In this document: positions 1 to 44,378 of the stretch, one piece after another
Layout: each line of letters opens with the position of its first letter
Position numbering within the stretch: position 1 is the stretch's first letter
IMG/VR virus record: IMGVR_UViG_3300031841_001583
Location: 1 to 44,378 of that record
Strand: one strand, 5' to 3'
DNA from: a virus
Taxonomy: Duplodnaviria; Caudoviricetes
Length of the DNA: 44,378 bases
Position numbers and translations under genes: made by a program
Notes under the pieces: generated by a model
Seen by the model: the letters and a program-made list of their open reading frames with translations, nothing else
The model's database searches: none
Told to the model about the DNA's origin: nothing

Positions 1-2546
1 CCGAACAGCTTCGCGCCGTCAGTCTCAAACACGAACCCACGGTTGGTACCGGAGTTCATCTCGAAGTACTGGTTGTAGTCAGACGTTGTATCGCCTGTAA
101 CGCGGCCTTGAGTACCAGCCGAAGACATGTAGATGCCGTAGGTAGTCGGAGCGCCGCCCCAGAAACCTAAGCCGTTACCACTGGATGCGTCCACCTTGAA
201 GTAACTCGAAGCCGTGATCGTACCAGTCGAGTCGATGTTGCCAGCGTTGAGCGTGCTGAAGGAAGACGTGCCACCTGTGAAGCTGGCGGCGTTACCAGTG
301 ACCTGACCGATAGCCGTGAAGTCGCCTACGTTCGTATCGAAGGAGAACTGCGTGACACCCAGAGAGTCCGTGATGAGGAACTGCTTGTCGTTGAACGAAT
401 GAAGCTCCAGCCTGTTCGCTGCGTCCTCGCCCTGTGACATGAACTGCCAGTCGCGGTCCATCTCGAACCGGATCAGCACGTCGTTATCGACAGTGCCGTT
501 GACCGTGATCCCATCAGTGAAGATGGGCTGTCCAGCCAGCAGAGCATAGTCGGTGTAGTCGAACGTGGATGAGGTGTACAGCTTCTCCCAGACATTTGAC
601 GTGCCGTCCTGCGAGCGACCGACGTAGTTCTGGTCAGCCGAGTAGCCAACCCACAGTCCACCCCACCCGGCACCACCTGAGTCTCGGCTTGAGACTTTGG
701 TGAAGTAGCCGTAGTTGGCAACCGGAGAGTTAGCTGCGGTGCTTCTGACGAACGTCGAGTATCCCATAGGGAGAGCAGACCAGACAGCAGGAGTTGACGA
801 AGCGTCACCCCATAGGGTCTGAGTACCCGCGTTACCGTGGTTCGTCGTGGTGATCTCGAAGCCGTTCAGGTCGAGGTTCGATCCCAGTTGCGGGGAGACA
901 TCCTCAACGACATTCTGAAGGGCACTGTTAGACAGCGTGACAGCCGTGTCGTGATTGGCGATGTCAGTCGTTGACCACTCCACGTTGTTGATCTGGATAG
1001 AGGTCACGCCATCAATCGAAAGGTAGTCGCTGAGATAGCGAAGGCGAACACCGTAGTCAGTCCCGCCAGTCCCGTCGAGGGACATGTCGATGAACGCTGC
1101 GGTAGTACCATGAAGTTCCAATGAAGCTGAACCAGCAGTTGACCGAGTGACGTAGCTGGTCGATGCCGATGCGATGTTGTTGAGCGCACCTGCCATAGAG
1201 ACATTGCCAGTGAACGTCGGGCTTGCTGTGGGGGCGTACCCACCAGAGGCATGATCGCCCCAACCGAAAGCTGTGTCCCAGTCGGTAGCGTTCCACGCAG
1301 CGTCGGTAGTAGCAACGATGTTATGGTTCGACAGGAAGTTGGCAATACTCTGCCAGCGTAGGAAGTTGTCGGTCCCCACCTCAACCATAATGTTCGAGGC
1401 TGTACTTGCCGTCGCAGCGCCCGTCTGGTTGAAGTAGGTAGCTCTTACATAGCCTCCTGCATCCCGACGAACAATCGTATTGACATCTGCCACAGTCGAG
1501 TCCGCATAGCCGTTAAGCAGGGCTGAGTCAGCAGCTTTAGCAGTAAGGCCCAAGTACAGTCCAGCGTGATCGCCCCAACCGTATGCGGTGTTCCAGTTGG
1601 CAACCGCAAGGTTACTTCCTGTTACTGCTCCGGTTACTGCGAGAGTGCCGGGGATGGTGACTGCGCCGTCACCTTCAAGACGCAGGAGGTCCGTGGTGTA
1701 GCGGCGAAATACGATGTCGGCAGAGGCACTGTTCCACTCGTGGTTAATCACGAGGTCGCCAGCACTGGTGTCGCGCCACATTGACCAGCCCACGTTGTTG
1801 TCTACGTTCCGCGTGAAGTGGATACCGTAGTCGCCAGCGTATGCTGCTGTGGGGTTGACAACTGTGACGAGCGCCGAGTTAGCGTCGTCGAGGAACCCGT
1901 TAGGGAGGTCAGCACCAGCCGACGGGCCGAAGTTGTGCTGCGTTGCCGTAGGGTTGATCTGTGCGAACGTCCAGTTGCCTGTGATGATCTCGTTGTCTGC
2001 GAGTGCAGCATAGAGTGCCGGGTCGAACGTAGCGGCAGCCGCAGCCGAGGCAGCAGCATTTGTTTCGGAGATGGCAGCAGCAGCTTCAGAAGCGGCGGCA
2101 GCCTGTTCACTCGCCAGTGCGGCGGCAGCAGATACTACAGCTGCGGCGGCCTGTGCGATTGCAGTTACCTTAGCGTCAACCGCTCCGGTTTCTGCGAGTT
2201 CAGCTGCAACGCGGTCAGCGTCAGCCAGCACAGCCTGAGCCGTTGCGGTGACTGCTGATGCGGCAGCATTTGTTTCTGACAAGGCAGCAGCTATCTCACT
2301 ATCGGAGGCAGCCGATGCACTTGCGGCGACAGTCGCGACGTAGCCCGTCACGTTGTCTGAAAGAAGGGCTGGACAAGGGAGAAGTGTTTCCTCCCCTGCC
2401 CAGTTCGTCAGCGGATATTCGCCGTCGAGGTTTGGGCCACCACTAACGGTACCACCTATCCAATCAGAGTACTCCTGATTGAACGCAGCCCAGTACTCGA
2501 TCAGGTTAGCGATCTGTTGGGCGAGTTGTGCGTTAGTGAATGACAT
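1..2546 (-). CDS. Long tail fibre / receptor-binding protein, 5' part; runs off the window start (not in the ORF track)
   Basis: ATG at 2546 with AGGAG SD. Manual translation MSFTNAQLAQQIANLIEYW... is still in frame at the window edge (...NRGFVFETDGAKLF). Ala-rich coiled region, two W(N/D)TA(Y/F)GWGDHA repeats and a DVSPQLGSNLDLNG motif typical of phage fibres. Confidence 0.85.
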   Translation of the reverse strand, partial: MSFTNAQLAQQIANLIEYWAAFNQEYSDWIGGTVSGGPNLDGEYPLTNWAGEETLLPCPALLSDNVTGYVATVAASASAASDSEIAAALSETNAAASAVTATAQAVLADADRVAAELAETGAVDAKVTAIAQAAAAVVSAAAALASEQAAAASEAAAAISETNAAASAAAAATFDPALYAALADNEIITGNWTFAQINPTATQHNFGPSAGADLPNGFLDDANSALVTVVNPTAAYAGDYGIHFTRNVDNNVGWSMWRDTSAGDLVINHEWNSASADIVFRRYTTDLLRLEGDGAVTIPGTLAVTGAVTGSNLAVANWNTAYGWGDHAGLYLGLTAKAADSALLNGYADSTVADVNTIVRRDAGGYVRATYFNQTGAATASTASNIMVEVGTDNFLRWQSIANFLSNHNIVATTDAAWNATDWDTAFGWGDHASGGYAPTASPTFTGNVSMAGALNNIASASTSYVTRSTAGSASLELHGTTAAFIDMSLDGTGGTDYGVRLRYLSDYLSIDGVTSIQINNVEWSTTDIANHDTAVTLSNSALQNVVEDVSPQLGSNLDLNGFEITTTNHGNAGTQTLWGDASSTPAVWSALPMGYSTFVRSTAANSPVANYGYFTKVSSRDSGGAGWGGLWVGYSADQNYVGRSQDGTSNVWEKLYTSSTFDYTDYALLAGQPIFTDGITVNGTVDNDVLIRFEMDRDWQFMSQGEDAANRLELHSFNDKQFLITDSLGVTQFSFDTNVGDFTAIGQVTGNAASFTGGTSSFSTLNAGNIDSTGTITASSYFKVDASSGNGLGFWGGAPTTYGIYMSSAGTQGRVTGDTTSDYNQYFEMNSGTNRGFVFETDGAKLF

Positions 2547-2555
2547 GATGACTCC

Positions 2556-2738
2556 TTAGTCTTCGACGGGAACGGCAGCCTGCTCCTGAGCTTGCAGGAG
2601 CTGAAGCTGTGCTTGTAGTACTGGAAGCTGCTTCTCAAGCTGCTCGATCTGATCCTTTGCGTTCGCACGCTGAAGGGCCAGCTGAGTGATAGCCTGAGTG
2701 AGCTGCTCTATTGTTGGTACTTGGACTTGCTGTTGCAT
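2556..2738 (-). CDS. Small Gln-rich coiled-coil protein (60 aa), possible fibre chaperone or adaptor
   Basis: ATG at 2738 with GAGGAG SD; lies between two fibre genes. Confidence 0.7.
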   Translation of the reverse strand: MQQQVQVPTIEQLTQAITQLALQRANAKDQIEQLEKQLPVLQAQLQLLQAQEQAAVPVED

Positions 2739-2760
2739 GAGATTTCTCTCCTCGTTGTGG

Positions 2761-5664
2761 TTAATCGTAAGTGACTTCAGGTTGGCCTGTGAAGACGATG
2801 TCCGCACAGAAGTCAGCGTTCTTGACGTATGGGATAACATCCCACGGTTCAGCACCCGGACCCCAGTAGGTTCCGACTGCGCCGTCGATGTCGATAACGT
2901 CGCCTTCCTCAAGACCCGTGACGGTTCTCGATTGAGCAACGTACGTCGATGTCGTCAGGGTGTGGTACCCGACAAGCACTCCGTTCTTCGTGACACGAAT
3001 GGATGCGTTGACGTAGGGTGAGGCTGTCGAGGTCGTGTTCTTCTTCATCTCGAACTTGATCTTACAGCTTCCACCTTTGTCGGTCGTGAAGGTCTTCAAA
3101 GTCTGGTACGACCACGACCCACTCCATGTACCAGTCGCCCAACGCTCGGTGTCAGCACTGACAATGACTGCGTCAGATGCGGAGTAGACACCCACGTTGA
3201 TGATGCCGGATACGGTCAGGTCTGTCCCGTCGAATGACAGGTAGTTGCCGTTGGCCTTGTTGCCCACGTAGAACTTGTAGGCACTCGTGTCGTAGCCCAA
3301 GAAGAAACCTGCGCCAGTCTCGAAGCCTGCTCCTGTCGATAGCATCTTGCCTGTGGTACCAACAGTCAGCGTACCGTCAACTGTTAGTGAACCAGTCTGT
3401 GTATCAACGGCAGAGAGGTTCGTCACGTTGATCTTCGCCGCAGTGACAGCACCTGCCAGAATCTCATTCGCCGTGATGGCGTTAGCAGAGATGTGCGTGG
3501 TGCTGATCGCGTTGGTGCCGATCTGTGTCGAACCGATGGTGCCGTTAATCATGGACTGGCCGTTGATCGTACCAGTGACAATCATGTCGCCGTCGATCTG
3601 AAGCAGTTCAGCCACACCGTCCCACCATATCTTCGGTGTGAAGGTGACAGGATCAACAACTGAGAAGTTGTCCGCAACGATCACGAAGGAACCAGTGGAA
3701 CCATCGTTGAGCTGCGTGAACCCAGTGACCCGTCCACCCACGTCCAGCGTTACGCCGTAGTGTGCTTCGAGATCAGAGATACCTGTCTCTGCGTTGGTGA
3801 TAGCCGATGCGTTGGCAGTGATGTTGATGTTGGAACTGTCGACTCGTCCATCCACCGCAACAACCGAAGCATTCACGTCAGTGATTGCCGATGCGTTGGC
3901 CGTGATGAGTCCACCCTGCGATGTGACCGTACTGTCAAGCGTCGAGATTGACGATGCGTTGGCAGCCATAGCCGCGTTATCTGTGGGGGACCATACGGTA
4001 CCCGTCCAGATGTGCAGGTTGTTGTTGTCACTCGTGTCGATCCAGAGGTCGCCTGCGTTGTCAGCAGTCGGGGCGGTGCCCTGATGGAAGACGCGATTCC
4101 GGTTAGACAGCGTAGCCTGTACGCCTGTGATAGCCGATGCGTTGGACGTTACGTTGCCGTCAGTCGTCACGATGCTGTTGGCGTTCGTAACGATGTCAGC
4201 CTGAGCTGTCGTCACGTCACCCTGTAGCGTGGTGATGTCCGTCTGGACCGTAGAGATGTCCGATGCGTTGGCCGTGATGTTGCCTGCGTTGGTCGTCACA
4301 TTCGTAGACAGGGACGAGAGGGCGGCAGCATTGCCAGCAATGGCAGCATCCTGAGCCTCGACCCAGCTCACACCGTTGTATCGGTAGAGCTTGTTGTCGT
4401 CCGAGTCGATCCACAGATCGCCAGCATTCAGGTCAAGCGTAGGAGCGAGAGCCTGCATGTACGTGCGCGAGCGCAGGTCCACGTCAGTCTGCAACGTCGT
4501 GATGGACGATGCGTTAGTACTGATGTCGCCAGCATTGGTAGTTACGTCCGTCTGTAGCACGGAGACAGCCGCCGCGTTGGCGACGATGTCACCTTCAGCA
4601 CTCGTGACGCGAACGTCAAGGGCCGTAACGTCAGACGCTATGGCCGAGTCAGCGTTGGTGCGTGCTGTCTGCTCTGTGATGATGTCAGCCGCGTTGGTGT
4701 CAGCGTCAGCCTGTGCCGCAGCCGTAGCCGCAGACAAAGTGGTGAAGCGTGTACCCAGTGACTCAGCTGGTCCGACATAGGCAGTCGTCAGGTCGATCAC
4801 GAAGGCAGTGCCGCCAGCATTCTCCGCGCCGATGAGGGCGAGGGTCGAGGCAGTTGCCGAGTCAGCGTTAGAGCGGACAAGAGATTCAGCCACGATTGCA
4901 GCTGCGTTATCCGCAGTGTCAACTTGCAGTACCGAGATGGCAGCCGCGTTGTTGCCGATGCGGGGATCGTTGATGTCGACCCACACGCCAGCCGTGTAGA
5001 TGTACGCAGCGTTGTTGTCGTCGCTGTCGTACCAACGTGCGCCTTCAGGTATCGGGTTAGGGATACCACCGACACCGGGCACAGGTTCTGTTGCCTGAAT
5101 GTAGACAGCAGCAGCTACACCCTGAGCCAGCGTGTTGAGCTGGACCTGTAGGGATTCACCGAGGGTGACGATAGCTTCTGCGTTCAGGTCGATGTCCGCG
5201 ATGCGAGCTTGCAGTGTCGCGGCAGCTTCCTTGTTAATCATCTCATTCACGAGCGCCGCGATGATTGCGTCGGACTCGGTTTCGACAATGCCCTGACCCG
5301 TAGCTACGTTAAAGAGCGTCTCATTGATAAGCTCATTGAAGCTGTCAGCGTACTCTTGGGACAGGTAGTAAGTGTGGAGGTAAGCCGTGTCGAGATCATT
5401 CGCACGTAGCGTTGATCCATCGACGAAGTCTACCAGTATGTTCGACGGTGAGGTCCACCGTTTGATTTCGATAGCACTGCCATCACCGGGGGCGTTGACG
5501 AACTTGATGGTTGAACTGTTCGTCCACGTGTAGTGCATAGTGGTGAGTTGCAGCACCTCGTCAAGGTACACATTGATGTGACCCTGTGCGATGTAGGGCA
5601 TGGGGACGTTGTACGACTTGGTAACACCATCACCTTCGTACAGCACCTTGGATGAGAATGACAT
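2761..5664 (-). CDS. Tail fibre/spike with T7 gp17-like N-terminal anchor (967 aa)
   Basis: N-terminus (YEGDGVTKSYNVPMPYI...LVDFVDGSTLRANDLD) resembles the gp17 anchor. Heptad repeats and repeated GDLWID..N.L..W.G..W modules. Start moved to ATG 5664 (GGAG SD). Confidence 0.88.
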   Translation of the reverse strand: MSFSSKVLYEGDGVTKSYNVPMPYIAQGHINVYLDEVLQLTTMHYTWTNSSTIKFVNAPGDGSAIEIKRWTSPSNILVDFVDGSTLRANDLDTAYLHTYYLSQEYADSFNELINETLFNVATGQGIVETESDAIIAALVNEMINKEAAATLQARIADIDLNAEAIVTLGESLQVQLNTLAQGVAAAVYIQATEPVPGVGGIPNPIPEGARWYDSDDNNAAYIYTAGVWVDINDPRIGNNAAAISVLQVDTADNAAAIVAESLVRSNADSATASTLALIGAENAGGTAFVIDLTTAYVGPAESLGTRFTTLSAATAAAQADADTNAADIITEQTARTNADSAIASDVTALDVRVTSAEGDIVANAAAVSVLQTDVTTNAGDISTNASSITTLQTDVDLRSRTYMQALAPTLDLNAGDLWIDSDDNKLYRYNGVSWVEAQDAAIAGNAAALSSLSTNVTTNAGNITANASDISTVQTDITTLQGDVTTAQADIVTNANSIVTTDGNVTSNASAITGVQATLSNRNRVFHQGTAPTADNAGDLWIDTSDNNNLHIWTGTVWSPTDNAAMAANASSISTLDSTVTSQGGLITANASAITDVNASVVAVDGRVDSSNINITANASAITNAETGISDLEAHYGVTLDVGGRVTGFTQLNDGSTGSFVIVADNFSVVDPVTFTPKIWWDGVAELLQIDGDMIVTGTINGQSMINGTIGSTQIGTNAISTTHISANAITANEILAGAVTAAKINVTNLSAVDTQTGSLTVDGTLTVGTTGKMLSTGAGFETGAGFFLGYDTSAYKFYVGNKANGNYLSFDGTDLTVSGIINVGVYSASDAVIVSADTERWATGTWSGSWSYQTLKTFTTDKGGSCKIKFEMKKNTTSTASPYVNASIRVTKNGVLVGYHTLTTSTYVAQSRTVTGLEEGDVIDIDGAVGTYWGPGAEPWDVIPYVKNADFCADIVFTGQPEVTYD

Positions 5665-5676
5665 TAACGTCTCCAT

Positions 5677-5708
5677 AAGAAAAGGGAGATGCCCCCGAAG
5701 GGGCACCT
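5677..5708 (-). terminator. Probable intrinsic terminator after the gp16-like gene
   Basis: AGGTGCCCC-TTCG-GGGGCATCT hairpin followed by CCCTTTTCTT. Confidence 0.6.
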
Positions 5709-5709
5709 G

Positions 5710-8700
5710 TTAGGGTTGCAGGACCAGACGTGCAGCTGCTTCTTTCTGCTGCTTCACGTTGTCGAAGTAGTCAGGGTTGTCGGTCAGGTATTCCATCTTG
5801 GCCGCCCGTAGGTAGCCAGAGACGATGCCCTTCACCATGTCAGCCTTGCCCGTGTCCGATAGCATGTCGAGGTACAAACCGGAGTTCATAGCTTCTTCAA
5901 GTTTCTCGTGCAGGTTCTGGCCGTTGATGAATAGGGTTCCTTTCCGTGCCATGACATCAGAGTACGTGACATTGTCGACGTTCTCTCCGACACCAAATAG
6001 GTCCTTTGAAGGAGGACGGTAGTCGAATGCGAGACGAGCAACCTCCTTGTATACGGGGTCTTCTCGTTCTGTTCCGGCTGCCACTGGCGATGCCCATGCT
6101 GGTCCAAGGTAGTCCCGTTTGTATTTGGGTTGGCCGAGCATGTCGTATCGTACAGGCAGGTCGTCCGAGAATCCGGGTACCGATGCCTTCCAGTTGTCCA
6201 TCCACGTCCACGCTTCTCTTGCGAGTTCGTCGTGGTCGGTGTTGATCCGTCGCAGCAGTGCGCTGAACGGGGTTATCATTGTTGCGGTCTGACGATTCAG
6301 GTATCGCGGGCCATAGCGTTTCGGGTCTTCGATCATGCCAACCAGATCAGCTACACCTTTGAACCACGTCTTGTCAGTGACGTTGGTCGTGACAACAGTC
6401 GCCGCCAGCGAGGCAGCTTCCCAGAAGTCAGCGTCATCATCACCTTCCCACCACTCTGAGGCGAGCGCCAAGTCAGCGCCAAGTCCCAGCAGCATACCCA
6501 TAGGTTCGAGTCTGTTGTACTGGTACCACACACCGTCCGGTCCCTGATAGGAGTACGGAGGTATGTCGTCCATCTGCTCTGAGTTGGGCATGTTGGTAGT
6601 AGACAGGCCACCACCAGTGATCTTGCCGCTCAGTGCCATGTTGGCAGACCAACCCAAGAAGGCTGTGCCTGTTGCCATGCGAGCTAACGCGATGTCACCT
6701 TGAGGTCCACCCTTGGCGATCCGTTGGAGAATCTCACTCTTGTGAGCCTTGAGGAAAGGCAACGGGGTGCGCTCGAACACCGTCTGCTTGATGATGTTCA
6801 CGGGCGTGCGGTAGAACGGAATGATGAACTTCATCATGGGGTGACGATTGATGAACGTCTCGAAGTCGCGGGCTATACCGTTGGGCAGGTCAGACTGGAA
6901 CGTCTGGTACCGGGCGTGATCCATCGAGTCGAACCTCACGTCCTCGGGCGGGAACTCACGGTAGTTCCTGTGAGTGCGCTCGATGATTGCTTCACGCTTC
7001 TTACCCTTCTTGCCGAGGGATGTGGCGATAGCATCACCGTCCTTGTAGGCACGGGAAGCGAGGTGCTGGTTGTATGTGATCTGCTTGAAGAACTCATCCG
7101 AGGTGAGGATAAGCCTACCGGGGATTCTAATAAGTTTGCCCAAGCTATTGATAGCCTTAGCATTTAGGTCCACACCGGAAGCGTCCAGAGTACGGACAGC
7201 GTCAGCGATAGACCGGGTAGAATCGTCTGTCATTGATATAGCTTTGCGGGTATCAGCATCCACACGCATGCGCGTATCGAGTACTGGTTTCTCATCCACG
7301 AAAGCTCGGAACGTAGCGCCCCAATCTTCTGCTTCGATGCCCTTGAAGTCACCTTTGAGCAGCTTCCCGAACGGGATTCTGAGTGCTGCGTCAAGTCCCT
7401 GCATGGTACCGTAGAGGTACGCATTCGCCTCACGGAATGTGATGCGGTCCAGAGACTCCTTGCGGAGTGCGCGTCGGCCAGCGTTGCGTACAGCGCCCAG
7501 TCCTGCGGCGAAGTAACGCTCGGTGATACCTTCCACCAGCTTCAGCATGTTCGATGCGTTGTTCAGCATCAGCGTTGAGATACCAGACAGCAAGCCATTG
7601 ATGTAGACCTCGACCCACGTATCGCGGGCACGTTGCCAGCCCGTCTTACGGGTGAGCTGGTTGATCTTGTTCATGTCCTTGAGGTCGGCAATCTTCTGTG
7701 CGAGGTGCCTGCGTTGGTCGCCGCCGAGTCCGGTAGCGTCACGCATCAGGTCGTCAAACTCTTTGAAGTCATCGACGTGAGCTGTGGACACACGTTGCAT
7801 CTGCCGCAGAGCGCGGGCAATCTCTGCCTTCGAGCCACGGATCGTTGCTTGGAGTGTGCTGTGCAGGTCCATCTGACGGAACAGTGCCATCATCTCTTTC
7901 TCAGAACCGTTCTTAGCGATCTTCGCCAGACGACGGAGTTCCTGTACCGACTGATAGAGGATCGTGTCAGCACCAGCCATACGTGCGGCCAGTCCTTTAC
8001 CACCCTTCACGTCACGGCCCAGCTTCAGCACGTCGTCAGCTGTGGTGCCAACGGAACGTGCCAGAGTCTCAGCTACTGACTGGTAGCCCTTCGCGTCCTT
8101 CATCTCCTGCTCGAATACTTCCGAGAACGAGTTGATGATCTTCACGAATTCGTCTACCGACTCACCGTCACCAACCTGTGCTGCGAGTCCGTCCCAGTCT
8201 ACAGTGGTGTGGTTGAAGTCGAGTAGCTCCTGAGCGCCCTGTGTGTCACCGGACTCCAGTGCCTTGCGAACTGCACGTAGCTTGACCGGGTCAGCCTTGA
8301 GGGATGCCTTGAGCTGCCGGAGGGCAACGTCATGGAATGTCTCGGCAACCTTCTCGCCTTCGATGGTAGCGCGAGCTTGGTCTTCTACCTCAGTCTTCTT
8401 GGCAGCTGCGTCAGCCTCAGCTTTCTTGGCAGCACGAGCTTCCAGTTCAGCCTGTTGCTTGGCGAGGCGGCGTGTCTCTACGCCCAGCTTCTTCTCAGCT
8501 GTCTTCGTAGCGGCACCGGATGCCCTGCGTTCGTCGAGGTTCTTCGTCAGGTCGTCGACCAGCTTGGCCTGATTGGCCACGGTTACGTCGAACCCATCGT
8601 CAACCGTAGTGGCAACGACGCGGCCTGCTTCGTCCACACCTGAATCAGGTACGGGGGCAGCCTCTGGTTCGAGGACCTTCGTGTCCTTGAGGTTACGTTC

Positions 8701-9540
8701 AGCACTGACAGTCTTGGCCGCCCGGTAGCTTCTCAGCCACCTGAAGGAACGGACAGCACCCTCGATGACCCCACCTATGAGGACACCTTCGAGTGCGTTC
8801 TTGAGTCGACCTTCGAGTGCCGGGTCGGTCGGGTCAGCGGACATGTACTCCGTGAATGCGTTGTCGAATGCAGCATTGCCTTCGCCCCACTCTCGGGCCA
8901 GATCGGCCAGTCGTGCTTCGTGAGGATCGAACGCAGCGAAGTCAGCTACGATAGCGCCGGAGATGTTGCCCATGCCAGCCTTACGGGTAGCGGCGAACAC
9001 AACGGCCCACTGCATGAACCCGGAGGTCATCTGACCCATAGCCGAGTCGGGACGATCCACGTCAGGGAAGTCAATGTTCGAGAGGTTCATCGGGTGCTTA
9101 CCCGTTGCGATCTCGTACTGAATTGCCTTAGCTTGGAACGTGTCGTTGTTCATCCAGTCCAGACGTTTGGTCGTGAACGGGATGGGGATGCCGGATGTCT
9201 CGCCTTCCTCGTTGATGAACTCGTCATCAGCAAGGACGATCTTACCACCCCAGTCTTCAGCGAACGACGTGAGGTCGCCAGCTGTGCGGAGTACCTGCTC
9301 GGCTGCCTGTTCAACAGCAGAGCCTGTGACTTCCCACGTGTTGTTGATGAACCCATCGTCCTCAAGGTCGAGGGGAGGGGGAGGAGGTGCCTGATCCATG
9401 AGCTTCGCTTCAAGGTCCATCACGGAGATTTCATCTTGTGCGTTGCGTCGTGTCTCTGCCTGCTTCTCGATAGCACGTTGCTCCAGCTCAAGGATGCTTT
9501 CCTCGGCGGCTTCGTGTTCTCTTGTCAGTGGATCAGACAT
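5710..9540 (-). CDS. Large internal virion (ejection) protein, gp16-like
   Basis: 1276 aa; position after gp14/gp15-like genes; helical C-terminal region (PFYRTPVNI, YNRLEPMG) typical of the family. Confidence 0.8.
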   Translation of the reverse strand: MSDPLTREHEAAEESILELEQRAIEKQAETRRNAQDEISVMDLEAKLMDQAPPPPPLDLEDDGFINNTWEVTGSAVEQAAEQVLRTAGDLTSFAEDWGGKIVLADDEFINEEGETSGIPIPFTTKRLDWMNNDTFQAKAIQYEIATGKHPMNLSNIDFPDVDRPDSAMGQMTSGFMQWAVVFAATRKAGMGNISGAIVADFAAFDPHEARLADLAREWGEGNAAFDNAFTEYMSADPTDPALEGRLKNALEGVLIGGVIEGAVRSFRWLRSYRAAKTVSAERNLKDTKVLEPEAAPVPDSGVDEAGRVVATTVDDGFDVTVANQAKLVDDLTKNLDERRASGAATKTAEKKLGVETRRLAKQQAELEARAAKKAEADAAAKKTEVEDQARATIEGEKVAETFHDVALRQLKASLKADPVKLRAVRKALESGDTQGAQELLDFNHTTVDWDGLAAQVGDGESVDEFVKIINSFSEVFEQEMKDAKGYQSVAETLARSVGTTADDVLKLGRDVKGGKGLAARMAGADTILYQSVQELRRLAKIAKNGSEKEMMALFRQMDLHSTLQATIRGSKAEIARALRQMQRVSTAHVDDFKEFDDLMRDATGLGGDQRRHLAQKIADLKDMNKINQLTRKTGWQRARDTWVEVYINGLLSGISTLMLNNASNMLKLVEGITERYFAAGLGAVRNAGRRALRKESLDRITFREANAYLYGTMQGLDAALRIPFGKLLKGDFKGIEAEDWGATFRAFVDEKPVLDTRMRVDADTRKAISMTDDSTRSIADAVRTLDASGVDLNAKAINSLGKLIRIPGRLILTSDEFFKQITYNQHLASRAYKDGDAIATSLGKKGKKREAIIERTHRNYREFPPEDVRFDSMDHARYQTFQSDLPNGIARDFETFINRHPMMKFIIPFYRTPVNIIKQTVFERTPLPFLKAHKSEILQRIAKGGPQGDIALARMATGTAFLGWSANMALSGKITGGGLSTTNMPNSEQMDDIPPYSYQGPDGVWYQYNRLEPMGMLLGLGADLALASEWWEGDDDADFWEAASLAATVVTTNVTDKTWFKGVADLVGMIEDPKRYGPRYLNRQTATMITPFSALLRRINTDHDELAREAWTWMDNWKASVPGFSDDLPVRYDMLGQPKYKRDYLGPAWASPVAAGTEREDPVYKEVARLAFDYRPPSKDLFGVGENVDNVTYSDVMARKGTLFINGQNLHEKLEEAMNSGLYLDMLSDTGKADMVKGIVSGYLRAAKMEYLTDNPDYFDNVKQQKEAAARLVLQP

Positions 9541-9554
9541 GTCTATTCCTCGGG

Positions 9555-11216
9555 TTAATTGGCGAACTGCTCAAGCAGCAATCTGTATTGTTCGTACTCG
9601 GGCGTGCCGGGTTCAGCTGTAAGTTCACCGCCAGCTTTGGCGTTGATGAGCTGTTCAACTGTCATGCCGTTCTGGCGCATGTGAGCCGCACCCTGCTCGG
9701 GCGTGAAGCTGCCCTTCAGGACGTTACGGAACACAGCCTGTGGCGTGCGTGACTGCACCTGTGCGTTGGTCAGACCCTCAGCCTTCTTGTACATCTCGGC
9801 GTACTGGGTGTAGACGTTCGCGTAGTCGGCAGGTCCTGCTTCCAGTATGGCAAGCTCGAACATGGCCGAGTACTCAGCGCGTAGCTCAGTCATCGGGCCG
9901 GGTGCCGGGAAGCCGAACTGGTTGGACGGGACAGGGAACGATTCATCGAACCTGTTGACCCATGTCTTCTTGCGCGGGTCAGCGGCCAGCCGTGTCTTGC
10001 GATCCTGTGAGCCTTCCAAGTCAGCAAGCATCTGACGGTATGCCGTCTTAGCTTCTGGGGAATGCGGAGGACCGAACGCGCCCTTGGCCCACTCCTGCTG
10101 AAGGTTCAGCGGGGACACCATAGGGTGAGATGGGTTGAGTGCGATCTGCGTCTGGAGCTGGTTGACACGTGGAGCGTCGAACCCATGCTGTGCTGTGTCG
10201 TCGCGGCTCGTGCGCCACGCAGAGACAGCGGCAGTCGCATCCTCTGCTTGGATGATACCGTTACGCAGGAGGTCAACCGTGTCGGCTGTCGGGTCGATGC
10301 CGGAGAGCAGCTGGACGGTCAGGTGTGCCCTGCCGTTCTTCCGCATCTCGTCTCGCTGTGCCTTAGCGGCAGTAGCAGCATCGCTCTCACGACCTTCACG
10401 TACAGCACGTGCCTTGGAGATGGCCGTGTTGATGTCCTCTGCCATGTTGGGATCAGAGATACCTGTCGGGTCGCCGGAAGGGAACCGCTCGGGTGCGTTC
10501 TGAATGATGGACTCATCACCCGCATCAATCGCGAGGTCGAAGATCATCTCCCAGTAGGTCGACACCTTCTCGGAACCGTCGAACGCGAGTCCGGTACGCT
10601 TACCGATCTTCTCGTAGTCGACCACACCGTCAATCTCTAAGCCGTTCTTGGCTTCGTTGTAGATCATCACCCTCTGCTCTTGCCGTACACGTTCCAACTG
10701 GAAGTTACGGTGAGTGTCGAGCAGCTGTGCGTTCTGTGCGAAGATGCCTTCGGCTACCTGCTGTCCGTAGACAGACTGAGGGTTGATGCCCTTGAGCTGT
10801 GCCGAGTAGTAACCGTCGATCACAGCCTGAGCTTCATCCTCTCCAAGGTTCTCCCAGTCAGCGCCACGTAGAACTTCAGGCAACTCTTTGGAGAACAAGG
10901 CGAGGTCGTTCTTGGCTTCGATCTCATCCCACATCTCAGCGTAGCCCTTGTTGGTAGTCTCCGCGTCACGGGACATACCAGCAGCTGACTCGAAGGCAGC
11001 CGTTGAGCGGCCCTTCTCGTTGCGCTGATTGAGTATCTCAGTCGTGAGGTCAGCACCTACGCCGAACGCCTGCTGAAGGGCACGAGCTTGGCGTGTGGCC
11101 TGATCGTTGCCCTGTGAGGTCAGGAACCTACGGCTCTCACGTAGTTGTACCGGACGCTGGCCAGCGTTGAGGGGCTGGTCCTTGCGGGTACTGCGTTGTC
11201 TTGTATCGCGAGCCAT
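9555..11216 (-). CDS. Internal virion protein, gp15-like
   Basis: 553 aa, helical; synteny. Confidence 0.65.
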   Translation of the reverse strand: MARDTRQRSTRKDQPLNAGQRPVQLRESRRFLTSQGNDQATRQARALQQAFGVGADLTTEILNQRNEKGRSTAAFESAAGMSRDAETTNKGYAEMWDEIEAKNDLALFSKELPEVLRGADWENLGEDEAQAVIDGYYSAQLKGINPQSVYGQQVAEGIFAQNAQLLDTHRNFQLERVRQEQRVMIYNEAKNGLEIDGVVDYEKIGKRTGLAFDGSEKVSTYWEMIFDLAIDAGDESIIQNAPERFPSGDPTGISDPNMAEDINTAISKARAVREGRESDAATAAKAQRDEMRKNGRAHLTVQLLSGIDPTADTVDLLRNGIIQAEDATAAVSAWRTSRDDTAQHGFDAPRVNQLQTQIALNPSHPMVSPLNLQQEWAKGAFGPPHSPEAKTAYRQMLADLEGSQDRKTRLAADPRKKTWVNRFDESFPVPSNQFGFPAPGPMTELRAEYSAMFELAILEAGPADYANVYTQYAEMYKKAEGLTNAQVQSRTPQAVFRNVLKGSFTPEQGAAHMRQNGMTVEQLINAKAGGELTAEPGTPEYEQYRLLLEQFAN

Positions 11217-11225
11217 GATGGTTCC

Positions 11226-11894
11226 TTATGCGTTAGCGGTTCCGTACTGCGGCAGGGTGCCCGTCGTAGACGAGCCTATGGGGATGGAGTTGTCACGGGG
11301 TATCCGCTTTGTCTCTGCCATCCTGAGCTTGTCGATGCCCTTGCCAGCCCGGTATCCTTCGACACCAGCTGAGGCAATCTGCAAGCCAGCTTCAAGGGCA
11401 GACGGTGAGCGTATACCTGCGAGTGCAGTGTTAGCTCGGTCGTCGATGCCACGCTGTGCGAACGCAGCCTGCTTGGCTACGAGTGCTGCGTCCATGCCCT
11501 GATCCTGAATGGACTGGTTGATGGAGGCTGCGAACGAGGCACCAAGGGCACCAGATTCACCAGCTGCTACGCGGGCACGGGCACGCCTCTCGCGAGACTC
11601 CTTGATGCGCTCACCAATTTCTTCTTCGGCTGCGGCGTTAGCTTCATCGCGCTCGTTGTTCGCCTGTACTCCGATAGCTTCAGCCTGAGCCTTAGCTGTC
11701 TGCTGCTGTCCATAGACAGACGCTGCGGCACCAACCAAAGAGATGGCGGTCATCACCTGTGTTGCTGTGATACCTGTGGTGACAGCGGCAGTCGTGCCAG
11801 CAGCAGCTACAGTTCCTGCGGCTGCGGCACCACCAGCTGCGGCGGCACCACCTGTGAACAGTGCCGGGATTGCGGCGAGTAGAGGAGCGCACAT
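11226..11894 (-). CDS. Internal virion protein, gp14-like
   Basis: Met-Cys start, Ala/Gly-rich hydrophobic N-terminus, ARVAAGESG motif; synteny. Confidence 0.75.
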   Translation of the reverse strand: MCAPLLAAIPALFTGGAAAAGGAAAAGTVAAAGTTAAVTTGITATQVMTAISLVGAAASVYGQQQTAKAQAEAIGVQANNERDEANAAAEEEIGERIKESRERRARARVAAGESGALGASFAASINQSIQDQGMDAALVAKQAAFAQRGIDDRANTALAGIRSPSALEAGLQIASAGVEGYRAGKGIDKLRMAETKRIPRDNSIPIGSSTTGTLPQYGTANA

Positions 11895-11897
11895 GGG

Positions 11898-12377
11898 CTA
11901 ATTCCTTTTGGATAGGTATTGAATGAAGGGGGTCTTCCCGGCCCCGAACTCGGCAACCTCAAGGCATGGCTTAAAGCCAAGACGAGGGAGCCACATCTGG
12001 GTGGGGATGTTGTCCTTATCAATAAAGTTTGTTAGGAACTCGTACCTCTCGTGCATGACCGCAAGGTATTTCTTGCAGCACCGCATGAAGTCGAGTTTGT
12101 TTTCGTAGATGCCAGCACTGGCCAGTAACCAGATGCCGCCTGCTACGCCCGGTTCGTCCGGGTTCAGTTCGTTCGCGCCGAACATTGCAACAGGGTGTCC
12201 CTGCCACAGTGCAGTCCAGCACATGTCGTCGTCCGATACACGTATGGATTCCAACAGAGCCTCCAGCGGTTCTTGGCCAGAGGCTCTGTGGATTTCCAGC
12301 ATATCACAAGGACGAAGTCGAGGTGCCAACTGGGTAGCGTGTACCCGTGATGCTGGCCTGATCTCGAATCTCTCCAT
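11898..12377 (-). CDS. gp13-like internal virion protein (acetyltransferase-like fold)
   Basis: LRPCDMLEI and LTNFIDKDN...WLPRLGF motifs; synteny. Confidence 0.75.
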   Translation of the reverse strand: MERFEIRPASRVHATQLAPRLRPCDMLEIHRASGQEPLEALLESIRVSDDDMCWTALWQGHPVAMFGANELNPDEPGVAGGIWLLASAGIYENKLDFMRCCKKYLAVMHERYEFLTNFIDKDNIPTQMWLPRLGFKPCLEVAEFGAGKTPFIQYLSKRN

Positions 12378-12378
12378 C

Positions 12379-14598
12379 TTAAATACTCCTCGTTCTCTTT
12401 GTGAACTTCCCTTCCCACTCTGCCGAGGTGAACTTCGACTGAAGATGAGACGGGTTCTTTAGGGTTATAGCAACGTCCCTACTGTTGCCGTCGATGTACG
12501 TCTGGTAGGTACCAGTGCCGAACTCAGCATCACCTAATATCAACGATGCCTCGCCCAACGTACGACCAGTGAATGCGTCCAGTGAAGCAGGGATAACATC
12601 CTCCACGTCAGCCGCAAAGTCTGTCCCGTATGGGTAGACCTCGACTTGGAAGAACCCTGAGTCCTTGAAGTTCACGGTCAGTGTCCGCAAGTTCAACCTT
12701 CCGGTTGTGTCTGCTTCGTCACTGGACGTGTACACGAACTGCTCGCTCAACTGGTAGGTGCCATCGTAGTTCAGCCCCACGACGGGAGCGCCACTTGTGA
12801 TGTCACCCGGTACGCTGATCTCGTTGTTACCAGCCACGACCTCAAAGGTGTAGGTCGTCTGATCTACCAGCCTGCCTACGTCGCCTGTGCCAGCTGTCAG
12901 GATAACCTTCCAGTTGCCCTGCACGTTAGCCGAAAGATCGTACGGCAGTGTGATCGTTGTCTCATCCAGACCCACCGAGTACGACATGTCACCCGGCTGT
13001 ACGTCATAGCGACGGTCCAGCAGAATGTCCCACCCGAGGGCGAGAGTCTCAGCGTTGACATCCAGATCGAACTTCTCAAGATACGTAGCGTCACTTCGTT
13101 TAATCAAAGCAAATACTTCGTCCTCGATCACGTCGACGGAGAGAAGCACATCAGATGCGTCCAGCTCCCAGTAGCTCCATGCTGACTGAGCCTTCTGATC
13201 GCCAGACCAGAACACCTTGTACACGTAGATGCGGTTCTTGTACCCAGTGGCACCTGACACGAAGAACAGTGCGTCCTCAACGTCTGAGCCAGCCATGCCG
13301 ATGATCTGGCCGGGTACGTACCGTGGCACGTGGGCTGTGATGTCAGCCGCGTCGGTGGCCATAGTCTGATCGTTCACGAAGTACTCGCGAATACGGGACC
13401 AAGAGCCAGCCTTCGAGACAAAGTAAACCTCACTGCCTACACGTACGGGTGCGACTGTGTCGTCCATCTCGAACCCGGTAGTCTCGTCAATGGAGACAGA
13501 CACGGGTGTAAGCACGTCACGTACGCTCAGTGAGAACTGGCTCTGGTCCGCAAACAGCATCATCGTATTGTTGAACGGCACGGCAAACTTCAGGATCGAC
13601 ACCTTGTTGGTGGCGAGGGCAACGTCCACAATGTCACTGTCAAGCAGTGTCGTCATGGTGTTACGCCAGAAGTTACCGTAGTCGCCAGCTGTGCTGAGGA
13701 CCACGTTCTCGTCGGTGATGAATCCCAGACGGTTCTTCCAGTAGAACACACCGTTGATGGTGCGTCCGTCGAAGGTCGCCGGGGGGTTTGTGTTAGCGTC
13801 ACCAAACTGTCGAGCCGTGTAGCTGAACGGTGTGAAGGTGAACGTGCCGTCACTCTCGCGTACGAGGGCGTGCGGCAGGGTGGCCTCATCATAAGAGAGG
13901 TTGGCACCGGGGCCATAAGTCTCAACCCATACACCACCTGAGCGGCGTACGTAGTAACCACCGAAGTTGTCCTCGTCGTAGCCGACAACCTTGTACAGGT
14001 CGCCGTTGCTGGGCGGTGAGGCATCTTCAGGGTGCGGGAGGTCGGACCATGTGTTGACCGTGCCAGTGAGCGTACCAGCCCCATTGGGGTTGTAGTAGCG
14101 GCCAGCTCGGCGGTAGCCCCAAGTGTCGGGGTGGTACCAGTTGTTGTAGAATGTGGGGGTTGTGGTCGGAGATGTCTTGGTTGCACAGACAACCGTCTTG
14201 TTCGTGATGAACGAGTAGTCAGCGATGGAGTCCAGCGAGAACGAGTCCTCGGCGTTACCACCACCAACGATTGTCAGGTATGCCTTGCCAGTCGGGAAGT
14301 TGACTGTCTTCTCTACGCCAGTGTCAGCGTCGAAGACCTTGAGGTCCCCGTCTGTGACAATCACGAGGTACCGTTCCGACGTGTCGCGGTTGATGGTATG
14401 CACGTGCGCCGTACTCCAGTCGGCGGTCGTCACCTGCGCAAGGTGCTGAGAAGGTGGACGCTTACGCAGCCCATCCTGAACGGTACCATACATGTTGACT
14501 TGAGCTTCGGCCTGCGACGGTTGGCGCAAGGTGGGGTTCTGTTGGGATACCCCATTGTATAGCGCGGGTATGTGCCGCGAGACGAGAGCGTCAGCCAT
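12379..14598 (-). CDS. Tail tubular protein B (nozzle, gp12-like)
   Basis: GVSQQNP, INRDTSERY, NRLGF and QSAWSYW motifs; 739 aa. Confidence 0.93.
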   Translation of the reverse strand: MADALVSRHIPALYNGVSQQNPTLRQPSQAEAQVNMYGTVQDGLRKRPPSQHLAQVTTADWSTAHVHTINRDTSERYLVIVTDGDLKVFDADTGVEKTVNFPTGKAYLTIVGGGNAEDSFSLDSIADYSFITNKTVVCATKTSPTTTPTFYNNWYHPDTWGYRRAGRYYNPNGAGTLTGTVNTWSDLPHPEDASPPSNGDLYKVVGYDEDNFGGYYVRRSGGVWVETYGPGANLSYDEATLPHALVRESDGTFTFTPFSYTARQFGDANTNPPATFDGRTINGVFYWKNRLGFITDENVVLSTAGDYGNFWRNTMTTLLDSDIVDVALATNKVSILKFAVPFNNTMMLFADQSQFSLSVRDVLTPVSVSIDETTGFEMDDTVAPVRVGSEVYFVSKAGSWSRIREYFVNDQTMATDAADITAHVPRYVPGQIIGMAGSDVEDALFFVSGATGYKNRIYVYKVFWSGDQKAQSAWSYWELDASDVLLSVDVIEDEVFALIKRSDATYLEKFDLDVNAETLALGWDILLDRRYDVQPGDMSYSVGLDETTITLPYDLSANVQGNWKVILTAGTGDVGRLVDQTTYTFEVVAGNNEISVPGDITSGAPVVGLNYDGTYQLSEQFVYTSSDEADTTGRLNLRTLTVNFKDSGFFQVEVYPYGTDFAADVEDVIPASLDAFTGRTLGEASLILGDAEFGTGTYQTYIDGNSRDVAITLKNPSHLQSKFTSAEWEGKFTKRTRSI

Positions 14599-14600
14599 GA

Positions 14601-15209
14601 TTATCTCCGGGTAGGATTGCGATGCCGATGAAGGGCAACTGAGTTAGCGTTCAGGTTGTAACGCTTCTGTCGTTGCTCGGTGCGCCTGAAGGTAGAGTAC
14701 GCCTCCGACTCATCGTCGCGGGTGAATTGGTGTAGCACAGCAGATGCCATGATACCGGACTGGAACTTCCGGGCTGCCTTCGTGGCAACGTACTGGCGTG
14801 CGTGCTGGGGAATCTGCTCGAACTCGTAGAGCCACACGATGTCAACCTTCAGGTCGCCTGTGATCTCATTGAAGCTCTGCTTCTCCCTGTCGTACAGGAA
14901 CATGCCAGCCGGGGAGTTGCTGTCGTACCGTGGCACGAAGTCCTGCCCGTATGACGGGTCTATCTGTACGGCGTTCGATGGCACCGCGATCCGGCCTGTG
15001 CCGTCCGGGGTCATCTCGTATTCTCGGTCGGAGTTGAAGCTCCAGCCTTGAGTCAGCACCTCGCGCAACGCACTGTCCAGAGCCACTACTGCTTTGTTGA
15101 CATCTTTGGGCAGGGTGCCAGTGAGTGTGTTGACGGGAGACTGACCAATCGAAGCGAGCATGAGGTTCACTGCGTCGAGCTTCGTTTGTGCTACTGTTGG
15201 GGTAGTCAT
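14601..15209 (-). CDS. Tail tubular protein A (adaptor, gp11-like)
   Basis: LDAVNLMLASIGQSPV and GWSFN motifs. Confidence 0.93.
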   Translation of the reverse strand: MTTPTVAQTKLDAVNLMLASIGQSPVNTLTGTLPKDVNKAVVALDSALREVLTQGWSFNSDREYEMTPDGTGRIAVPSNAVQIDPSYGQDFVPRYDSNSPAGMFLYDREKQSFNEITGDLKVDIVWLYEFEQIPQHARQYVATKAARKFQSGIMASAVLHQFTRDDESEAYSTFRRTEQRQKRYNLNANSVALHRHRNPTRR

Positions 15210-15223
15210 ATCAGTGTCCTATG

Positions 15224-15254
15224 AAAAAATGGAGCAGACATTGCGGTCTGCTCC
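15224..15254 (-). terminator. Intrinsic terminator after the capsid operon (Tphi-like position)
   Basis: GGAGCAGAC-CGCAAT-GTCTGCTCC hairpin followed by ATTTTTT. Confidence 0.8.
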
Positions 15255-15263
15255 GGGGATAGT

Positions 15264-15482
15264 TTAGTCGTTCGGACCTGTGAACAGGTCATCAGCCGTC
15301 CAATCACGCTGCGTCAAAGCACCGTAACCTGCGGTCGAACCATGATCCAGCTCAATGAAAGCCAGAACTTCGCGCCACTTGCCAATCGTCTCGCGCAGAC
15401 CGACAATAGTCATGTCCTGCGTCAGAGCCAATTCGACTCCGGCGATTGCAGTCTCAAGGACTGTATCAACTGGGTAAGCCAT
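15264..15482 (-). CDS. Small protein after the capsid gene, possible head decoration
   Basis: 72 aa, AGGA SD; lies before the terminator, so likely co-expressed with the capsid gene. Confidence 0.6.
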   Translation of the reverse strand: MAYPVDTVLETAIAGVELALTQDMTIVGLRETIGKWREVLAFIELDHGSTAGYGALTQRDWTADDLFTGPND

Positions 15483-15506
15483 AATGGTTTCCTAAGTAGA
15501 AGTTAA

Positions 15507-15528
15507 GGCTCCCCCCGAAGGGGGAACC
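15507..15528 (-). other. Stable cUUCGg hairpin after the capsid stop codon (mRNA stabiliser or weak terminator)
   Basis: GGTTCCCCC-TTCG-GGGGGAGCC; no proper downstream U tract. Confidence 0.55.
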
Positions 15529-15546
15529 AAAAAGGGTGAACATCAC

Positions 15547-16491
15547 TTACGCAGTGATGACCTCAACCGCAGCCTTGTTGATGAGCGGACCATGACCAAC
15601 GGCCATTTTGCCCAGCATCAACGTACCCTGCCTACGACCATCGTAGATTTCCTCGGTAGCCATACCGATAAGCTGAACAGTGGCCGCAGCACGTGATACG
15701 AAGATCAGTGCGGACGTGTTAGCCATGTTCAAACGGTAGGCAGAAGGAATGCTCGTGTCAGCAGAGCTGTCAACGAACGGCAGAGCGTTAGAACGCGATA
15801 CGTTCACGCCGCCGATCATACTGAAGGAACCCTTCGAGTACGAACCGTCGCCATCAACGTCCCGGTTCAGGACGAGAGTGCTTTCCTGAGCAAGCAGGTA
15901 CCACTGTGCAGGTTTAACCACACACTGTACAGGTACAGCTTCGACAGGAACATCAGCTTCTTCCATCGTCTGCTTCGCGGTCCAGATCGAGCCAGCCAGC
16001 GAAGTTGCAGATGTCTTGGAATCAGCATCAGTGATCTGCGTACCACCAGTATCGGCAGCAAACAGGGAGAGGCCACGTGCAGCACGGGCAATGTTACGAG
16101 CGACGTTCTTGTCGTAGAACAGGGCGAGGGCAAGGCCCAGCTCCTGCGAGTACGGAGAGCGTACGTCGTAGTGGTTCATAGCTTCATCAATGTTGGCGAT
16201 GAAGGTATCAGCGATCAACTGGTCGTCAACCGAGATGGTGACTTCGTTGTGCTGGATGGCGGTACCCGTAAGCTCGGTGCCTGCCGTGTGGTAGGCAGCA
16301 GAGGCTTTATAGATAGCCGGGAAGCTGGCACTCTTGCCGCTTGCGATGGTCTTATGCTCGGTCAAAGGTTTCAGAATCGTGTTCGTCTCGAACGCGGTCA
16401 GAACCTCACCAGCAAAGACCTTCTCAAACATGGCGCGAGTGTCGCCTGCGCCTCGGACTTGACCGAGACGTGAAGGTGTTGCGTTAGCCAT
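15547..16491 (-). CDS. Major capsid protein (gp10-like)
   Basis: KVFAGEVLTAF, IASGKSASFP and YDVRSPYSQELGLALA motifs. Confidence 0.96.
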   Translation of the reverse strand: MANATPSRLGQVRGAGDTRAMFEKVFAGEVLTAFETNTILKPLTEHKTIASGKSASFPAIYKASAAYHTAGTELTGTAIQHNEVTISVDDQLIADTFIANIDEAMNHYDVRSPYSQELGLALALFYDKNVARNIARAARGLSLFAADTGGTQITDADSKTSATSLAGSIWTAKQTMEEADVPVEAVPVQCVVKPAQWYLLAQESTLVLNRDVDGDGSYSKGSFSMIGGVNVSRSNALPFVDSSADTSIPSAYRLNMANTSALIFVSRAAATVQLIGMATEEIYDGRRQGTLMLGKMAVGHGPLINKAAVEVITA

Positions 16492-16707
16492 TAGGAGAAT
16501 TCCTTTAATGGGGGGTGTAAGGGAGGGTGAATCGCTTCATGGCTAACGGTACGCAGATTGTCCGACAGCACCGGAGTCTTCGACGTAGCTTAAAGCGGGG
16601 TGGTTATACCGCAAGTTGGCCAACCTGCGGTGGAATGAGGTGCCCCGACCCGTTGCGGGCCGAGGACTTGTTGTCTGTGTGGAGGAGAGGACACACGGAC
16701 GGAGGGA
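16492..16707 (-). ncRNA. Structured 5' leader of the capsid gene (candidate cis-regulatory RNA)
   Basis: 216-nt intergenic region with several hairpins, including a 24-nt near-palindrome at 16608-16631. Confidence 0.45.
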
Positions 16708-17505
16708 TCATATATCAGACCGTGCCAGTTTCTCCTGCACTTCCCGGCGAAACGCCGAGTCGGTCTTGTATTTCGACGATGCCATATCCTTCATCATTTC
16801 ACGAGAGGATTGGTACACGCCGCCTGCGGTGGACCCGTTAGAGTTACCGCGAATTGTACTGGGTTCCACGTCGATGTTCTCGGCGTAGATTTTTGCCAGA
16901 GCTTTTGCACCCTGTGATACGATGCCAGCCTGATTCGAGGTGAGCTGCACGTTCAGTGCCTGCTTCTCCTCGTCGGTCAGGTTGTCAGCTGCCCAGTTAA
17001 TAGCCTCTTTGTACCCGTCTTCGCCTTGGAACGGCTCGAACGCTGCGTTGTCCAGCTGCGTAACGATTGCAGTCTGTCCAGCGATGTACTCATTGACCAT
17101 GTCACGGGATAAGCCGACCTTCTCAAGCGCCGCAAACGTGCCATCCGACAGTTCACCCTTCTCGGCAAACTCGGTGGACGCATTCTCAACGACGTTGACC
17201 TGTGCTTCAGGTGCAACTTCAGGTTCAGCTTCAGGTGCAACTTCCGGCTCGCCATTCTGTGCGCGACGGAGCGCAGCCTCAGCGTCAGCCTGTGCCTTGA
17301 GCAGTGCCTCAGTGTTGACAGCACCCTTCGCAGCGTCCCAGAATTTCTCTGGCACATTCTCGGGCCGTGCTGGTACGCCGCCTTCAGGTTCCGCAGCGGG
17401 GGCCGCGCCTTCAGGTTCCGACATCTTCAGCATTGCCTCATTGTGGCCTTCAGGTGAACCATCAGACGGAACACCACCACCATTCGGGATGATTGAGTCA
17501 GTCAT
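16708..17505 (-). CDS. Capsid scaffolding protein (gp9-like)
   Basis: Acidic; RPENVPEKFW, WAADNL and KYKTDSAFRREVQEKL motifs. Confidence 0.9.
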   Translation of the reverse strand: MTDSIIPNGGGVPSDGSPEGHNEAMLKMSEPEGAAPAAEPEGGVPARPENVPEKFWDAAKGAVNTEALLKAQADAEAALRRAQNGEPEVAPEAEPEVAPEAQVNVVENASTEFAEKGELSDGTFAALEKVGLSRDMVNEYIAGQTAIVTQLDNAAFEPFQGEDGYKEAINWAADNLTDEEKQALNVQLTSNQAGIVSQGAKALAKIYAENIDVEPSTIRGNSNGSTAGGVYQSSREMMKDMASSKYKTDSAFRREVQEKLARSDI

Positions 17506-17508
17506 AGG

Positions 17509-17811
17509 TTACTCCTTCGAGCTTTTAGGCTTCGTTGGGGTACGGGTCTTGCTTGCAGCTTGGGCTTTCATTGCCAATTTGCAGTCCTCGTTGTCCGGGT
17601 GGACGGAGGTGCGCGTAACTACGCCGTCATTGTACGTGACGTTCTTGGTGAACGACCCGTTCTTGTTGTCGACGTACTCGGTGCCTACTGCGTGGCGTGC
17701 CTTGGGCTTGAGGCCCTGTGCAAAGTAGTGCGGCTCAGAATTGAGGTCCGCTTTCGGGCGAGCGGCATCTTCAGATGAGATGCGGTACTCGCGTTTGGTG
17801 CCTTCTGACAT
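17509..17811 (-). CDS. Hypothetical protein (100 aa)
   Basis: GAGGAG SD; fills the gap between portal and scaffold genes. Confidence 0.65.
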   Translation of the reverse strand: MSEGTKREYRISSEDAARPKADLNSEPHYFAQGLKPKARHAVGTEYVDNKNGSFTKNVTYNDGVVTRTSVHPDNEDCKLAMKAQAASKTRTPTKPKSSKE

Positions 17812-17831
17812 TTTACTCTCCTCGTTGTGGT

Positions 17832-19340
17832 TTATTCGACCATGCCCTTAGCCATTGCTCCGGCTACAGGGGCCAGCGTCTTGTCAGCTACCATAGCTGT
17901 CTGTTGCTGCTGTGTTTCGGCCTCTTTCATCTCGTCGGTCTTGCGAAGTGCTTGAACATCGACGTTGTGATGGGTGGACAATCTGTCTGCTACTGCTGCT
18001 GGGTCAAACTCAGCCATGAACGCCTCACCAAACATGCCAACACCGTCAGCAAAGTACTGACGTAGCTTGTTCAGTTCGTGCCCACGCCCGAGTGCCTCGA
18101 ATCCAGTCACGATGACCGGAGACACTGCACCTGACGGCAGGGTAGGGAACCGTCCCTGAGACTTCAGGCGCTCGATGAGCCTGCGAACCACCTTATGTTG
18201 TAGTTCAGCAGCAAGGACGGTGTAGACACCACCCAGTACATCTTCGAGTTCCTGTGCCTGCATCCGAATTTCTTCGGCGGTCACACGTTCCGCGTTACGG
18301 ACGGTGCCCGTGGTAAGCAGGAAGGCATGGGACAGTCTGAGTGATAGATCGTCTATCTGTGATTTTGCGACTTGGAAATCGTGGAACTTATTCAGCTGAA
18401 GTACGCCTATGTCCTCGATGTTGCCCTCAACAAACTCACCCGACTCTGCATCTTGCAGTGCTTCGAGGTCAGTCGTGGAGTTGGGGCGGTCAAGGAAGAT
18501 AACCTTGGCGGCAGCAGCTGAGAAAGACACGAGGTCCTTCGACAGGTCTTCGAGTGAGCGCAGATCACCGAGGTATTCCTCGCAGTGACCACGACCATAG
18601 TTCTCGTTCTCCAGCGCAGCCCACCTGAGCGGGATGAACGGGGAGTTGTCGTAGGACGTACGGCCCTGAGAGCCGGGGACTTCCTTCTCGTCAATCTCTT
18701 GGTACCACACAGCCTTGTTGCCTTCCTTGCGGACGTGTGTGTAGATGGTGACATCCTCGTCGCCATCGTCATCTGCTTCCACGAGCAATCCCTTTGCGTC
18801 GTCAGGCAGTGTGTACTTCGAGACTTTCTCTTGTGTTACGATCTCGAACCAGTTGCCTGATGCGTCACGTACCACAACGTAGTTCTGTAGCCTGAAGATG
18901 CGAGACTCCTCGGTCTTCGGCATGTGGAGCAGGACGTTGCCTGTTACCACGAGTTGTTTGATAGCTGAATGAAGGATCACCGAGTCGGTGCCGCCTTCAA
19001 GCAGGGCAAGCGCGTCGTTCTCAAGCTGCTGCATGGCAGCTTCGATAGCTTCCGCAGCCTCGGGGTCGTCACCACCTATCAGCGCCAGTGTCTCCGGGTC
19101 AATCTGGAACCGGAAGAAAGGGTTGCCGGGTGGGAACAGGGCGAGCCTGAGCTTGGACGTGAGGTTGTTCACACCACGTGAGCCGAGGCTCTGGTATGGG
19201 GTGGACAGTGACGTGTTCTCGTCTGCACCTTCGGGCGGCATGAGTGCCGGGATGGTGATGTCCGCACAATCACGACCACGTTGCAGTACTTGGTCACGCT
19301 TTGAGTTCAGGGTAGTGAACCGTTCCTTAGCAGTAGCCAT
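17832..19340 (-). CDS. Portal / head-to-tail connector (gp8-like)
   Basis: PYQSLGSRGVNNL, ENYGRG and AERVTAEEIR motifs. Confidence 0.96.
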   Translation of the reverse strand: MATAKERFTTLNSKRDQVLQRGRDCADITIPALMPPEGADENTSLSTPYQSLGSRGVNNLTSKLRLALFPPGNPFFRFQIDPETLALIGGDDPEAAEAIEAAMQQLENDALALLEGGTDSVILHSAIKQLVVTGNVLLHMPKTEESRIFRLQNYVVVRDASGNWFEIVTQEKVSKYTLPDDAKGLLVEADDDGDEDVTIYTHVRKEGNKAVWYQEIDEKEVPGSQGRTSYDNSPFIPLRWAALENENYGRGHCEEYLGDLRSLEDLSKDLVSFSAAAAKVIFLDRPNSTTDLEALQDAESGEFVEGNIEDIGVLQLNKFHDFQVAKSQIDDLSLRLSHAFLLTTGTVRNAERVTAEEIRMQAQELEDVLGGVYTVLAAELQHKVVRRLIERLKSQGRFPTLPSGAVSPVIVTGFEALGRGHELNKLRQYFADGVGMFGEAFMAEFDPAAVADRLSTHHNVDVQALRKTDEMKEAETQQQQTAMVADKTLAPVAGAMAKGMVE

Positions 19341-19349
19341 GATGTGTCC

Positions 19350-19640
19350 TTATCTCTCTTGAATGTTGCGACGACGGCGACCACGGCCACCACGGGGGGT
19401 GCTGGGGTCTGGCATCACATCGTCACGGGGGCCGGGTGCTGGTTCGTTGTCGACAAGGCTCTCACCTATGTCACGACCACCAGCCGCTGCGGCTGAACCC
19501 ATTGGGATACGCAGGGACGAGCGTCCAGTGCGGATTGAGTCTATGCCTCGACCGCCAATGAACTCATCGAGGTACCTGTTGCGCAGGAACTGAGGTTTCT
19601 TGGGGTCCTTCGGTTTCGGAGGCTTAGGTGCTTTGCACAT
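19350..19640 (-). CDS. Small virion protein (gp6.7/7.3-like)
   Basis: MCKAPKPPKP start, GRSSLRI motif; immediately before the portal gene. Confidence 0.65.
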   Translation of the reverse strand: MCKAPKPPKPKDPKKPQFLRNRYLDEFIGGRGIDSIRTGRSSLRIPMGSAAAAGGRDIGESLVDNEPAPGPRDDVMPDPSTPRGGRGRRRRNIQER

Positions 19641-19649
19641 TCGAGTCTC

Positions 19650-19826
19650 CTAATATGAGGTGGATGGCATACGGTCCAGTCGGGAGCGTATCTCGGTGAT
19701 GAGGTCCACCTTGCCAGCGTACCTCTCGTGATCGCGCTCTGATTCATCAGGACGACGGCAACGAGGGGGGTATTGTTCTTCCAGCTGGATAAGGAGGGAC
19801 TCAGAATCTGTAGGTATTGCACGCAT
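19650..19826 (-). CDS. Small conserved-type protein (58 aa), first gene of the late module
   Basis: Manual translation MRAIPTDSESLLIQLEEQYPPRC...YAGKVDL...; GGAG SD; below the ORF-track cutoff. Confidence 0.65.
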   Translation of the reverse strand: MRAIPTDSESLLIQLEEQYPPRCRRPDESERDHERYAGKVDLITEIRSRLDRMPSTSY

Positions 19827-19867
19827 TCGCGTTCTCCGGGGGGTGTTCAGTTAGAGGGGGCGTGCCT

Positions 19868-19885
19868 TCTGGGGGTGGCCCCCCC
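19868..19885 (-). promoter_or_regulatory. Putative phage RNAP promoter (late), variant GGGGGGGCCACCCCCAGA
   Basis: One-mismatch copy of the repeated motif, in the intergenic gap ahead of the structural module. Confidence 0.65.
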
Positions 19886-19889
19886 TCTA

Positions 19890-19902
19890 AATCAATGACT
19901 TA
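19890..19902 (+). promoter_or_regulatory. IHF consensus site
   Basis: AATCAATGACTTA matches WATCAANNNNTTR; 4 bp from the promoter-like motif. Confidence 0.55.
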
Positions 19903-19922
19903 GAGAGGGAGCGTGAAGGTCT

Positions 19923-20708
19923 TTAGGCGAGCCAGAACGGCTGCCATAGGCGTATCTTCTTGGTCTTAAAGTTGTAGCTGGTGTCCCACAGGATGTGAGC
20001 CAGCCGTGCCTGAAGGATAGCGTCGTCCTCGTCCTGCCCCTTGGAGGCATAGGCTTCGAGTACGACATCCCAGAACTCATCAGGCTCTGCGTCCTCCATG
20101 AGGTAGGTCACGAAGTCAGACTTGGGGCCGATCCCCTTGACTCCGGGGTACCCGTCAGTCGGGTCGCCGCAGATAGTCTGGTACATGTGGAACCTGTTGG
20201 CATCCTCGACGCTGATGTCGATGACCTTGAGGTCCGGGTGGTTGGGGTTGTACAGCTTGCCCGGTACCGTCCGCATGTCCTTGTCCTCGGACACCATGAT
20301 GACCTCGTCGCCAGCATATCGACTACCCAAGAGGCTCGGGCGCAGGGCCAGTATGCCCATGCAGTCGTCAGCTTCCAGCCGGGGCCGGATGAAGGTGGGA
20401 TACTCACGGGCAAGGTACTCCTTCACCCACTGTAGCATCTCAGGTTTCTCCACACCCTTGCGGTTGGCCTTGTAGGTAGCATCCAGTTCCTTCCTGAAGT
20501 TATCCTTCGGGTCAGACAGGCAGACCACGGCACGTGAAGCGCCAGTCCTCTCGCAGTACTCAGCGATCAACTCCTCGGTCTGGGCAAGGCACTTGTCATG
20601 CTCAAGGACACGAGCAGAACCCGTGTCCCCGAAGTCATAGTCCTTTTGGTTGATGCAGGCTACCTTGTACGCCACGATGTCAGCGTCAAGCAGGATTGTC
20701 TTGTTCAT
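19923..20708 (-). CDS. 5'-3' exonuclease (gp6-like)
   Basis: LLDADIVAY, YKANR, LEADD, DKDM and GDPTDGYPGVKGIG motifs. Confidence 0.93.
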   Translation of the reverse strand: MNKTILLDADIVAYKVACINQKDYDFGDTGSARVLEHDKCLAQTEELIAEYCERTGASRAVVCLSDPKDNFRKELDATYKANRKGVEKPEMLQWVKEYLAREYPTFIRPRLEADDCMGILALRPSLLGSRYAGDEVIMVSEDKDMRTVPGKLYNPNHPDLKVIDISVEDANRFHMYQTICGDPTDGYPGVKGIGPKSDFVTYLMEDAEPDEFWDVVLEAYASKGQDEDDAILQARLAHILWDTSYNFKTKKIRLWQPFWLA

Positions 20709-21130
20709 TTGATCTCCTCGATGACGTTGGTGCCCTTGTTCACATCACGTCGCCATAGTCTCAGGCCGAAAGTGGCGAGATAGACACTCGCAACTACGAC
20801 ACGGTACCATACTGGGGTTGACTCCAGCACAACAAATCCCTGCTGCACGTACCCGACAGTGGCCGGAATAAAGGACAGAACCATTGGGATAGACAATACG
20901 ACCAGCACCCACTCGTCTTTCCATCCCGAGTTCTTGATGCTCTCCATCTCCCACTGGTGGTCGTACCCCTCGCTCTCGCTGGCCCGCTGGCTCTTGGCCC
21001 TCTCGTACTCGGCCTTGCCCTTCAGTCGTTCCAGTTCGATGTTCGCTTTCAGGGTACGCTTCGCTGTCTGATAGTTCAGCACAGCCTCGACGGTCTGACC
21101 CGTGAGTGTTGCTATGATTTTCGCCCACAT
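20705..21130 (-). CDS. Membrane protein, holin-like (WKDEW-type)
   Basis: Coiled N-terminus, SGWKDEW motif, then 2 transmembrane segments. Confidence 0.55.
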   Translation of the reverse strand: MWAKIIATLTGQTVEAVLNYQTAKRTLKANIELERLKGKAEYERAKSQRASESEGYDHQWEMESIKNSGWKDEWVLVVLSIPMVLSFIPATVGYVQQGFVVLESTPVWYRVVVASVYLATFGLRLWRRDVNKGTNVIEEIK

Positions 21131-21612
21131 TATAGGACCTCTCTGAGTTGATTGATTTCGTGACTTGCTTCGTCACTCGTAACCTTGAACCACTCGCCGC
21201 GCATGCGTAAGCGATCAAGTCGTGCGTGTATCTCAAGCTCTGCCGTGTGGCAGTCGTGGAAGTACACCGCATACTCCAGCCTGTAGCCACGGAAGGGGCA
21301 CCCTGTCTGGTACCCCCTGAGCCGTGACTCCGGGTTGAACGCTCGGCCTATCTTCACGAATCCGGGGAACGCCGACTTGTTGGTGATGACGTACACGAAC
21401 CCCTGCTTGTTGGTCTTCTCTGCTTCGACAGCCGTGGGTATGTCCTTGCCCAGCTCGTGCAGCTGCTTGGCCACCGTCCGTACATCAATGCGGTCCTGTT
21501 TGTTGAGCGCATCGTATGCCTTCCTGCTCCCTGCGATACCGTATGAGAGACGCTTGATCGCGTTGTTCCACGTGTAGTACTCACGTCTCTCGACCGGGTC
21601 CTTGGTCTGCAT
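21130..21612 (-). CDS. GIY-YIG-like T5orf172/MUG113-domain protein
   Basis: GFVYVI...VKIGRA..PESRL..YQTG...ELEIH....RGEWF pattern. Start uncertain (ATG 21612 chosen). Confidence 0.8.
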   Translation of the reverse strand: MQTKDPVERREYYTWNNAIKRLSYGIAGSRKAYDALNKQDRIDVRTVAKQLHELGKDIPTAVEAEKTNKQGFVYVITNKSAFPGFVKIGRAFNPESRLRGYQTGCPFRGYRLEYAVYFHDCHTAELEIHARLDRLRMRGEWFKVTSDEASHEINQLREVL

Positions 21613-21631
21613 CCCGCCGATCCCCTGATAC

Positions 21632-23632
21632 CTAATGGGTTTCGTTCCAAGTTGCTCCGACCTGATAGTCTCCTGCAAGCGGGCACCTGAGTCCGAAGTA
21701 TTCTCCTGCTTCGGTGATAGCCTGTGCTGCAATCCGTCCAACATCTCCTGCTTCCTCCTTCGTGCAATCAAGTTGCACCTCATCGTGTACGTTAAGTAGT
21801 GGACGCACATCCTTCCTCTCCTCTCTGAATTTCTTGAACATCACAACCAGTGCCCGCTTCATCACGAGCGCCCCTGCTCCTTGGCACAGGAAGTTGAGGG
21901 CTGAGTGCTTGGCCCGCACAGGCACCTGCCTGCGGTCGAGTCCATGTAGGAACCCTCGCTCTGCTGCACCGTGGACTGTCTCGACAAGTCGCTTGAATGC
22001 AGGGAGGGAGGACATAAGCCTTGCACGTGATCGACGGCCAATAGCCGTGATCTTAGAACGACGGCGCTGTCCGGGTGGGAACGCCTTGTAGAACTTGGCG
22101 AGCTTGTCGGCATCCCATTCGGACATGACGACGGTGCCGAGCTTGAAGTCTGCCGCCCCGTAGATGAACGCATAGAACCACGTCTTCGCAGTGTCTCGTT
22201 CAACCAGCCCAACTGCATCGCGGTTGCGCGAGTGCATATCTGTACCGTCCTCCTTACACCCGTCCAAGACAGTAGCCACGTAAGCGCCTCCGTCGAACTT
22301 GGCGAGGAAGTGAGCGAGGATACGTAGCTCAAGAGCGTCCGCATCACAACCAACGATAACCCTATCGGGATCAGCAACAAACAAAGACCTGCACTCAGCA
22401 CCGTAAGGCTTGCGAGACTGAGGTACTTGAGCAAGGTTAGGGCCGAAGTGAGACATGCGTCCCGTGCCCGTACCCAGTTGATCGACCCTTCCATATATCC
22501 TCCCGTCCTTCTTGACAGCCTTGAGCCACGCTTGTGCGCCCTCGGCCAGTTGAGACAGCCGCTTCTGGACTGTCATAAATTCCGAGATCGTTTGTGTCTC
22601 GGGGAATGGGATCGAGCCGAGTGTCTCCTCGTCAATCTTGGCGCGTCCCTCTTTGGTCAGCTCGGTAGGCTCCCAGTCGTACTTCCAGCGCAGTCGGTTC
22701 TCGATCTGCACACGTGAGCCGGGGTTGAACTCGACCATCACGATGGGCTGATGCTCACCTGATGTATGACACCACCACCCGAGCTTGCCCTTGTGTATGG
22801 TCGTGCCTCGTGGGTCTGCCTTGAAGCGCCGGAAAGGGTTGGCCGGGTTCTTGCGCTTGCCATCCTTCTTGTAGAAGGGAGCGAAACTCTCGCGTGCCTT
22901 AAGTTCCAGCTCGTGCTGCTTGGAGTACAGCGAGCGAGCCAGTTCCTCGGCGGCTGATGAGTCGAACCGTATGCCAACCCTCTCCTGCCACTTGATGATC
23001 TCGGCAGTGTGAAGCTCAAGCTCAACTGCCACCGGGCAGTCGACCAGCTTCTTCTCTTGGAACTCGATCACGTCCACGTTGGTACGCACGTCATCCATGC
23101 AGTACTCATCCATCTCCTGTGTGAACGGCATCGTCTTCCATGTGTGTCCGTAGTTCTTCGGGTCGAAGTCTGCCTTCTGATGTCGGCCTACCCGTATGCC
23201 CCACGACTTGAGCGTGTTAGCCCCAGCTCTGAATGACTTCTCGAACTTGCCCTTACGTATGTTGGCGAAGTCGTGGTCCTTCAGGTTGGGCACGGCCAGC
23301 TTACCCAGCACCTGACTGTCGAAGCCGATGGGGTTCAGCCCTGCATCTGGGTACAGGTACGTGATGGCCGGGATGTCATACCCGATGATGTTGTGTCCAC
23401 CTGTCCCGTCACCTCGCAGCCACTCAAGGGCAGCCTCGATGTCACCGTCACGTGGTGTGGGGGTGGTCGTGTAGTTACCGTTCAGGTCCTGATAGAACGG
23501 GTGGTCTGTGAATCGTAACTCGCGACCTGTGCGGCGGTCTATTCCGTTGATGCAGTGTAACTTCGTGATGACTTGGTCGGCATCAGTCTGTCCCTGCAAG
23601 AGTCCGTCTGACTCAATGTCGAATACTCTCAC
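21632..23632 (-). CDS. DNA polymerase family A with 3'-5' exonuclease (gp5-like)
   Basis: Exonuclease DIESDG and GHNIIGYD; motif A DADALELR; motif B AKTWFYAFIYGA (Tyr at the T7 Y526-equivalent site); motif C VHDE. Confidence 0.96.
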   Translation of the reverse strand: MRVFDIESDGLLQGQTDADQVITKLHCINGIDRRTGRELRFTDHPFYQDLNGNYTTTPTPRDGDIEAALEWLRGDGTGGHNIIGYDIPAITYLYPDAGLNPIGFDSQVLGKLAVPNLKDHDFANIRKGKFEKSFRAGANTLKSWGIRVGRHQKADFDPKNYGHTWKTMPFTQEMDEYCMDDVRTNVDVIEFQEKKLVDCPVAVELELHTAEIIKWQERVGIRFDSSAAEELARSLYSKQHELELKARESFAPFYKKDGKRKNPANPFRRFKADPRGTTIHKGKLGWWCHTSGEHQPIVMVEFNPGSRVQIENRLRWKYDWEPTELTKEGRAKIDEETLGSIPFPETQTISEFMTVQKRLSQLAEGAQAWLKAVKKDGRIYGRVDQLGTGTGRMSHFGPNLAQVPQSRKPYGAECRSLFVADPDRVIVGCDADALELRILAHFLAKFDGGAYVATVLDGCKEDGTDMHSRNRDAVGLVERDTAKTWFYAFIYGAADFKLGTVVMSEWDADKLAKFYKAFPPGQRRRSKITAIGRRSRARLMSSLPAFKRLVETVHGAAERGFLHGLDRRQVPVRAKHSALNFLCQGAGALVMKRALVVMFKKFREERKDVRPLLNVHDEVQLDCTKEEAGDVGRIAAQAITEAGEYFGLRCPLAGDYQVGATWNETH

Positions 23633-23854
23633 TTACTTTCTCCTGTTGTTGAGCCACGAAAACGTACGCCGGAAGATGTATGAGCGGGTGTAGGAGACTG
23701 CCACGAAAGCAGCAGTCATCCCGAAGTTGTCCATGATCGTGACCTCGTACCCGTAGGCCGGGTAGATCACGAGCTGTCCAATCACCACACTTATACCCCA
23801 TCCGAGGAACGCATTAGCAGCTGCTTCAATCGCTGACTGTGTCCTCGTCTGCAC
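23633..23854 (-). CDS. Small two-TM membrane protein (73 aa)
   Basis: GTG start with AAGGAG SD; QSAIEAAAN...RSYIFRRTF. Confidence 0.7.
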   Translation of the reverse strand: MQTRTQSAIEAAANAFLGWGISVVIGQLVIYPAYGYEVTIMDNFGMTAAFVAVSYTRSYIFRRTFSWLNNRRK

Positions 23855-24137
23855 GTTCGATCTCCTTCTGAAGGTTGGCCAGCGCACGCCACGCAACCTT
23901 CGCGCTGTGCCTGATACCATCCGTGTCCACGGTACCTGCCTCCATGAGGTGCCGGGTGAGCGCATCAAGCTCGTCGCCTGACTTGCCACGATCCCAGTGC
24001 AGAGGTGCGCCGGGGTTGTGTTGGTCGTTGCCCTTCTTGCTACATGCTGCCACCTCAGCCAGCGCATCAGGAAAGTACCTGAGTACGCCGCTGTAGATGG
24101 GCACGTTCTTGCGGGCACGTGCATCAGTCGGCAGCAT
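23826..24137 (-). CDS. dATP/dGTP diphosphohydrolase-like protein (DUF5664-like)
   Basis: FPDALAEVA..S..GNDQHNPG..LHW and H.AKVAWRALA motifs; GGAGG SD. Confidence 0.7.
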   Translation of the reverse strand: MLPTDARARKNVPIYSGVLRYFPDALAEVAACSKKGNDQHNPGAPLHWDRGKSGDELDALTRHLMEAGTVDTDGIRHSAKVAWRALANLQKEIERADEDTVSD

Positions 24138-24309
24138 CGTCGAGTACCTCCTGCATGTCAGCAATCTCTTGCTTCAACCGCTTGACCTGCGAGTTCTCGG
24201 TACGTACCATCGCACGGTAGTCCTTCGCCTCCTGTTGGTGGTACGCGAGGCTGACCTGCTTCGCCTCGATCTTCTCTTGCAGTATCTTAATCACTGTCTC
24301 GTTCATCAA
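24124..24309 (-). CDS. Hypothetical coiled-coil protein
   Basis: 61 aa, overlaps both neighbours. Confidence 0.6.
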   Translation of the reverse strand: MMNETVIKILQEKIEAKQVSLAYHQQEAKDYRAMVRTENSQVKRLKQEIADMQEVLDDAAD

Positions 24310-25937
24310 TACTCTCCATCCAATTCCACTTTGAATCCGTGTGCTTTGCCTGACTTGCCTTCAGGTATCGGACATTCTTCAAGCACCCCCGTTGCGGTGT
24401 CGTACCGTAGTCCAAACCGCAACCCCGCTGCGTCACCTGTGTAACGGTCCTTAAGCACACGGAACACTGTAACTCCTTCTTCATCTTGCTTGTCCCTCTC
24501 GATCCCGAACAGGAAGTGCGACCAGTAGGCAATGGAACGTGAGCCTCGGAACTGTTTCTCCAAGACACGCCCGCCTTCCTCGTGCGCCTTGCCCTCGGGT
24601 GTGGTCAGGTGCGACACGTAGTAGATGGTACACTCCAGCTCCTGACACAGGGAGGACAGCTCGGCCATGATTGCGTCGATAGCCTTGCGTTCATCCGTGT
24701 CGATAGCTGCGGCCAGTGCAGTCAGGTGGTCAAGGAAGATGTCCTTCACACCCAGCGCACGTACCATGTACCTGATCTTCTGCTTGATGACATCGAACGA
24801 CATCGAGCCGAAGTGATCGTACAAGAACACACGTCCACCCAATGCCTCCAAGGTATCTCGCAGCTCCTGCCTGTCGTACTCCACGTTGGGCACATGCACA
24901 CGCTTGCCCATCATCATGCCTGCTATCGTCTTCGCCGTCATGCTCGGTGGTTCTTCAAGCATGATGAGTCCAACGGGCAGGTTCTCTGTCTCGATGATGT
25001 GCTTCGCGATCTGCTTGAACACCGTCGACTTACCGCAGCCTGTGCCTCCACCGAACCCATACAGCTCACCGATGCGGCGGCCATACGTACGCTCAGTCAG
25101 GGAAGCCCAAGGCCACGGTCTGCCAACCTCTATGTCCTGACATGCCTTGTCAGTCACGTCGCTGATGTCGATGACACCATCCGGTCGGTACGCCTTCGCG
25201 TTCCACATGGCATCAATCACATCCTTGCCCTTGCCCTGTAGCATGCACTCGTTCGCATCCTTCAGTGGCAGGCTGGCAATGAATGCCTTGCCCGGTGACA
25301 GCATGGCAGCACACTCGCTCGCAGCTGTACGACCCGGCTCATCCATGTCGAACATGAAGATGACCTTGTCGAACGATTCCAACCACTCGCTTGCCTTCGC
25401 TACACTCTTGGCCGCACCCTGCGCACCGTTGGGCACGCTGACCACAGGCCACTTGTTGTTCTGCAACATGCTCACTGTGAGTGCGTCGATCTCTCCCTCC
25501 GTGATGACGACCATGCGGCCACCGTCACGCCAGAGATGCTGACCGAATAGCTCGGCCTTCTTCGGCTCACCTGCGAACATGAAGTTCTTCTTCGCATCGC
25601 GTATCTTCTGCGCTACGACCTTGCCGTTGCTGTCGCAGTAGTTCGCGACGTGTACTGGTACGCCCTTGACCTCGCCAATGCCGTACTTGAAATGCTTGCA
25701 TGTCTCCTCGTTGATCTTGCGTTTGAGTAGCGGCCTGATCTCGAACTCGACCAGACTCTTTGCCTTGGACGGGGCACTGCGAGGGGCAGCTGGTGTGCTA
25801 CCCTCCGCATGCTCCGTGTGTCCACACGCAAAGCAGTACGCTCCTCCGTCGTCGTAACGTGCGAGGTTGTCCCCGCTGTCGTCACCACCGTTCTCCCTGC
25901 ACTTAGGGCAAGGTTCTTTAGCGACTGCGTTTCCCAC
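24306..25937 (-). CDS. Primase-helicase (gp4-like)
   Basis: Zn finger CPKC...CFAC, TOPRIM TEGEID and FDMD, Walker A GGTGCGKS, LDHL and RGS motifs. GTG start at 25937 (GAGGAG SD). Confidence 0.96.
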   Translation of the reverse strand: MGNAVAKEPCPKCRENGGDDSGDNLARYDDGGAYCFACGHTEHAEGSTPAAPRSAPSKAKSLVEFEIRPLLKRKINEETCKHFKYGIGEVKGVPVHVANYCDSNGKVVAQKIRDAKKNFMFAGEPKKAELFGQHLWRDGGRMVVITEGEIDALTVSMLQNNKWPVVSVPNGAQGAAKSVAKASEWLESFDKVIFMFDMDEPGRTAASECAAMLSPGKAFIASLPLKDANECMLQGKGKDVIDAMWNAKAYRPDGVIDISDVTDKACQDIEVGRPWPWASLTERTYGRRIGELYGFGGGTGCGKSTVFKQIAKHIIETENLPVGLIMLEEPPSMTAKTIAGMMMGKRVHVPNVEYDRQELRDTLEALGGRVFLYDHFGSMSFDVIKQKIRYMVRALGVKDIFLDHLTALAAAIDTDERKAIDAIMAELSSLCQELECTIYYVSHLTTPEGKAHEEGGRVLEKQFRGSRSIAYWSHFLFGIERDKQDEEGVTVFRVLKDRYTGDAAGLRFGLRYDTATGVLEECPIPEGKSGKAHGFKVELDGEY

Positions 25938-26067
25938 GTGACACTCCTCTCGCGTTGGTGGTCCATCCACCGTATGCTTTCTGCTTCTGCTTCATGGCCC
26001 GCTTGATTGCGGGGACGAGTGGGTGCGTGGGGTTAGCCAATACAGCACCCAAGAACGCCGACCTCAT
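25918..26067 (-). CDS. Hypothetical basic protein (49 aa)
   Basis: ATGA overlap with the upstream gene; fills the gap. Confidence 0.4.
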   Translation of the reverse strand: MRSAFLGAVLANPTHPLVPAIKRAMKQKQKAYGGWTTNARGVSRGKRSR

Positions 26068-26372
26068 CGCGCCAGCAACCCGGACAGTGCTTGCGCACGT
26101 TGCAACATCTTGATGCTGCGGTTCATCAGGGTTGATGCGGCATGCTGTACCTCTGCCTTCGAGGCGTAGCGTGCCAGCTTGTAACCCTCGGTCGTACCAA
26201 TAGCGAGGCACGGGTAAGCGTTACAAATCTGTCGGGTCTTCACACCTGACAGGCCAGTCGCGTGAGTGATCTCGGACTGTGTCACGTACCGTGTCTGCGT
26301 GAGCAGGTAGTCCCGAAGGATTGCGTACTCAGCGTACAGGTCCAGTGCTTTCAGTTGTCTTGCTGTGTTCAT
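26064..26372 (-). CDS. Hypothetical, possible winged-helix DNA-binding protein (102 aa)
   Basis: GAGGAG SD; TQSEITHATGLSGVKTRQI looks like an HTH segment. Confidence 0.6.
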   Translation of the reverse strand: MNTARQLKALDLYAEYAILRDYLLTQTRYVTQSEITHATGLSGVKTRQICNAYPCLAIGTTEGYKLARYASKAEVQHAASTLMNRSIKMLQRAQALSGLLAR

Positions 26373-26397
26373 GTTTCTCTCCTCAAGAAATGTTTCA

Positions 26398-26847
26398 TCA
26401 GTTCTGGGGTTGGCCCCCCACTTTGCTCCACCATTCCAGAACATCGAATGATGGGCACGCCTTGTTCACATTGGGCATGTCCCTGTGTCCCAGCACAGTA
26501 GCGTCCGGGTATAGGTTGCGCAGGTCCTTGACCAATGATTCGAGTGCCTTCCATTGAAAGGCAGTGTAGTTACTCTCGGGTGTCTTCCCGTTAGATTCCA
26601 CCCCACCAACCATGCAGATGCCGAGGCTGATGTGGTTGAAACCACGCACGTGTGCGCCGGGTACATCGTGAGGTCGACCCTTCTGTACTTCCCCGTCCCG
26701 AGTTATCACAAAGTGGTAGCCGACATCCATCCATCCTTTCTGCCTGTGCCACCTCCGTATGTCCTCGACTGTGAAGTTCTGGTCTTCCTTCGTTGCTGAA
26801 CAATGGATCACGATGTACTCCACTGCCTTCAGCTTCTTCCAGTTCAT
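26398..26847 (-). CDS. N-acetylmuramoyl-L-alanine amidase (T7 lysozyme gp3.5-like)
   Basis: IVIHCSAT, GYHFVI, GAHVRG, GHRD and KACPSF motifs. Confidence 0.96.
   Translation of the reverse strand: MNWKKLKAVEYIVIHCSATKEDQNFTVEDIRRWHRQKGWMDVGYHFVITRDGEVQKGRPHDVPGAHVRGFNHISLGICMVGGVESNGKTPESNYTAFQWKALESLVKDLRNLYPDATVLGHRDMPNVNKACPSFDVLEWWSKVGGQPQN
26403..26419 (-). promoter_or_regulatory. Putative phage RNAP promoter in the 3' end of the amidase gene
   Basis: GGGGGGCCAACCCCAGA; precedes the primase/polymerase cluster. Confidence 0.65.
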
Positions 26848-27269
26848 ATTGTTTCAACTCTAATCCTTGTATGTGGTTGCTCGCCCGGTGAGGGCCAGCG
26901 TTTCAGGGCGTACAGCTCAGTGATCTGGTCGTCATCCACCCAGTACATCTTGAAGTGTGGTTTCTTCCCGGTGATCGCATCGAGTACTGCCTTGCAGTGG
27001 TTGTCGATGTCGCCCAATGGCACTGTACGTTTGGTTGTCTTCGGTTTGTTGCACACGAATTCAATCGTGGCCTTGAGTGCGCCTGTTAGCACGGGCTGAC
27101 GTGACTCGGGTATTGCCTGTTCCGCGAGTTCACGGTACGCCTTGTATGTCTTGCCGTAGTACGCACCCCACTTGGTGACACGTGGTCGTGAGGCAGGTGT
27201 GGGTGGGAAGGGTAAGACAATCTCGAAAGACTGCTTACCCCTCCACGTCACGTTAGAATTCTTCGCCAT
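26844..27269 (-). CDS. rusA: RusA-family Holliday junction resolvase
   Basis: P.PASRPR, DIDNHCKAVLDAI and W.DDDQI catalytic motifs. Confidence 0.88.
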   Translation of the reverse strand: MAKNSNVTWRGKQSFEIVLPFPPTPASRPRVTKWGAYYGKTYKAYRELAEQAIPESRQPVLTGALKATIEFVCNKPKTTKRTVPLGDIDNHCKAVLDAITGKKPHFKMYWVDDDQITELYALKRWPSPGEQPHTRIRVETI

Positions 27270-27891
27270 CCTCATCCGACTCAGGCGTGAACCCTTCAGC
27301 ACTGGCCTCAGATACGAACGCATCCTCCTCCGCACCGAACCCGAAGTCATCAGCTGATGCACCACCACCCTGCACGAGCTTCAGAATCTGTACTGCCTGA
27401 CACCTGAGTGACAGACCGAACGACTTCGTAGTCTCCATGTAGTAGGGGAACACCTCGGCGCTGATCTTCGCCTCCGTCCCAGTCCACGGGTTCACGTCGC
27501 CCGTTACAGGCTGCGCGTTGCCGTCGAACAGCCGAGGTTTCTGATCCCACGACTTGTTCTTCGTCGTGACCTTCGCCTTCAGCTTGAACTTGAAGATGAT
27601 GCGGCCAGTCTCCTCGCCCTCGTCATCCACTTCCTCCTCGTACAGGTCAGCACGCAGTGCCTTCTTCAGCTTGGCTGCGTTCAACTCGTCCGGGTTCTCC
27701 TCGATGTATGCTTCCATGATCTCATCGAGCCTGTTGGTGAGGACTGCTGCTTCCTCACTGTCTGCCTGCAATGCGAACTTCGTGTGGTACTCGCCGTCTG
27801 GCTTTACGAACTTCGTGTCAGGTTCAACCAAGTGTGGGTACACAAGGACACCACGAGGTGTGGTGATTTTGGGGTAGCTACGTTTAGCCAT
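27253..27891 (-). CDS. ssDNA-binding protein (gp2.5-like)
   Basis: TPRG...YPHL..PD and GLSLRCQAVQI motifs; acidic tail ending in Phe. Confidence 0.93.
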   Translation of the reverse strand: MAKRSYPKITTPRGVLVYPHLVEPDTKFVKPDGEYHTKFALQADSEEAAVLTNRLDEIMEAYIEENPDELNAAKLKKALRADLYEEEVDDEGEETGRIIFKFKLKAKVTTKNKSWDQKPRLFDGNAQPVTGDVNPWTGTEAKISAEVFPYYMETTKSFGLSLRCQAVQILKLVQGGGASADDFGFGAEEDAFVSEASAEGFTPESDEDGEEF

Positions 27892-28027
27892 TGTCAAGTT
27901 CTCCTGCCAGTTGTGCCAACACAATGTCAGCGTCGTATCCCTCGTTGTTGAGGGCCATGTAAGTGTCGGATGAGATCGTTCCCATCTCGGCGTACTCGTG
28001 TCGTGCTACTTCAAAGACGGTCATCAT
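27884..28027 (-). CDS. Hypothetical protein (47 aa)
   Basis: Manual translation MMTVFEVARHEYAEMG...; GGAGG SD; overlaps both neighbours. Confidence 0.6.
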   Translation of the reverse strand: MMTVFEVARHEYAEMGTISSDTYMALNNEGYDADIVLAQLAGELDNG

Positions 28028-28299
28028 AATCTCCCTCCGATTTCCGCTTGTGCGTACGCTCGTAGCGCACTGAATGTGGACGTGAAGTTACCATCGAGGT
28101 CGTTCTTCATTATCTCCACGGTGTTGAGCAGGTCCTTGATGTCGATGTCCAGTGCCTCGCATGTAGCTACGAGTGCCATCGCAATGGCTTGCACCTGCAC
28201 CTCGGGTCTGTCCTGCGTACGGCTAATCACCTGATACATTGCCTCTCGCATTGCGCTCGGGTGTGTCGCCGCCATACCTATCAGTCTGTCTCTGTTCAT
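28024..28299 (-). CDS. Hypothetical protein, gp1.6-like
   Basis: 91 aa, helical; first gene after a promoter-like motif; GAGG SD. Confidence 0.6.
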   Translation of the reverse strand: MNRDRLIGMAATHPSAMREAMYQVISRTQDRPEVQVQAIAMALVATCEALDIDIKDLLNTVEIMKNDLDGNFTSTFSALRAYAQAEIGGRL

Positions 28300-28313
28300 T
28301 TGGTTTCCTCTGT

Positions 28314-28331
28314 TCTGGGGTTGGCCCCCCC
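28314..28331 (-). promoter_or_regulatory. Putative phage RNAP promoter (middle genes)
   Basis: GGGGGGGCCAACCCCAGA directly followed by SD and ATG. Confidence 0.7.
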
Positions 28332-28418
28332 TTCAAATCGAATGGTGCATGGGGCTGCCACGTGCCCTCCTGCATCCGTGCGGTGCATGCGTTGTACACC
28401 TGTAGCCACGTGAGTCCT

Positions 28419-28574
28419 TCAGTCGACGAACTCATTCCAGATGGCTCCCATCCCGAGGCACAGTATCCCTACCAGCCCCGAGATCACGCCAACCTCCGTG
28501 CCTCCGGCGGTGAGCGCGATGGCCCACCACCCTGCGCCTGATGCAACCCACGCATATACCTGCCACTTCTTCAT
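28419..28574 (-). CDS. Small membrane protein (51 aa)
   Basis: MKKWQVYAW...; two hydrophobic segments; ATGA coupling. Confidence 0.55.
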   Translation of the reverse strand: MKKWQVYAWVASGAGWWAIALTAGGTEVGVISGLVGILCLGMGAIWNEFVD

Positions 28575-28744
28575 GCGATGCGTGCCCCCTTGTAGAAGAC
28601 ACCCCCCTCGTGCGTGGTGAGGGTAGCGGACACAGCACGCTCCTGTACCCAACGCTTGACCTCGACCTTGCCGTCCTCGCCCTTGATCTTGGCGAAGTTG
28701 TCGGTGGTGTACGTGTTCTTGGTGTTCATCGTTTGGTTCTTCAT
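28571..28744 (-). CDS. Hypothetical protein (57 aa)
   Basis: Manual translation MKNQTMNTKNTY...; ATGA overlaps at both ends. Confidence 0.55.
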   Translation of the reverse strand: MKNQTMNTKNTYTTDNFAKIKGEDGKVEVKRWVQERAVSATLTTHEGGVFYKGARIA

Positions 28745-28860
28745 GTCAGTTCCCTCGTGTTGATTGCAATTTCTTCCAGTGCTGCGGCGCTCGCCTTCTG
28801 CGCTTCAGCTATTTGTGCCAGCAGTGCCAGCATGTATTCGATCTGTTCATTTGTTTGCAT
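28741..28860 (-). CDS. Hypothetical protein (39 aa)
   Basis: MQTNEQIEYMLALL...; coupled to the next gene. Confidence 0.45.
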   Translation of the reverse strand: MQTNEQIEYMLALLAQIAEAQKASAAALEEIAINTRELT

Positions 28861-28997
28861 CACATACCCCTTGGCATGGTGAGTAGCAGTCGGGACAGAT
28901 GGGCTGCCCCGGCCACAGTTGTGCTGCACGTCGCAGCTTGTCGTTGTGTTCCGCTATCAGCTCCCGCTCGATGCGGTACGTCGGTACCAGTGGTCGC

Positions 28998-31418
28998 TTA
29001 GGCGAAGAAGAAGTCGGCATCACGCACCTCCTCAAGGTCAAGGTCGCCTGCGTCTGGCGGTGTGGGTAGGTCAGGCCACTTGTCACCCGGCAGTGCCAGC
29101 AGTGTCGACTGGTACGTACGGGTGAGGATGTCCTCCGAGTACAGCTTGATGAACTCATCACGTATCACGTAGTGCAGCTCATCCACGTCACAGGCATGGA
29201 CTCCGAACGAGTCATGGATCATGGCCGTGTTAGGTGTGATGCCCTCGTCGTACAACCTGTTCACCACCATCATCAGATGGGTAGCATCCAGTGAGTGTAC
29301 GAAGTTGGGAGCCACACTCGACGCTTGCTTGCGTCCGTCGATGGTCCTGCTCTCCACCCTCAGCGTCAGCCTGATGCGCTGGCCTTGGAACCAGACCTTG
29401 AACAGCTGACCCTTCGCCTTGCGGTACGGCTGTACCACAGGGAACCCGAGTGGTGTGACCCACGAGGTCGGTATCTCCTCGGCGGTGAGTGCCTTGGCCA
29501 CCAGCTTGAGCCAGTCCATTGCCTCAGCCGCACGCTTGACGACCTGCCTGATGGCAGCCTCGACGATGGGTGCGAGGAACAAGGCAGCTGCCCAGTTCTC
29601 ATGCCCCGGCAGGTACTGACCGTCAGTCTGCTTGCGCATCTCACTGGCGATCTGATCCCTGATCCCGACACTCGTCACCGAGTATGCGAAGGTCATGCAC
29701 GGACGCTTGACGATCTTGCGATCCACCTTGTCCATCCACACCTTAGCAAGCGGGTCAGAATTTTCTGCCAGCATATCCTGCACCACACCCAGCACCTCGG
29801 TGTAGATGTCCGAGGGTTGGTCGAGCTTGGTCAGGTTGACAGCACGTCCACCCTCACTGTCACGCAGCATGGCGCTGAAGTGCTGGATGCCAGAGCATGA
29901 CCCGTCCATTGCGATGGGCAGGTGAGACACGTAGTCATCACCCTCGATCTGGAAGCCAGCCCACTCGAAGCATGCGGCCAGCGCACACCACGGGTCGTCA
30001 GCCTTGGCCCAGAACCTGTCGCCATCGAGCGGGTTGAGTGCGCTGTCGAGTAGCTTGTCCGACTGCGTGATCGTCCACTCCACCCGGTCATCGAACGATA
30101 CCTTGTCGACACCGAACAGGTTGGCGATCTGCACTGCCAGCCAGTACCCACCAGTCTCACCGAGTGCCTTGCCGTTGCCGAATTCAATCAGGCTCTTGGC
30201 AATGTCATCACCCTGCGGTGACAGCTCGGTCGTCATGGAGTACACCCGACCACGGAAGTCCAGCGAGTGCGGGAACCAGATAGCTTCCTCATCTCGCACG
30301 TCCTGTGCCATGTTCAGCTTGGTGATGAGTGCCAGTCGCTTGCTCTTAAGCTGACCGTTGAACTCATGCACCTGCCGTGCCGCCTGCTTCCACTCGTTGA
30401 ACGTGGCACGCATGTCCTCCGGCATGTCATCGGGACTGCACTTGCGGTCGATAGACTCAGGCCGCTCGGGCAGTGCCAAGTCGTCAGCCTGTGGCAGGCC
30501 ACCGAGAGTACCACCCTCGTCGTACACTGACTGCATGACATCAAGCACACCAGTATTGATGCGCCACGGTGTCGACTGCACCCTGTTCACGGCACGGTAC
30601 ACCTCGGGCATGTCACAGCTGAACACCTCGTCACGTGTGGCCTGCCCTACGCCACGCACCAAGTCAGTCTTCATGCGTGGTGTCAGGTATCCTCCCGAGA
30701 TGGGAGAAGTCCAAGGCTTAGGCGGCGCGATCATCGGCTTGTTCACTGGACGCTCACCTTCAAGGCTTGCGTGTCGTGAGGCCAGACGCTCGGCTGCCAG
30801 CTCAGTCATCTCGATCAACTTGAAGGTCATCTTGCCCTCTTGTGTCTCGACCAGCTGCGCCAGCCCCGTTGTCTCGATGTACAACTCGACCAGCTTGACA
30901 CCCAGCTTCAATTTTTCACCCTCACTCCAGCCCATCGTGGCCACACCTGCTACCTGTGCTGCCTTGCGCATGATGCGACGACGTGCCCCGCTACTGCTCC
31001 ACTTCTGTGCCTTGCGGGACATGCTGTTGGCCAGTGCAGGTTCAGCCTGCTCCAGTTCCTCGAACCTGTAGTCCTCCTCGATCAGGTTCGCAATCTGCAT
31101 TGCGGTACGGGTCAGCTTGCCCCGGTTCACGGATGCCGACACCACCACCTTGCTTGCGATGTATGCGATGGCATCTGCCTTCATGCCTACCATGTACTGA
31201 TAGGCCAGTGGTACCTGCGATGGCAGGTTGCCGTTGCCTCCCTCCTCAAGGCGGGCAATGTTCCCTTCGATAGCAGGGATCAACGCCTTCATCCCTACAT
31301 ACACAAGACCCAGTCCAGCAGTAGTCTCTCCGGCACCCTGCTTGCTAACCTCACGGTGATACCTTCTAACACCTTCATCTAACTGGGTTAATTCTCTCAT
31401 CTCTTGACGTTCAGTCAT
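28998..31418 (-). CDS. Single-subunit T7-type DNA-directed RNA polymerase
   Basis: DFRGRVY, motif A DGSCSGIQH, motif B RKIVKRPCMTFAY, APNFVHSLDA and motif C IHDSF; 806 aa. Confidence 0.98.
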   Translation of the reverse strand: MTERQEMRELTQLDEGVRRYHREVSKQGAGETTAGLGLVYVGMKALIPAIEGNIARLEEGGNGNLPSQVPLAYQYMVGMKADAIAYIASKVVVSASVNRGKLTRTAMQIANLIEEDYRFEELEQAEPALANSMSRKAQKWSSSGARRRIMRKAAQVAGVATMGWSEGEKLKLGVKLVELYIETTGLAQLVETQEGKMTFKLIEMTELAAERLASRHASLEGERPVNKPMIAPPKPWTSPISGGYLTPRMKTDLVRGVGQATRDEVFSCDMPEVYRAVNRVQSTPWRINTGVLDVMQSVYDEGGTLGGLPQADDLALPERPESIDRKCSPDDMPEDMRATFNEWKQAARQVHEFNGQLKSKRLALITKLNMAQDVRDEEAIWFPHSLDFRGRVYSMTTELSPQGDDIAKSLIEFGNGKALGETGGYWLAVQIANLFGVDKVSFDDRVEWTITQSDKLLDSALNPLDGDRFWAKADDPWCALAACFEWAGFQIEGDDYVSHLPIAMDGSCSGIQHFSAMLRDSEGGRAVNLTKLDQPSDIYTEVLGVVQDMLAENSDPLAKVWMDKVDRKIVKRPCMTFAYSVTSVGIRDQIASEMRKQTDGQYLPGHENWAAALFLAPIVEAAIRQVVKRAAEAMDWLKLVAKALTAEEIPTSWVTPLGFPVVQPYRKAKGQLFKVWFQGQRIRLTLRVESRTIDGRKQASSVAPNFVHSLDATHLMMVVNRLYDEGITPNTAMIHDSFGVHACDVDELHYVIRDEFIKLYSEDILTRTYQSTLLALPGDKWPDLPTPPDAGDLDLEEVRDADFFFA

Positions 31419-31422
31419 CTAT

Positions 31423-31485
31423 CAGTTCCTTATCGTTGAACTATTAGTTACTTAAAGTGTACTTACAGTTACCCTTTACTGGTAT
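31423..31485. other. AT-rich tract downstream of a promoter-like motif (candidate origin)
   Basis: TTAGTTACTTAAAGTGT, nearly identical to the tract at ~38284-38300. Confidence 0.4.
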
Positions 31486-31492
31486 CTGGCCT

Positions 31493-31510
31493 TCTGGGGT
31501 TGGCCCCCCC
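31493..31510 (-). promoter_or_regulatory. Putative phage RNAP promoter upstream of the RNAP gene
   Basis: GGGGGGGCCAACCCCAGA, intergenic. Confidence 0.7.
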
Positions 31511-31511
31511 T

Positions 31512-31718
31512 CTATTTCTGCTGTTCCCATGTACAGTTCTCGTCCTTGTAGAACCTGAACAGGGTGCGCTCCTGCCACCCCCCGTCCCCTCGTTGCACCT
31601 CATAGGTGGCCGTGAACTGCGTGTCCAGCAGGTCCGTCACCGTGCAGATATGCACCAGCTCGGGACCGTAGTCGGACGGGAGACACCGGACTGTGTCCCC
31701 CACCTTGGGCTTCCTCAT
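31512..31718 (-). CDS. Early hypothetical protein
   Basis: 68 aa, coupled ATGA start. Confidence 0.6.
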   Translation of the reverse strand: MRKPKVGDTVRCLPSDYGPELVHICTVTDLLDTQFTATYEVQRGDGGWQERTLFRFYKDENCTWEQQK

Positions 31719-31915
31719 CCCATGACCACGTCTACGGCTGCCTGATTGGCCCGCTGTAGCTCGTTGTACTTGTCGGCTGCCTCAGCCATGCGCCTGAACT
31801 CCTCGTGCAGGTCACGCCTGCTCCCTGCTTCGAGGTCGTTGTTCTCGATGCACAGCAGCATCATTGGCACGATTGCCGACCAGCTCGGGACTACCTTCAC
31901 GCTCTCGTTACTCAT
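31715..31915 (-). CDS. Early hypothetical protein
   Basis: MSNESVKVVPSW...; GGAG/GGA SD. Confidence 0.6.
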   Translation of the reverse strand: MSNESVKVVPSWSAIVPMMLLCIENNDLEAGSRRDLHEEFRRMAEAADKYNELQRANQAAVDVVMG

Positions 31916-32090
31916 TGTCCATCTCCTCGTACTTGAATGTGTCGATGAGGTTGCCAAGCACCTCGATTGCATGGATCAGCGGGTACCCTTCGATCAGCTG
32001 CCCCACATCAGCACGTGCTGGTGTCTGGACTGCCTTGAGGTTGACCTCGATGATCTCTCTCGCCCTGCGCAGTGCGTCGGTGTTGTTCAT
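31908..32090 (-). CDS. Early hypothetical protein
   Basis: 60 aa, overlaps neighbours. Confidence 0.6.
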   Translation of the reverse strand: MNNTDALRRAREIIEVNLKAVQTPARADVGQLIEGYPLIHAIEVLGNLIDTFKYEEMDNE

Positions 32091-32314
32091 GTCCAGCTCC
32101 CAATGTCTCTCAGTGTTGCGTTCATGTCAGCCGCACGGTCATGGTCGTCCGACCTGCGGTCCTCGTTCCAGCCGAGCCATGCCTGCTCGTTGGCTTCCTC
32201 GATCTCATACTCAAGGTCCTCGATCTCGCTATGGATTGCGTCGAGTGCCAGCTCGTGATCCGTTTGCAGGTCACGCAGCTCGTCCAGTCGTGCTTGCTTG
32301 TCTTCGATACTCAT
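32087..32314 (-). CDS. Early acidic coiled-coil protein
   Basis: 75 aa, AGGAG SD. Confidence 0.65.
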   Translation of the reverse strand: MSIEDKQARLDELRDLQTDHELALDAIHSEIEDLEYEIEEANEQAWLGWNEDRRSDDHDRAADMNATLRDIGSWT

Positions 32315-32323
32315 GTCTGTCTC

Positions 32324-32773
32324 CTAACAGTCGGGGTCAAAGTCATGCCATTCCTGAGCCTCGTCAGGCTGGCCGTCGTCGTCGTTCCACTCGTGCCACA
32401 TCTCGCATCCATCTGCGTCAGCACATGCGAGTGCCGTGTTCCACTCACGCCCGGTGAACGGGTAGTTCAACCGATAGTCCTGACACTCAGCGTCAGCACC
32501 CTCAGCGTACCCGGCCACGACCACACCATCCTCGTCGCTGTCGAAACAGCACCCGCAATCGGTGTACCTGTACACGACACGCTCGATGCGTCGGGCCAGT
32601 CCACCATCCTCGAAGTTCTCGAAGCTCACTGGATCAACGCCAAGATATGCTGCTAACTCCCTGATATTGTTGATAACATCAAGCACCCCGAAGATTGTGG
32701 GAATCCCACACTCCTCGCACTCCCCACCTGAATCAGGCAGGGAGATTTCTCCACAGTTGGGACACTCCATCAT
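32324..32773 (-). CDS. Early acidic protein with N-terminal Zn ribbon
   Basis: CPNC...CEEC; C-terminal DDGQPDEAQEWHDFDPDC. Confidence 0.7.
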   Translation of the reverse strand: MMECPNCGEISLPDSGGECEECGIPTIFGVLDVINNIRELAAYLGVDPVSFENFEDGGLARRIERVVYRYTDCGCCFDSDEDGVVVAGYAEGADAECQDYRLNYPFTGREWNTALACADADGCEMWHEWNDDDGQPDEAQEWHDFDPDC

Positions 32774-32774
32774 G

Positions 32775-33158
32775 TCACACCTTCCCCGCAGTCGTGATGA
32801 CCCGCATGATTTCGTCCTCGGTCACTGCACCCTGCACCTCGCGCAGCTTGGCCAGCAGTGCGTGGATCACGAGCCTCTGGTTCTCGTGTGCTTCCTTCAG
32901 CTTGGCCAGCTCGTCCGGGTCCTTAGCCTCGGCCTGCTCGCACATCTCCTGCACCTCACTGATCTCACCCAGCTCGCGGTAGTCCTCAAGCTCACGGAAG
33001 TCATCGTCGAGGTAGTTCACCTCACGTTCGAGGTCCCCGAACATGCTGCCGATCTCGTTGATCTTGTCGTTCACATCCTCAAGCGTGGTGCTGCCGAGGT
33101 CGTTGATTGCGTACTCAAGGTCGCCCATCTTGTTGGTCACGTCGTCGTAGTTGCTCAT
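32775..33158 (-). CDS. Early acidic coiled-coil protein
   Basis: 127 aa, very D/E-rich, GAGGAG SD. Confidence 0.7.
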   Translation of the reverse strand: MSNYDDVTNKMGDLEYAINDLGSTTLEDVNDKINEIGSMFGDLEREVNYLDDDFRELEDYRELGEISEVQEMCEQAEAKDPDELAKLKEAHENQRLVIHALLAKLREVQGAVTEDEIMRVITTAGKV

Positions 33159-33349
33159 GCTTTTTCTCCTCGTGCGATTGCGTTACGTTCTTCGAGTACC
33201 CGTACCCACTTGCTCTTGGGTTGCTCGGGTATATGGTTGGTGATCTCAGGTTGCAGGACACCCATCGGCAGCCAGCCTTTGTTCTCGCCGTAGTACCCAG
33301 CGACCTGCCCCGTTGCGCGGTTGATGTGTGTTGTCTTTGTGATCCTCAT
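33155..33349 (-). CDS. Early hypothetical protein
   Basis: 64 aa, AGGAG SD, ATGA coupling. Confidence 0.6.
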   Translation of the reverse strand: MRITKTTHINRATGQVAGYYGENKGWLPMGVLQPEITNHIPEQPKSKWVRVLEERNAIARGEKA

Positions 33350-33690
33350 GCTACTACTCCTACGATTGAATCGCCAAGGTCCTCGATGCTCAGTACCCGC
33401 ACGTCAGGTGCGTGTTCCCAATCATTCTGGTACCAGTGAATCAGTTTGTACAGCCGACCGAGTGCCGCGTCGTCTGCGATGACGGTCAGCGTGACCCGTC
33501 CCGTGATGTTACCCTTCGAGTCACCGAAGCGTGCTTCACTGTCACGCTTGAGGTCCCCGAGTCCCTGCTTGGTGACGGCACGCATCAGGCGTATGACTGT
33601 CACCTTGATGGACTTCGGCTCGCACTCCAGCTCACCGTAGTGACCCAGCTCGTAGTCCTCTTGTGTTACCTGTACTTTCACGATGTTCAT
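33346..33690 (-). CDS. Early hypothetical protein
   Basis: 114 aa, GGAG SD. Confidence 0.65.
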   Translation of the reverse strand: MNIVKVQVTQEDYELGHYGELECEPKSIKVTVIRLMRAVTKQGLGDLKRDSEARFGDSKGNITGRVTLTVIADDAALGRLYKLIHWYQNDWEHAPDVRVLSIEDLGDSIVGVVA

Positions 33691-34310
33691 GCTTGCTCTC
33701 CCGGTATGTCCAACAGATAGATGTAGTGCCTGCGTGATACGTCCTCGCCACCCTCAAAGGTACCGACTCGGTCATTCACATGCTCGCACCAGTCGTCCCA
33801 CAATTTCTCACTCCCGCCACATGCCTCGATCAGTGCGAGGTAGACCGCGATCTTGTCGTCGATCTCACGCATCTGCTTGGCCGTGTCCTTGTACGTCCGC
33901 ACACTCCAGACGCCCACGTCCAGCCCGAACCGCTCGACGTTGTGCATGTCGAGGCAGCCTGACTTGCCCGTCAGTAGCTGCACGAGGAAGCCTGCTTTCG
34001 GCAGCCCCAGTCCCGGCACCTTCAGGAACTCACGCATCAGGTCAGCAGTGCTGAGTCGTCCTGCCCGTGCGTCCCGTGTCGCAGCATACAGTGCCTTGCG
34101 ATTGTCTCGCAGGTACACGTAGCCCGCCTGCTTGAAACCCCACAGGCACTTCGACTTGCTCCCGTGTACCTGCACGTCGGCCATCTGATTGCCCACTCCG
34201 ACCCACTGCATGCGGATCGAGAGCAGCACCATCGTGCCCACTCGCAGGAACTTGTCGGGGTTCTTACACCACGCTTGTATGCGTGCCTGATCGGTGCTAA
34301 ACATCAGCAT
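33687..34310 (-). CDS. Helix-hairpin-helix protein, DNA glycosylase/lyase-like
   Basis: FLKVPGLGLPKAGF...CLDMH matches the HhH plus downstream Asp pattern. Start is 34310 or 34304. Confidence 0.6.
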   Translation of the reverse strand: MLMFSTDQARIQAWCKNPDKFLRVGTMVLLSIRMQWVGVGNQMADVQVHGSKSKCLWGFKQAGYVYLRDNRKALYAATRDARAGRLSTADLMREFLKVPGLGLPKAGFLVQLLTGKSGCLDMHNVERFGLDVGVWSVRTYKDTAKQMREIDDKIAVYLALIEACGGSEKLWDDWCEHVNDRVGTFEGGEDVSRRHYIYLLDIPGEQA

Positions 34311-34539
34311 CTCCCGTCCATTTCCATTCACGTGACTCACCGTCACGCACCCAGTAGCTGTCGACCTTGTCGCCTATGCTCAGGACGCAGTAGTTCATGC
34401 TGTCCCATGCGTAGTGCGCGACCACCTTGTGCAGGTACGTCACCTCGCCAGCCTTGATCGTGTGCTTGGCCGTGCGGGTCGTCGACTCGCTGTCACTCCA
34501 CGTGTCCGCGAAGTACTCCATCGTCAGGCGTATGCCCAT
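34297..34539 (-). CDS. Early hypothetical protein (80 aa) downstream of hammerhead E
   Basis: ATG at 34539; its GAGGAG SD overlaps the ribozyme core. Confidence 0.65.
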   Translation of the reverse strand: MGIRLTMEYFADTWSDSESTTRTAKHTIKAGEVTYLHKVVAHYAWDSMNYCVLSIGDKVDSYWVRDGESREWKWTGDADV

Positions 34540-34547
34540 CGCAATCT

Positions 34548-34611
34548 CCTCATCAGCGTGCCTCGTATCGTCAGGCACGTACGCCCTGTGGAAGCGGCGT
34601 TTCGGTAACGT
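34548..34611 (-). ncRNA. Hammerhead ribozyme E (type II)
   Basis: ACGTTA-CC-GAAA-CGCC..GGCG-TA^-CGTGCCT-GACGATACG-AGGCACG-CTGATGA-GG; GUA cleavage after 34580. Confidence 0.85.
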
Positions 34612-34614
34612 CCT

Positions 34615-34632
34615 TCTGGGGTTGGCCCCCCC
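34615..34632 (-). promoter_or_regulatory. Putative phage RNAP promoter within the early region
   Basis: GGGGGGGCCAACCCCAGA immediately upstream of hammerhead E. Confidence 0.7.
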
Positions 34633-34635
34633 TCC

Positions 34636-35067
34636 CTATCCGGTGATGTCCTCACTCACGAACGGTCCCCCGCAGCAGTCGCACGGGCACTCACGTGCTA
34701 CCTTGCTCGCGATGAAGTCGACCGTGTCGTCGAGCGTGTAGCCCAGCAGCATGCCCAGCTCGTATTGCAGGCGCGAGCGGCTGATCCTGCCCTCTTTGCA
34801 GTCGAACACGAGGTCCGTGCCCAGTCGCGCCGGGTTAGTCTCACCCGGTACGATGTTGCGCCGTCCGATGAAGGCATGCTCGTGAAGCAGACCGTCCTCG
34901 CACCGTAGCATGGCCAGCTCAACCCACAGGTTGCTACGCTCGGCCATCATCACGATTGTCTCGTATGCGAGCGTCGACTTGCCCTCGGACACGATCATCA
35001 GCGGTTTCTCACCGTCATACACGTCCACGTATGCGCACATGCAGTCGTCGTAGTATGTCCTATCCAT
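34636..35067 (-). CDS. Early hypothetical protein (143 aa), Cys-rich C-terminus
   Basis: MDRTYYDDCMC...LGMLLGY...CPCDCC; GGGAG SD. Confidence 0.65.
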   Translation of the reverse strand: MDRTYYDDCMCAYVDVYDGEKPLMIVSEGKSTLAYETIVMMAERSNLWVELAMLRCEDGLLHEHAFIGRRNIVPGETNPARLGTDLVFDCKEGRISRSRLQYELGMLLGYTLDDTVDFIASKVARECPCDCCGGPFVSEDITG

Positions 35068-35323
35068 TTTCCACTCCCATTGCCGTGTTGACGGCATCCA
35101 GTGCGCCCTCGACCCACTCACTCAGGTACGATACAGGCGTGTTGCGTTTCAGGTTCATCAGGCGGCGCAGGTGCGTCGACACCTTGCGTCCACGTGACAT
35201 CGTCATGCCCTTGGCTTCGAGCCGAAGCGCATGCTTCCATTGTAGCAGCTGCCACGCGGATACCGTGATCGTGTCACCACGGTCGTTGTACTCCAGCTGC
35301 ACGGGCACGACTGCGGCCCTCAC
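35060..35323 (-). CDS. Early hypothetical protein (87 aa)
   Basis: GTGA coupling; ALRLEAKGMTMSRG. Confidence 0.65.
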   Translation of the reverse strand: MRAAVVPVQLEYNDRGDTITVSAWQLLQWKHALRLEAKGMTMSRGRKVSTHLRRLMNLKRNTPVSYLSEWVEGALDAVNTAMGVENG

Positions 35324-35445
35324 TTGCGGCCTGCCTTCCAGATGAACCGGAGCAGTGCTACGTACGCGGGAAGCAGGAACACGAGGCAGAACCAGACTGC
35401 CGCGATTGTCTGCGTGTTTGCGATGTTCGCGAGATTGTTTTCCAT
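35320..35445 (-). CDS. Small membrane peptide (41 aa) downstream of hammerhead D
   Basis: MENNLANIANTQTIAAVWFCLVFLLPAYVALLRFIWKAGRK; GAGG SD supplied by the ribozyme core. Confidence 0.6.
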   Translation of the reverse strand: MENNLANIANTQTIAAVWFCLVFLLPAYVALLRFIWKAGRK

Positions 35446-35452
35446 GTCATTT

Positions 35453-35512
35453 CCTCATCAGCGCATGCCGTATCGTCGCATGCGGACCTGCCGGAGCAGG
35501 TTTCGGTCACGT
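35453..35512 (-). ncRNA. Hammerhead ribozyme D (type II)
   Basis: ACGTGA-CC-GAAA-CCTGC-TCCG-GCAGG-TC^-CGCATGC-GACGATACG-GCATGCG-CTGATGA-GG; GUC cleavage after 35485. Confidence 0.88.
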
Positions 35513-35863
35513 GTACCGGGTGTCGATGTCGCTGTCGTGCGGGTAGTCGATCTGCCGTGGATCGTTAGGCGCGGGAGGCAGGATCGTCCAGACCCAGCGA
35601 CGTTCTGGCGTGCCGTCGTCATTCACGCCCATGTGCCATTCGCCCGAGCAGAAGCATACCCACGTATCCGGGTAGCGATAGCTGTACGAATCCTCACCGA
35701 TGCCCACGCCTGCGTCGTGATGAACCGTCACTTCCGAGTCGGTCCCGAACCCGCGTGGCTCGAAGTCGACGGGCAGGTACTCCGAGGTCCAGTCGATGCA
35801 CCTGCGAGTGTCGATCTGCTCGCCCCTGCGACCCGTCGCGGGATCGAACTTGAACACCTTCAC
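35507..35863 (-). CDS. Early hypothetical protein (118 aa)
   Basis: GAGG SD; its TGA stop lies in the 5' tail of hammerhead D. Confidence 0.65.
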   Translation of the reverse strand: MKVFKFDPATGRRGEQIDTRRCIDWTSEYLPVDFEPRGFGTDSEVTVHHDAGVGIGEDSYSYRYPDTWVCFCSGEWHMGVNDDGTPERRWVWTILPPAPNDPRQIDYPHDSDIDTRYT

Positions 35864-36084
35864 GCCAGCACCTCACGGGCGACGGTGTCCAGCCAGCTTG
35901 CGCGGAAGTCGATCAGCGCCCCGCACGTGCCCGGATTGTCCATGCTCGTGTACCGCGATTTGATCCGGTCACTGCCCTCGTACACGTGAGCCGTCAGGTG
36001 CGCCGTGCGCGTCCTGCGATTCGTGTTGGTCACGCACTCGATGCGGAACCCGTGCGGCAGCTTCACCGTATGCACGCGCCTCAC
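35860..36084 (-). CDS. Early hypothetical protein (74 aa)
   Basis: GTG start overlapping the upstream stop; GAGG SD. Confidence 0.6.
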   Translation of the reverse strand: MRRVHTVKLPHGFRIECVTNTNRRTRTAHLTAHVYEGSDRIKSRYTSMDNPGTCGALIDFRASWLDTVAREVLA

Positions 36085-36242
36085 GCCAGCACCTCGTACG
36101 CCTGTACCGAGCGGGTTGCGATGTCCAACCATTCGAGGTCGCCGTGCGGGAAGTCGATCACCTGCGCGGTGGGCGATTCGAGCGTGATCGTTTCGGTGAT
36201 TTCACTCACCTGCGTGGGTGTTACCGTTTTGCGATTTTCCAT
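36081..36242 (-). CDS. Early hypothetical protein (53 aa) downstream of hammerhead C
   Basis: Manual translation MENRKTVTPTQVSEI...YEVLA; GAGGAG SD overlaps the ribozyme core. Confidence 0.6.
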   Translation of the reverse strand: MENRKTVTPTQVSEITETITLESPTAQVIDFPHGDLEWLDIATRSVQAYEVLA

Positions 36243-36250
36243 GATTTTCT

Positions 36251-36314
36251 CCTCATCAGCGCGTGCCGTAAAGTCGCACGCGGACGGCCCGTGGAGGCAC
36301 CGTTTCGGTCACTT
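36251..36314 (-). ncRNA. Hammerhead ribozyme C (type II)
   Basis: AAGTGA-CC-GAAA-CGGTGCC-TCCAC-GGGCCG-TC^-CGCGTGC-GACTTTACG-GCACGCG-CTGATGA-GG; GUC cleavage after 36283. Confidence 0.88.
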
Positions 36315-36461
36315 GGCGGCCAGTCGCGCATTCCGCTTGGCCACGATGTCGCACGTGAGGTCGTGCAGGTATGAACCCTTCGCGGGTATCCGTGACGGCG
36401 TGCGAGCCGCCTTGCGTGCCAGTCGCGACGTGGCCGCATTGGCCCAATTCAGGCGACTCAC
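36309..36461 (-). CDS. Early basic hypothetical protein (50 aa)
   Basis: GTG start overlapping the upstream TGA; MSRLNWANAATSRLARK...; stop lies in the tail of hammerhead C. Confidence 0.5.
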   Translation of the reverse strand: MSRLNWANAATSRLARKAARTPSRIPAKGSYLHDLTCDIVAKRNARLAAK

Positions 36462-36604
36462 GAGCGTGCCAGCTTGGCGCGACGGTCATTCTCGGCACGC
36501 AGCGCGACCCAGTCGACATTCGAGCGTGCGCGGGTATCTGCCAGTGTTTCGGCGGCGTAGCGTGCGCGGGTTTGCACGCGGTGACTGCTATTCGATTTTG
36601 CCAT
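36458..36604 (-). CDS. Early basic hypothetical protein (48 aa) downstream of hammerhead B
   Basis: MAKSNSSHRVQTRARY...; GAGG/AGGA SD. Confidence 0.55.
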   Translation of the reverse strand: MAKSNSSHRVQTRARYAAETLADTRARSNVDWVALRAENDRRAKLARS

Positions 36605-36612
36605 TTTCCTAT

Positions 36613-36687
36613 CCTCATCAGCGTGCCCGATACGTGGGACACGGACGCGACACCCCGCATGTGCAGGGTGCGCGTTTCGGTCACGTG
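36613..36687 (-). ncRNA. Hammerhead ribozyme B (type II, long stem III)
   Basis: CACGTGA-CC-GAAA-CGCGCACCCTGCA..TGCGGGGTGTCGCG-TC^-CGTGTCCC-ACGTATC-GGGCACG-CTGATGA-GG; GUC cleavage after 36644. Confidence 0.85.
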
Positions 36688-36876
36688 TTACGCGGTTTTC
36701 TTGGCCTTCGCAGCGGGTGCGAGCGCCTTGTTGCACCAGTCCTCGACTGCACGCATGTGATTCGCGACTGCCTTCGGCACGTCCAATTCGACCGACTGCA
36801 ATGCAATCGCGGCCTTGCGATTCTTGGCACGTGCGGACAGGATTGCGCTGCGAGCTTCATTCGTGAGATTTGCCAT
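36688..36876 (-). CDS. First early protein (62 aa, basic, Ala-rich)
   Basis: GGAG SD; flanked by hammerheads A and B. Confidence 0.65.
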   Translation of the reverse strand: MANLTNEARSAILSARAKNRKAAIALQSVELDVPKAVANHMRAVEDWCNKALAPAAKAKKTA

Positions 36877-36894
36877 GATAATTCTCCAATTTTA

Positions 36895-36953
36895 CGTAGT
36901 TTCGGCCTGCTGGGCCTCATCAGGCGCACGATACGATCCAGTGCGCTACTACG
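36895..36953 (-). ncRNA. Hammerhead ribozyme A (type III)
   Basis: CGTAG-TA^-GCGCAC-TGGATCGTATC-GTGCGC-CTGATGA-GGCC-CAGCA-GGCC-GAAA-CTACG. All three stems are perfect; GUA cleavage after 36947. Confidence 0.93.
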
Positions 36954-37320
36954 CTCACATGCAACACTTGCGCGGTACACTTCCGACCAAAATCCATTCA
37001 AGGCAGGCGCGGAATTCTCGCACATGTGCCATGTGAGCGGGTTACACGTGGTTTCCAATGTTTCGGCCCAGTGTCCAGATCGTTTCACCCCGTAGGCATT
37101 CTCACCTCCCGTACGCGGGTTTCCCAGACACGTGAACTCTCACGTGATAGCGGCTTAATTCGCGGGTGCCGTGTTTCCAGTCGAATGCGCTGGAGCATAT
37201 TCCCGTATCCCATCGCGACCGTTCTGAATGCGGGCATTCCGCAAAGCTCAATTCCCGGTCTGGGACGGTCGACGGTAGCGGCTTGGAACCCTTCGGCCAA
37301 GAATCTGCTGGCCGTCGACG
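36947..37320 (-). ncRNA. Candidate large structured leader / ncRNA
   Basis: No convincing SD-led ORF; many inverted repeats and T-loop-like motifs; bounded by a sigma70-like promoter and hammerhead A. Confidence 0.5.
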
Positions 37321-37326
37321 ATTCAA

Positions 37327-37355
37327 ACAATGGACCTGCCGCCGAATTATTGCAA
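37327..37355 (-). promoter_or_regulatory. Putative host sigma70 early promoter
   Basis: TTGCAA-17 nt-CATTGT with an A-rich upstream tract. Confidence 0.5.
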
Positions 37356-37428
37356 GCCTTTTTTGGAAATAAATGGCCGATTGCCGCTAAGTGACTGAAT
37401 TATGGGCGATTTTAGATTGGAAATAAAT

Positions 37429-37890
37429 GGCACCCTGCCCGAATTCTGGCCGAATTCCCGCTATTTTCCGGCACCCTGCCCGCTATCAGGCACCCTTTCC
37501 GGCACCCTTGCGCACCCTTTCCGGCACTATCAGGCACCCTGCCCGCTATCCTGCCCGGTATCCTGCCCGGTACCGTGCCGGGTGCCGTGCCGTCGACTGG
37601 TAGCACCCTGCCCGCTATCGTGCCGGGTGCCGTGCCGGGTGCCGTGCCGTCGACTGGTAGTCTACTGGGAGTGGCCCCCCGTCGACTGCCGGACTTTTTC
37701 CCGCGTATATATAGTGTCGACAAAAAAACATATCGGGTGCCGGGTGCGAGTGCCGTACAGGATAGCGTGCCGTGACTGCCCGTCGACGTGCCGTGCCTGC
37801 CGGGTGCCTGATAGTGAACGTACCGGGTGCGAGCGGGTGCCGCGTGCCGGGTGCGCATTAGGTTCGCGGGCAGGGTAACGGGCAGGTCTG
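37429..37890. repeat. Array of short GC-rich repeats near the presumed left genome end
   Basis: Recurrent GCACCCTGCCCG, GTGCCGGGTGCC and GTCGAC units; position analogous to T7 terminal short repeats. Confidence 0.8.
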
Positions 37891-38008
37891 GCCCCCCGCG
37901 ATACGCGCATAGGAAGGAGGCACGGGGGCCACTGCGGCGTGTCCACGTAATGAACCCCGTTCAGATAACTATAGCAAAACTTTGAGGCTCTCCTCTGGTG
38001 TCACACCA

Positions 38009-38161
38009 TCACACTGCAAGTAACTCTCTGATGTCCTCAAGTTTGTCGAGGATGTCCTTCAAGTCATCGTGCAGGTCCATAAGGCACTCGTGCATCTCCT
38101 CTGCTTCCACTCGGGCCGCAAAGGTAGCAGGAAGTGCCGGGTAGTGAGGATCATGTGCCAT
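38009..38161 (-). CDS. Hypothetical protein (50 aa) near the presumed right end
   Basis: AGGAGG SD; MAHDPHYPALP...RELLAV. Confidence 0.6.
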   Translation of the reverse strand: MAHDPHYPALPATFAARVEAEEMHECLMDLHDDLKDILDKLEDIRELLAV

Positions 38162-38199
38162 AATAGCCTCCTGTTCCTCTAAGTCTCCTCTGAAATGAG

Positions 38200-38312
38200 C
38201 AGTACCTTTAAGGAGGTAGTAGGATAAGGAATAAGGGTAAGTAACCCTTACCAGTACCCTCTTAGTTCTCTATTAGTTATCTCTTAGTTACTTATAGTGT
38301 CATTATAGTTCT
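38200..38312. other. AT-rich low-complexity tract (candidate origin or packaging region)
   Basis: Repeated TTAGTT/TATAGT units and the inverted repeat TAAGGG..CCCTTA, downstream of a promoter-like motif (phiOR-like position). Confidence 0.45.
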
Positions 38313-38321
38313 ATCCTGCCC

Positions 38322-38339
38322 TCTGGGGTTGGCCCCCCC
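38322..38339 (-). promoter_or_regulatory. Putative phage RNAP promoter (phiOR-like position)
   Basis: GGGGGGGCCAACCCCAGA after the terminase gene. Confidence 0.7.
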
Positions 38340-38343
38340 TCCC

Positions 38344-38356
38344 TATCAATGACTTA
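38344..38356 (+). promoter_or_regulatory. IHF consensus site
   Basis: TATCAATGACTTA matches WATCAANNNNTTR; 4 bp from the motif. Confidence 0.55.
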
Positions 38357-38401
38357 GCGGAGGGAAGGCTATAACCTGCGGACAGGGTGCCTAAAGGAAG
38401 G

Positions 38402-40147
38402 TTAACGCCTTCGTGCCCACGATCCCTGCCTGCGTTTAGGTGCAGGATACATGTCACGCTTCGTGTGGCCTCGCTGGGCGCACGCAATGAACTCCTTAAG
38501 GGACTTGTCCTTCATCTTCTCTGAAGACCTGTCAGCGGCCTTCTCAGTGTCTCTCGCGACCATCTGGGTGAAGTGTCCCACTGCTTCTGCCAGTACGTCC
38601 AACCTATCGTCCTGCTTGAGGGCACCACGGTCACGGGTGACGAATGCCATCTGGTAGAACTGGTTGTAGTAGCGGGCACGCTCTCCTGCGTCTTCTGGCA
38701 GGTTGTTGAACTGCTGCTCGACAAGCGACTTGTCAATGACGAGCCTGTGGTTGTTCATAACAGGTTCGAGCTTGTCGATCATCCTCGCTTCCTTCTGGCC
38801 GGACACCCGGTACCCGTCAAGGCCACAGGGATGTATCCGGTTCAGGACAGGAGCGAACAGGGCGTTGAACATGCCGTCACCGAAGTTATCCTCGGTCCAG
38901 ACTTCGTTCACCTGCTCGTTCTTGGCAATGGTGGCGAGGGCAGTCAGAACAGATTCGTCGTATCCGTTACCTGTGAAGCCCCCCCACCGTTTAACGAAGA
39001 TGCGTCCGTGCAGCATCTTGGCCACACAGAAGGCAGTCTCATCCTTGCCGCGCCCGGAGGGATCGACGAATAGGACTGAGGCTTCGTAGGGAAGCATGTC
39101 CTCGTCTTTCGTGGAGACGCTCATGGGTAGGTAGTACCTGTCCCCTGTGAGTCCCACGTTGTCCACTGGGAGCGCCTCAGAGGTTGCCCACGTGATACGG
39201 GCAGGGGCACGCTCGGTGTCCACGTCCATGACGATCAGGTCCCTCAGTTTGAGCGGGTACCTATTCTCATCAGAGAGTGTGGTGTCGAGCATGAATTGAA
39301 GTGCGAAACCACTTCGTCCATACTCAGCTTCACGCTCCAGCAAGTCCTGTTCGTGGAATCGAGCAGGGTCGACTGGTCGTCCCACCAAGCTACTATCGTC
39401 TGCGAGCCGTCGCAGAATGCCGGGAGCCAAACGTCCTTGGTACTTGTGGGTTTGTTCTTCATCAGGATACCTTGCAGGCCAGACTCGCAGGCTGTAGCCG
39501 CGCTCGCTGAACCCGTTGTAGATTGTCTGGGTAGACTGAGGTGTGCCGAGTCCAATGGAGTCACCGCCCGGTACCAGAATAGCACCACCCATTTCACGGG
39601 CGCGGTTGTCCAGCTTCTCTCGTTTGCCTTCAGTCTCTGAGTTGTTGGGGACCTCGATGTCATCGAAGATCACCTTCGTGGCGCGACCACCAGTCATCTG
39701 TCCGGTAACACCCACAGCTCGCACTGAGGGAGCCTGAGCGGGTGACGAGGGGCCTACGTCGAAGGCAAGTACCGAGTCACGCTGTCCGTCCTTTGGGCGA
39801 GCTTTCAGCCAGCCTAACAGGGGGAGCGTCTCGATGAGCTGCTTGGTGAACGTGGAGAACTCGGCAGCCTTGTACTCGCTGGCCGACACCACCATCATCT
39901 TCTCTTGGGGGTCACGCATCAGGCACCACAGGACGAAGGCGGCTGTGATCCAGCTCTTACCTACGCCACGGAATGCCATGACGATCCTACGCTTCGGTCC
40001 ATGCTGAAGGTAGTCTGCGATCTCGTACTGAGCAACTGTTGGCTCAGGCAGACCGAGTTGTAGCCAGAGCCACCACAAGAAGACCTTGAAGTCATCGTGC
40101 ATCTTCTTGTGGGTGCCTGTCTGTACCCATACTGGGTAGCTGTTCAT
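38402..40147 (-). CDS. terL: Terminase large subunit (gp19-like)
   Basis: AFRGVGKSWIT, GQMTGGRA..I.DDIEVP, DPSGRGKDET and DDRLD motifs. Start at ATG 40147 (GAGGAG SD). Confidence 0.97.
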   Translation of the reverse strand: MNSYPVWVQTGTHKKMHDDFKVFLWWLWLQLGLPEPTVAQYEIADYLQHGPKRRIVMAFRGVGKSWITAAFVLWCLMRDPQEKMMVVSASEYKAAEFSTFTKQLIETLPLLGWLKARPKDGQRDSVLAFDVGPSSPAQAPSVRAVGVTGQMTGGRATKVIFDDIEVPNNSETEGKREKLDNRAREMGGAILVPGGDSIGLGTPQSTQTIYNGFSERGYSLRVWPARYPDEEQTHKYQGRLAPGILRRLADDSSLVGRPVDPARFHEQDLLEREAEYGRSGFALQFMLDTTLSDENRYPLKLRDLIVMDVDTERAPARITWATSEALPVDNVGLTGDRYYLPMSVSTKDEDMLPYEASVLFVDPSGRGKDETAFCVAKMLHGRIFVKRWGGFTGNGYDESVLTALATIAKNEQVNEVWTEDNFGDGMFNALFAPVLNRIHPCGLDGYRVSGQKEARMIDKLEPVMNNHRLVIDKSLVEQQFNNLPEDAGERARYYNQFYQMAFVTRDRGALKQDDRLDVLAEAVGHFTQMVARDTEKAADRSSEKMKDKSLKEFIACAQRGHTKRDMYPAPKRRQGSWARRR

Positions 40148-40179
40148 ATTCTCTCCTCGTTCAATGTTACTGAACAGGC

Positions 40180-40770
40180 TCACTCTCTGAACGGAGCTGC
40201 CTTGTTAAGCGTGGTGTCACGGTCAGACAGGTAGTGCAGGTCGACGAAGGTGCCCACAACCACACCAGCATAGGTGTCGTTGGCATGAGCGCCGTCACGG
40301 AAGACCCGGCAGACAAGCACGCCGTCAACCTCGAAGACATAGTCCTGCCCACTCAGGGCATCAGCATCAGGAGTCTCAGCGACGAGCTGTTCGTACTGGC
40401 TGTTGGCCGCAATGGTCTGCTCGACGTACACCGTGGTGGACGCAGGCAGTGTGCCTTCGCGATCCGAGTAGGTGAACTCGAAGCCCCACCGCACGACACC
40501 CTGCACCTCATCTGTGGTGGGCACGTAGTGGATGTGAGGGTAGATGTCGGACTGCGGCATGTAGTCATGTGGGACATGGAAGTTGACGAACACTTCCTTG
40601 AGAGCAGCAGCAGAGAACCCATAACCATACAGCCCGTCTCTGATGTTCGTCCATGCAGGTACGTTCGCGCCTGCTGTCTTAGCTGAGTTGATGCTGGATA
40701 GCAGGTCCTTCCAGCCCGGTTTGTAAAGCATAAAGCCTTTGGGGTCTACCCCAGCTGCTCGTCTGGTCAT
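40180..40770 (-). CDS. Hypothetical beta-rich protein, probably structural
   Basis: 196 aa; FHVPHDY...PHIHY...VRWGFEF. Confidence 0.6.
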   Translation of the reverse strand: MTRRAAGVDPKGFMLYKPGWKDLLSSINSAKTAGANVPAWTNIRDGLYGYGFSAAALKEVFVNFHVPHDYMPQSDIYPHIHYVPTTDEVQGVVRWGFEFTYSDREGTLPASTTVYVEQTIAANSQYEQLVAETPDADALSGQDYVFEVDGVLVCRVFRDGAHANDTYAGVVVGTFVDLHYLSDRDTTLNKAAPFRE

Positions 40771-41060
40771 GCTGCACCTCGTTTGGTTTTGAGAACCTGA
40801 GCGATACCCTGTCCGAGTTTGTCGATCTGTTCTTCGTTGTCGTTGATGTCCTTCATGCCCATGTGGGTAGCGATAGCGTGAGCCACCTCATGCCAGAATG
40901 TAGCAAGGGTGAAGCTGAACGCCTGACCGGACTGAAGTTCGATTAAGTTCTTGCTTGCGATGAACCTGCCGTGACACTCACAGTCATCGAGCAGGTCATC
41001 CCTCATCTTCACCGTTATGGTGTGGCTGAGGATGTCGAAGGTTGCGGGGATTTTGCGCAT
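40767..41060 (-). CDS. Small HExxH zincin-like protein (97 aa)
   Basis: TFWHEVAHAI...NEE; start at ATG 41060. Confidence 0.7.
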   Translation of the reverse strand: MRKIPATFDILSHTITVKMRDDLLDDCECHGRFIASKNLIELQSGQAFSFTLATFWHEVAHAIATHMGMKDINDNEEQIDKLGQGIAQVLKTKRGAA

Positions 41061-41461
41061 TTCGGGTATGACTCCTTCCAGTTCTCTCGAACCAAATCGT
41101 AACGCTTCTGCTCCATGACGTAGGCGTTGTAGACATCCCACGCACGTTCCTCGGACGGACAGTTCTCTTTGATACCTTCGTTGTGGTCTACGATGTAGTG
41201 AGTCATCTCGTGTATGACAACAGCCATGCACTTGACCTGATCGGCCACAGACACGAGGCAGTCCTCTGTGATGAAGACCACACTGGTGTCGAAGTAGTAG
41301 TAGCCCAGTGCAGGCCACGTGTCCTTGAAGATAACCATAGGCGGCTTGAGATCGCCGCACTCGCTGTACTGACAGGCAAGCTCCCAGCTCTTTCCAACAG
41401 CCGGGTGGTTAGGGGGGAACTCCAACGCGGGAGCCAGTAGTAAAGCGAGTAGGTATATCAT
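41015..41461 (-). CDS. Exported HExxH protein with signal peptide
   Basis: MIYLLALLLAPA; VIHEMTHY...EERAW; several Cys. Confidence 0.7.
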   Translation of the reverse strand: MIYLLALLLAPALEFPPNHPAVGKSWELACQYSECGDLKPPMVIFKDTWPALGYYYFDTSVVFITEDCLVSVADQVKCMAVVIHEMTHYIVDHNEGIKENCPSEERAWDVYNAYVMEQKRYDLVRENWKESYPKCAKSPQPSTSSATP

Positions 41462-41464
41462 TGG

Positions 41465-41641
41465 TCAATCCTTGAGTTTGGTATCAGCGTATCTGAATGT
41501 CGTCCTTGTTCCGGCAGGTAGCCGGGTCATAGGGGTTATGGTTTGACAGGCGCACAGCTGCTTGTCGATCTCCTCGCGTTTCACGAAGCGAGACTGCACG
41601 TCACCACAGGTGCCGCACTTAAAGTCGAACGTGATGTACAT
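41465..41641 (-). CDS. Zinc-ribbon protein (FmdB-like, 58 aa)
   Basis: FDFKCGTCG...CAC; GGAGG SD. Confidence 0.65.
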   Translation of the reverse strand: MYITFDFKCGTCGDVQSRFVKREEIDKQLCACQTITPMTRLPAGTRTTFRYADTKLKD

Positions 41642-41642
41642 G

Positions 41643-41882
41643 CTACCCTCCCGTGCGGTTCGTCGGGATGGCACGAGAGGGGGCTGTGCGCTTAGGCGCT
41701 TCGACGAATCCACGTCCACCCTTCTGGTAGAACATGTTGGGGTCGTCGATGCCTACAGCTTTGTTGACCATCTTCATACCGTATGGTCGGATGCCGTAGT
41801 CCTTCTCGACCTTGTCCTCGAAGCGACCGTGCAAGGTCTTACTGCGCATCTCATTCATACGCTTGACGAGTGCCTTGCACAT
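41643..41882 (-). CDS. Hypothetical protein (Met-Cys start)
   Basis: 79 aa, AGGAG SD. Confidence 0.6.
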   Translation of the reverse strand: MCKALVKRMNEMRSKTLHGRFEDKVEKDYGIRPYGMKMVNKAVGIDDPNMFYQKGGRGFVEAPKRTAPSRAIPTNRTGG

Positions 41883-42112
41883 TAGTCTCTCCTGATGTGA
41901 GCGTTAGGATCGCCGTCGCCATCGACAGCACGCCTGATCCGCTCACGTCTGGACAGGATCGCAGTCTTAGCTGCGTCAGCCATACCGTCACCGAGGGGAA
42001 CCTCAGTGGCCTTGCGGATAGGTCCACCAGTGGGGCCGGAGTCATCTTTGGTATGACCCTCGGTGCTGGTGAGGAAGTCCGGCAGGTACTTCTGGGAATT
42101 TGCGGTACACAT
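41882..42112 (-). CDS. Hypothetical protein (Met-Cys start)
   Basis: 76 aa, TAATG coupling. Confidence 0.6.
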   Translation of the reverse strand: MCTANSQKYLPDFLTSTEGHTKDDSGPTGGPIRKATEVPLGDGMADAAKTAILSRRERIRRAVDGDGDPNAHIRRD

Positions 42113-42360
42113 TATTTGAAGTCTCCTTGGACTATGTTGTCGAAGATGGGAACCTCGTCAGCCAGCAGATCAGTAGGATCGCCAGCAACAACCGCACGGT
42201 CGATGCCGTTGTCTTTGAGGAACTTGTTTGCCTGCGCGAACAGGGCCGGGGGTACTGGCTCACCGTCCGCGACGAGGCGCTTGATTTCAGCGAGTAGCGT
42301 GCGAGCCTGTAGATCATGTAGCTCATTGAGGAGGTCCTCACTCGCTCTTGTTTTGCTCAC
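42112..42360 (-). CDS. terS: Terminase small subunit (gp18-like)
   Basis: RASEDLLNELH...FAQANKFLKDNGI; GTG start with AAGGAG SD. Confidence 0.88.
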   Translation of the reverse strand: MSKTRASEDLLNELHDLQARTLLAEIKRLVADGEPVPPALFAQANKFLKDNGIDRAVVAGDPTDLLADEVPIFDNIVQGDFK

Positions 42361-42553
42361 GGTCTTTCTCCTTCTTGACGGCAGTGTCAATCCTGACCTT
42401 GTGCCACCTGATAGCGTACACGCCAGCGACGATAGCAACTGCCGTAGCGACAAGCTGAAGCATATCGTTGACGTGAGTGATCCACGTCCATGTGGCTGTG
42501 ACACCAGTCCCCGCTGCGGCTATGTCAGCGAGAATGTCCTTAGACTGGTTCAT
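42338..42553 (-). CDS. Holin (gp17.5-like position)
   Basis: 71 aa, hydrophobic segments and a charged C-terminal tail; just before terS. Confidence 0.7.
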   Translation of the reverse strand: MNQSKDILADIAAAGTGVTATWTWITHVNDMLQLVATAVAIVAGVYAIRWHKVRIDTAVKKEKDREQNKSE

Positions 42554-42566
42554 GTTAAGGTTCCTG

Positions 42567-42716
42567 TTATCTGAGATCACGGTCGGGATCATAAGGGGTT
42601 TTGGGTTTCGGTGCTGGGACCGGAGCGTTGACTTTCACGCCCTTTGAGTAGCCAACTTTATAGCCGAGAAAGCCGCCGAAGACGAATAGGCTGATGCCTA
42701 CAACAAAAGTTTCCAT
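42567..42716 (-). CDS. Small single-TM protein (49 aa)
   Basis: METFVVGISLFVFGGFLGY; AAGGA SD. Confidence 0.55.
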   Translation of the reverse strand: METFVVGISLFVFGGFLGYKVGYSKGVKVNAPVPAPKPKTPYDPDRDLR

Positions 42717-42726
42717 GATGTTTCCT

Positions 42727-43701
42727 TTAGTAAACGAGTTTGCCGTTCGCGTAGAACAGCTTGTTAGAGAATGTGTACACCTGTCCGGGGTACTCGATAG
42801 GCTGTAAGCCCGTGATGGTATTGTGACCACCGTTCTGATTGGAGACGAGATCGCCTACGCTCAGTGTCTCAGGCAACCCGATGTCCTTGTATTCGACTTC
42901 AGGATTGACAGAGGATGGACCCTTGCCCTTCACGTGGAAGGGGTGATCTGTTGATGCGTCGATGTGCTGTCCGTTCTCGAAGTGGATGCGAACCATTGGA
43001 CGGTTCGTACGTACGAGAATCTCTTGCACTTCTTCTGTGCCGTTGAGCGTCTTGATCTTGTCGCCCACCTGCACGGTACCGATAGGTACTTCCAGCCCAC
43101 TCGCCAGTGTTACGGGAGTGTCAGGCGTGAAGCAGCAGAGCGGACATGCGTCATGCCACATTCGTGCTGAGTACGTGACGGTCGATGAGGTAGCCAGTAA
43201 GTTGCCACCAGAGGCCGCGTCGTACGCCCGGAAGTATCCAGTGATTGTCTCAGCGCCACCAGCAGTAGAGCTGATCTTATCGACCAGACGGTACGCGATG
43301 TTACTTGTGATGTTGCGCCTGACGTTGTTGTTGCCACCGCCGAGAGAGTCCCAGTCAGACAGCGTGCCGCCCGTCCGGGTCCACATGATCCACACGTCGG
43401 CAGCATCGCCAGCCGTGAGGTACGTAAAGCCAGCCGTGATGCCGCTACTCGGAGTGTACTCGTAAGCAATACCAGTCGTGTAGAACACCTGACCTGCATA
43501 GCACCAGTTGTCGAGCCTTGAGTTCACGTCGCCGTTGATGCTTGCGAGTGTTACGACTGGGTCCACCTGAAGCAGACCAGTCTTCCACGCACCAGCAACA
43601 TTGATCGGCACGTCGTCGCACGCCTTCCAAACTCCACCCACGTTGATGTGAACGGAGTCGCACTCCTTCCAGACTCCGGCTACGTTTATATGTACAGGCA
43701 T
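42727..43701 (-). CDS. Tail-associated protein with C-terminal Hint (intein-like) domain
   Basis: Three N-terminal INV.G.WK repeats. Hint domain from CFTPDTPVTL (Cys190), with STDHPF and VYTF...FYANGKLVY. Confidence 0.85.
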   Translation of the reverse strand: MPVHINVAGVWKECDSVHINVGGVWKACDDVPINVAGAWKTGLLQVDPVVTLASINGDVNSRLDNWCYAGQVFYTTGIAYEYTPSSGITAGFTYLTAGDAADVWIMWTRTGGTLSDWDSLGGGNNNVRRNITSNIAYRLVDKISSTAGGAETITGYFRAYDAASGGNLLATSSTVTYSARMWHDACPLCCFTPDTPVTLASGLEVPIGTVQVGDKIKTLNGTEEVQEILVRTNRPMVRIHFENGQHIDASTDHPFHVKGKGPSSVNPEVEYKDIGLPETLSVGDLVSNQNGGHNTITGLQPIEYPGQVYTFSNKLFYANGKLVY

Positions 43702-43721
43702 AGCCGGAGTCTCCTTGAAGG

Positions 43722-44378
43722 TTAAGTGTATTGGTACCAGACATCTCCACTCGACCCACCCGAAGGTGCGCTTGTGGAGAACGTAACTTCACCAGAGGTG
43801 TAGCTTCCGGTGTGCTTGATGACAGCCTTACCCTCGACACCCAACTTACCAGCAGCAAGACGTGACAGTGTCGTGTCTGTGCTATTCAGTTGGATGTTCT
43901 GGATGTAGGCATTGACCCAGTACTGGGATGAGCCACCGAGCGAGTACGTTGACGTAGCTGATGGTAGGAACGAACCGACGATTGTTATAGGCGAATCGAA
44001 ATAGAACGCAGCCCTGTCGGTGTACATGTGACACCACGAGGCGTTCTTGGGACCGATCTGAATGTAACCATGATCCGTCTGAACTTGCAGCTCGCCGTTT
44101 GCAGATGCCTGCGTCAGGTGAGTATCCGTGGCTAAGTTGATCGCCTTCATGTTGTGCGTTGCACTGGTCGGCCAGTTGATCGCCGTCAGCGCAGAGCCAG
44201 CCGTGAAGTCGTACGAAGCTGCACCCGTTGAGTGATGCCCAAGCAGAGCGTAAGTCCACTCTGTCGTCCTGCCTGTCTCGTTCGTCACCCGAGTGATAGA
44301 CCAGTTGTCAGACAGACCCGCAGTATCCTGAGCGGAGTACATGTAGGTCACTTGCTCGACCCAAATTTGAGGGTACTG
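43722..44378 (-). CDS. Tail fibre protein, 3' part (enters from the window end)
   Basis: Frame open from 44378 (QYPQIWVEQVTY...); GYIQIGPKNASWCHMYTDR; ends STSAPSGGSSGDVWYQY. Confidence 0.8.
   Translation of the reverse strand, partial: QYPQIWVEQVTYMYSAQDTAGLSDNWSITRVTNETGRTTEWTYALLGHHSTGAASYDFTAGSALTAINWPTSATHNMKAINLATDTHLTQASANGELQVQTDHGYIQIGPKNASWCHMYTDRAAFYFDSPITIVGSFLPSATSTYSLGGSSQYWVNAYIQNIQLNSTDTTLSRLAAGKLGVEGKAVIKHTGSYTSGEVTFSTSAPSGGSSGDVWYQYT

Follow-up and report, generated by a model that had tools for sequence, protein, structure and literature searches.

Five predicted hammerhead ribozymes among the early genes of an uncultured T7-like phage and their likely role in processing the early transcript

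Results

On the evidence of its single-subunit T7-type RNA polymerase gene (28998..31418 on the minus strand; phrog_414, E 4e-235), the genome in the window, i.e. the whole stretch of 44,378 nt analysed here, is T7-like. The polymerase shares 41% identity with that of Caulobacter phage S2B, the nearest isolate, and the nearest isolates carry the Autographiviridae label in their GenBank records; IMG/VR classes the record as 'linear'. T7-type genes for ssb, endonuclease, amidase, primase/helicase, DNA polymerase and exonuclease lie on one strand, together with those for the RNA polymerase, head-tail adaptor, capsid, tail and terminase. The polymerase gene is located 3' of a series of early gene blocks on the minus strand: block 1 (36688..36876) is a single gene of 62 aa, block 2 (36309..36604) comprises two overlapping genes of 48 and 50 aa, block 3 (35507..36242) three overlapping genes of 53, 74 and 118 aa, and block 4 (34636..35445) three overlapping genes of 41, 87 and 142 aa. 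No early gene was assigned to a named family in PHROGs or Pfam at curated cut-offs, and the early region gave no match by blastn among 50,697 phage records. A pattern scan of GTDB yielded no host; it returned at least 120 loci, with no structured type II hammerhead among the matches listed.

Scanning the entire window on both strands with a structure-aware search gave exactly five hammerhead sites, all on the minus strand, which is the strand of the annotated phage genes, and none on the plus strand. One is of type III (36954-36894, element A) and four are of type II (36680-36613, 36308-36251, 35506-35453 and 34605-34548, elements B to E), as the preliminary description had stated. In 100 dinucleotide shuffles of the window the same scan found a mean of 0.01 site (maximum 1), and in 2000 shuffles of the region a mean of 0.001. 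The motif CTGATGAGG occurs five times on the minus strand, always inside elements A to E, and is absent from the plus strand. With the core consensus taken as listed in the methods of PMC3088659, the core (C3 U4 G5 A6 N7 G8 A9, G12 A13 A14 A15, U16 H17) is complete in all five elements. Three stems close it and are paired beside it in A to E (1.1-2.1, 10.1-11.1, 15.1-16.1), and B to E show type II connectivity, with stem II open. Stem II of B to E has 2 bp (CC/GG), a length called common among hammerheads (PMC3088659). The earlier proposal that the paired stems are under structural selection is upheld by stems I and III, which are 96% paired and in which 10 of 12 pairs show changes on both sides.

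The first five groups of overlapping early genes are each preceded by one of the hammerheads. Of the junctions between the first ten genes, four have a gap, and every one of these holds a hammerhead; the rest are overlaps. Element A (36894..36954) has stems of 6 bp (I), 4 bp (II) and 6 bp plus A15.1-U16.1 (III), and is predicted to be cut after A36947; the cut-site triplet is GUA here vs GUC in the close relative. It is followed by a separate Shine-Dalgarno sequence (GGAG, 36887-36884) and an ATG at 36876. In element B (36604..36686; predicted cut after C36644) the 5' tail at 36686-36682 is complementary to loop I over 5 bp, and a predicted Shine-Dalgarno sequence (GAGGA, 36616-36612) precedes the ATG at 36604. 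In element C (36242..36314; predicted cut after C36283) the tail AAGU pairs with the loop sequence ACUU, the upstream stop codon TGA (36311-36309) overlaps the pairing strand, and GAGGAG (36254-36249) is followed by an ATG at 36242. Tail CGU pairs with loop ACG both in element D (35445..35511; predicted cut after C35485; upstream stop TGA 35509-35507; GAGGA 35456-35452, ATG at 35445) and in element E (34539..34611; predicted cut after A34580, GUA; GAGGAG 34551-34546, ATG at 34539). Recomputing these positions reproduced the five cut sites given previously and the fragment sizes of 303, 361, 798 and 905 nt, which correspond to blocks 1 to 4.

Rfam covariance models carried the assignment part of the way: A, B and C matched hammerhead models, but none of the five reached the gathering score. 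Element A scored 34.5 bits against RF00008 Hammerhead_3 (E=6e-5, model positions 1-54 of 54; gathering score 48.5), and C and B scored 32.6 bits (E=5e-4) and 18.1 bits (E=3.1), respectively, against RF02276 Hammerhead_II (gathering score 37). For D and E no hammerhead model matched at E<=10, and the whole window gave no match at Rfam gathering scores. With a model derived from 22 related type II sequences, B to E score 63-77 bits by construction; nothing else in the window exceeds 13.8 bits, and no sixth copy was found. When the elements were folded alone, the minimum-energy structure was the hammerhead for A and D and a competing fold for B, C and E; in its context, A is predicted to compete with a leader hairpin and with its own downstream spacer.

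What is new here is the architecture of the type II copies, whose upstream pairing is absent from the literature searched. In B to E, a pseudoknot between loop I and the 5' tail is predicted to brace the active fold. Across 21 copies of the clade, 5'-tail/loop I pairing amounted to 3.71 bp vs 3.06 bp in permuted sets (p 0.0005), and 3'-tail/loop I pairing gave no signal (2.43 vs 2.41 bp); the clade copies are related, so that the p values overstate independence. This pattern was reversed in 140 other type II phage copies (3' side, 3.14 vs 2.27 bp; 5' side, 2.29 vs 2.28 bp permuted). In a fixed register 70 of 72 positions of the 5'-tail pairing were paired, vs 8-18 when the register was slid, two pseudoknot positions having been set by the search patterns for part of the copy set. 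The pair that was never fixed by a search pattern was paired in 22 of 24 cases vs 8.0 in permuted sets (within-contig p 0.011), and it covaries (G-C, U-A, C-G). The pseudoknot is only 3-5 bp long. Two published arrangements were considered for the clade copies and rejected: the PK hammerhead (Weinberg 2015; Zhan 2024, PMC11300833), as helix II is kept and the alignment holds no helix IV, and the loop I/3'-tail pseudoknot of Perreault 2011, for which no 3' excess was seen although the same test detects it elsewhere.

The predicted Shine-Dalgarno sequence of B to E combines core G8-A9 with the 3' strand of stem II. All 21 clade type II copies carry GAGG(A/U) followed 6-9 nt on by an ATG that opens an ORF; of the 140 other type II copies, 27 have their first ATG no more than 12 nt away. 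The pseudoknot that holds the fold would be formed by loop I and the 5' tail because the 3' side serves as the ribosome-binding site of the next gene.

Five related phage lineages carry arrays of two to six hammerheads at the corresponding position; their stems have changed and the early genes have been reshuffled. Lineage L144 (RNAP 68%) carries five type II copies and a type III copy with a 1-bp stem II, the latter read by eye; L021 (TerL 70%) has one type III and four type II copies, L266 one and three, and L223 one of each. G001 (RNAP 62%) has one type III and two type II copies with classical 3' pairing and a separate Shine-Dalgarno sequence, and its array precedes homologues of the same genes. 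All catalytic positions are retained in every copy while the stems vary freely. In the close relative L129/L226, 6 changes were found in 322 ribozyme bases vs 127 in 2915 elsewhere, a modest contrast (1.9% vs 4.4%); the core is unchanged except for the tolerated change from GUA to GUC, and one pair is compensatory (34574/34562 in stem I of E, C-G here and A-U in the relative). The same elements are found in independent assemblies, where contigs report DNA presence only; the sequencing runs listed included no RNA run. At one gene of L144 (4710-4745) the 5' tail and the Shine-Dalgarno sequence are kept and the ribozyme is lost, and G001 contains a core-less look-alike.

At 82 RNAP loci, 11 of 11 hammerhead matches lay upstream of RNAP on the sense strand, and the 782 kb from RNAP onward across these loci contained none. 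Among 50 IMG/VR records searched whole, five had a structured hammerhead and only one had more than one; most T7-like phages therefore do not need arrays. One IMG/VR pattern scan showed arrays of up to nine hammerheads. Among cultured Autographiviridae, one or two hammerheads occur in the corresponding early region of Caulobacter phage S2B and Roseobacter phage CRP-125. Searches with short type II queries at E<=10 returned 17 and 4 records with matches of 18-30 nt, which were taken as chance.

Upstream of A lies a leader of about 375 nt (36947..37320, minus strand) that A would release and that contains no convincing gene; among the matches listed, relatives beyond the close one share short conserved stretches with it, too little for a conserved leader RNA to be claimed. 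It ends in an 88-nt hairpin (37039-36952, z -4.26) directly 5' of A, which shares 2 nt with stem III of A. T7-type RNase III sites are long intergenic hairpins of about two helical turns. The stems of A to E (2-7 bp) fall short of such a hairpin; the leader hairpin has the size and may be an RNase III-type site. A sliding-window search for RNase III-type hairpins let nearly every window through and was discarded as too permissive; its spacer table was retained. A candidate host sigma-70-type promoter (TTGCAA, 17 nt, CATTGT) lies at 37327..37355 on the minus strand; it falls short of the cut-off used in the sigma-70 and terminator scan, which did not report it. In five of the six clade relatives examined, a similar promoter-like site precedes the first scanned ribozyme by 238-515 nt. 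Directly adjoining the 5' tail of E lies a copy (34614..34631, minus strand) of an 18-nt repeat that occurs six times on this strand, with related repeats at matching places in L144 and G001; this repeat is probably the promoter of the phage RNA polymerase. The promoter-like repeat before E, the 5'-tail pseudoknot and the Shine-Dalgarno sequence within the ribozyme had been missed in the preliminary description.

Discussion

From the sequence, it is likely that the five hammerheads cleave the early transcript co-transcriptionally into hairpin-capped mRNA units, the type II copies being braced by the 5' pseudoknot. Host polymerase would start this transcript near 37320 and each RNA would cut itself. 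By hammerhead chemistry, the downstream product would begin with a 5'-OH immediately followed by the 6-7 bp stem I, and the upstream product would terminate in the stem III hairpin with a cyclic phosphate. Each block would receive standard, protected ends and would be translated and decay on its own, as the RNase III products of T7 do. Element E would probably also remove the first ~34 nt of the phage-polymerase transcript, and the unit of stop codon, ribozyme, Shine-Dalgarno sequence and ATG could act as a portable gene header for the shuffling of small early genes. The cores, stems, position and conservation of the elements thus make self-processing, as proposed earlier, the most likely reading. 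The added claim that it proceeds without RNase III goes further than the sequence evidence, as the long leader hairpin 5' of A is a candidate site for this enzyme.

Cleavage might instead act as a translational switch: departure of the cleaved piece would be needed before ribosomes could load, and a ribosome halted at the upstream UGA would block folding and so time the cut. The presence of GAGG(A/U) with an ATG 6-9 nt on in every clade copy speaks for such a switch, as do the in-frame stops that overlap the pseudoknot strand in C and D and a stem II of merely 2-3 bp in 19 of the 21 clade copies. However, in secondary-structure ensembles from a folding model blind to the hammerhead core and to the pseudoknot, accessibility of the Shine-Dalgarno sequence after the cut went up in B, was mixed in C and D and went down in E. 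G001 moreover retains its array with a separate Shine-Dalgarno sequence, and the overlap with the ribozyme may merely save space, so that we regard the switch as rather unlikely. We would likewise advance with little confidence the wider idea of a ribozyme-gated translation cassette, in which core and stem II form the Shine-Dalgarno sequence, the 5' pseudoknot lies over the upstream stop and the whole also acts as a unit for swapping early genes; equally tentative is its corollary that ribosomes finishing one gene would time the cut and the cut would open the next gene. If the core did double as a translation gate, it would represent a naturally occurring analogue of engineered ribozyme switches.

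It is quite improbable that the elements fold but serve mainly as repeated gene headers, offering a ribosome-binding site, hairpins and short homology for gene shuffling, with cutting slow, occasional or inconsequential. Homologous genes do follow different ribozymes in different relatives, contigs from other runs depart from the alignment at ribozyme borders, and the ribozyme-less header of L144 and the core-less look-alike of G001 fit headers. Yet the catalytic positions are kept in all copies while the stems change, and cutting appears to be the shared function because G001 places another hammerhead subtype at the same junctions. A release of gene-bearing fragments by ribozyme pairs for religation to circles, or a cutting that mainly clears early mRNA fast, is very unlikely. 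Internal fragments would bear the 5'-OH and cyclic-phosphate ends that ligation requires, but Perreault et al. sought spliced or circular products of such arrays and found none (PMC3088659), and hairpins at both fragment ends would fit protection better than decay. Scores under the Rfam gathering cut-offs could point to chance matches or an assembly artefact; with 0.01 site per window in shuffles and the same elements in independent assemblies and relatives, this is hardly credible.

Self-processing by clustered hammerheads has a precedent. The preliminary description knew of no such array in Autographiviridae, and our literature search for hammerheads in this family gave no matches; the general idea is older, and its novelty had been overstated: clustered phage hammerheads as such were published in 2011, when Perreault et al. 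described and tested clusters that split phage and prophage transcripts into gene-length RNAs (PMC3088659). In that study, 14 of 18 consensus hammerheads assayed were active, triple arrays cleaved in vitro and in E. coli, and prophage clusters were found in Clostridium scindens, Azorhizobium caulinodans and Agrobacterium tumefaciens. Like those clusters, the present array sets several hammerheads of different types between small genes that share a transcript; the core and the short stem II agree, and for both the proposed function is to divide long phage RNAs into pieces the length of a gene or an operon. Unlike them, it comprises five copies in a T7-like phage that has its own RNA polymerase, the pairing partner is the 5' rather than the 3' tail, and the Shine-Dalgarno sequence lies inside core and stem II; the words 'Shine', 'ribosome' and 'translation' do not occur in the main text of PMC3088659. 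PMC6765202 still treats the role of self-cleaving ribozymes in bacterial and phage genomes as unsettled. The cultured phages S2B and CRP-125, with one or two hammerheads each, permit end mapping during infection.

With RF02276 the type II copies share the open stem II, looped stems I and III, the core, A15.1-U16.1 and cutting after NUH, but their best score is 32.6 of 37. The RF02276 consensus begins 4 nt before GAAA and so misses the 5' pairing strand seen here, and it has a conserved 3' tail, the site of Perreault's pseudoknot. The PK hammerhead (PMC11300833) likewise combines the core with a pseudoknot outside it, but there the pseudoknot arises from an extra helix IV and replaces helix II, whereas the present copies retain helix II and use loop I as the pairing partner. 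A 5'-side pseudoknot would thus be a further way to brace a hammerhead, outside the Rfam type II model, and by freeing the 3' end it would yield a cut-plus-ribosome-binding part of ~70 nt, a possible compact insulator. Element A fits the full RF00008 model, but it scores below the gathering score, is DNA-encoded and heads a phage operon.

The closest functional parallel is the early transcript of T7 itself, made by host polymerase, ~7 kb long and processed by five cuts into mono- and dicistronic mRNAs, as described in PMC4858673. The early transcript here would be ~8 kb with five predicted cuts, and the hammerhead array likely works like the RNase III cuts of T7. It differs in that the RNA itself is predicted to cut, leaving 5'-OH and cyclic-phosphate ends, and in that all five sites lie within the first 2.8 kb and none directly before the RNA polymerase gene. 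RNase III, for its part, leaves 5'-phosphate ends. A T7-like early operon with five hammerheads thus allows a direct comparison with the best-studied phage message that is cut by a protein.

Five hammerhead ribozymes in the early region

The window, 44,378 bases long, spans an entire virus record, and its annotated genes lie on the minus strand. A PHROGs scan of 49 ORFs placed a T7-type RNA polymerase (RNAP) gene at 28998-31418 (minus strand), with genes for ssb, endonuclease, amidase, primase/helicase, DNA polymerase, exonuclease, head, tail and terminase proteins downstream of it, while only 2 of 18 small early ORFs had a match, both to families of unknown function. The closest isolate by RNAP is Caulobacter phage S2B (41% identity). 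The early region is preceded by a repeat-rich non-coding stretch with short direct repeats, GGCACCCG and GTCGAC units (37400-37960, with the terminase region on one side and the early promoter on the other), which is likely the genome-end region. A candidate host promoter at 37355-37327 (minus strand) scored below the promoter-scan threshold.

Both strands of the whole window were scanned for hammerheads in all three permutations, requiring the core and each of the three stems. This recovered five sites, the same five that the preliminary description had named: A (36894-36954), of type III, and B (36613-36680), C (36251-36308), D (35453-35506) and E (34548-34605), of type II with a stem I of 7 bp and a stem II of 2 bp. 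Chance expectation by shuffling was 0.01 sites per window over 100 shuffles, and 0.001 per region over 2000. The hammerhead array is a real feature of the window, and recomputation gave the predicted cut sites (after 36947, 36644, 36283, 35485 and 34580) and fragment sizes (303, 361, 798 and 905 nt plus the rest) already proposed. In the comparison with the Rfam hammerhead models, suggested as a check, no hammerhead in the window reached the gathering score. At E-value level the models matched A at 34.5 bits and C at 32.6 bits, gave a weak match to B at 18.1 bits, and missed D and E. Folded in isolation, A and D adopted the hammerhead, and B, C and E had competing folds.

Ribozymes delimit gene blocks and overlap the predicted ribosome-binding site

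Among the first ten genes, four of the nine junctions are gapped (83, 66, 61 and 96 nt), each holding a ribozyme, and the other five are overlaps of 4-5 nt; A stands at the head of the first gene. As ribozymes occur only in gapped junctions, each predicted fragment corresponds to one block of overlapping genes, comprising 1, 2, 3 and 3 genes, then the rest. One early gene (33687-34304, minus strand) encodes a conserved protein of ~205 aa from a viral family. OGG/HhH glycosylase-like clusters are among the ESM Atlas neighbors of this family, with feature scores of 0.94-0.95 and a TM of 0.45 against one OGG-fold cluster; this is no more than a lead.

B to E read CUGAUGAGG(A), in which GAGGA is composed of G8-A9 of the core plus the 3' strand of stem II, with an ATG 7-8 nt beyond GAGG. 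In C and D an in-frame stop codon occupies the positions 5 to 3 nt upstream of G12. In the clade made up of the window plus loci that encode homologues of window proteins, all 21 type II copies have an ATG 6-9 nt past GAGG that opens an ORF of at least 29 codons; among non-clade type II copies, a first ATG within 12 nt was found in 27 of 140.

Loop I of the clade's type II copies is predicted to pair with the 5' tail

We assembled 164 distinct type II elements from all loci and removed one that had no stem II. The clade was assigned 23 elements, or 21 after exclusion of two near-duplicates from the close relative; L339 was included by appearance alone, without a protein match. In these 21 copies the longest helix that loop I could form with the 9 nt preceding stem II had a mean length of 3.71 bp versus 3.06 when permuted (p = 0.0005), with no excess for the 9 nt after stem II (2.43 versus 2.41). 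The other 140 gave 2.29 on the 5' side (permuted 2.28) and 3.14 on the 3' side (permuted 2.27; reached in 0 of 2000 permutations). PMC3088659 describes the type II pseudoknot as reaching the 3' tail, and its recovery in these 140 elements serves as a positive control for the pairing test.

The 5' pairing has a fixed register that joins loop positions 2-4 to tail positions -5 to -7. Across 24 elements, 70 of 72 positions were paired versus 8-18 after a slide of 1-2 nt. For part of the set the search patterns had prescribed G at -6 and a pyrimidine at -5; they never prescribed -7. These elements were 19 clade copies ending in ACC and five from a second group of loci (L354/L303/L318); two clade copies with a 4-bp stem II were omitted, and the offset of L332 (6-bp stem I) was set by hand. 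Without offsets, all three positions paired in 17 of the 21 clade copies and in 8 of the other 140, five of these eight coming from the second group. Position -7 was paired in 22 of 24 elements versus 8.0 when permuted (p = 0.011, permuting within contigs only), and in the 21 clade copies the pair was G-C in 9, U-A in 10 and C-G in one, with one miss. The four copies of the related locus L021 share an identical stem I, yet two carry ACU/AGU and two ACG/CGU. An alignment tool likewise returned CG 9, AU 6, GC 5 and 2 unpaired for columns 4-57, and UA 16, CG 5 and GC 1 for columns 6-55; two flanking pairs were weak (14/22 and 9/22 unpaired). Because the copies are related, independent changes may number four or five. 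The type II copies of the window are a new structural variant.

The second group lies in phage DNA that carries a D5-like primase gene and gave no match to window proteins; the variant therefore extends beyond T7-like phages. Its six-ribozyme array (L354:5197-7629; L303; L318) mixes 5'-tail pairing copies (GCC/GGC, CCC/GGG) with ordinary copies of 4-bp stem II. Type II copies at L391/L417/L378/L388/L443 carry an additional hairpin within loop I.

Arrays recur in related phages

All five elements are present in the close relative L129/L226 (RNAP 97%), where 6 of 322 ribozyme bases are changed, versus 127 of 2915 elsewhere. Among the six are a stem I pair of E that is A-U instead of C-G, and the cut-site triplet of A, which is GUC instead of GUA. 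Syntenic copies, a search for which had been suggested, also stand at the early genes of more distant relatives: five type II and one type III with a 1-bp stem II, the latter read by eye, in L144 (RNAP 68%); III+4xII in L021 (TerL 70%); III+3xII in L266; III+II in L223; and III+2xII in G001 (RNAP 62%), ahead of homologues of window genes 1, 2 and, weakly, 3. Relatives differ in which ribozyme precedes homologous genes. In the type II copies of G001, loop UGGU pairs with 3' ACCA and the Shine-Dalgarno, GGAG, is separate. At L144:4710-4750 a gene header shares 23 identical nt with the 5' tail of the next ribozyme, fused straight to a Shine-Dalgarno; this is a ribozyme lost through deletion or recombination. 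L590 (G001; sense strand) has two hairpins at ~3680-3745, in front of its homologue of window gene 33690. They carry an ACUU loop, have AAGU upstream and are followed by GAGGAG, but they lack a hammerhead core and by eye are a core-less look-alike of the variant.

Hammerhead matches were found in 5 of 82 T7-type RNAP loci (80 IMG/VR, 2 GenBank), many with short upstream DNA; all 11 matches were on the sense strand within the 310 kb upstream of RNAP, and none in 782 kb from RNAP onward. In 55 whole records the type I/III pattern occurred in 10 and the type II pattern in 2; a structure-checked hammerhead was present in 5 of 50 IMG/VR records, with more than one copy only in G001. Among the five GenBank records, three of them chosen for matching A, S2B has one type III and one type I hammerhead, Roseobacter phage CRP-125 one type III, RHEph21 and TRX32-1 doubtful ones (stem III 2 bp), and jiawei none in the whole-record search. 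This sparseness indicates that large arrays are a trait of the window's group and not of T7-like phages at large. The CRP-125 hammerhead (L141:5142-5230) has 25 bases identical to A and lies within the annotated start of gp49, which probably starts at an ATG downstream of it.

A single type II pattern matched ~2100 IMG/VR stretches by the tool's estimate, and among the matches listed 79 of 128 loci had a structured hammerhead. The 73 distinct long-flank contigs carried 0 (32 contigs), 1 (26), 2 (7), 3 (1), 4 (3), 5 (1), 7 (1), 8 (1) or 9 (1) hammerheads. Five hammerhead-like repeats at L074:6001-8301 scored poorly in the strict scan.

Proposed processing of the early transcript

We consider it probable that each early RNA self-cleaves soon after synthesis, yielding the predicted units, each with a 5'-OH under a hairpin cap and a 3' hairpin bearing a cyclic phosphate. 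Ends of this kind would protect the units from RNase E and 3' exonucleases. The 5' pseudoknot could be an answer to the 3' side being taken up by ribosome binding. That same overlap of ribozyme and ribosome-binding site would also fit a hammerhead that gates translation of the next gene, but ensemble folding gave this no consistent support and the overlap is absent from G001; gating is considered unlikely.

Cleavage at A would release a structured leader of ~375 nt without a convincing gene (36947-37320, minus strand). Its first ~50 nt, a hairpin region, are 86-94% in common with L266, whereas the close relative has a different sequence in place of a middle segment. Directly 5' of A lies an 88-nt hairpin (36952-37039, minus strand; z -4.26), and the close relative retains its lower stem; the type III elements of L021 and G001 also have adjoining hairpins. 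The 88-nt hairpin may be a site for RNase III, or it may protect the 3' end of the released leader, and the earlier proposal that processing occurs without RNase III is softened to that extent.

An 18-nt repeat occurs in six minus-strand copies (38321-38338, 34614-34631, 31492-31509, 28313-28330, 26402-26419 and 19867-19884) that stand before middle and late genes, one directly ahead of the RNAP gene. It can fold as a 4-bp hairpin, has base-changed variants at matching places in L144 and G001, and on this pattern is probably the phage RNA polymerase promoter. The copy at 34631-34614 abuts the 5' tail of E; this adjacency is not conserved, as the close relative has an altered version of that copy and L144 has four repeat copies of which none adjoins a ribozyme.

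Relation to known hammerheads

The novelty put forward for the array holds in one respect: we found no paper on hammerheads in Autographiviridae, in a literature thinly covered for subscription journals. Neither a 5'-tail pseudoknot nor a Shine-Dalgarno inside a natural hammerhead was found in the mostly open-access literature searched. Clustering itself has been described: PMC3088659 reports hammerheads clustered in prophages, three triple arrays shown to cleave, and hammerhead cleavage in vivo in E. coli. The arrangement as an array is already known, and the window is a new instance of it.

What the first reader, a model, noticed from the sequence alone, without database searches (positions are those of the whole stretch)
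35443..36314. Ribozyme cores are fused with translation signals (natural RiboJ-like insulators)
Seen: in all four type II copies CUGAUGA-GG-A creates GAGG(A/AG) about 7-9 nt before the next ATG, so the SD is part of the catalytic core and stem II. In C and D the upstream gene's UGA stop is the UGA of the 5' tail (36309-36311, 35507-35509); in B the stop sits directly before the tail. Inference: cleavage frees the SD and gives each downstream mRNA a standard 5' end (5'-OH, 7-bp hairpin, SD). Ribosomes terminating upstream or initiating downstream could compete with folding, coupling cleavage to translation. Established: 5'-OH and hairpin ends are poor substrates for 5'-monophosphate-dependent RNase E decay.
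Basis: partly seen in the sequence, partly recalled or inferred. Interest (0 to 1): 0.75.

Follow-up and report, generated by a model that had tools for sequence, protein, structure and literature searches.

The report
Phage ribozymes with built-in ribosome sites
Four hammerhead-type RNA motifs sit between the early genes of a T7-like phage, each with the next gene's ribosome-binding signal inside its own catalytic core, and they likely cut the long early message into pieces that each begin with a hairpin and an open ribosome site; whether cutting controls translation is untested.

Summary
All four type II hammerheads (B-E, minus strand, early region of a T7-like phage) read CUGAUGA-GG-A with ATG 6-7 nt after GAGGA, so the Shine-Dalgarno (SD) is core G8-A9 plus stem II. 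The stops of C and D are the tail UGA.

New here: the stabilising pseudoknot joins loop I to the 5' tail, not the published 3' tail. It is Watson-Crick in 39 of 40 homologues, with compensatory changes. In scans blind to the start codon, 42 of 48 such ribozymes use the core as their only SD, against 7 of 144 other type II hammerheads that also carry GAGG.

The regulatory part is weak. Stem II is 2 bp; predicted SD gain on cleavage is a median 0.6 kcal/mol (pseudoknot not modelled); upstream stops abut other type II hammerheads just as often (97 of 134). Best reading: a compact, portable, constitutive cut-and-initiate module.

Clustered phage type II hammerheads have been known since 2011, and this scan noted SD-in-core on other genomes before. 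I found neither the SD overlap nor the 5'-tail pseudoknot in print. No RNA data. New variant of a known kind; interest 0.5.

The parts
36612..36686 (-). Type II hammerhead B: 5' pseudoknot tail 36686-36683, stem II CC, GAAA 36678, predicted cleavage after C36644, 7-bp stem I 36643-36622, core 36621-36615, SD GAGGA 36616-36612
36458..36604 (-). 48-aa ORF behind B, ATG 7 nt after GAGGA; no PHROG match
   Evidence: 98% identical copy in L036
36309..36461 (-). 50-aa ORF upstream of C (GTG start overlapping the previous TGA); its last codon and TGA stop form the pseudoknot tail of C
   Evidence: homologues at 58% (L159) and 50% (L010) identity
36250..36314 (-). Type II hammerhead C: tail AAGU 36314-36311 pairs with loop ACUU 36274-36271, GAAA 36306, predicted cleavage after C36283, core 36259-36253, SD GAGGAG 36254-36249
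36081..36242 (-). 53-aa ORF behind C, ATG 7 nt after GAGGA
   Evidence: homologues at 59-61% identity aligned from residue 1, also behind ribozymes (L184, L231)
35507..35863 (-). 118-aa ORF upstream of D; its TGA stop (35509-35507) is the tail UGA
   Evidence: homologues at 51-70% identity
35452..35512 (-). Type II hammerhead D: tail 35512-35509, GAAA 35504, predicted cleavage after C35485, core 35461-35455, SD GAGGA 35456-35452
35320..35445 (-). 41-aa hydrophobic ORF behind D, ATG 6 nt after GAGGA
   Evidence: 44% identical homologue behind a ribozyme in L159
34547..34611 (-). Type II hammerhead E: tail 34611-34608, GAAA 34603, predicted cleavage after A34580 (GUA), core 34556-34550, SD GAGGAG 34551-34546
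   Evidence: compensatory C-G to A-U change in stem I (34574/34562) in runs X2, X4 and locus L001
34297..34539 (-). 80-aa ORF behind E, ATG 7 nt after GAGGA
   Evidence: in L001 the spacer is 2 nt longer and the ATG is kept
34615..34631 (-). Repeated element directly upstream of E's tail; inferred phage-polymerase promoter, untested
   Evidence: 8 matches in the window against 0.34 expected; same element at matching places in L001
36894..36954 (-). Context: type III hammerhead A, followed by a separate SD and the first early gene (36876-36688); the copy closest to the RiboJ layout
28998..31418 (-). Context: T7-type RNA polymerase gene that closes the early region
   Evidence: PHROG 414, E 4e-235; best named phages 33-41% identical

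Best explanation
These are type II hammerhead motifs whose loop I is complementary to the 5' tail and whose core nucleotides G8-A9-G10.1-G10.2-A form the only SD-like site of the next gene; they likely cleave constitutively and so would cut the phage's early transcript into units that each start with a 5'-OH, a 7-bp hairpin and an open SD. Shown by sequence and comparison: the core, stems I and III, a 2-bp stem II, the covarying 5'-tail pseudoknot, the fixed SD-to-AUG spacing, and reuse of the module in front of many different genes. Inferred: moving the pseudoknot strand to the 5' side leaves the 3' side free of structure, so no separate SD is needed and the whole gap from stop to AUG shrinks to about 65-85 nt. 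Cleavage separates the tail from loop I and the two strands of stem II, so the products should part and stay parted. Ribosomes at the stop or at the SD must unfold the active site while present, but since cleavage is one-way this most likely only delays it. The role would resemble that of RNase III sites in T7 early RNA, without a host enzyme.
For: Pseudoknot pairs 1-3 are Watson-Crick in 40, 40 and 39 of 40 fused copies; pair 3 is G-C 17, U-A 15, C-G 7; slid registers give 0-12 of 40; shuffled tail-loop partners give a mean of 27% and at most 50% against 97.5% observed. Independent count on 19 aligned copies: 96% of cells paired, 7 of 7 stem I pairs with double changes, one pseudoknot pair with double changes in 7 sequences. 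Start-codon-blind set of 192 GG-bearing type II hammerheads: core used as only SD in 42 of 48 with the 5' pseudoknot against 7 of 144 without; by locus 25 of 29 against 6 of 118. A separate downstream SD of -6.5 kcal/mol or better is present in 11% of 44 against 64% of 135. The 40 fused copies precede 21 protein clusters, ATG at 9-11 nt after CUGAUGA in 32 of 40. Genes move between having and lacking a ribozyme, and contigs join across ribozyme copies. Clustered type II hammerheads cleave in vitro and in E. coli (PMC3088659 section text) and in vivo in Desulfovibrio vulgaris (PMC8782182 abstract and passages).
Against: No cleavage, expression or RNA-end data for these copies. In 2D models the lowest-energy fold of all four window copies differs from the hammerhead fold by 1.7-4.6 kcal/mol through tail mispairing, so activity depends on the unmodelled pseudoknot. 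The link between 5' pseudoknot and SD fusion is not exclusive: 6 of 48 have the pseudoknot call but no core SD, and a scan selected for ATG found 17 new core-SD users in other subclasses (13 with 4-bp stem II, 4 with 3' pseudoknot). Most 5'-pseudoknot copies come from one phage group that my patterns targeted, so the counts are not independent origins; only one other group was shown (G003, G004 lack the T7-type polymerase). A hairpin close upstream of an SD lowered expression in a synthetic twister construct, and 5' cleavage there did not seem to alter mRNA stability (PMC5052635 passages).
Confidence: 0.62

Rival explanations
1. Cleavage-gated translation with ribosome-timed cleavage: the folded precursor hides the SD well enough that the next gene is translated mainly after cutting, and ribosomes ending the upstream gene set the cutting rate.
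For: All five SD bases are engaged in the active fold (core geometry). In C and D the pseudoknot strand is the last sense codon plus the U of the stop, so a terminating ribosome must open it. The 2D gain on cleavage is small but consistent in sign (Wilcoxon p 9e-5, n 40), and the pseudoknot is left out of that figure. Synthetic SD-masking ribozymes give 5- to 100-fold effects (PMC5052635).
Against: Stem II is 2 bp (+0.8 kcal/mol closure) against an SD:anti-SD duplex of -6.1 to -9.4 kcal/mol. Gain is 2 kcal/mol or more in only 5 of 40. Stop position is not fixed: 11 of 37 at -3, 15 of 37 at -6 to -13, the rest farther off, reading in, or uncalled; the same abutment occurs in 97 of 134 non-fused copies. 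E has no stop near its tail. Real tails mispair less than shuffled tails (median gap 1.7 vs 2.0 kcal/mol), so there is no built-in off fold.
Confidence: 0.2
2. Pure compaction without expression benefit: the hammerheads are there for processing or spread as semi-selfish repeats, GAG(G) is a by-product of the core, and the separate SD was simply lost by deletion once the core could stand in.
For: GAG is obligatory in the core and GG is the commonest pair of bases after it even in non-fused copies found without a GG seed (23 of 57). The flanking A is structural (140 of 179). Homologous genes are found without any ribozyme in this very window. T7 grows without RNase III processing (PMC6938266 passage).
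Against: Spacing is held at 9-11 nt in 32 of 40 copies across 21 protein clusters, which needs selection at least on SD use; stems and pseudoknot covary, which needs selection on the fold. This rival differs from the best explanation only in whether cutting itself helps expression.
Confidence: 0.13
3. The motifs are inactive or rarely active in cells and persist mainly as hairpin-plus-SD leaders.
For: Below Rfam gathering score; alternative 2D folds are predicted for all four.
Against: The catalytic core, the A15.1-U16.1 pair and a GUC/GUA site are kept in 40 of 40 copies, and stem III covaries although it is useless to a leader.
Confidence: 0.05

Closest known systems
Clustered type II hammerhead ribozymes of phages and prophages (Perreault et al. 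2011, PMC3088659; Rfam RF02276)
   Same: Same core and topology, short stem II, a loop I pseudoknot, several copies flanking single genes or short gene blocks, proposed to cut long phage transcripts into gene-length mRNAs.
   Different: The published consensus pseudoknot uses the 3' tail and stays on the 3' product; here it uses the 5' tail and is split by cleavage. In my 3'-pseudoknot and 4-bp stem II sets the SD is mostly separate and the start lies 18-40 nt after the core; here the core is the SD and the start lies 9-10 nt after it. The main text has no 'Shine', 'RBS' or 'stop codon'; its type II alignment could not be seen.
RiboJ insulator (sTRSV hammerhead plus 23-nt hairpin; as described in PMC6206723)
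   Same: Self-cleavage removes upstream sequence and leaves an identical hairpin-bearing 5' end ahead of the RBS. Copy E may sit right behind a promoter, as RiboJ does.
   Different: RiboJ is synthetic, placed at a promoter junction, and its RBS is separate and downstream. Here the SD is inside the core and three of four copies are intercistronic.
Synthetic SD-masking ribozyme switches (hammerhead and twister designs, as described in PMC5052635)
   Same: SD lies within ribozyme structure and is released by cleavage.
   Different: There the SD is buried in a designed helix and an aptamer controls cutting; here only 2 base pairs and core contacts hold it and no sensor domain is apparent.
RNase III processing sites of phage T7 transcripts (PMC6938266 passages; the early-region sites are recalled from Dunn and Studier 1983)
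   Same: Intercistronic cuts in the polycistronic RNA of a T7-type phage.
   Different: Host enzyme and double-stranded substrate, 5'-phosphate ends (recalled), against self-cleavage with 5'-OH and cyclic phosphate ends.
[quoted passage not shown]
   Same: Natural link between self-cleavage and translation initiation.
   Different: Eukaryotic, cap-independent, type I hammerheads; no SD involved.

Membership tests
Type II hammerhead ribozyme | Conserved core CUGANGA, GAAA and NUH site | tested here: met
   All four copies, GUC x3 and GUA x1; 40 of 40 homologues GUC or GUA
Type II hammerhead ribozyme | Stems I and III closed by loops, stem II open at the 5' and 3' ends | tested here: met
   covariation in stems I and III
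Type II hammerhead ribozyme | Site-specific self-cleavage | not testable with these tools
   No assay possible; no RNA run available
Rfam RF02276 / published 3'-pseudoknot type II consensus | Score at or above gathering threshold | tested here: not met
   C scores 32.6 against 37 bits; B, D and E not reported
Rfam RF02276 / published 3'-pseudoknot type II consensus | Pseudoknot between loop I and the 3' tail (a majority feature, not part of the type II definition) | tested here: not met
   3'-side complementarity only 2-3 nt in the four copies; the 5' tail pairs and covaries instead
RiboJ-type insulator | Ribozyme at the promoter junction | tested here: inconclusive
   Only E follows a repeated promoter-like element; promoter function untested
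RiboJ-type insulator | RBS separate from and downstream of the ribozyme and an added hairpin | tested here: not met
   SD is within the core; RiboJ layout from PMC6206723
RiboJ-type insulator | Same 5' end regardless of upstream sequence | tested here: met
   By sequence, if cleavage occurs: hairpin then 15-19 nt to AUG in 36 of 40 copies before 21 protein clusters
RiboJ-type insulator | Measured insulation of expression from upstream context | not testable with these tools
   Needs reporters
SD-masking ribozyme switch | SD held in a stable helix before cleavage and free after | tested here: not met
   2-bp stem II; median 2D gain 0.63 kcal/mol, 2 or more in 5 of 40; pseudoknot and tertiary energy not modelled
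SD-masking ribozyme switch | Ligand-sensing domain controlling cleavage | tested here: inconclusive
   No Rfam family at gathering score in the window; stem III loops vary freely in length and sequence

The most novel reading that the evidence does not exclude
A natural two-way coupling device: the pseudoknot strand lies under the ribosome that terminates the upstream gene and the catalytic core is the next gene's SD, so upstream translation times the cut and the cut licenses downstream translation, ordering early-gene expression with RNA alone.
Probability: 0.2. Interest if true: 0.78.

Novelty: new variant of a known kind. Interest (0 to 1): 0.5.

Why it matters
The purpose of self-cleaving ribozymes between phage genes is an open question: a 2019 review calls their roles in bacteria largely elusive and lists processing of polycistronic RNA as a suggestion (PMC6765202 passages). 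This subclass ties the ribozyme physically to translation initiation, gives about 40 natural variants with covarying pseudoknots, and offers a clean test, because catalysis can be killed without touching the SD. It also shows a structural trade: putting the pseudoknot strand on the 5' side frees the 3' side for a ribosome site. If active, it is a ribozyme-plus-RBS part of about 65-85 nt, where RiboJ (75 nt) still needs a separate RBS.

Tried and rejected
Rfam at gathering score: no hit in the window. Named phage records: no DNA match to 33000-38000 and only one weak partial match to copy C. GTDB genome scan: 74 pattern loci, none passed the descriptor. Sequencing runs: no RNA holder listed, which says nothing about expression; four DNA runs were laid instead. 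PHROGs: no family for 13 of the 15 early-region ORFs tested, including all four behind ribozymes. Sigma-70 scan: no promoter on the coding strand in 33000-38400. Idea that the 5' tail is a built-in anti-fold that a terminating ribosome relieves: masking the tail restored stems I and III in B, D and E, but across 40 copies real tails mispair less than shuffled ones, so rejected. Idea that SD fusion is exclusive to the 5'-pseudoknot class: rejected. Idea that the tail UGA is kept because it is a stop: rejected as the main cause; of 26 fused copies with a stop triplet at -5..-3, 11 have fewer than 40 open codons before it, and my patterns imposed GTGA on the seeded hits. The first MAFFT alignment of 35 copies misaligned several stems, so pair counting used 19 of them and an anchored count of all 40. 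The simple upstream-gene caller mis-called window copy C and its twin in L036. Literature searches listed no paper on SD-in-core hammerheads or on a 5'-tail pseudoknot; the library lacks most subscription journals, and the type II alignment in the Perreault supplement was cut from the stored file, so such sequences may be in that dataset.

Full report
Setting. The window is a 44,378-base virus record with a T7-type RNA polymerase at 28998-31418 (PHROG 414, E 4e-235), terminase, major head protein and head-tail adaptor; the nearest named phages are only 33-41% identical in the polymerase. The finding lies on the minus strand among the small early genes between about 36900 and the polymerase.

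Observation. A descriptor requiring GAAA, a closed stem III, UH, a closed stem I, CUGANGA and at least one stem II pair returned four hits on both strands of the window, all here: B (GAAA 36678, site 36644), C (36306, 36283), D (35504, 35485) and E (34603, 34580). Each has a 7-bp stem I and a 2-bp stem II (CC/GG). A type III copy, A, lies upstream at 36894-36954. After the core each reads GG-A, giving GAGGAU, GAGGAG, GAGGAA and GAGGAG, with ATG 7, 7, 6 and 7 nt after GAGGA. SD:anti-SD energies against an E. coli-type anti-SD (recalled motif; host unknown) are -6.1 to -9.4 kcal/mol. B has a second AGGA only 2 nt before its ATG and D a second ATG 1 nt after GAGGA; both are too close for normal use. 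The stops of the genes before C and D are the tail UGA, B's stop ends one base before the tail, and E's is about 33 nt away.

What it is. Perreault et al. 2011 (PMC3088659; I read the abstract, passages and one part of the main section) describe type II hammerheads flanking phage genes, show cleavage of such arrays in vitro and in E. coli, and give a consensus pseudoknot between loop I and the 3' tail. In the window the 3' side does not pair with loop I; the 5' tail does (ACGU with ACGU in B, AAGU with ACUU in C, CGU with ACG in D and E). I collected relatives by pattern scans and ran the descriptor with stricter cut-offs over 461 loci plus the window, which gave 179 distinct type II hammerheads. 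Forty-three have GG after the core and an ATG with an ORF 6-14 nt after CUGAUGA; I set aside three with a 4-bp stem II and short loop (two in L455, one in L063) and examined 40. In these 40, chosen by start codon and not by pseudoknot, the first three tail-loop pairs are Watson-Crick in 40, 40 and 39 cases; pair 3 is G-C 17 times, U-A 15 and C-G 7; pairs 1 and 2 also switch in 8 and 4 copies; sliding the register gives 0-12 of 40, and shuffling partners gives 27% on average and at most 50%. A separate count on 19 well-aligned copies gave 96% paired cells, double changes in all 7 stem I pairs and in one pseudoknot pair (related sequences inflate such scores). A close relative shows a direct C-G to A-U swap in stem I of E.

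Is the SD overlap selected? GAG is obligatory in the core, and the A after stem II is structural: A opposite A flanks stem II in 140 of 179 copies of every subclass. What is not automatic is the start codon. With a classifier blind to the 3' side, 39 of 44 5'-pseudoknot copies have ATG plus ORF at 6-14 nt, against 7 of 135 others and 26 of 242 non-ribozyme CTGAYGAGG sites. Adding a scan that forces GAGGA but not ATG, the core is the only SD in 42 of 48 with the 5' pseudoknot and 7 of 144 without. The others mostly carry a separate SD, with starts 18-40 nt after the core. Limits: my patterns were aimed at this subclass; most copies come from one phage group (G001 has a polymerase 68% identical), with a second group lacking that polymerase (G003, G004); and a scan selected for ATG found 17 new core-SD users in other subclasses. 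So the 5' pseudoknot nearly always goes with SD fusion, but fusion also arises without it.

Portability. The 40 copies precede 21 protein clusters. Window genes at 36084, 35067, 34304 and 33690 have no ribozyme here, yet homologues at 48-80% identity sit directly behind one in L208, L220, L159 and L212; the first early gene follows type III copy A with a separate SD here and a fused type II copy in six other loci. Contigs in run X3 join across ribozyme copies (35487 to 36295, 36286 to 36673), which may reflect rearranged relatives or chimeric mapping at low likeness.

How it most likely works. In the folded hammerhead G8 pairs with C3, A9 with G12 and G10.1 with C11.1 (PMC11300833 passages), so every SD base is engaged and a bound 30S subunit excludes the active fold. 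Inferred: after cleavage stem III and the tail are on the 5' product and stem I, core and SD on the 3' product, held only by 2 + 3-4 base pairs, so they should part. The upstream mRNA keeps its stop and ends in a hairpin; the downstream mRNA starts with a hairpin and 15-19 unpaired nt before AUG (36 of 40). Predicted opening cost of SD-to-AUG after cleavage is a median 2.8 kcal/mol, against 2.8-6.7 for nine ordinary starts in this region. A 3'-tail pseudoknot, which forms even without the other strand, would stay on the mRNA and cover this stretch, which explains why those copies need a separate SD.

Testing the regulatory claim. Stem II closure is +0.8 kcal/mol in 2D, and opening the SD costs 0.8-1.8 before and 0.9-2.0 after cleavage in the four window copies. 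Across 40 copies the gain is a median 0.63 kcal/mol, 1 or more in 14 and 2 or more in 5. These figures omit the pseudoknot and Mg2+-dependent contacts, so gating is not excluded. Upstream stops end at -3 in 11 of 37 fused copies (an undercount by two mis-calls) and at -6 to -13 in 15, but they end at -2 to -8 in 97 of 134 non-fused type II copies too: abutment is general tight packing. Real tails do not favour an off fold. On stability the papers I saw disagree: RiboJ raised mRNA about twofold and protein two- to tenfold (PMC6206723 passages), 5' cleavage by a twister did not seem to change stability in E. coli (PMC5052635 passages), and glmS cleavage leads to decay (PMC6765202 passages). That 5'-OH ends resist RNase E's 5'-end pathway is recalled knowledge and was not tested.

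Known or new. It is a type II hammerhead by core and topology, outside the published 3'-pseudoknot consensus and below Rfam's threshold. It works like RiboJ in giving a standard 5' end but is not a RiboJ-type part. Seven searches listed no paper on the SD overlap or the 5'-tail pseudoknot; PMC10085705, PMC13725137 and PMC8782182 were checked by passages and do not describe it; the Perreault type II alignment was cut from the stored supplement. Earlier notes of this scan report SD-in-core hammerheads on other genomes; none of the lines shown mentions a 5'-tail pseudoknot, and no look-alike of copy C was on record. These notes are unchecked and I did not count them as support.

Verdict. Real and conserved, a new variant of a known kind. 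Constitutive cut-and-initiate module 0.62, cleavage-gated translation 0.2, neutral compaction 0.13, inactive 0.05. Interest 0.5.

Noticed in passing
window 38325-38338, 34618-34631, 31496-31509, 28317-28330, 26406-26419, 19871-19885 (minus strand): A G-run/C-run element recurs 8 times with up to 2 mismatches (0.34 expected), in intergenic positions, and at matching places in L001; probably the phage polymerase promoter. It could also form a small hairpin. One copy ends about 14 nt before GAAA of ribozyme E.
   Followed up: partly
L100 and L101 (one contig): At least 17 tandem type II hammerheads of the 3'-pseudoknot kind, one before almost every small gene, each with a separate SD about 10 nt further on.
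   Followed up: no
134 non-fused type II hammerheads: The upstream stop codon ends 2-8 nt before GAAA in 97 of them, often supplying the conserved A that flanks stem II or a stem II base.
   Followed up: partly
L519:603, L523:658, L554:378, L594:604, L649:645: Type II hammerheads with a 4-bp stem II whose 3' strand is GGAG or GGAU and an ATG 7-12 nt after the core; the SD is more deeply paired than in the window, so these are better candidates for cleavage-gated translation.
   Followed up: no
L390, L437, L583, L588, L611, L636, L642, L659, L660: A second family with a 5'-tail pseudoknot; some copies have ATG 6-7 nt after the core, others (L588, L611, L636, L642) have none in range, so pseudoknot side and SD use can be uncoupled.
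   Followed up: partly
L159:1632: The homologue of the gene upstream of C has no stop in the tail and appears to read into stem III of the ribozyme.
   Followed up: no
window 37402-37946: Low-complexity, repeat-rich stretch between the terminase gene and the early region, as expected near a genome end of a T7-type phage.
   Followed up: no

Follow-up and report, generated by a model that had tools for sequence, protein, structure and literature searches.

In an uncultured T7-like phage, a leader RNA built as a chain of variable modules heads the early operon

The early region of an uncultured T7-like phage opens with a leader of 374 bases (37320-36947, minus strand) whose base-pairing has been selected and kept across relatives, and which is a chain of modules varying between these relatives rather than one fixed 370-nt fold. 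What could such an RNA do for the phage? By analogy we favour, with a rough probability of 0.4, a role like that of the HK022 put RNA, in which the leader would keep the host polymerase processive across the 8.3-kb early operon. We infer the start site of the leader, its cleavage and the fold of its module M2. Hammerheads in polycistronic and early phage transcripts are already known; the modular leader RNA is uncatalogued.

The window, the whole stretch of DNA analysed here, is a virus record of 44.4 kb with its genes on the minus strand. It contains a single-subunit RNA polymerase gene at 31418-28998, and its nearest cultured phages reach 41% identity in the polymerase and 52% in the terminase. 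Searches with the terminase, the ribozyme and the first gene yielded ten relatives with a leader at the same place (L001, L002, L004, L006, L008, L009, L014, L073, L148 and L151); the leaders of L002 and L006 are cut by contig ends, and L003, L005, L007, L010 and L067, which end before the leader, were omitted. The features discussed below are listed here with the basis for each.

37327..37355, minus: predicted sigma70-type host promoter (sequence; same layout in relatives)
37268..37319, minus: D1, irregular 5' hairpin with an 8-bp closing stem (MFE, probability 0.5-0.6)
37207..37266, minus: D2, 60-nt stem-loop (all 7 double compensations)
37176..37194, minus: D3, 5-bp hairpin (complement, pair probability)
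37151..37171, minus: D4, hairpin of 4 bp whose 13-base loop opens with ACCC (MFE)
37129..37146, minus: D5, 7-bp hairpin with a GAGU loop (probability 0.8-0.9)
37071..37131, minus: module M2 (present in the window, L001, L006 and L151; 4/11 leaders)
37066..37137, minus: swapped cassette of 72 bases (joint variant table X2, X3, X4; L001 alignment)
36952..37039, minus: D7, long irregular 3' hairpin (probability 0.9-1.0; local z -3.1)
36894..36954, minus: hammerhead A, type III (Rfam RF00008)
36688..36876, minus: first early gene, a 62-aa basic two-helix protein (126 related protein clusters)

The promoter comprises a -35 box TTGCAA (37355-37350), a 17-base spacer and a -10 box CATTGT (37332-37327), with an A+T-rich tract upstream; transcription is predicted from this sequence to start at 37320. 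It matches the consensus at 7 of 12 positions and was missed by a strict promoter scan. Read by eye, a -10-type (C/T)AnnnT box occupies the same place in 11 of 11 leaders and a TTG-type -35 box in 8, and this recurrent layout supports, as a prediction, the host promoter that a preliminary description had put at the leader's 5' end. On the minus strand from 44378 to 21678 it is the sole match to the family promoter pattern, and a scan with that pattern found no second promoter within the leader. From this promoter to the end of the polymerase gene (28998), the early operon measures 8.3 kb.

Other elements accompany this region. Upstream of the promoter, G+C-rich short direct and inverted repeats at 37430-37900 probably mark the genome-end region. 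A 29-base repeat, 97% alike between its two copies at 34612-34640 and 38319-38347, and similar G-run motifs after the terminase in L002, L004, L006 and L073 (twice in L004 and L073) are candidate phage polymerase promoters. The early region of L148 has a second promoter-like site at ~3533-3562, with a -10 box as in the window.

At the other end of the leader, hammerhead A scores 34.5 bits (E 1e-5), below the RF00008 gathering score of 48.5, and has stems I/II/III of 6/4/7 pairs, the CUGAnGA and GAAA core and an NUH triplet. The cut is predicted after A36947, in a GUA triplet that reads GUC in L001. That this ribozyme sets the 3' end by cleavage, as had been proposed, likewise holds as a prediction, the arrangement recurring in relatives: a hammerhead core lies at the leader end in six of the eight relatives with complete leaders (181-535 bases), with Rfam support in L001 and L008 and a minimal stem II in L004, L009 and L148. 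L073 and L151 have no hammerhead core, and their leaders end in long hairpins, which may resemble RNase III sites.

Rfam finds a further hammerhead, of type II, at 36310-36243, and three more type II motifs were seen in the sequence, giving five hammerhead motifs in total that punctuate the early genes. The four type II motifs (minus strand, ~36684-36613, 36310-36243, ~35506-35450 and ~34605-34545) sit between early genes, each ending in the ribosome site of the next gene. Some relatives have, at positions between the same early genes that are held by hammerheads elsewhere in the family, long hairpins built on a common frame (L073 2270-2330, 2840-2890, 3265-3315 and 3855-3900; L151 2685-2750; L009 6745-6810); presumably these too are RNase III-like, which suggests that ribozyme and nuclease sites replace each other. 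Clustered hammerheads occur in polycistronic RNAs of phages and prophages, and HHphage heads the early transcript of halovirus HF1/HF2 (Perreault et al. 2011, PMC3088659). The phages in the accessible part of that paper share with ours hammerheads that separate or precede early genes, with the first ribozyme a short distance ahead of a start codon; that part describes the ribozymes and no conserved structured RNA upstream.

The first gene after the ribozyme encodes a protein with an invariant S-x-R-A-K-x-R-K motif, modelled as a helical hairpin (pLDDT 83), which might bind the leader. No Pfam is on record for its 126 related clusters and it has no PHROG; a fold search gave no match at E <= 0.001, cultured phage records gave none for the gene, and among 101 genomes around G001 its family was found in G001 only.

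The leader is non-coding. Two TTG-started ORFs overlap it (37085-37330 and 37102-37326); both begin before the predicted +1, and in L001 both are disrupted by frameshifts. Substitutions relative to L001, 29 in all, fall on codon positions 10/10/9, in agreement with the earlier remark that the leader holds no convincing gene. A leader peptide, in which a 37-codon ORF from AUG 37198 would be translated and regulated by the structure, is very improbable. Its AUG is preceded by GGGA and, with the first 15 codons, is identical in L001, but the even spread of substitutions leaves no synonymous bias, the ORF stops elsewhere in L001 (30 codons), and the invariance, which is at the DNA level, is equally well explained by structure or binding.

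The excess of structure that had been claimed for the leader is borne out by covariation and not by folding energy. The MFE of -138.9 corresponds to a z of -1.44, with 9/100 shuffles as good; a local z of -3.1 is confined to the 120 bases at the 3' end, and 30 control windows go to -3.5. Among the 11 leaders z is negative in ten, ranging from +1.1 to -2.9. Covariation was scored on the leader's MFE pairs, a set chosen ahead of any look at the variants. The sequences compared were L001 and, from runs X3 and X8, five contig pieces, with 40 variable sites in all; runs X6 and X13 contributed none. Seven distinct double compensations were found against a null mean of 0.41 (0/20000 randomisations), and four broken pairs against 18.3; the variants are mutually related, X8 has a depth of ~3, differences away from contig ends are those counted, and three of the seven compensations, those in L001, can be read as one strand slide. 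Eight one-sided changes keep their pairs through G-U on the minus strand, which points to an RNA of that strand. A two-sequence count gave 98% paired cells against 29-40% in slid controls, its shuffle control being weak with two rows (33/500). The joint-variant table, 40 of 97 rows, served as a cross-check only.

All seven double compensations are located in D2 (37266:37207, 37261:37212, 37243:37229, 37242:37230, 37241:37231 twice, and 37240:37232), a stem-loop interrupted by a bulge and a purine-rich internal loop and capped by the hairpin 37243-37229. This result bears on the six helices initially proposed, all of which are perfect Watson-Crick complements. Four of them appear in the predicted ensemble: 37319-12/37275-68 and 37194-90/37180-76 with pair probabilities of 0.5-0.6, 37039-30/36961-52 with 0.9-1.0, and 37146-40/37135-29 with 0.8-0.9, the last being lost in L001 and overlapping a better-supported helix with its outer three pairs. 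The hairpin at 37226-39 is refuted: its probability is 0.0, both L001 and one run contig disrupt it, and its place is taken by the covarying helix 37243-39/37233-29. Also disfavoured is the long-range helix 37265-58/37129-22, with a probability of 0.11-0.14 and two covarying local helices as rivals. Its 8 bp are reached in 3/150 shuffles in the window and the 10 bp of its L151 analogue in 0/150, the same test not being significant in L001 or L006; it is a possible second conformer.

How are the modules arranged? The closing stem of D1 starts one base after +1, and one base separates D1 from D2. In D1, one variant turns G-C into G-U and keeps the stem, and one, in a low-depth contig, introduces an A-C break. 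D3 is invariant in L001 and shows no covariation. D4 falls to a probability of 0.1 when the ribozyme is included; its loop could pair with the GGG of M2, and counterpart hairpins lie 40-44 bases before M2 in L001, L006 and L151. At the place of D5, L006 and L151 have a hairpin of unrelated sequence and L001 a weak one. The 10-bp base stem of D7 ends five bases before the predicted cut, and its variants comprise four one-sided G-U-compatible changes and one break at a helix end.

M2, whose fold was derived by eye and script from four sequences and is not the MFE fold, combines a helix (37131-24/37078-71), a 4x9 internal loop and a variable apical stem-loop with a GUGAGAA loop. The loop strands, GAAR and UGRAAYGAU, are fixed at 10 of 13 positions, whereas the helix has 8, 5, 5 and 8 pairs in the window, L001, L006 and L151, with differing pair types; the 4x9 loop is an uncatalogued RNA motif. 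Close relatives replace the 72-base cassette with a different segment of 87 bases that retains the M2 loop strands. Pairing of the M2 3' strand with the leader's 5' end was above chance in none of the four leaders tested. Other modules recur as well. A 34-base module, M4, is nearly identical in the distant leaders L014 (2866-2900) and L151 (1984-2018), with one compensatory change in its inner stem and outer stems that differ between the two. In L004, L006 and L009, and in similar form in L073 and L148, a hairpin whose stems vary beneath a GACWCCGG-type loop precedes an A-rich tract and CGGA, and this region possibly forms a pseudoknot.

Across the family the leaders share words rather than an alignment. 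Seven-base words present in at least three of nine lineages number 41 against 18 expected (0/200 shuffles); no such word or motif is universal among the leaders, and the 5' domains cannot be aligned across the family. Pattern searches for further members had small yields. The exact 23-base leader pattern had no match in viral contigs; the type II hammerhead pattern gave 53 loci and one new relative, L014, five others on inspection being coding chance matches; and a metagenome scan covering 11/64 parts gave 77 loci and one new leader, L073. Of the 14 loci matching the M2 pattern, L001 and L006 were already known, L153 and L159 are antisense to a gene, and the remainder are unsupported bar L164, an intergenic match in an unrelated phage (1500-1570, minus) with a poorly defined flanking helix. 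The M4 pattern was upheld only in L014, the module being absent from the other 14 of its 15 loci, and the M5 pattern only in L009 (120 loci from 14/64 parts). The sequence-only model R1, run on 55 sources, returned its own four members and one coding chance match.

L151 comes from a Proteobacteria MAG, where its surroundings resemble a prophage next to tRNA genes; the query used found no phage polymerase in that MAG. A tRNA gene follows the terminase in L149 (844-918), L006 (5239-5312), L147 (1823-1895) and L073 (992-1065), and in L002 a short tmRNA-like match (2209-2285) precedes the terminase. The leader of L148 includes, at ~2620-2632, a hairpin with a five-base A-rich loop that presumably recalls lambda boxB.

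Rfam 15 covariance models gave only a chance match to the window leader (E 8.5, other strand) and none at E <= 2 to the leaders of the ten relatives; likenesses to twister, TPP, cobalamin and group I/II RNAs were dropped, there being no Rfam match. When 50,697 phage records were searched by blastn, the leader had one match, of 29 bases and confined to the ribozyme part. A CsrA sponge of the CsrB/RsmY/RsmZ type was rejected: the window leader has 11 GGA against 8.5 expected (p 0.16) and one ANGGA against 2.0, and among the 11 leaders GGA is enriched (nominal p < 0.05) in two and ANGGA in one. An rRNA-type boxA antitermination leader was rejected too: even with three mismatches allowed, the motif is absent from the window leader and nine others, and the remaining one, L148, has a single three-mismatch match. 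The three T-loop-like strings and five GAAAC copies noted beforehand are present, and under criteria from the accessible parts of PMC3664808 and PMC4810234 M2 shares with double T-loops a fixed UG..A pentamer after a variable helix, found by sequence alone in the 3' loop strand of all four carriers; the partner AG..A pentamer, however, is missing from the 374-base window leader and has no common position in the three other carriers, so that the strings do not amount to a double T-loop. A literature search of openly available texts found no publication on the leader, and motif lists elsewhere could hold a module; the accessible part of PMC9163698 treats only late sRNAs of an N4-like phage.

How, then, could the leader act as put does? 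The put RNAs (putL and putR) are formed by two stems, ~70 nt in all, behind early promoters; they bind the beta' zinc-binding domain, suppress pausing and both Rho-dependent and intrinsic termination, and work over 10 kb without needing a tether, as described in the accessible text of PMC9378689. Similarly, the leader would be the first RNA made from the single predicted host promoter; D1 and D2 would fold on leaving the host polymerase and then load onto it, and the polymerase with its bound leader would stay processive through the early operon. Hammerhead A would free the leader, harmlessly if put-like action needs no tether, and the downstream modules M2 and D7, swapped between lineages, might add contacts or stability. 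This reading is supported by the place of the leader, which immediately follows the early region's sole predicted host promoter of the family type, by its retention at the same place in ten relatives and by the selected structure, strongest in D2. The two irregular stem-loops predicted at +1, separated by a single base, are reminiscent of the two stems of put. Like put as that source describes it, the leader would be a structured, protein-free RNA made from an early promoter of the host polymerase, would begin with a pair of neighbouring irregular stem-loops, and would tolerate being cut from the message. The likeness is one of predicted layout. The leader is about five times longer, modular, from a T7-like phage and ended by a ribozyme, D1 and D2 span 113 bases against ~70, and the stem-loop layout differs among relatives. 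From 37320 to 26000 the minus strand has no predicted intrinsic terminator, so only Rho or pausing could be the target. Unalignable 5' domains, the wide length range and the lack of a universal motif are odd for a ligand of a single conserved polymerase surface, and the 3' 260 bases, conserved in close relatives and unneeded by a put-like RNA, count against it.

Next in likelihood, though itself unlikely, comes a released trans-acting RNA, stable and end-protected, whose interchangeable modules would bind or decoy host proteins or RNAs, such as factors of defence, translation or decay, within minutes of infection. A stem of at least five pairs within two bases of +1 is found in 6/11 leaders against 1.4 expected, and such a 5' cap would, after cleavage, protect only the leader itself. 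Fixed loops between changing stems (M2 in 4/11 leaders, the 34-base module of L014 and L151, the GACWCCGG-type hairpins of L004, L006 and L009) resemble binding sites. Their scattered occurrence, like the exchange of the cassette, fits an arms race. Release is not specific to the leader, however, as all five hammerhead motifs punctuate early genes; a 3' hairpin adjoining the cut is not enriched (5/7 against 3.2 expected), nor is GGA in the window leader, which also lacks the AG..A pentamer of a double T-loop. Rather less probable is a folded spacer, shielding an untranslated stretch from Rho and nucleases until the ribozyme makes the 5' end of the first gene, with the fragment then decaying. 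An unremarkable folding energy (z -1.4), the variation of the leaders in length and sequence, and the long hairpins replacing the ribozyme in L073 and L151, as if processing served the downstream gene whatever the leader does, agree with it; it leaves unexplained both why a leader without an internal second promoter is retained and why distant relatives share fixed loops and the words counted above.

Improbable, finally, is the conformational switch suggested earlier, in which the leader would gate hammerhead A and hence translation of the first gene. D7 does overlap three pairs of hammerhead stem III, the M2 3' strand can form nine pairs with ribozyme loop I and does so in the MFE fold of leader plus ribozyme, and the M2 5' strand has the distal complement described above in the window and L151. 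Against this, L001 does not retain the stem III pairs that D7 overlaps, the distal complement lacks significance there and in L006, and L151 carries M2 without a ribozyme. With the leader present, the active ribozyme fold costs an additional 2.4 kcal/mol in the window, ~0 in L001, 0.8 in L014 and 1.3 in L008; values of 2.4-3.9 kcal/mol in L004, L009 and L148 come from a minimal stem II that is poorly modelled.

The early leader of T7, made from host promoters, is cut off by RNase III at R0.3 before the first gene. Ours would share with it removal ahead of the first gene, the hairpins of L073 and L151 lying at the matching place, and differs in its predicted ribozyme cut, in having one predicted promoter against three, and in its covariation. 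Compared with GOLLD, ROOL and OLE, large structured bacterial non-coding RNAs whose role is uncertain in the accessible part of PMC12286853, the leader is smaller, consists of local modules in a chain, has little sequence conservation within its family and matches no Rfam model.

Defined ends (promoter, ribozyme), compensatory pairs and a natural cassette swap make the system directly testable. It is conceivable, if doubtful, that the first product of this uncultured T7-like phage family is a ribozyme-released RNA whose swappable modules disarm or redirect host machinery in trans; just as doubtfully, it might then do as an RNA what anti-defence proteins do early in infection, the 4x9 loop serving as a new motif for recognition. 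Should the leader prove to be a released decoy, it would represent a new type of weapon that phages use early on. In T7-like phages early transcription must reach the phage polymerase gene, and if the leader is put-like, as we favour, protein-free RNA control of the host polymerase would extend beyond the lambdoid phages to the T7-like ones.
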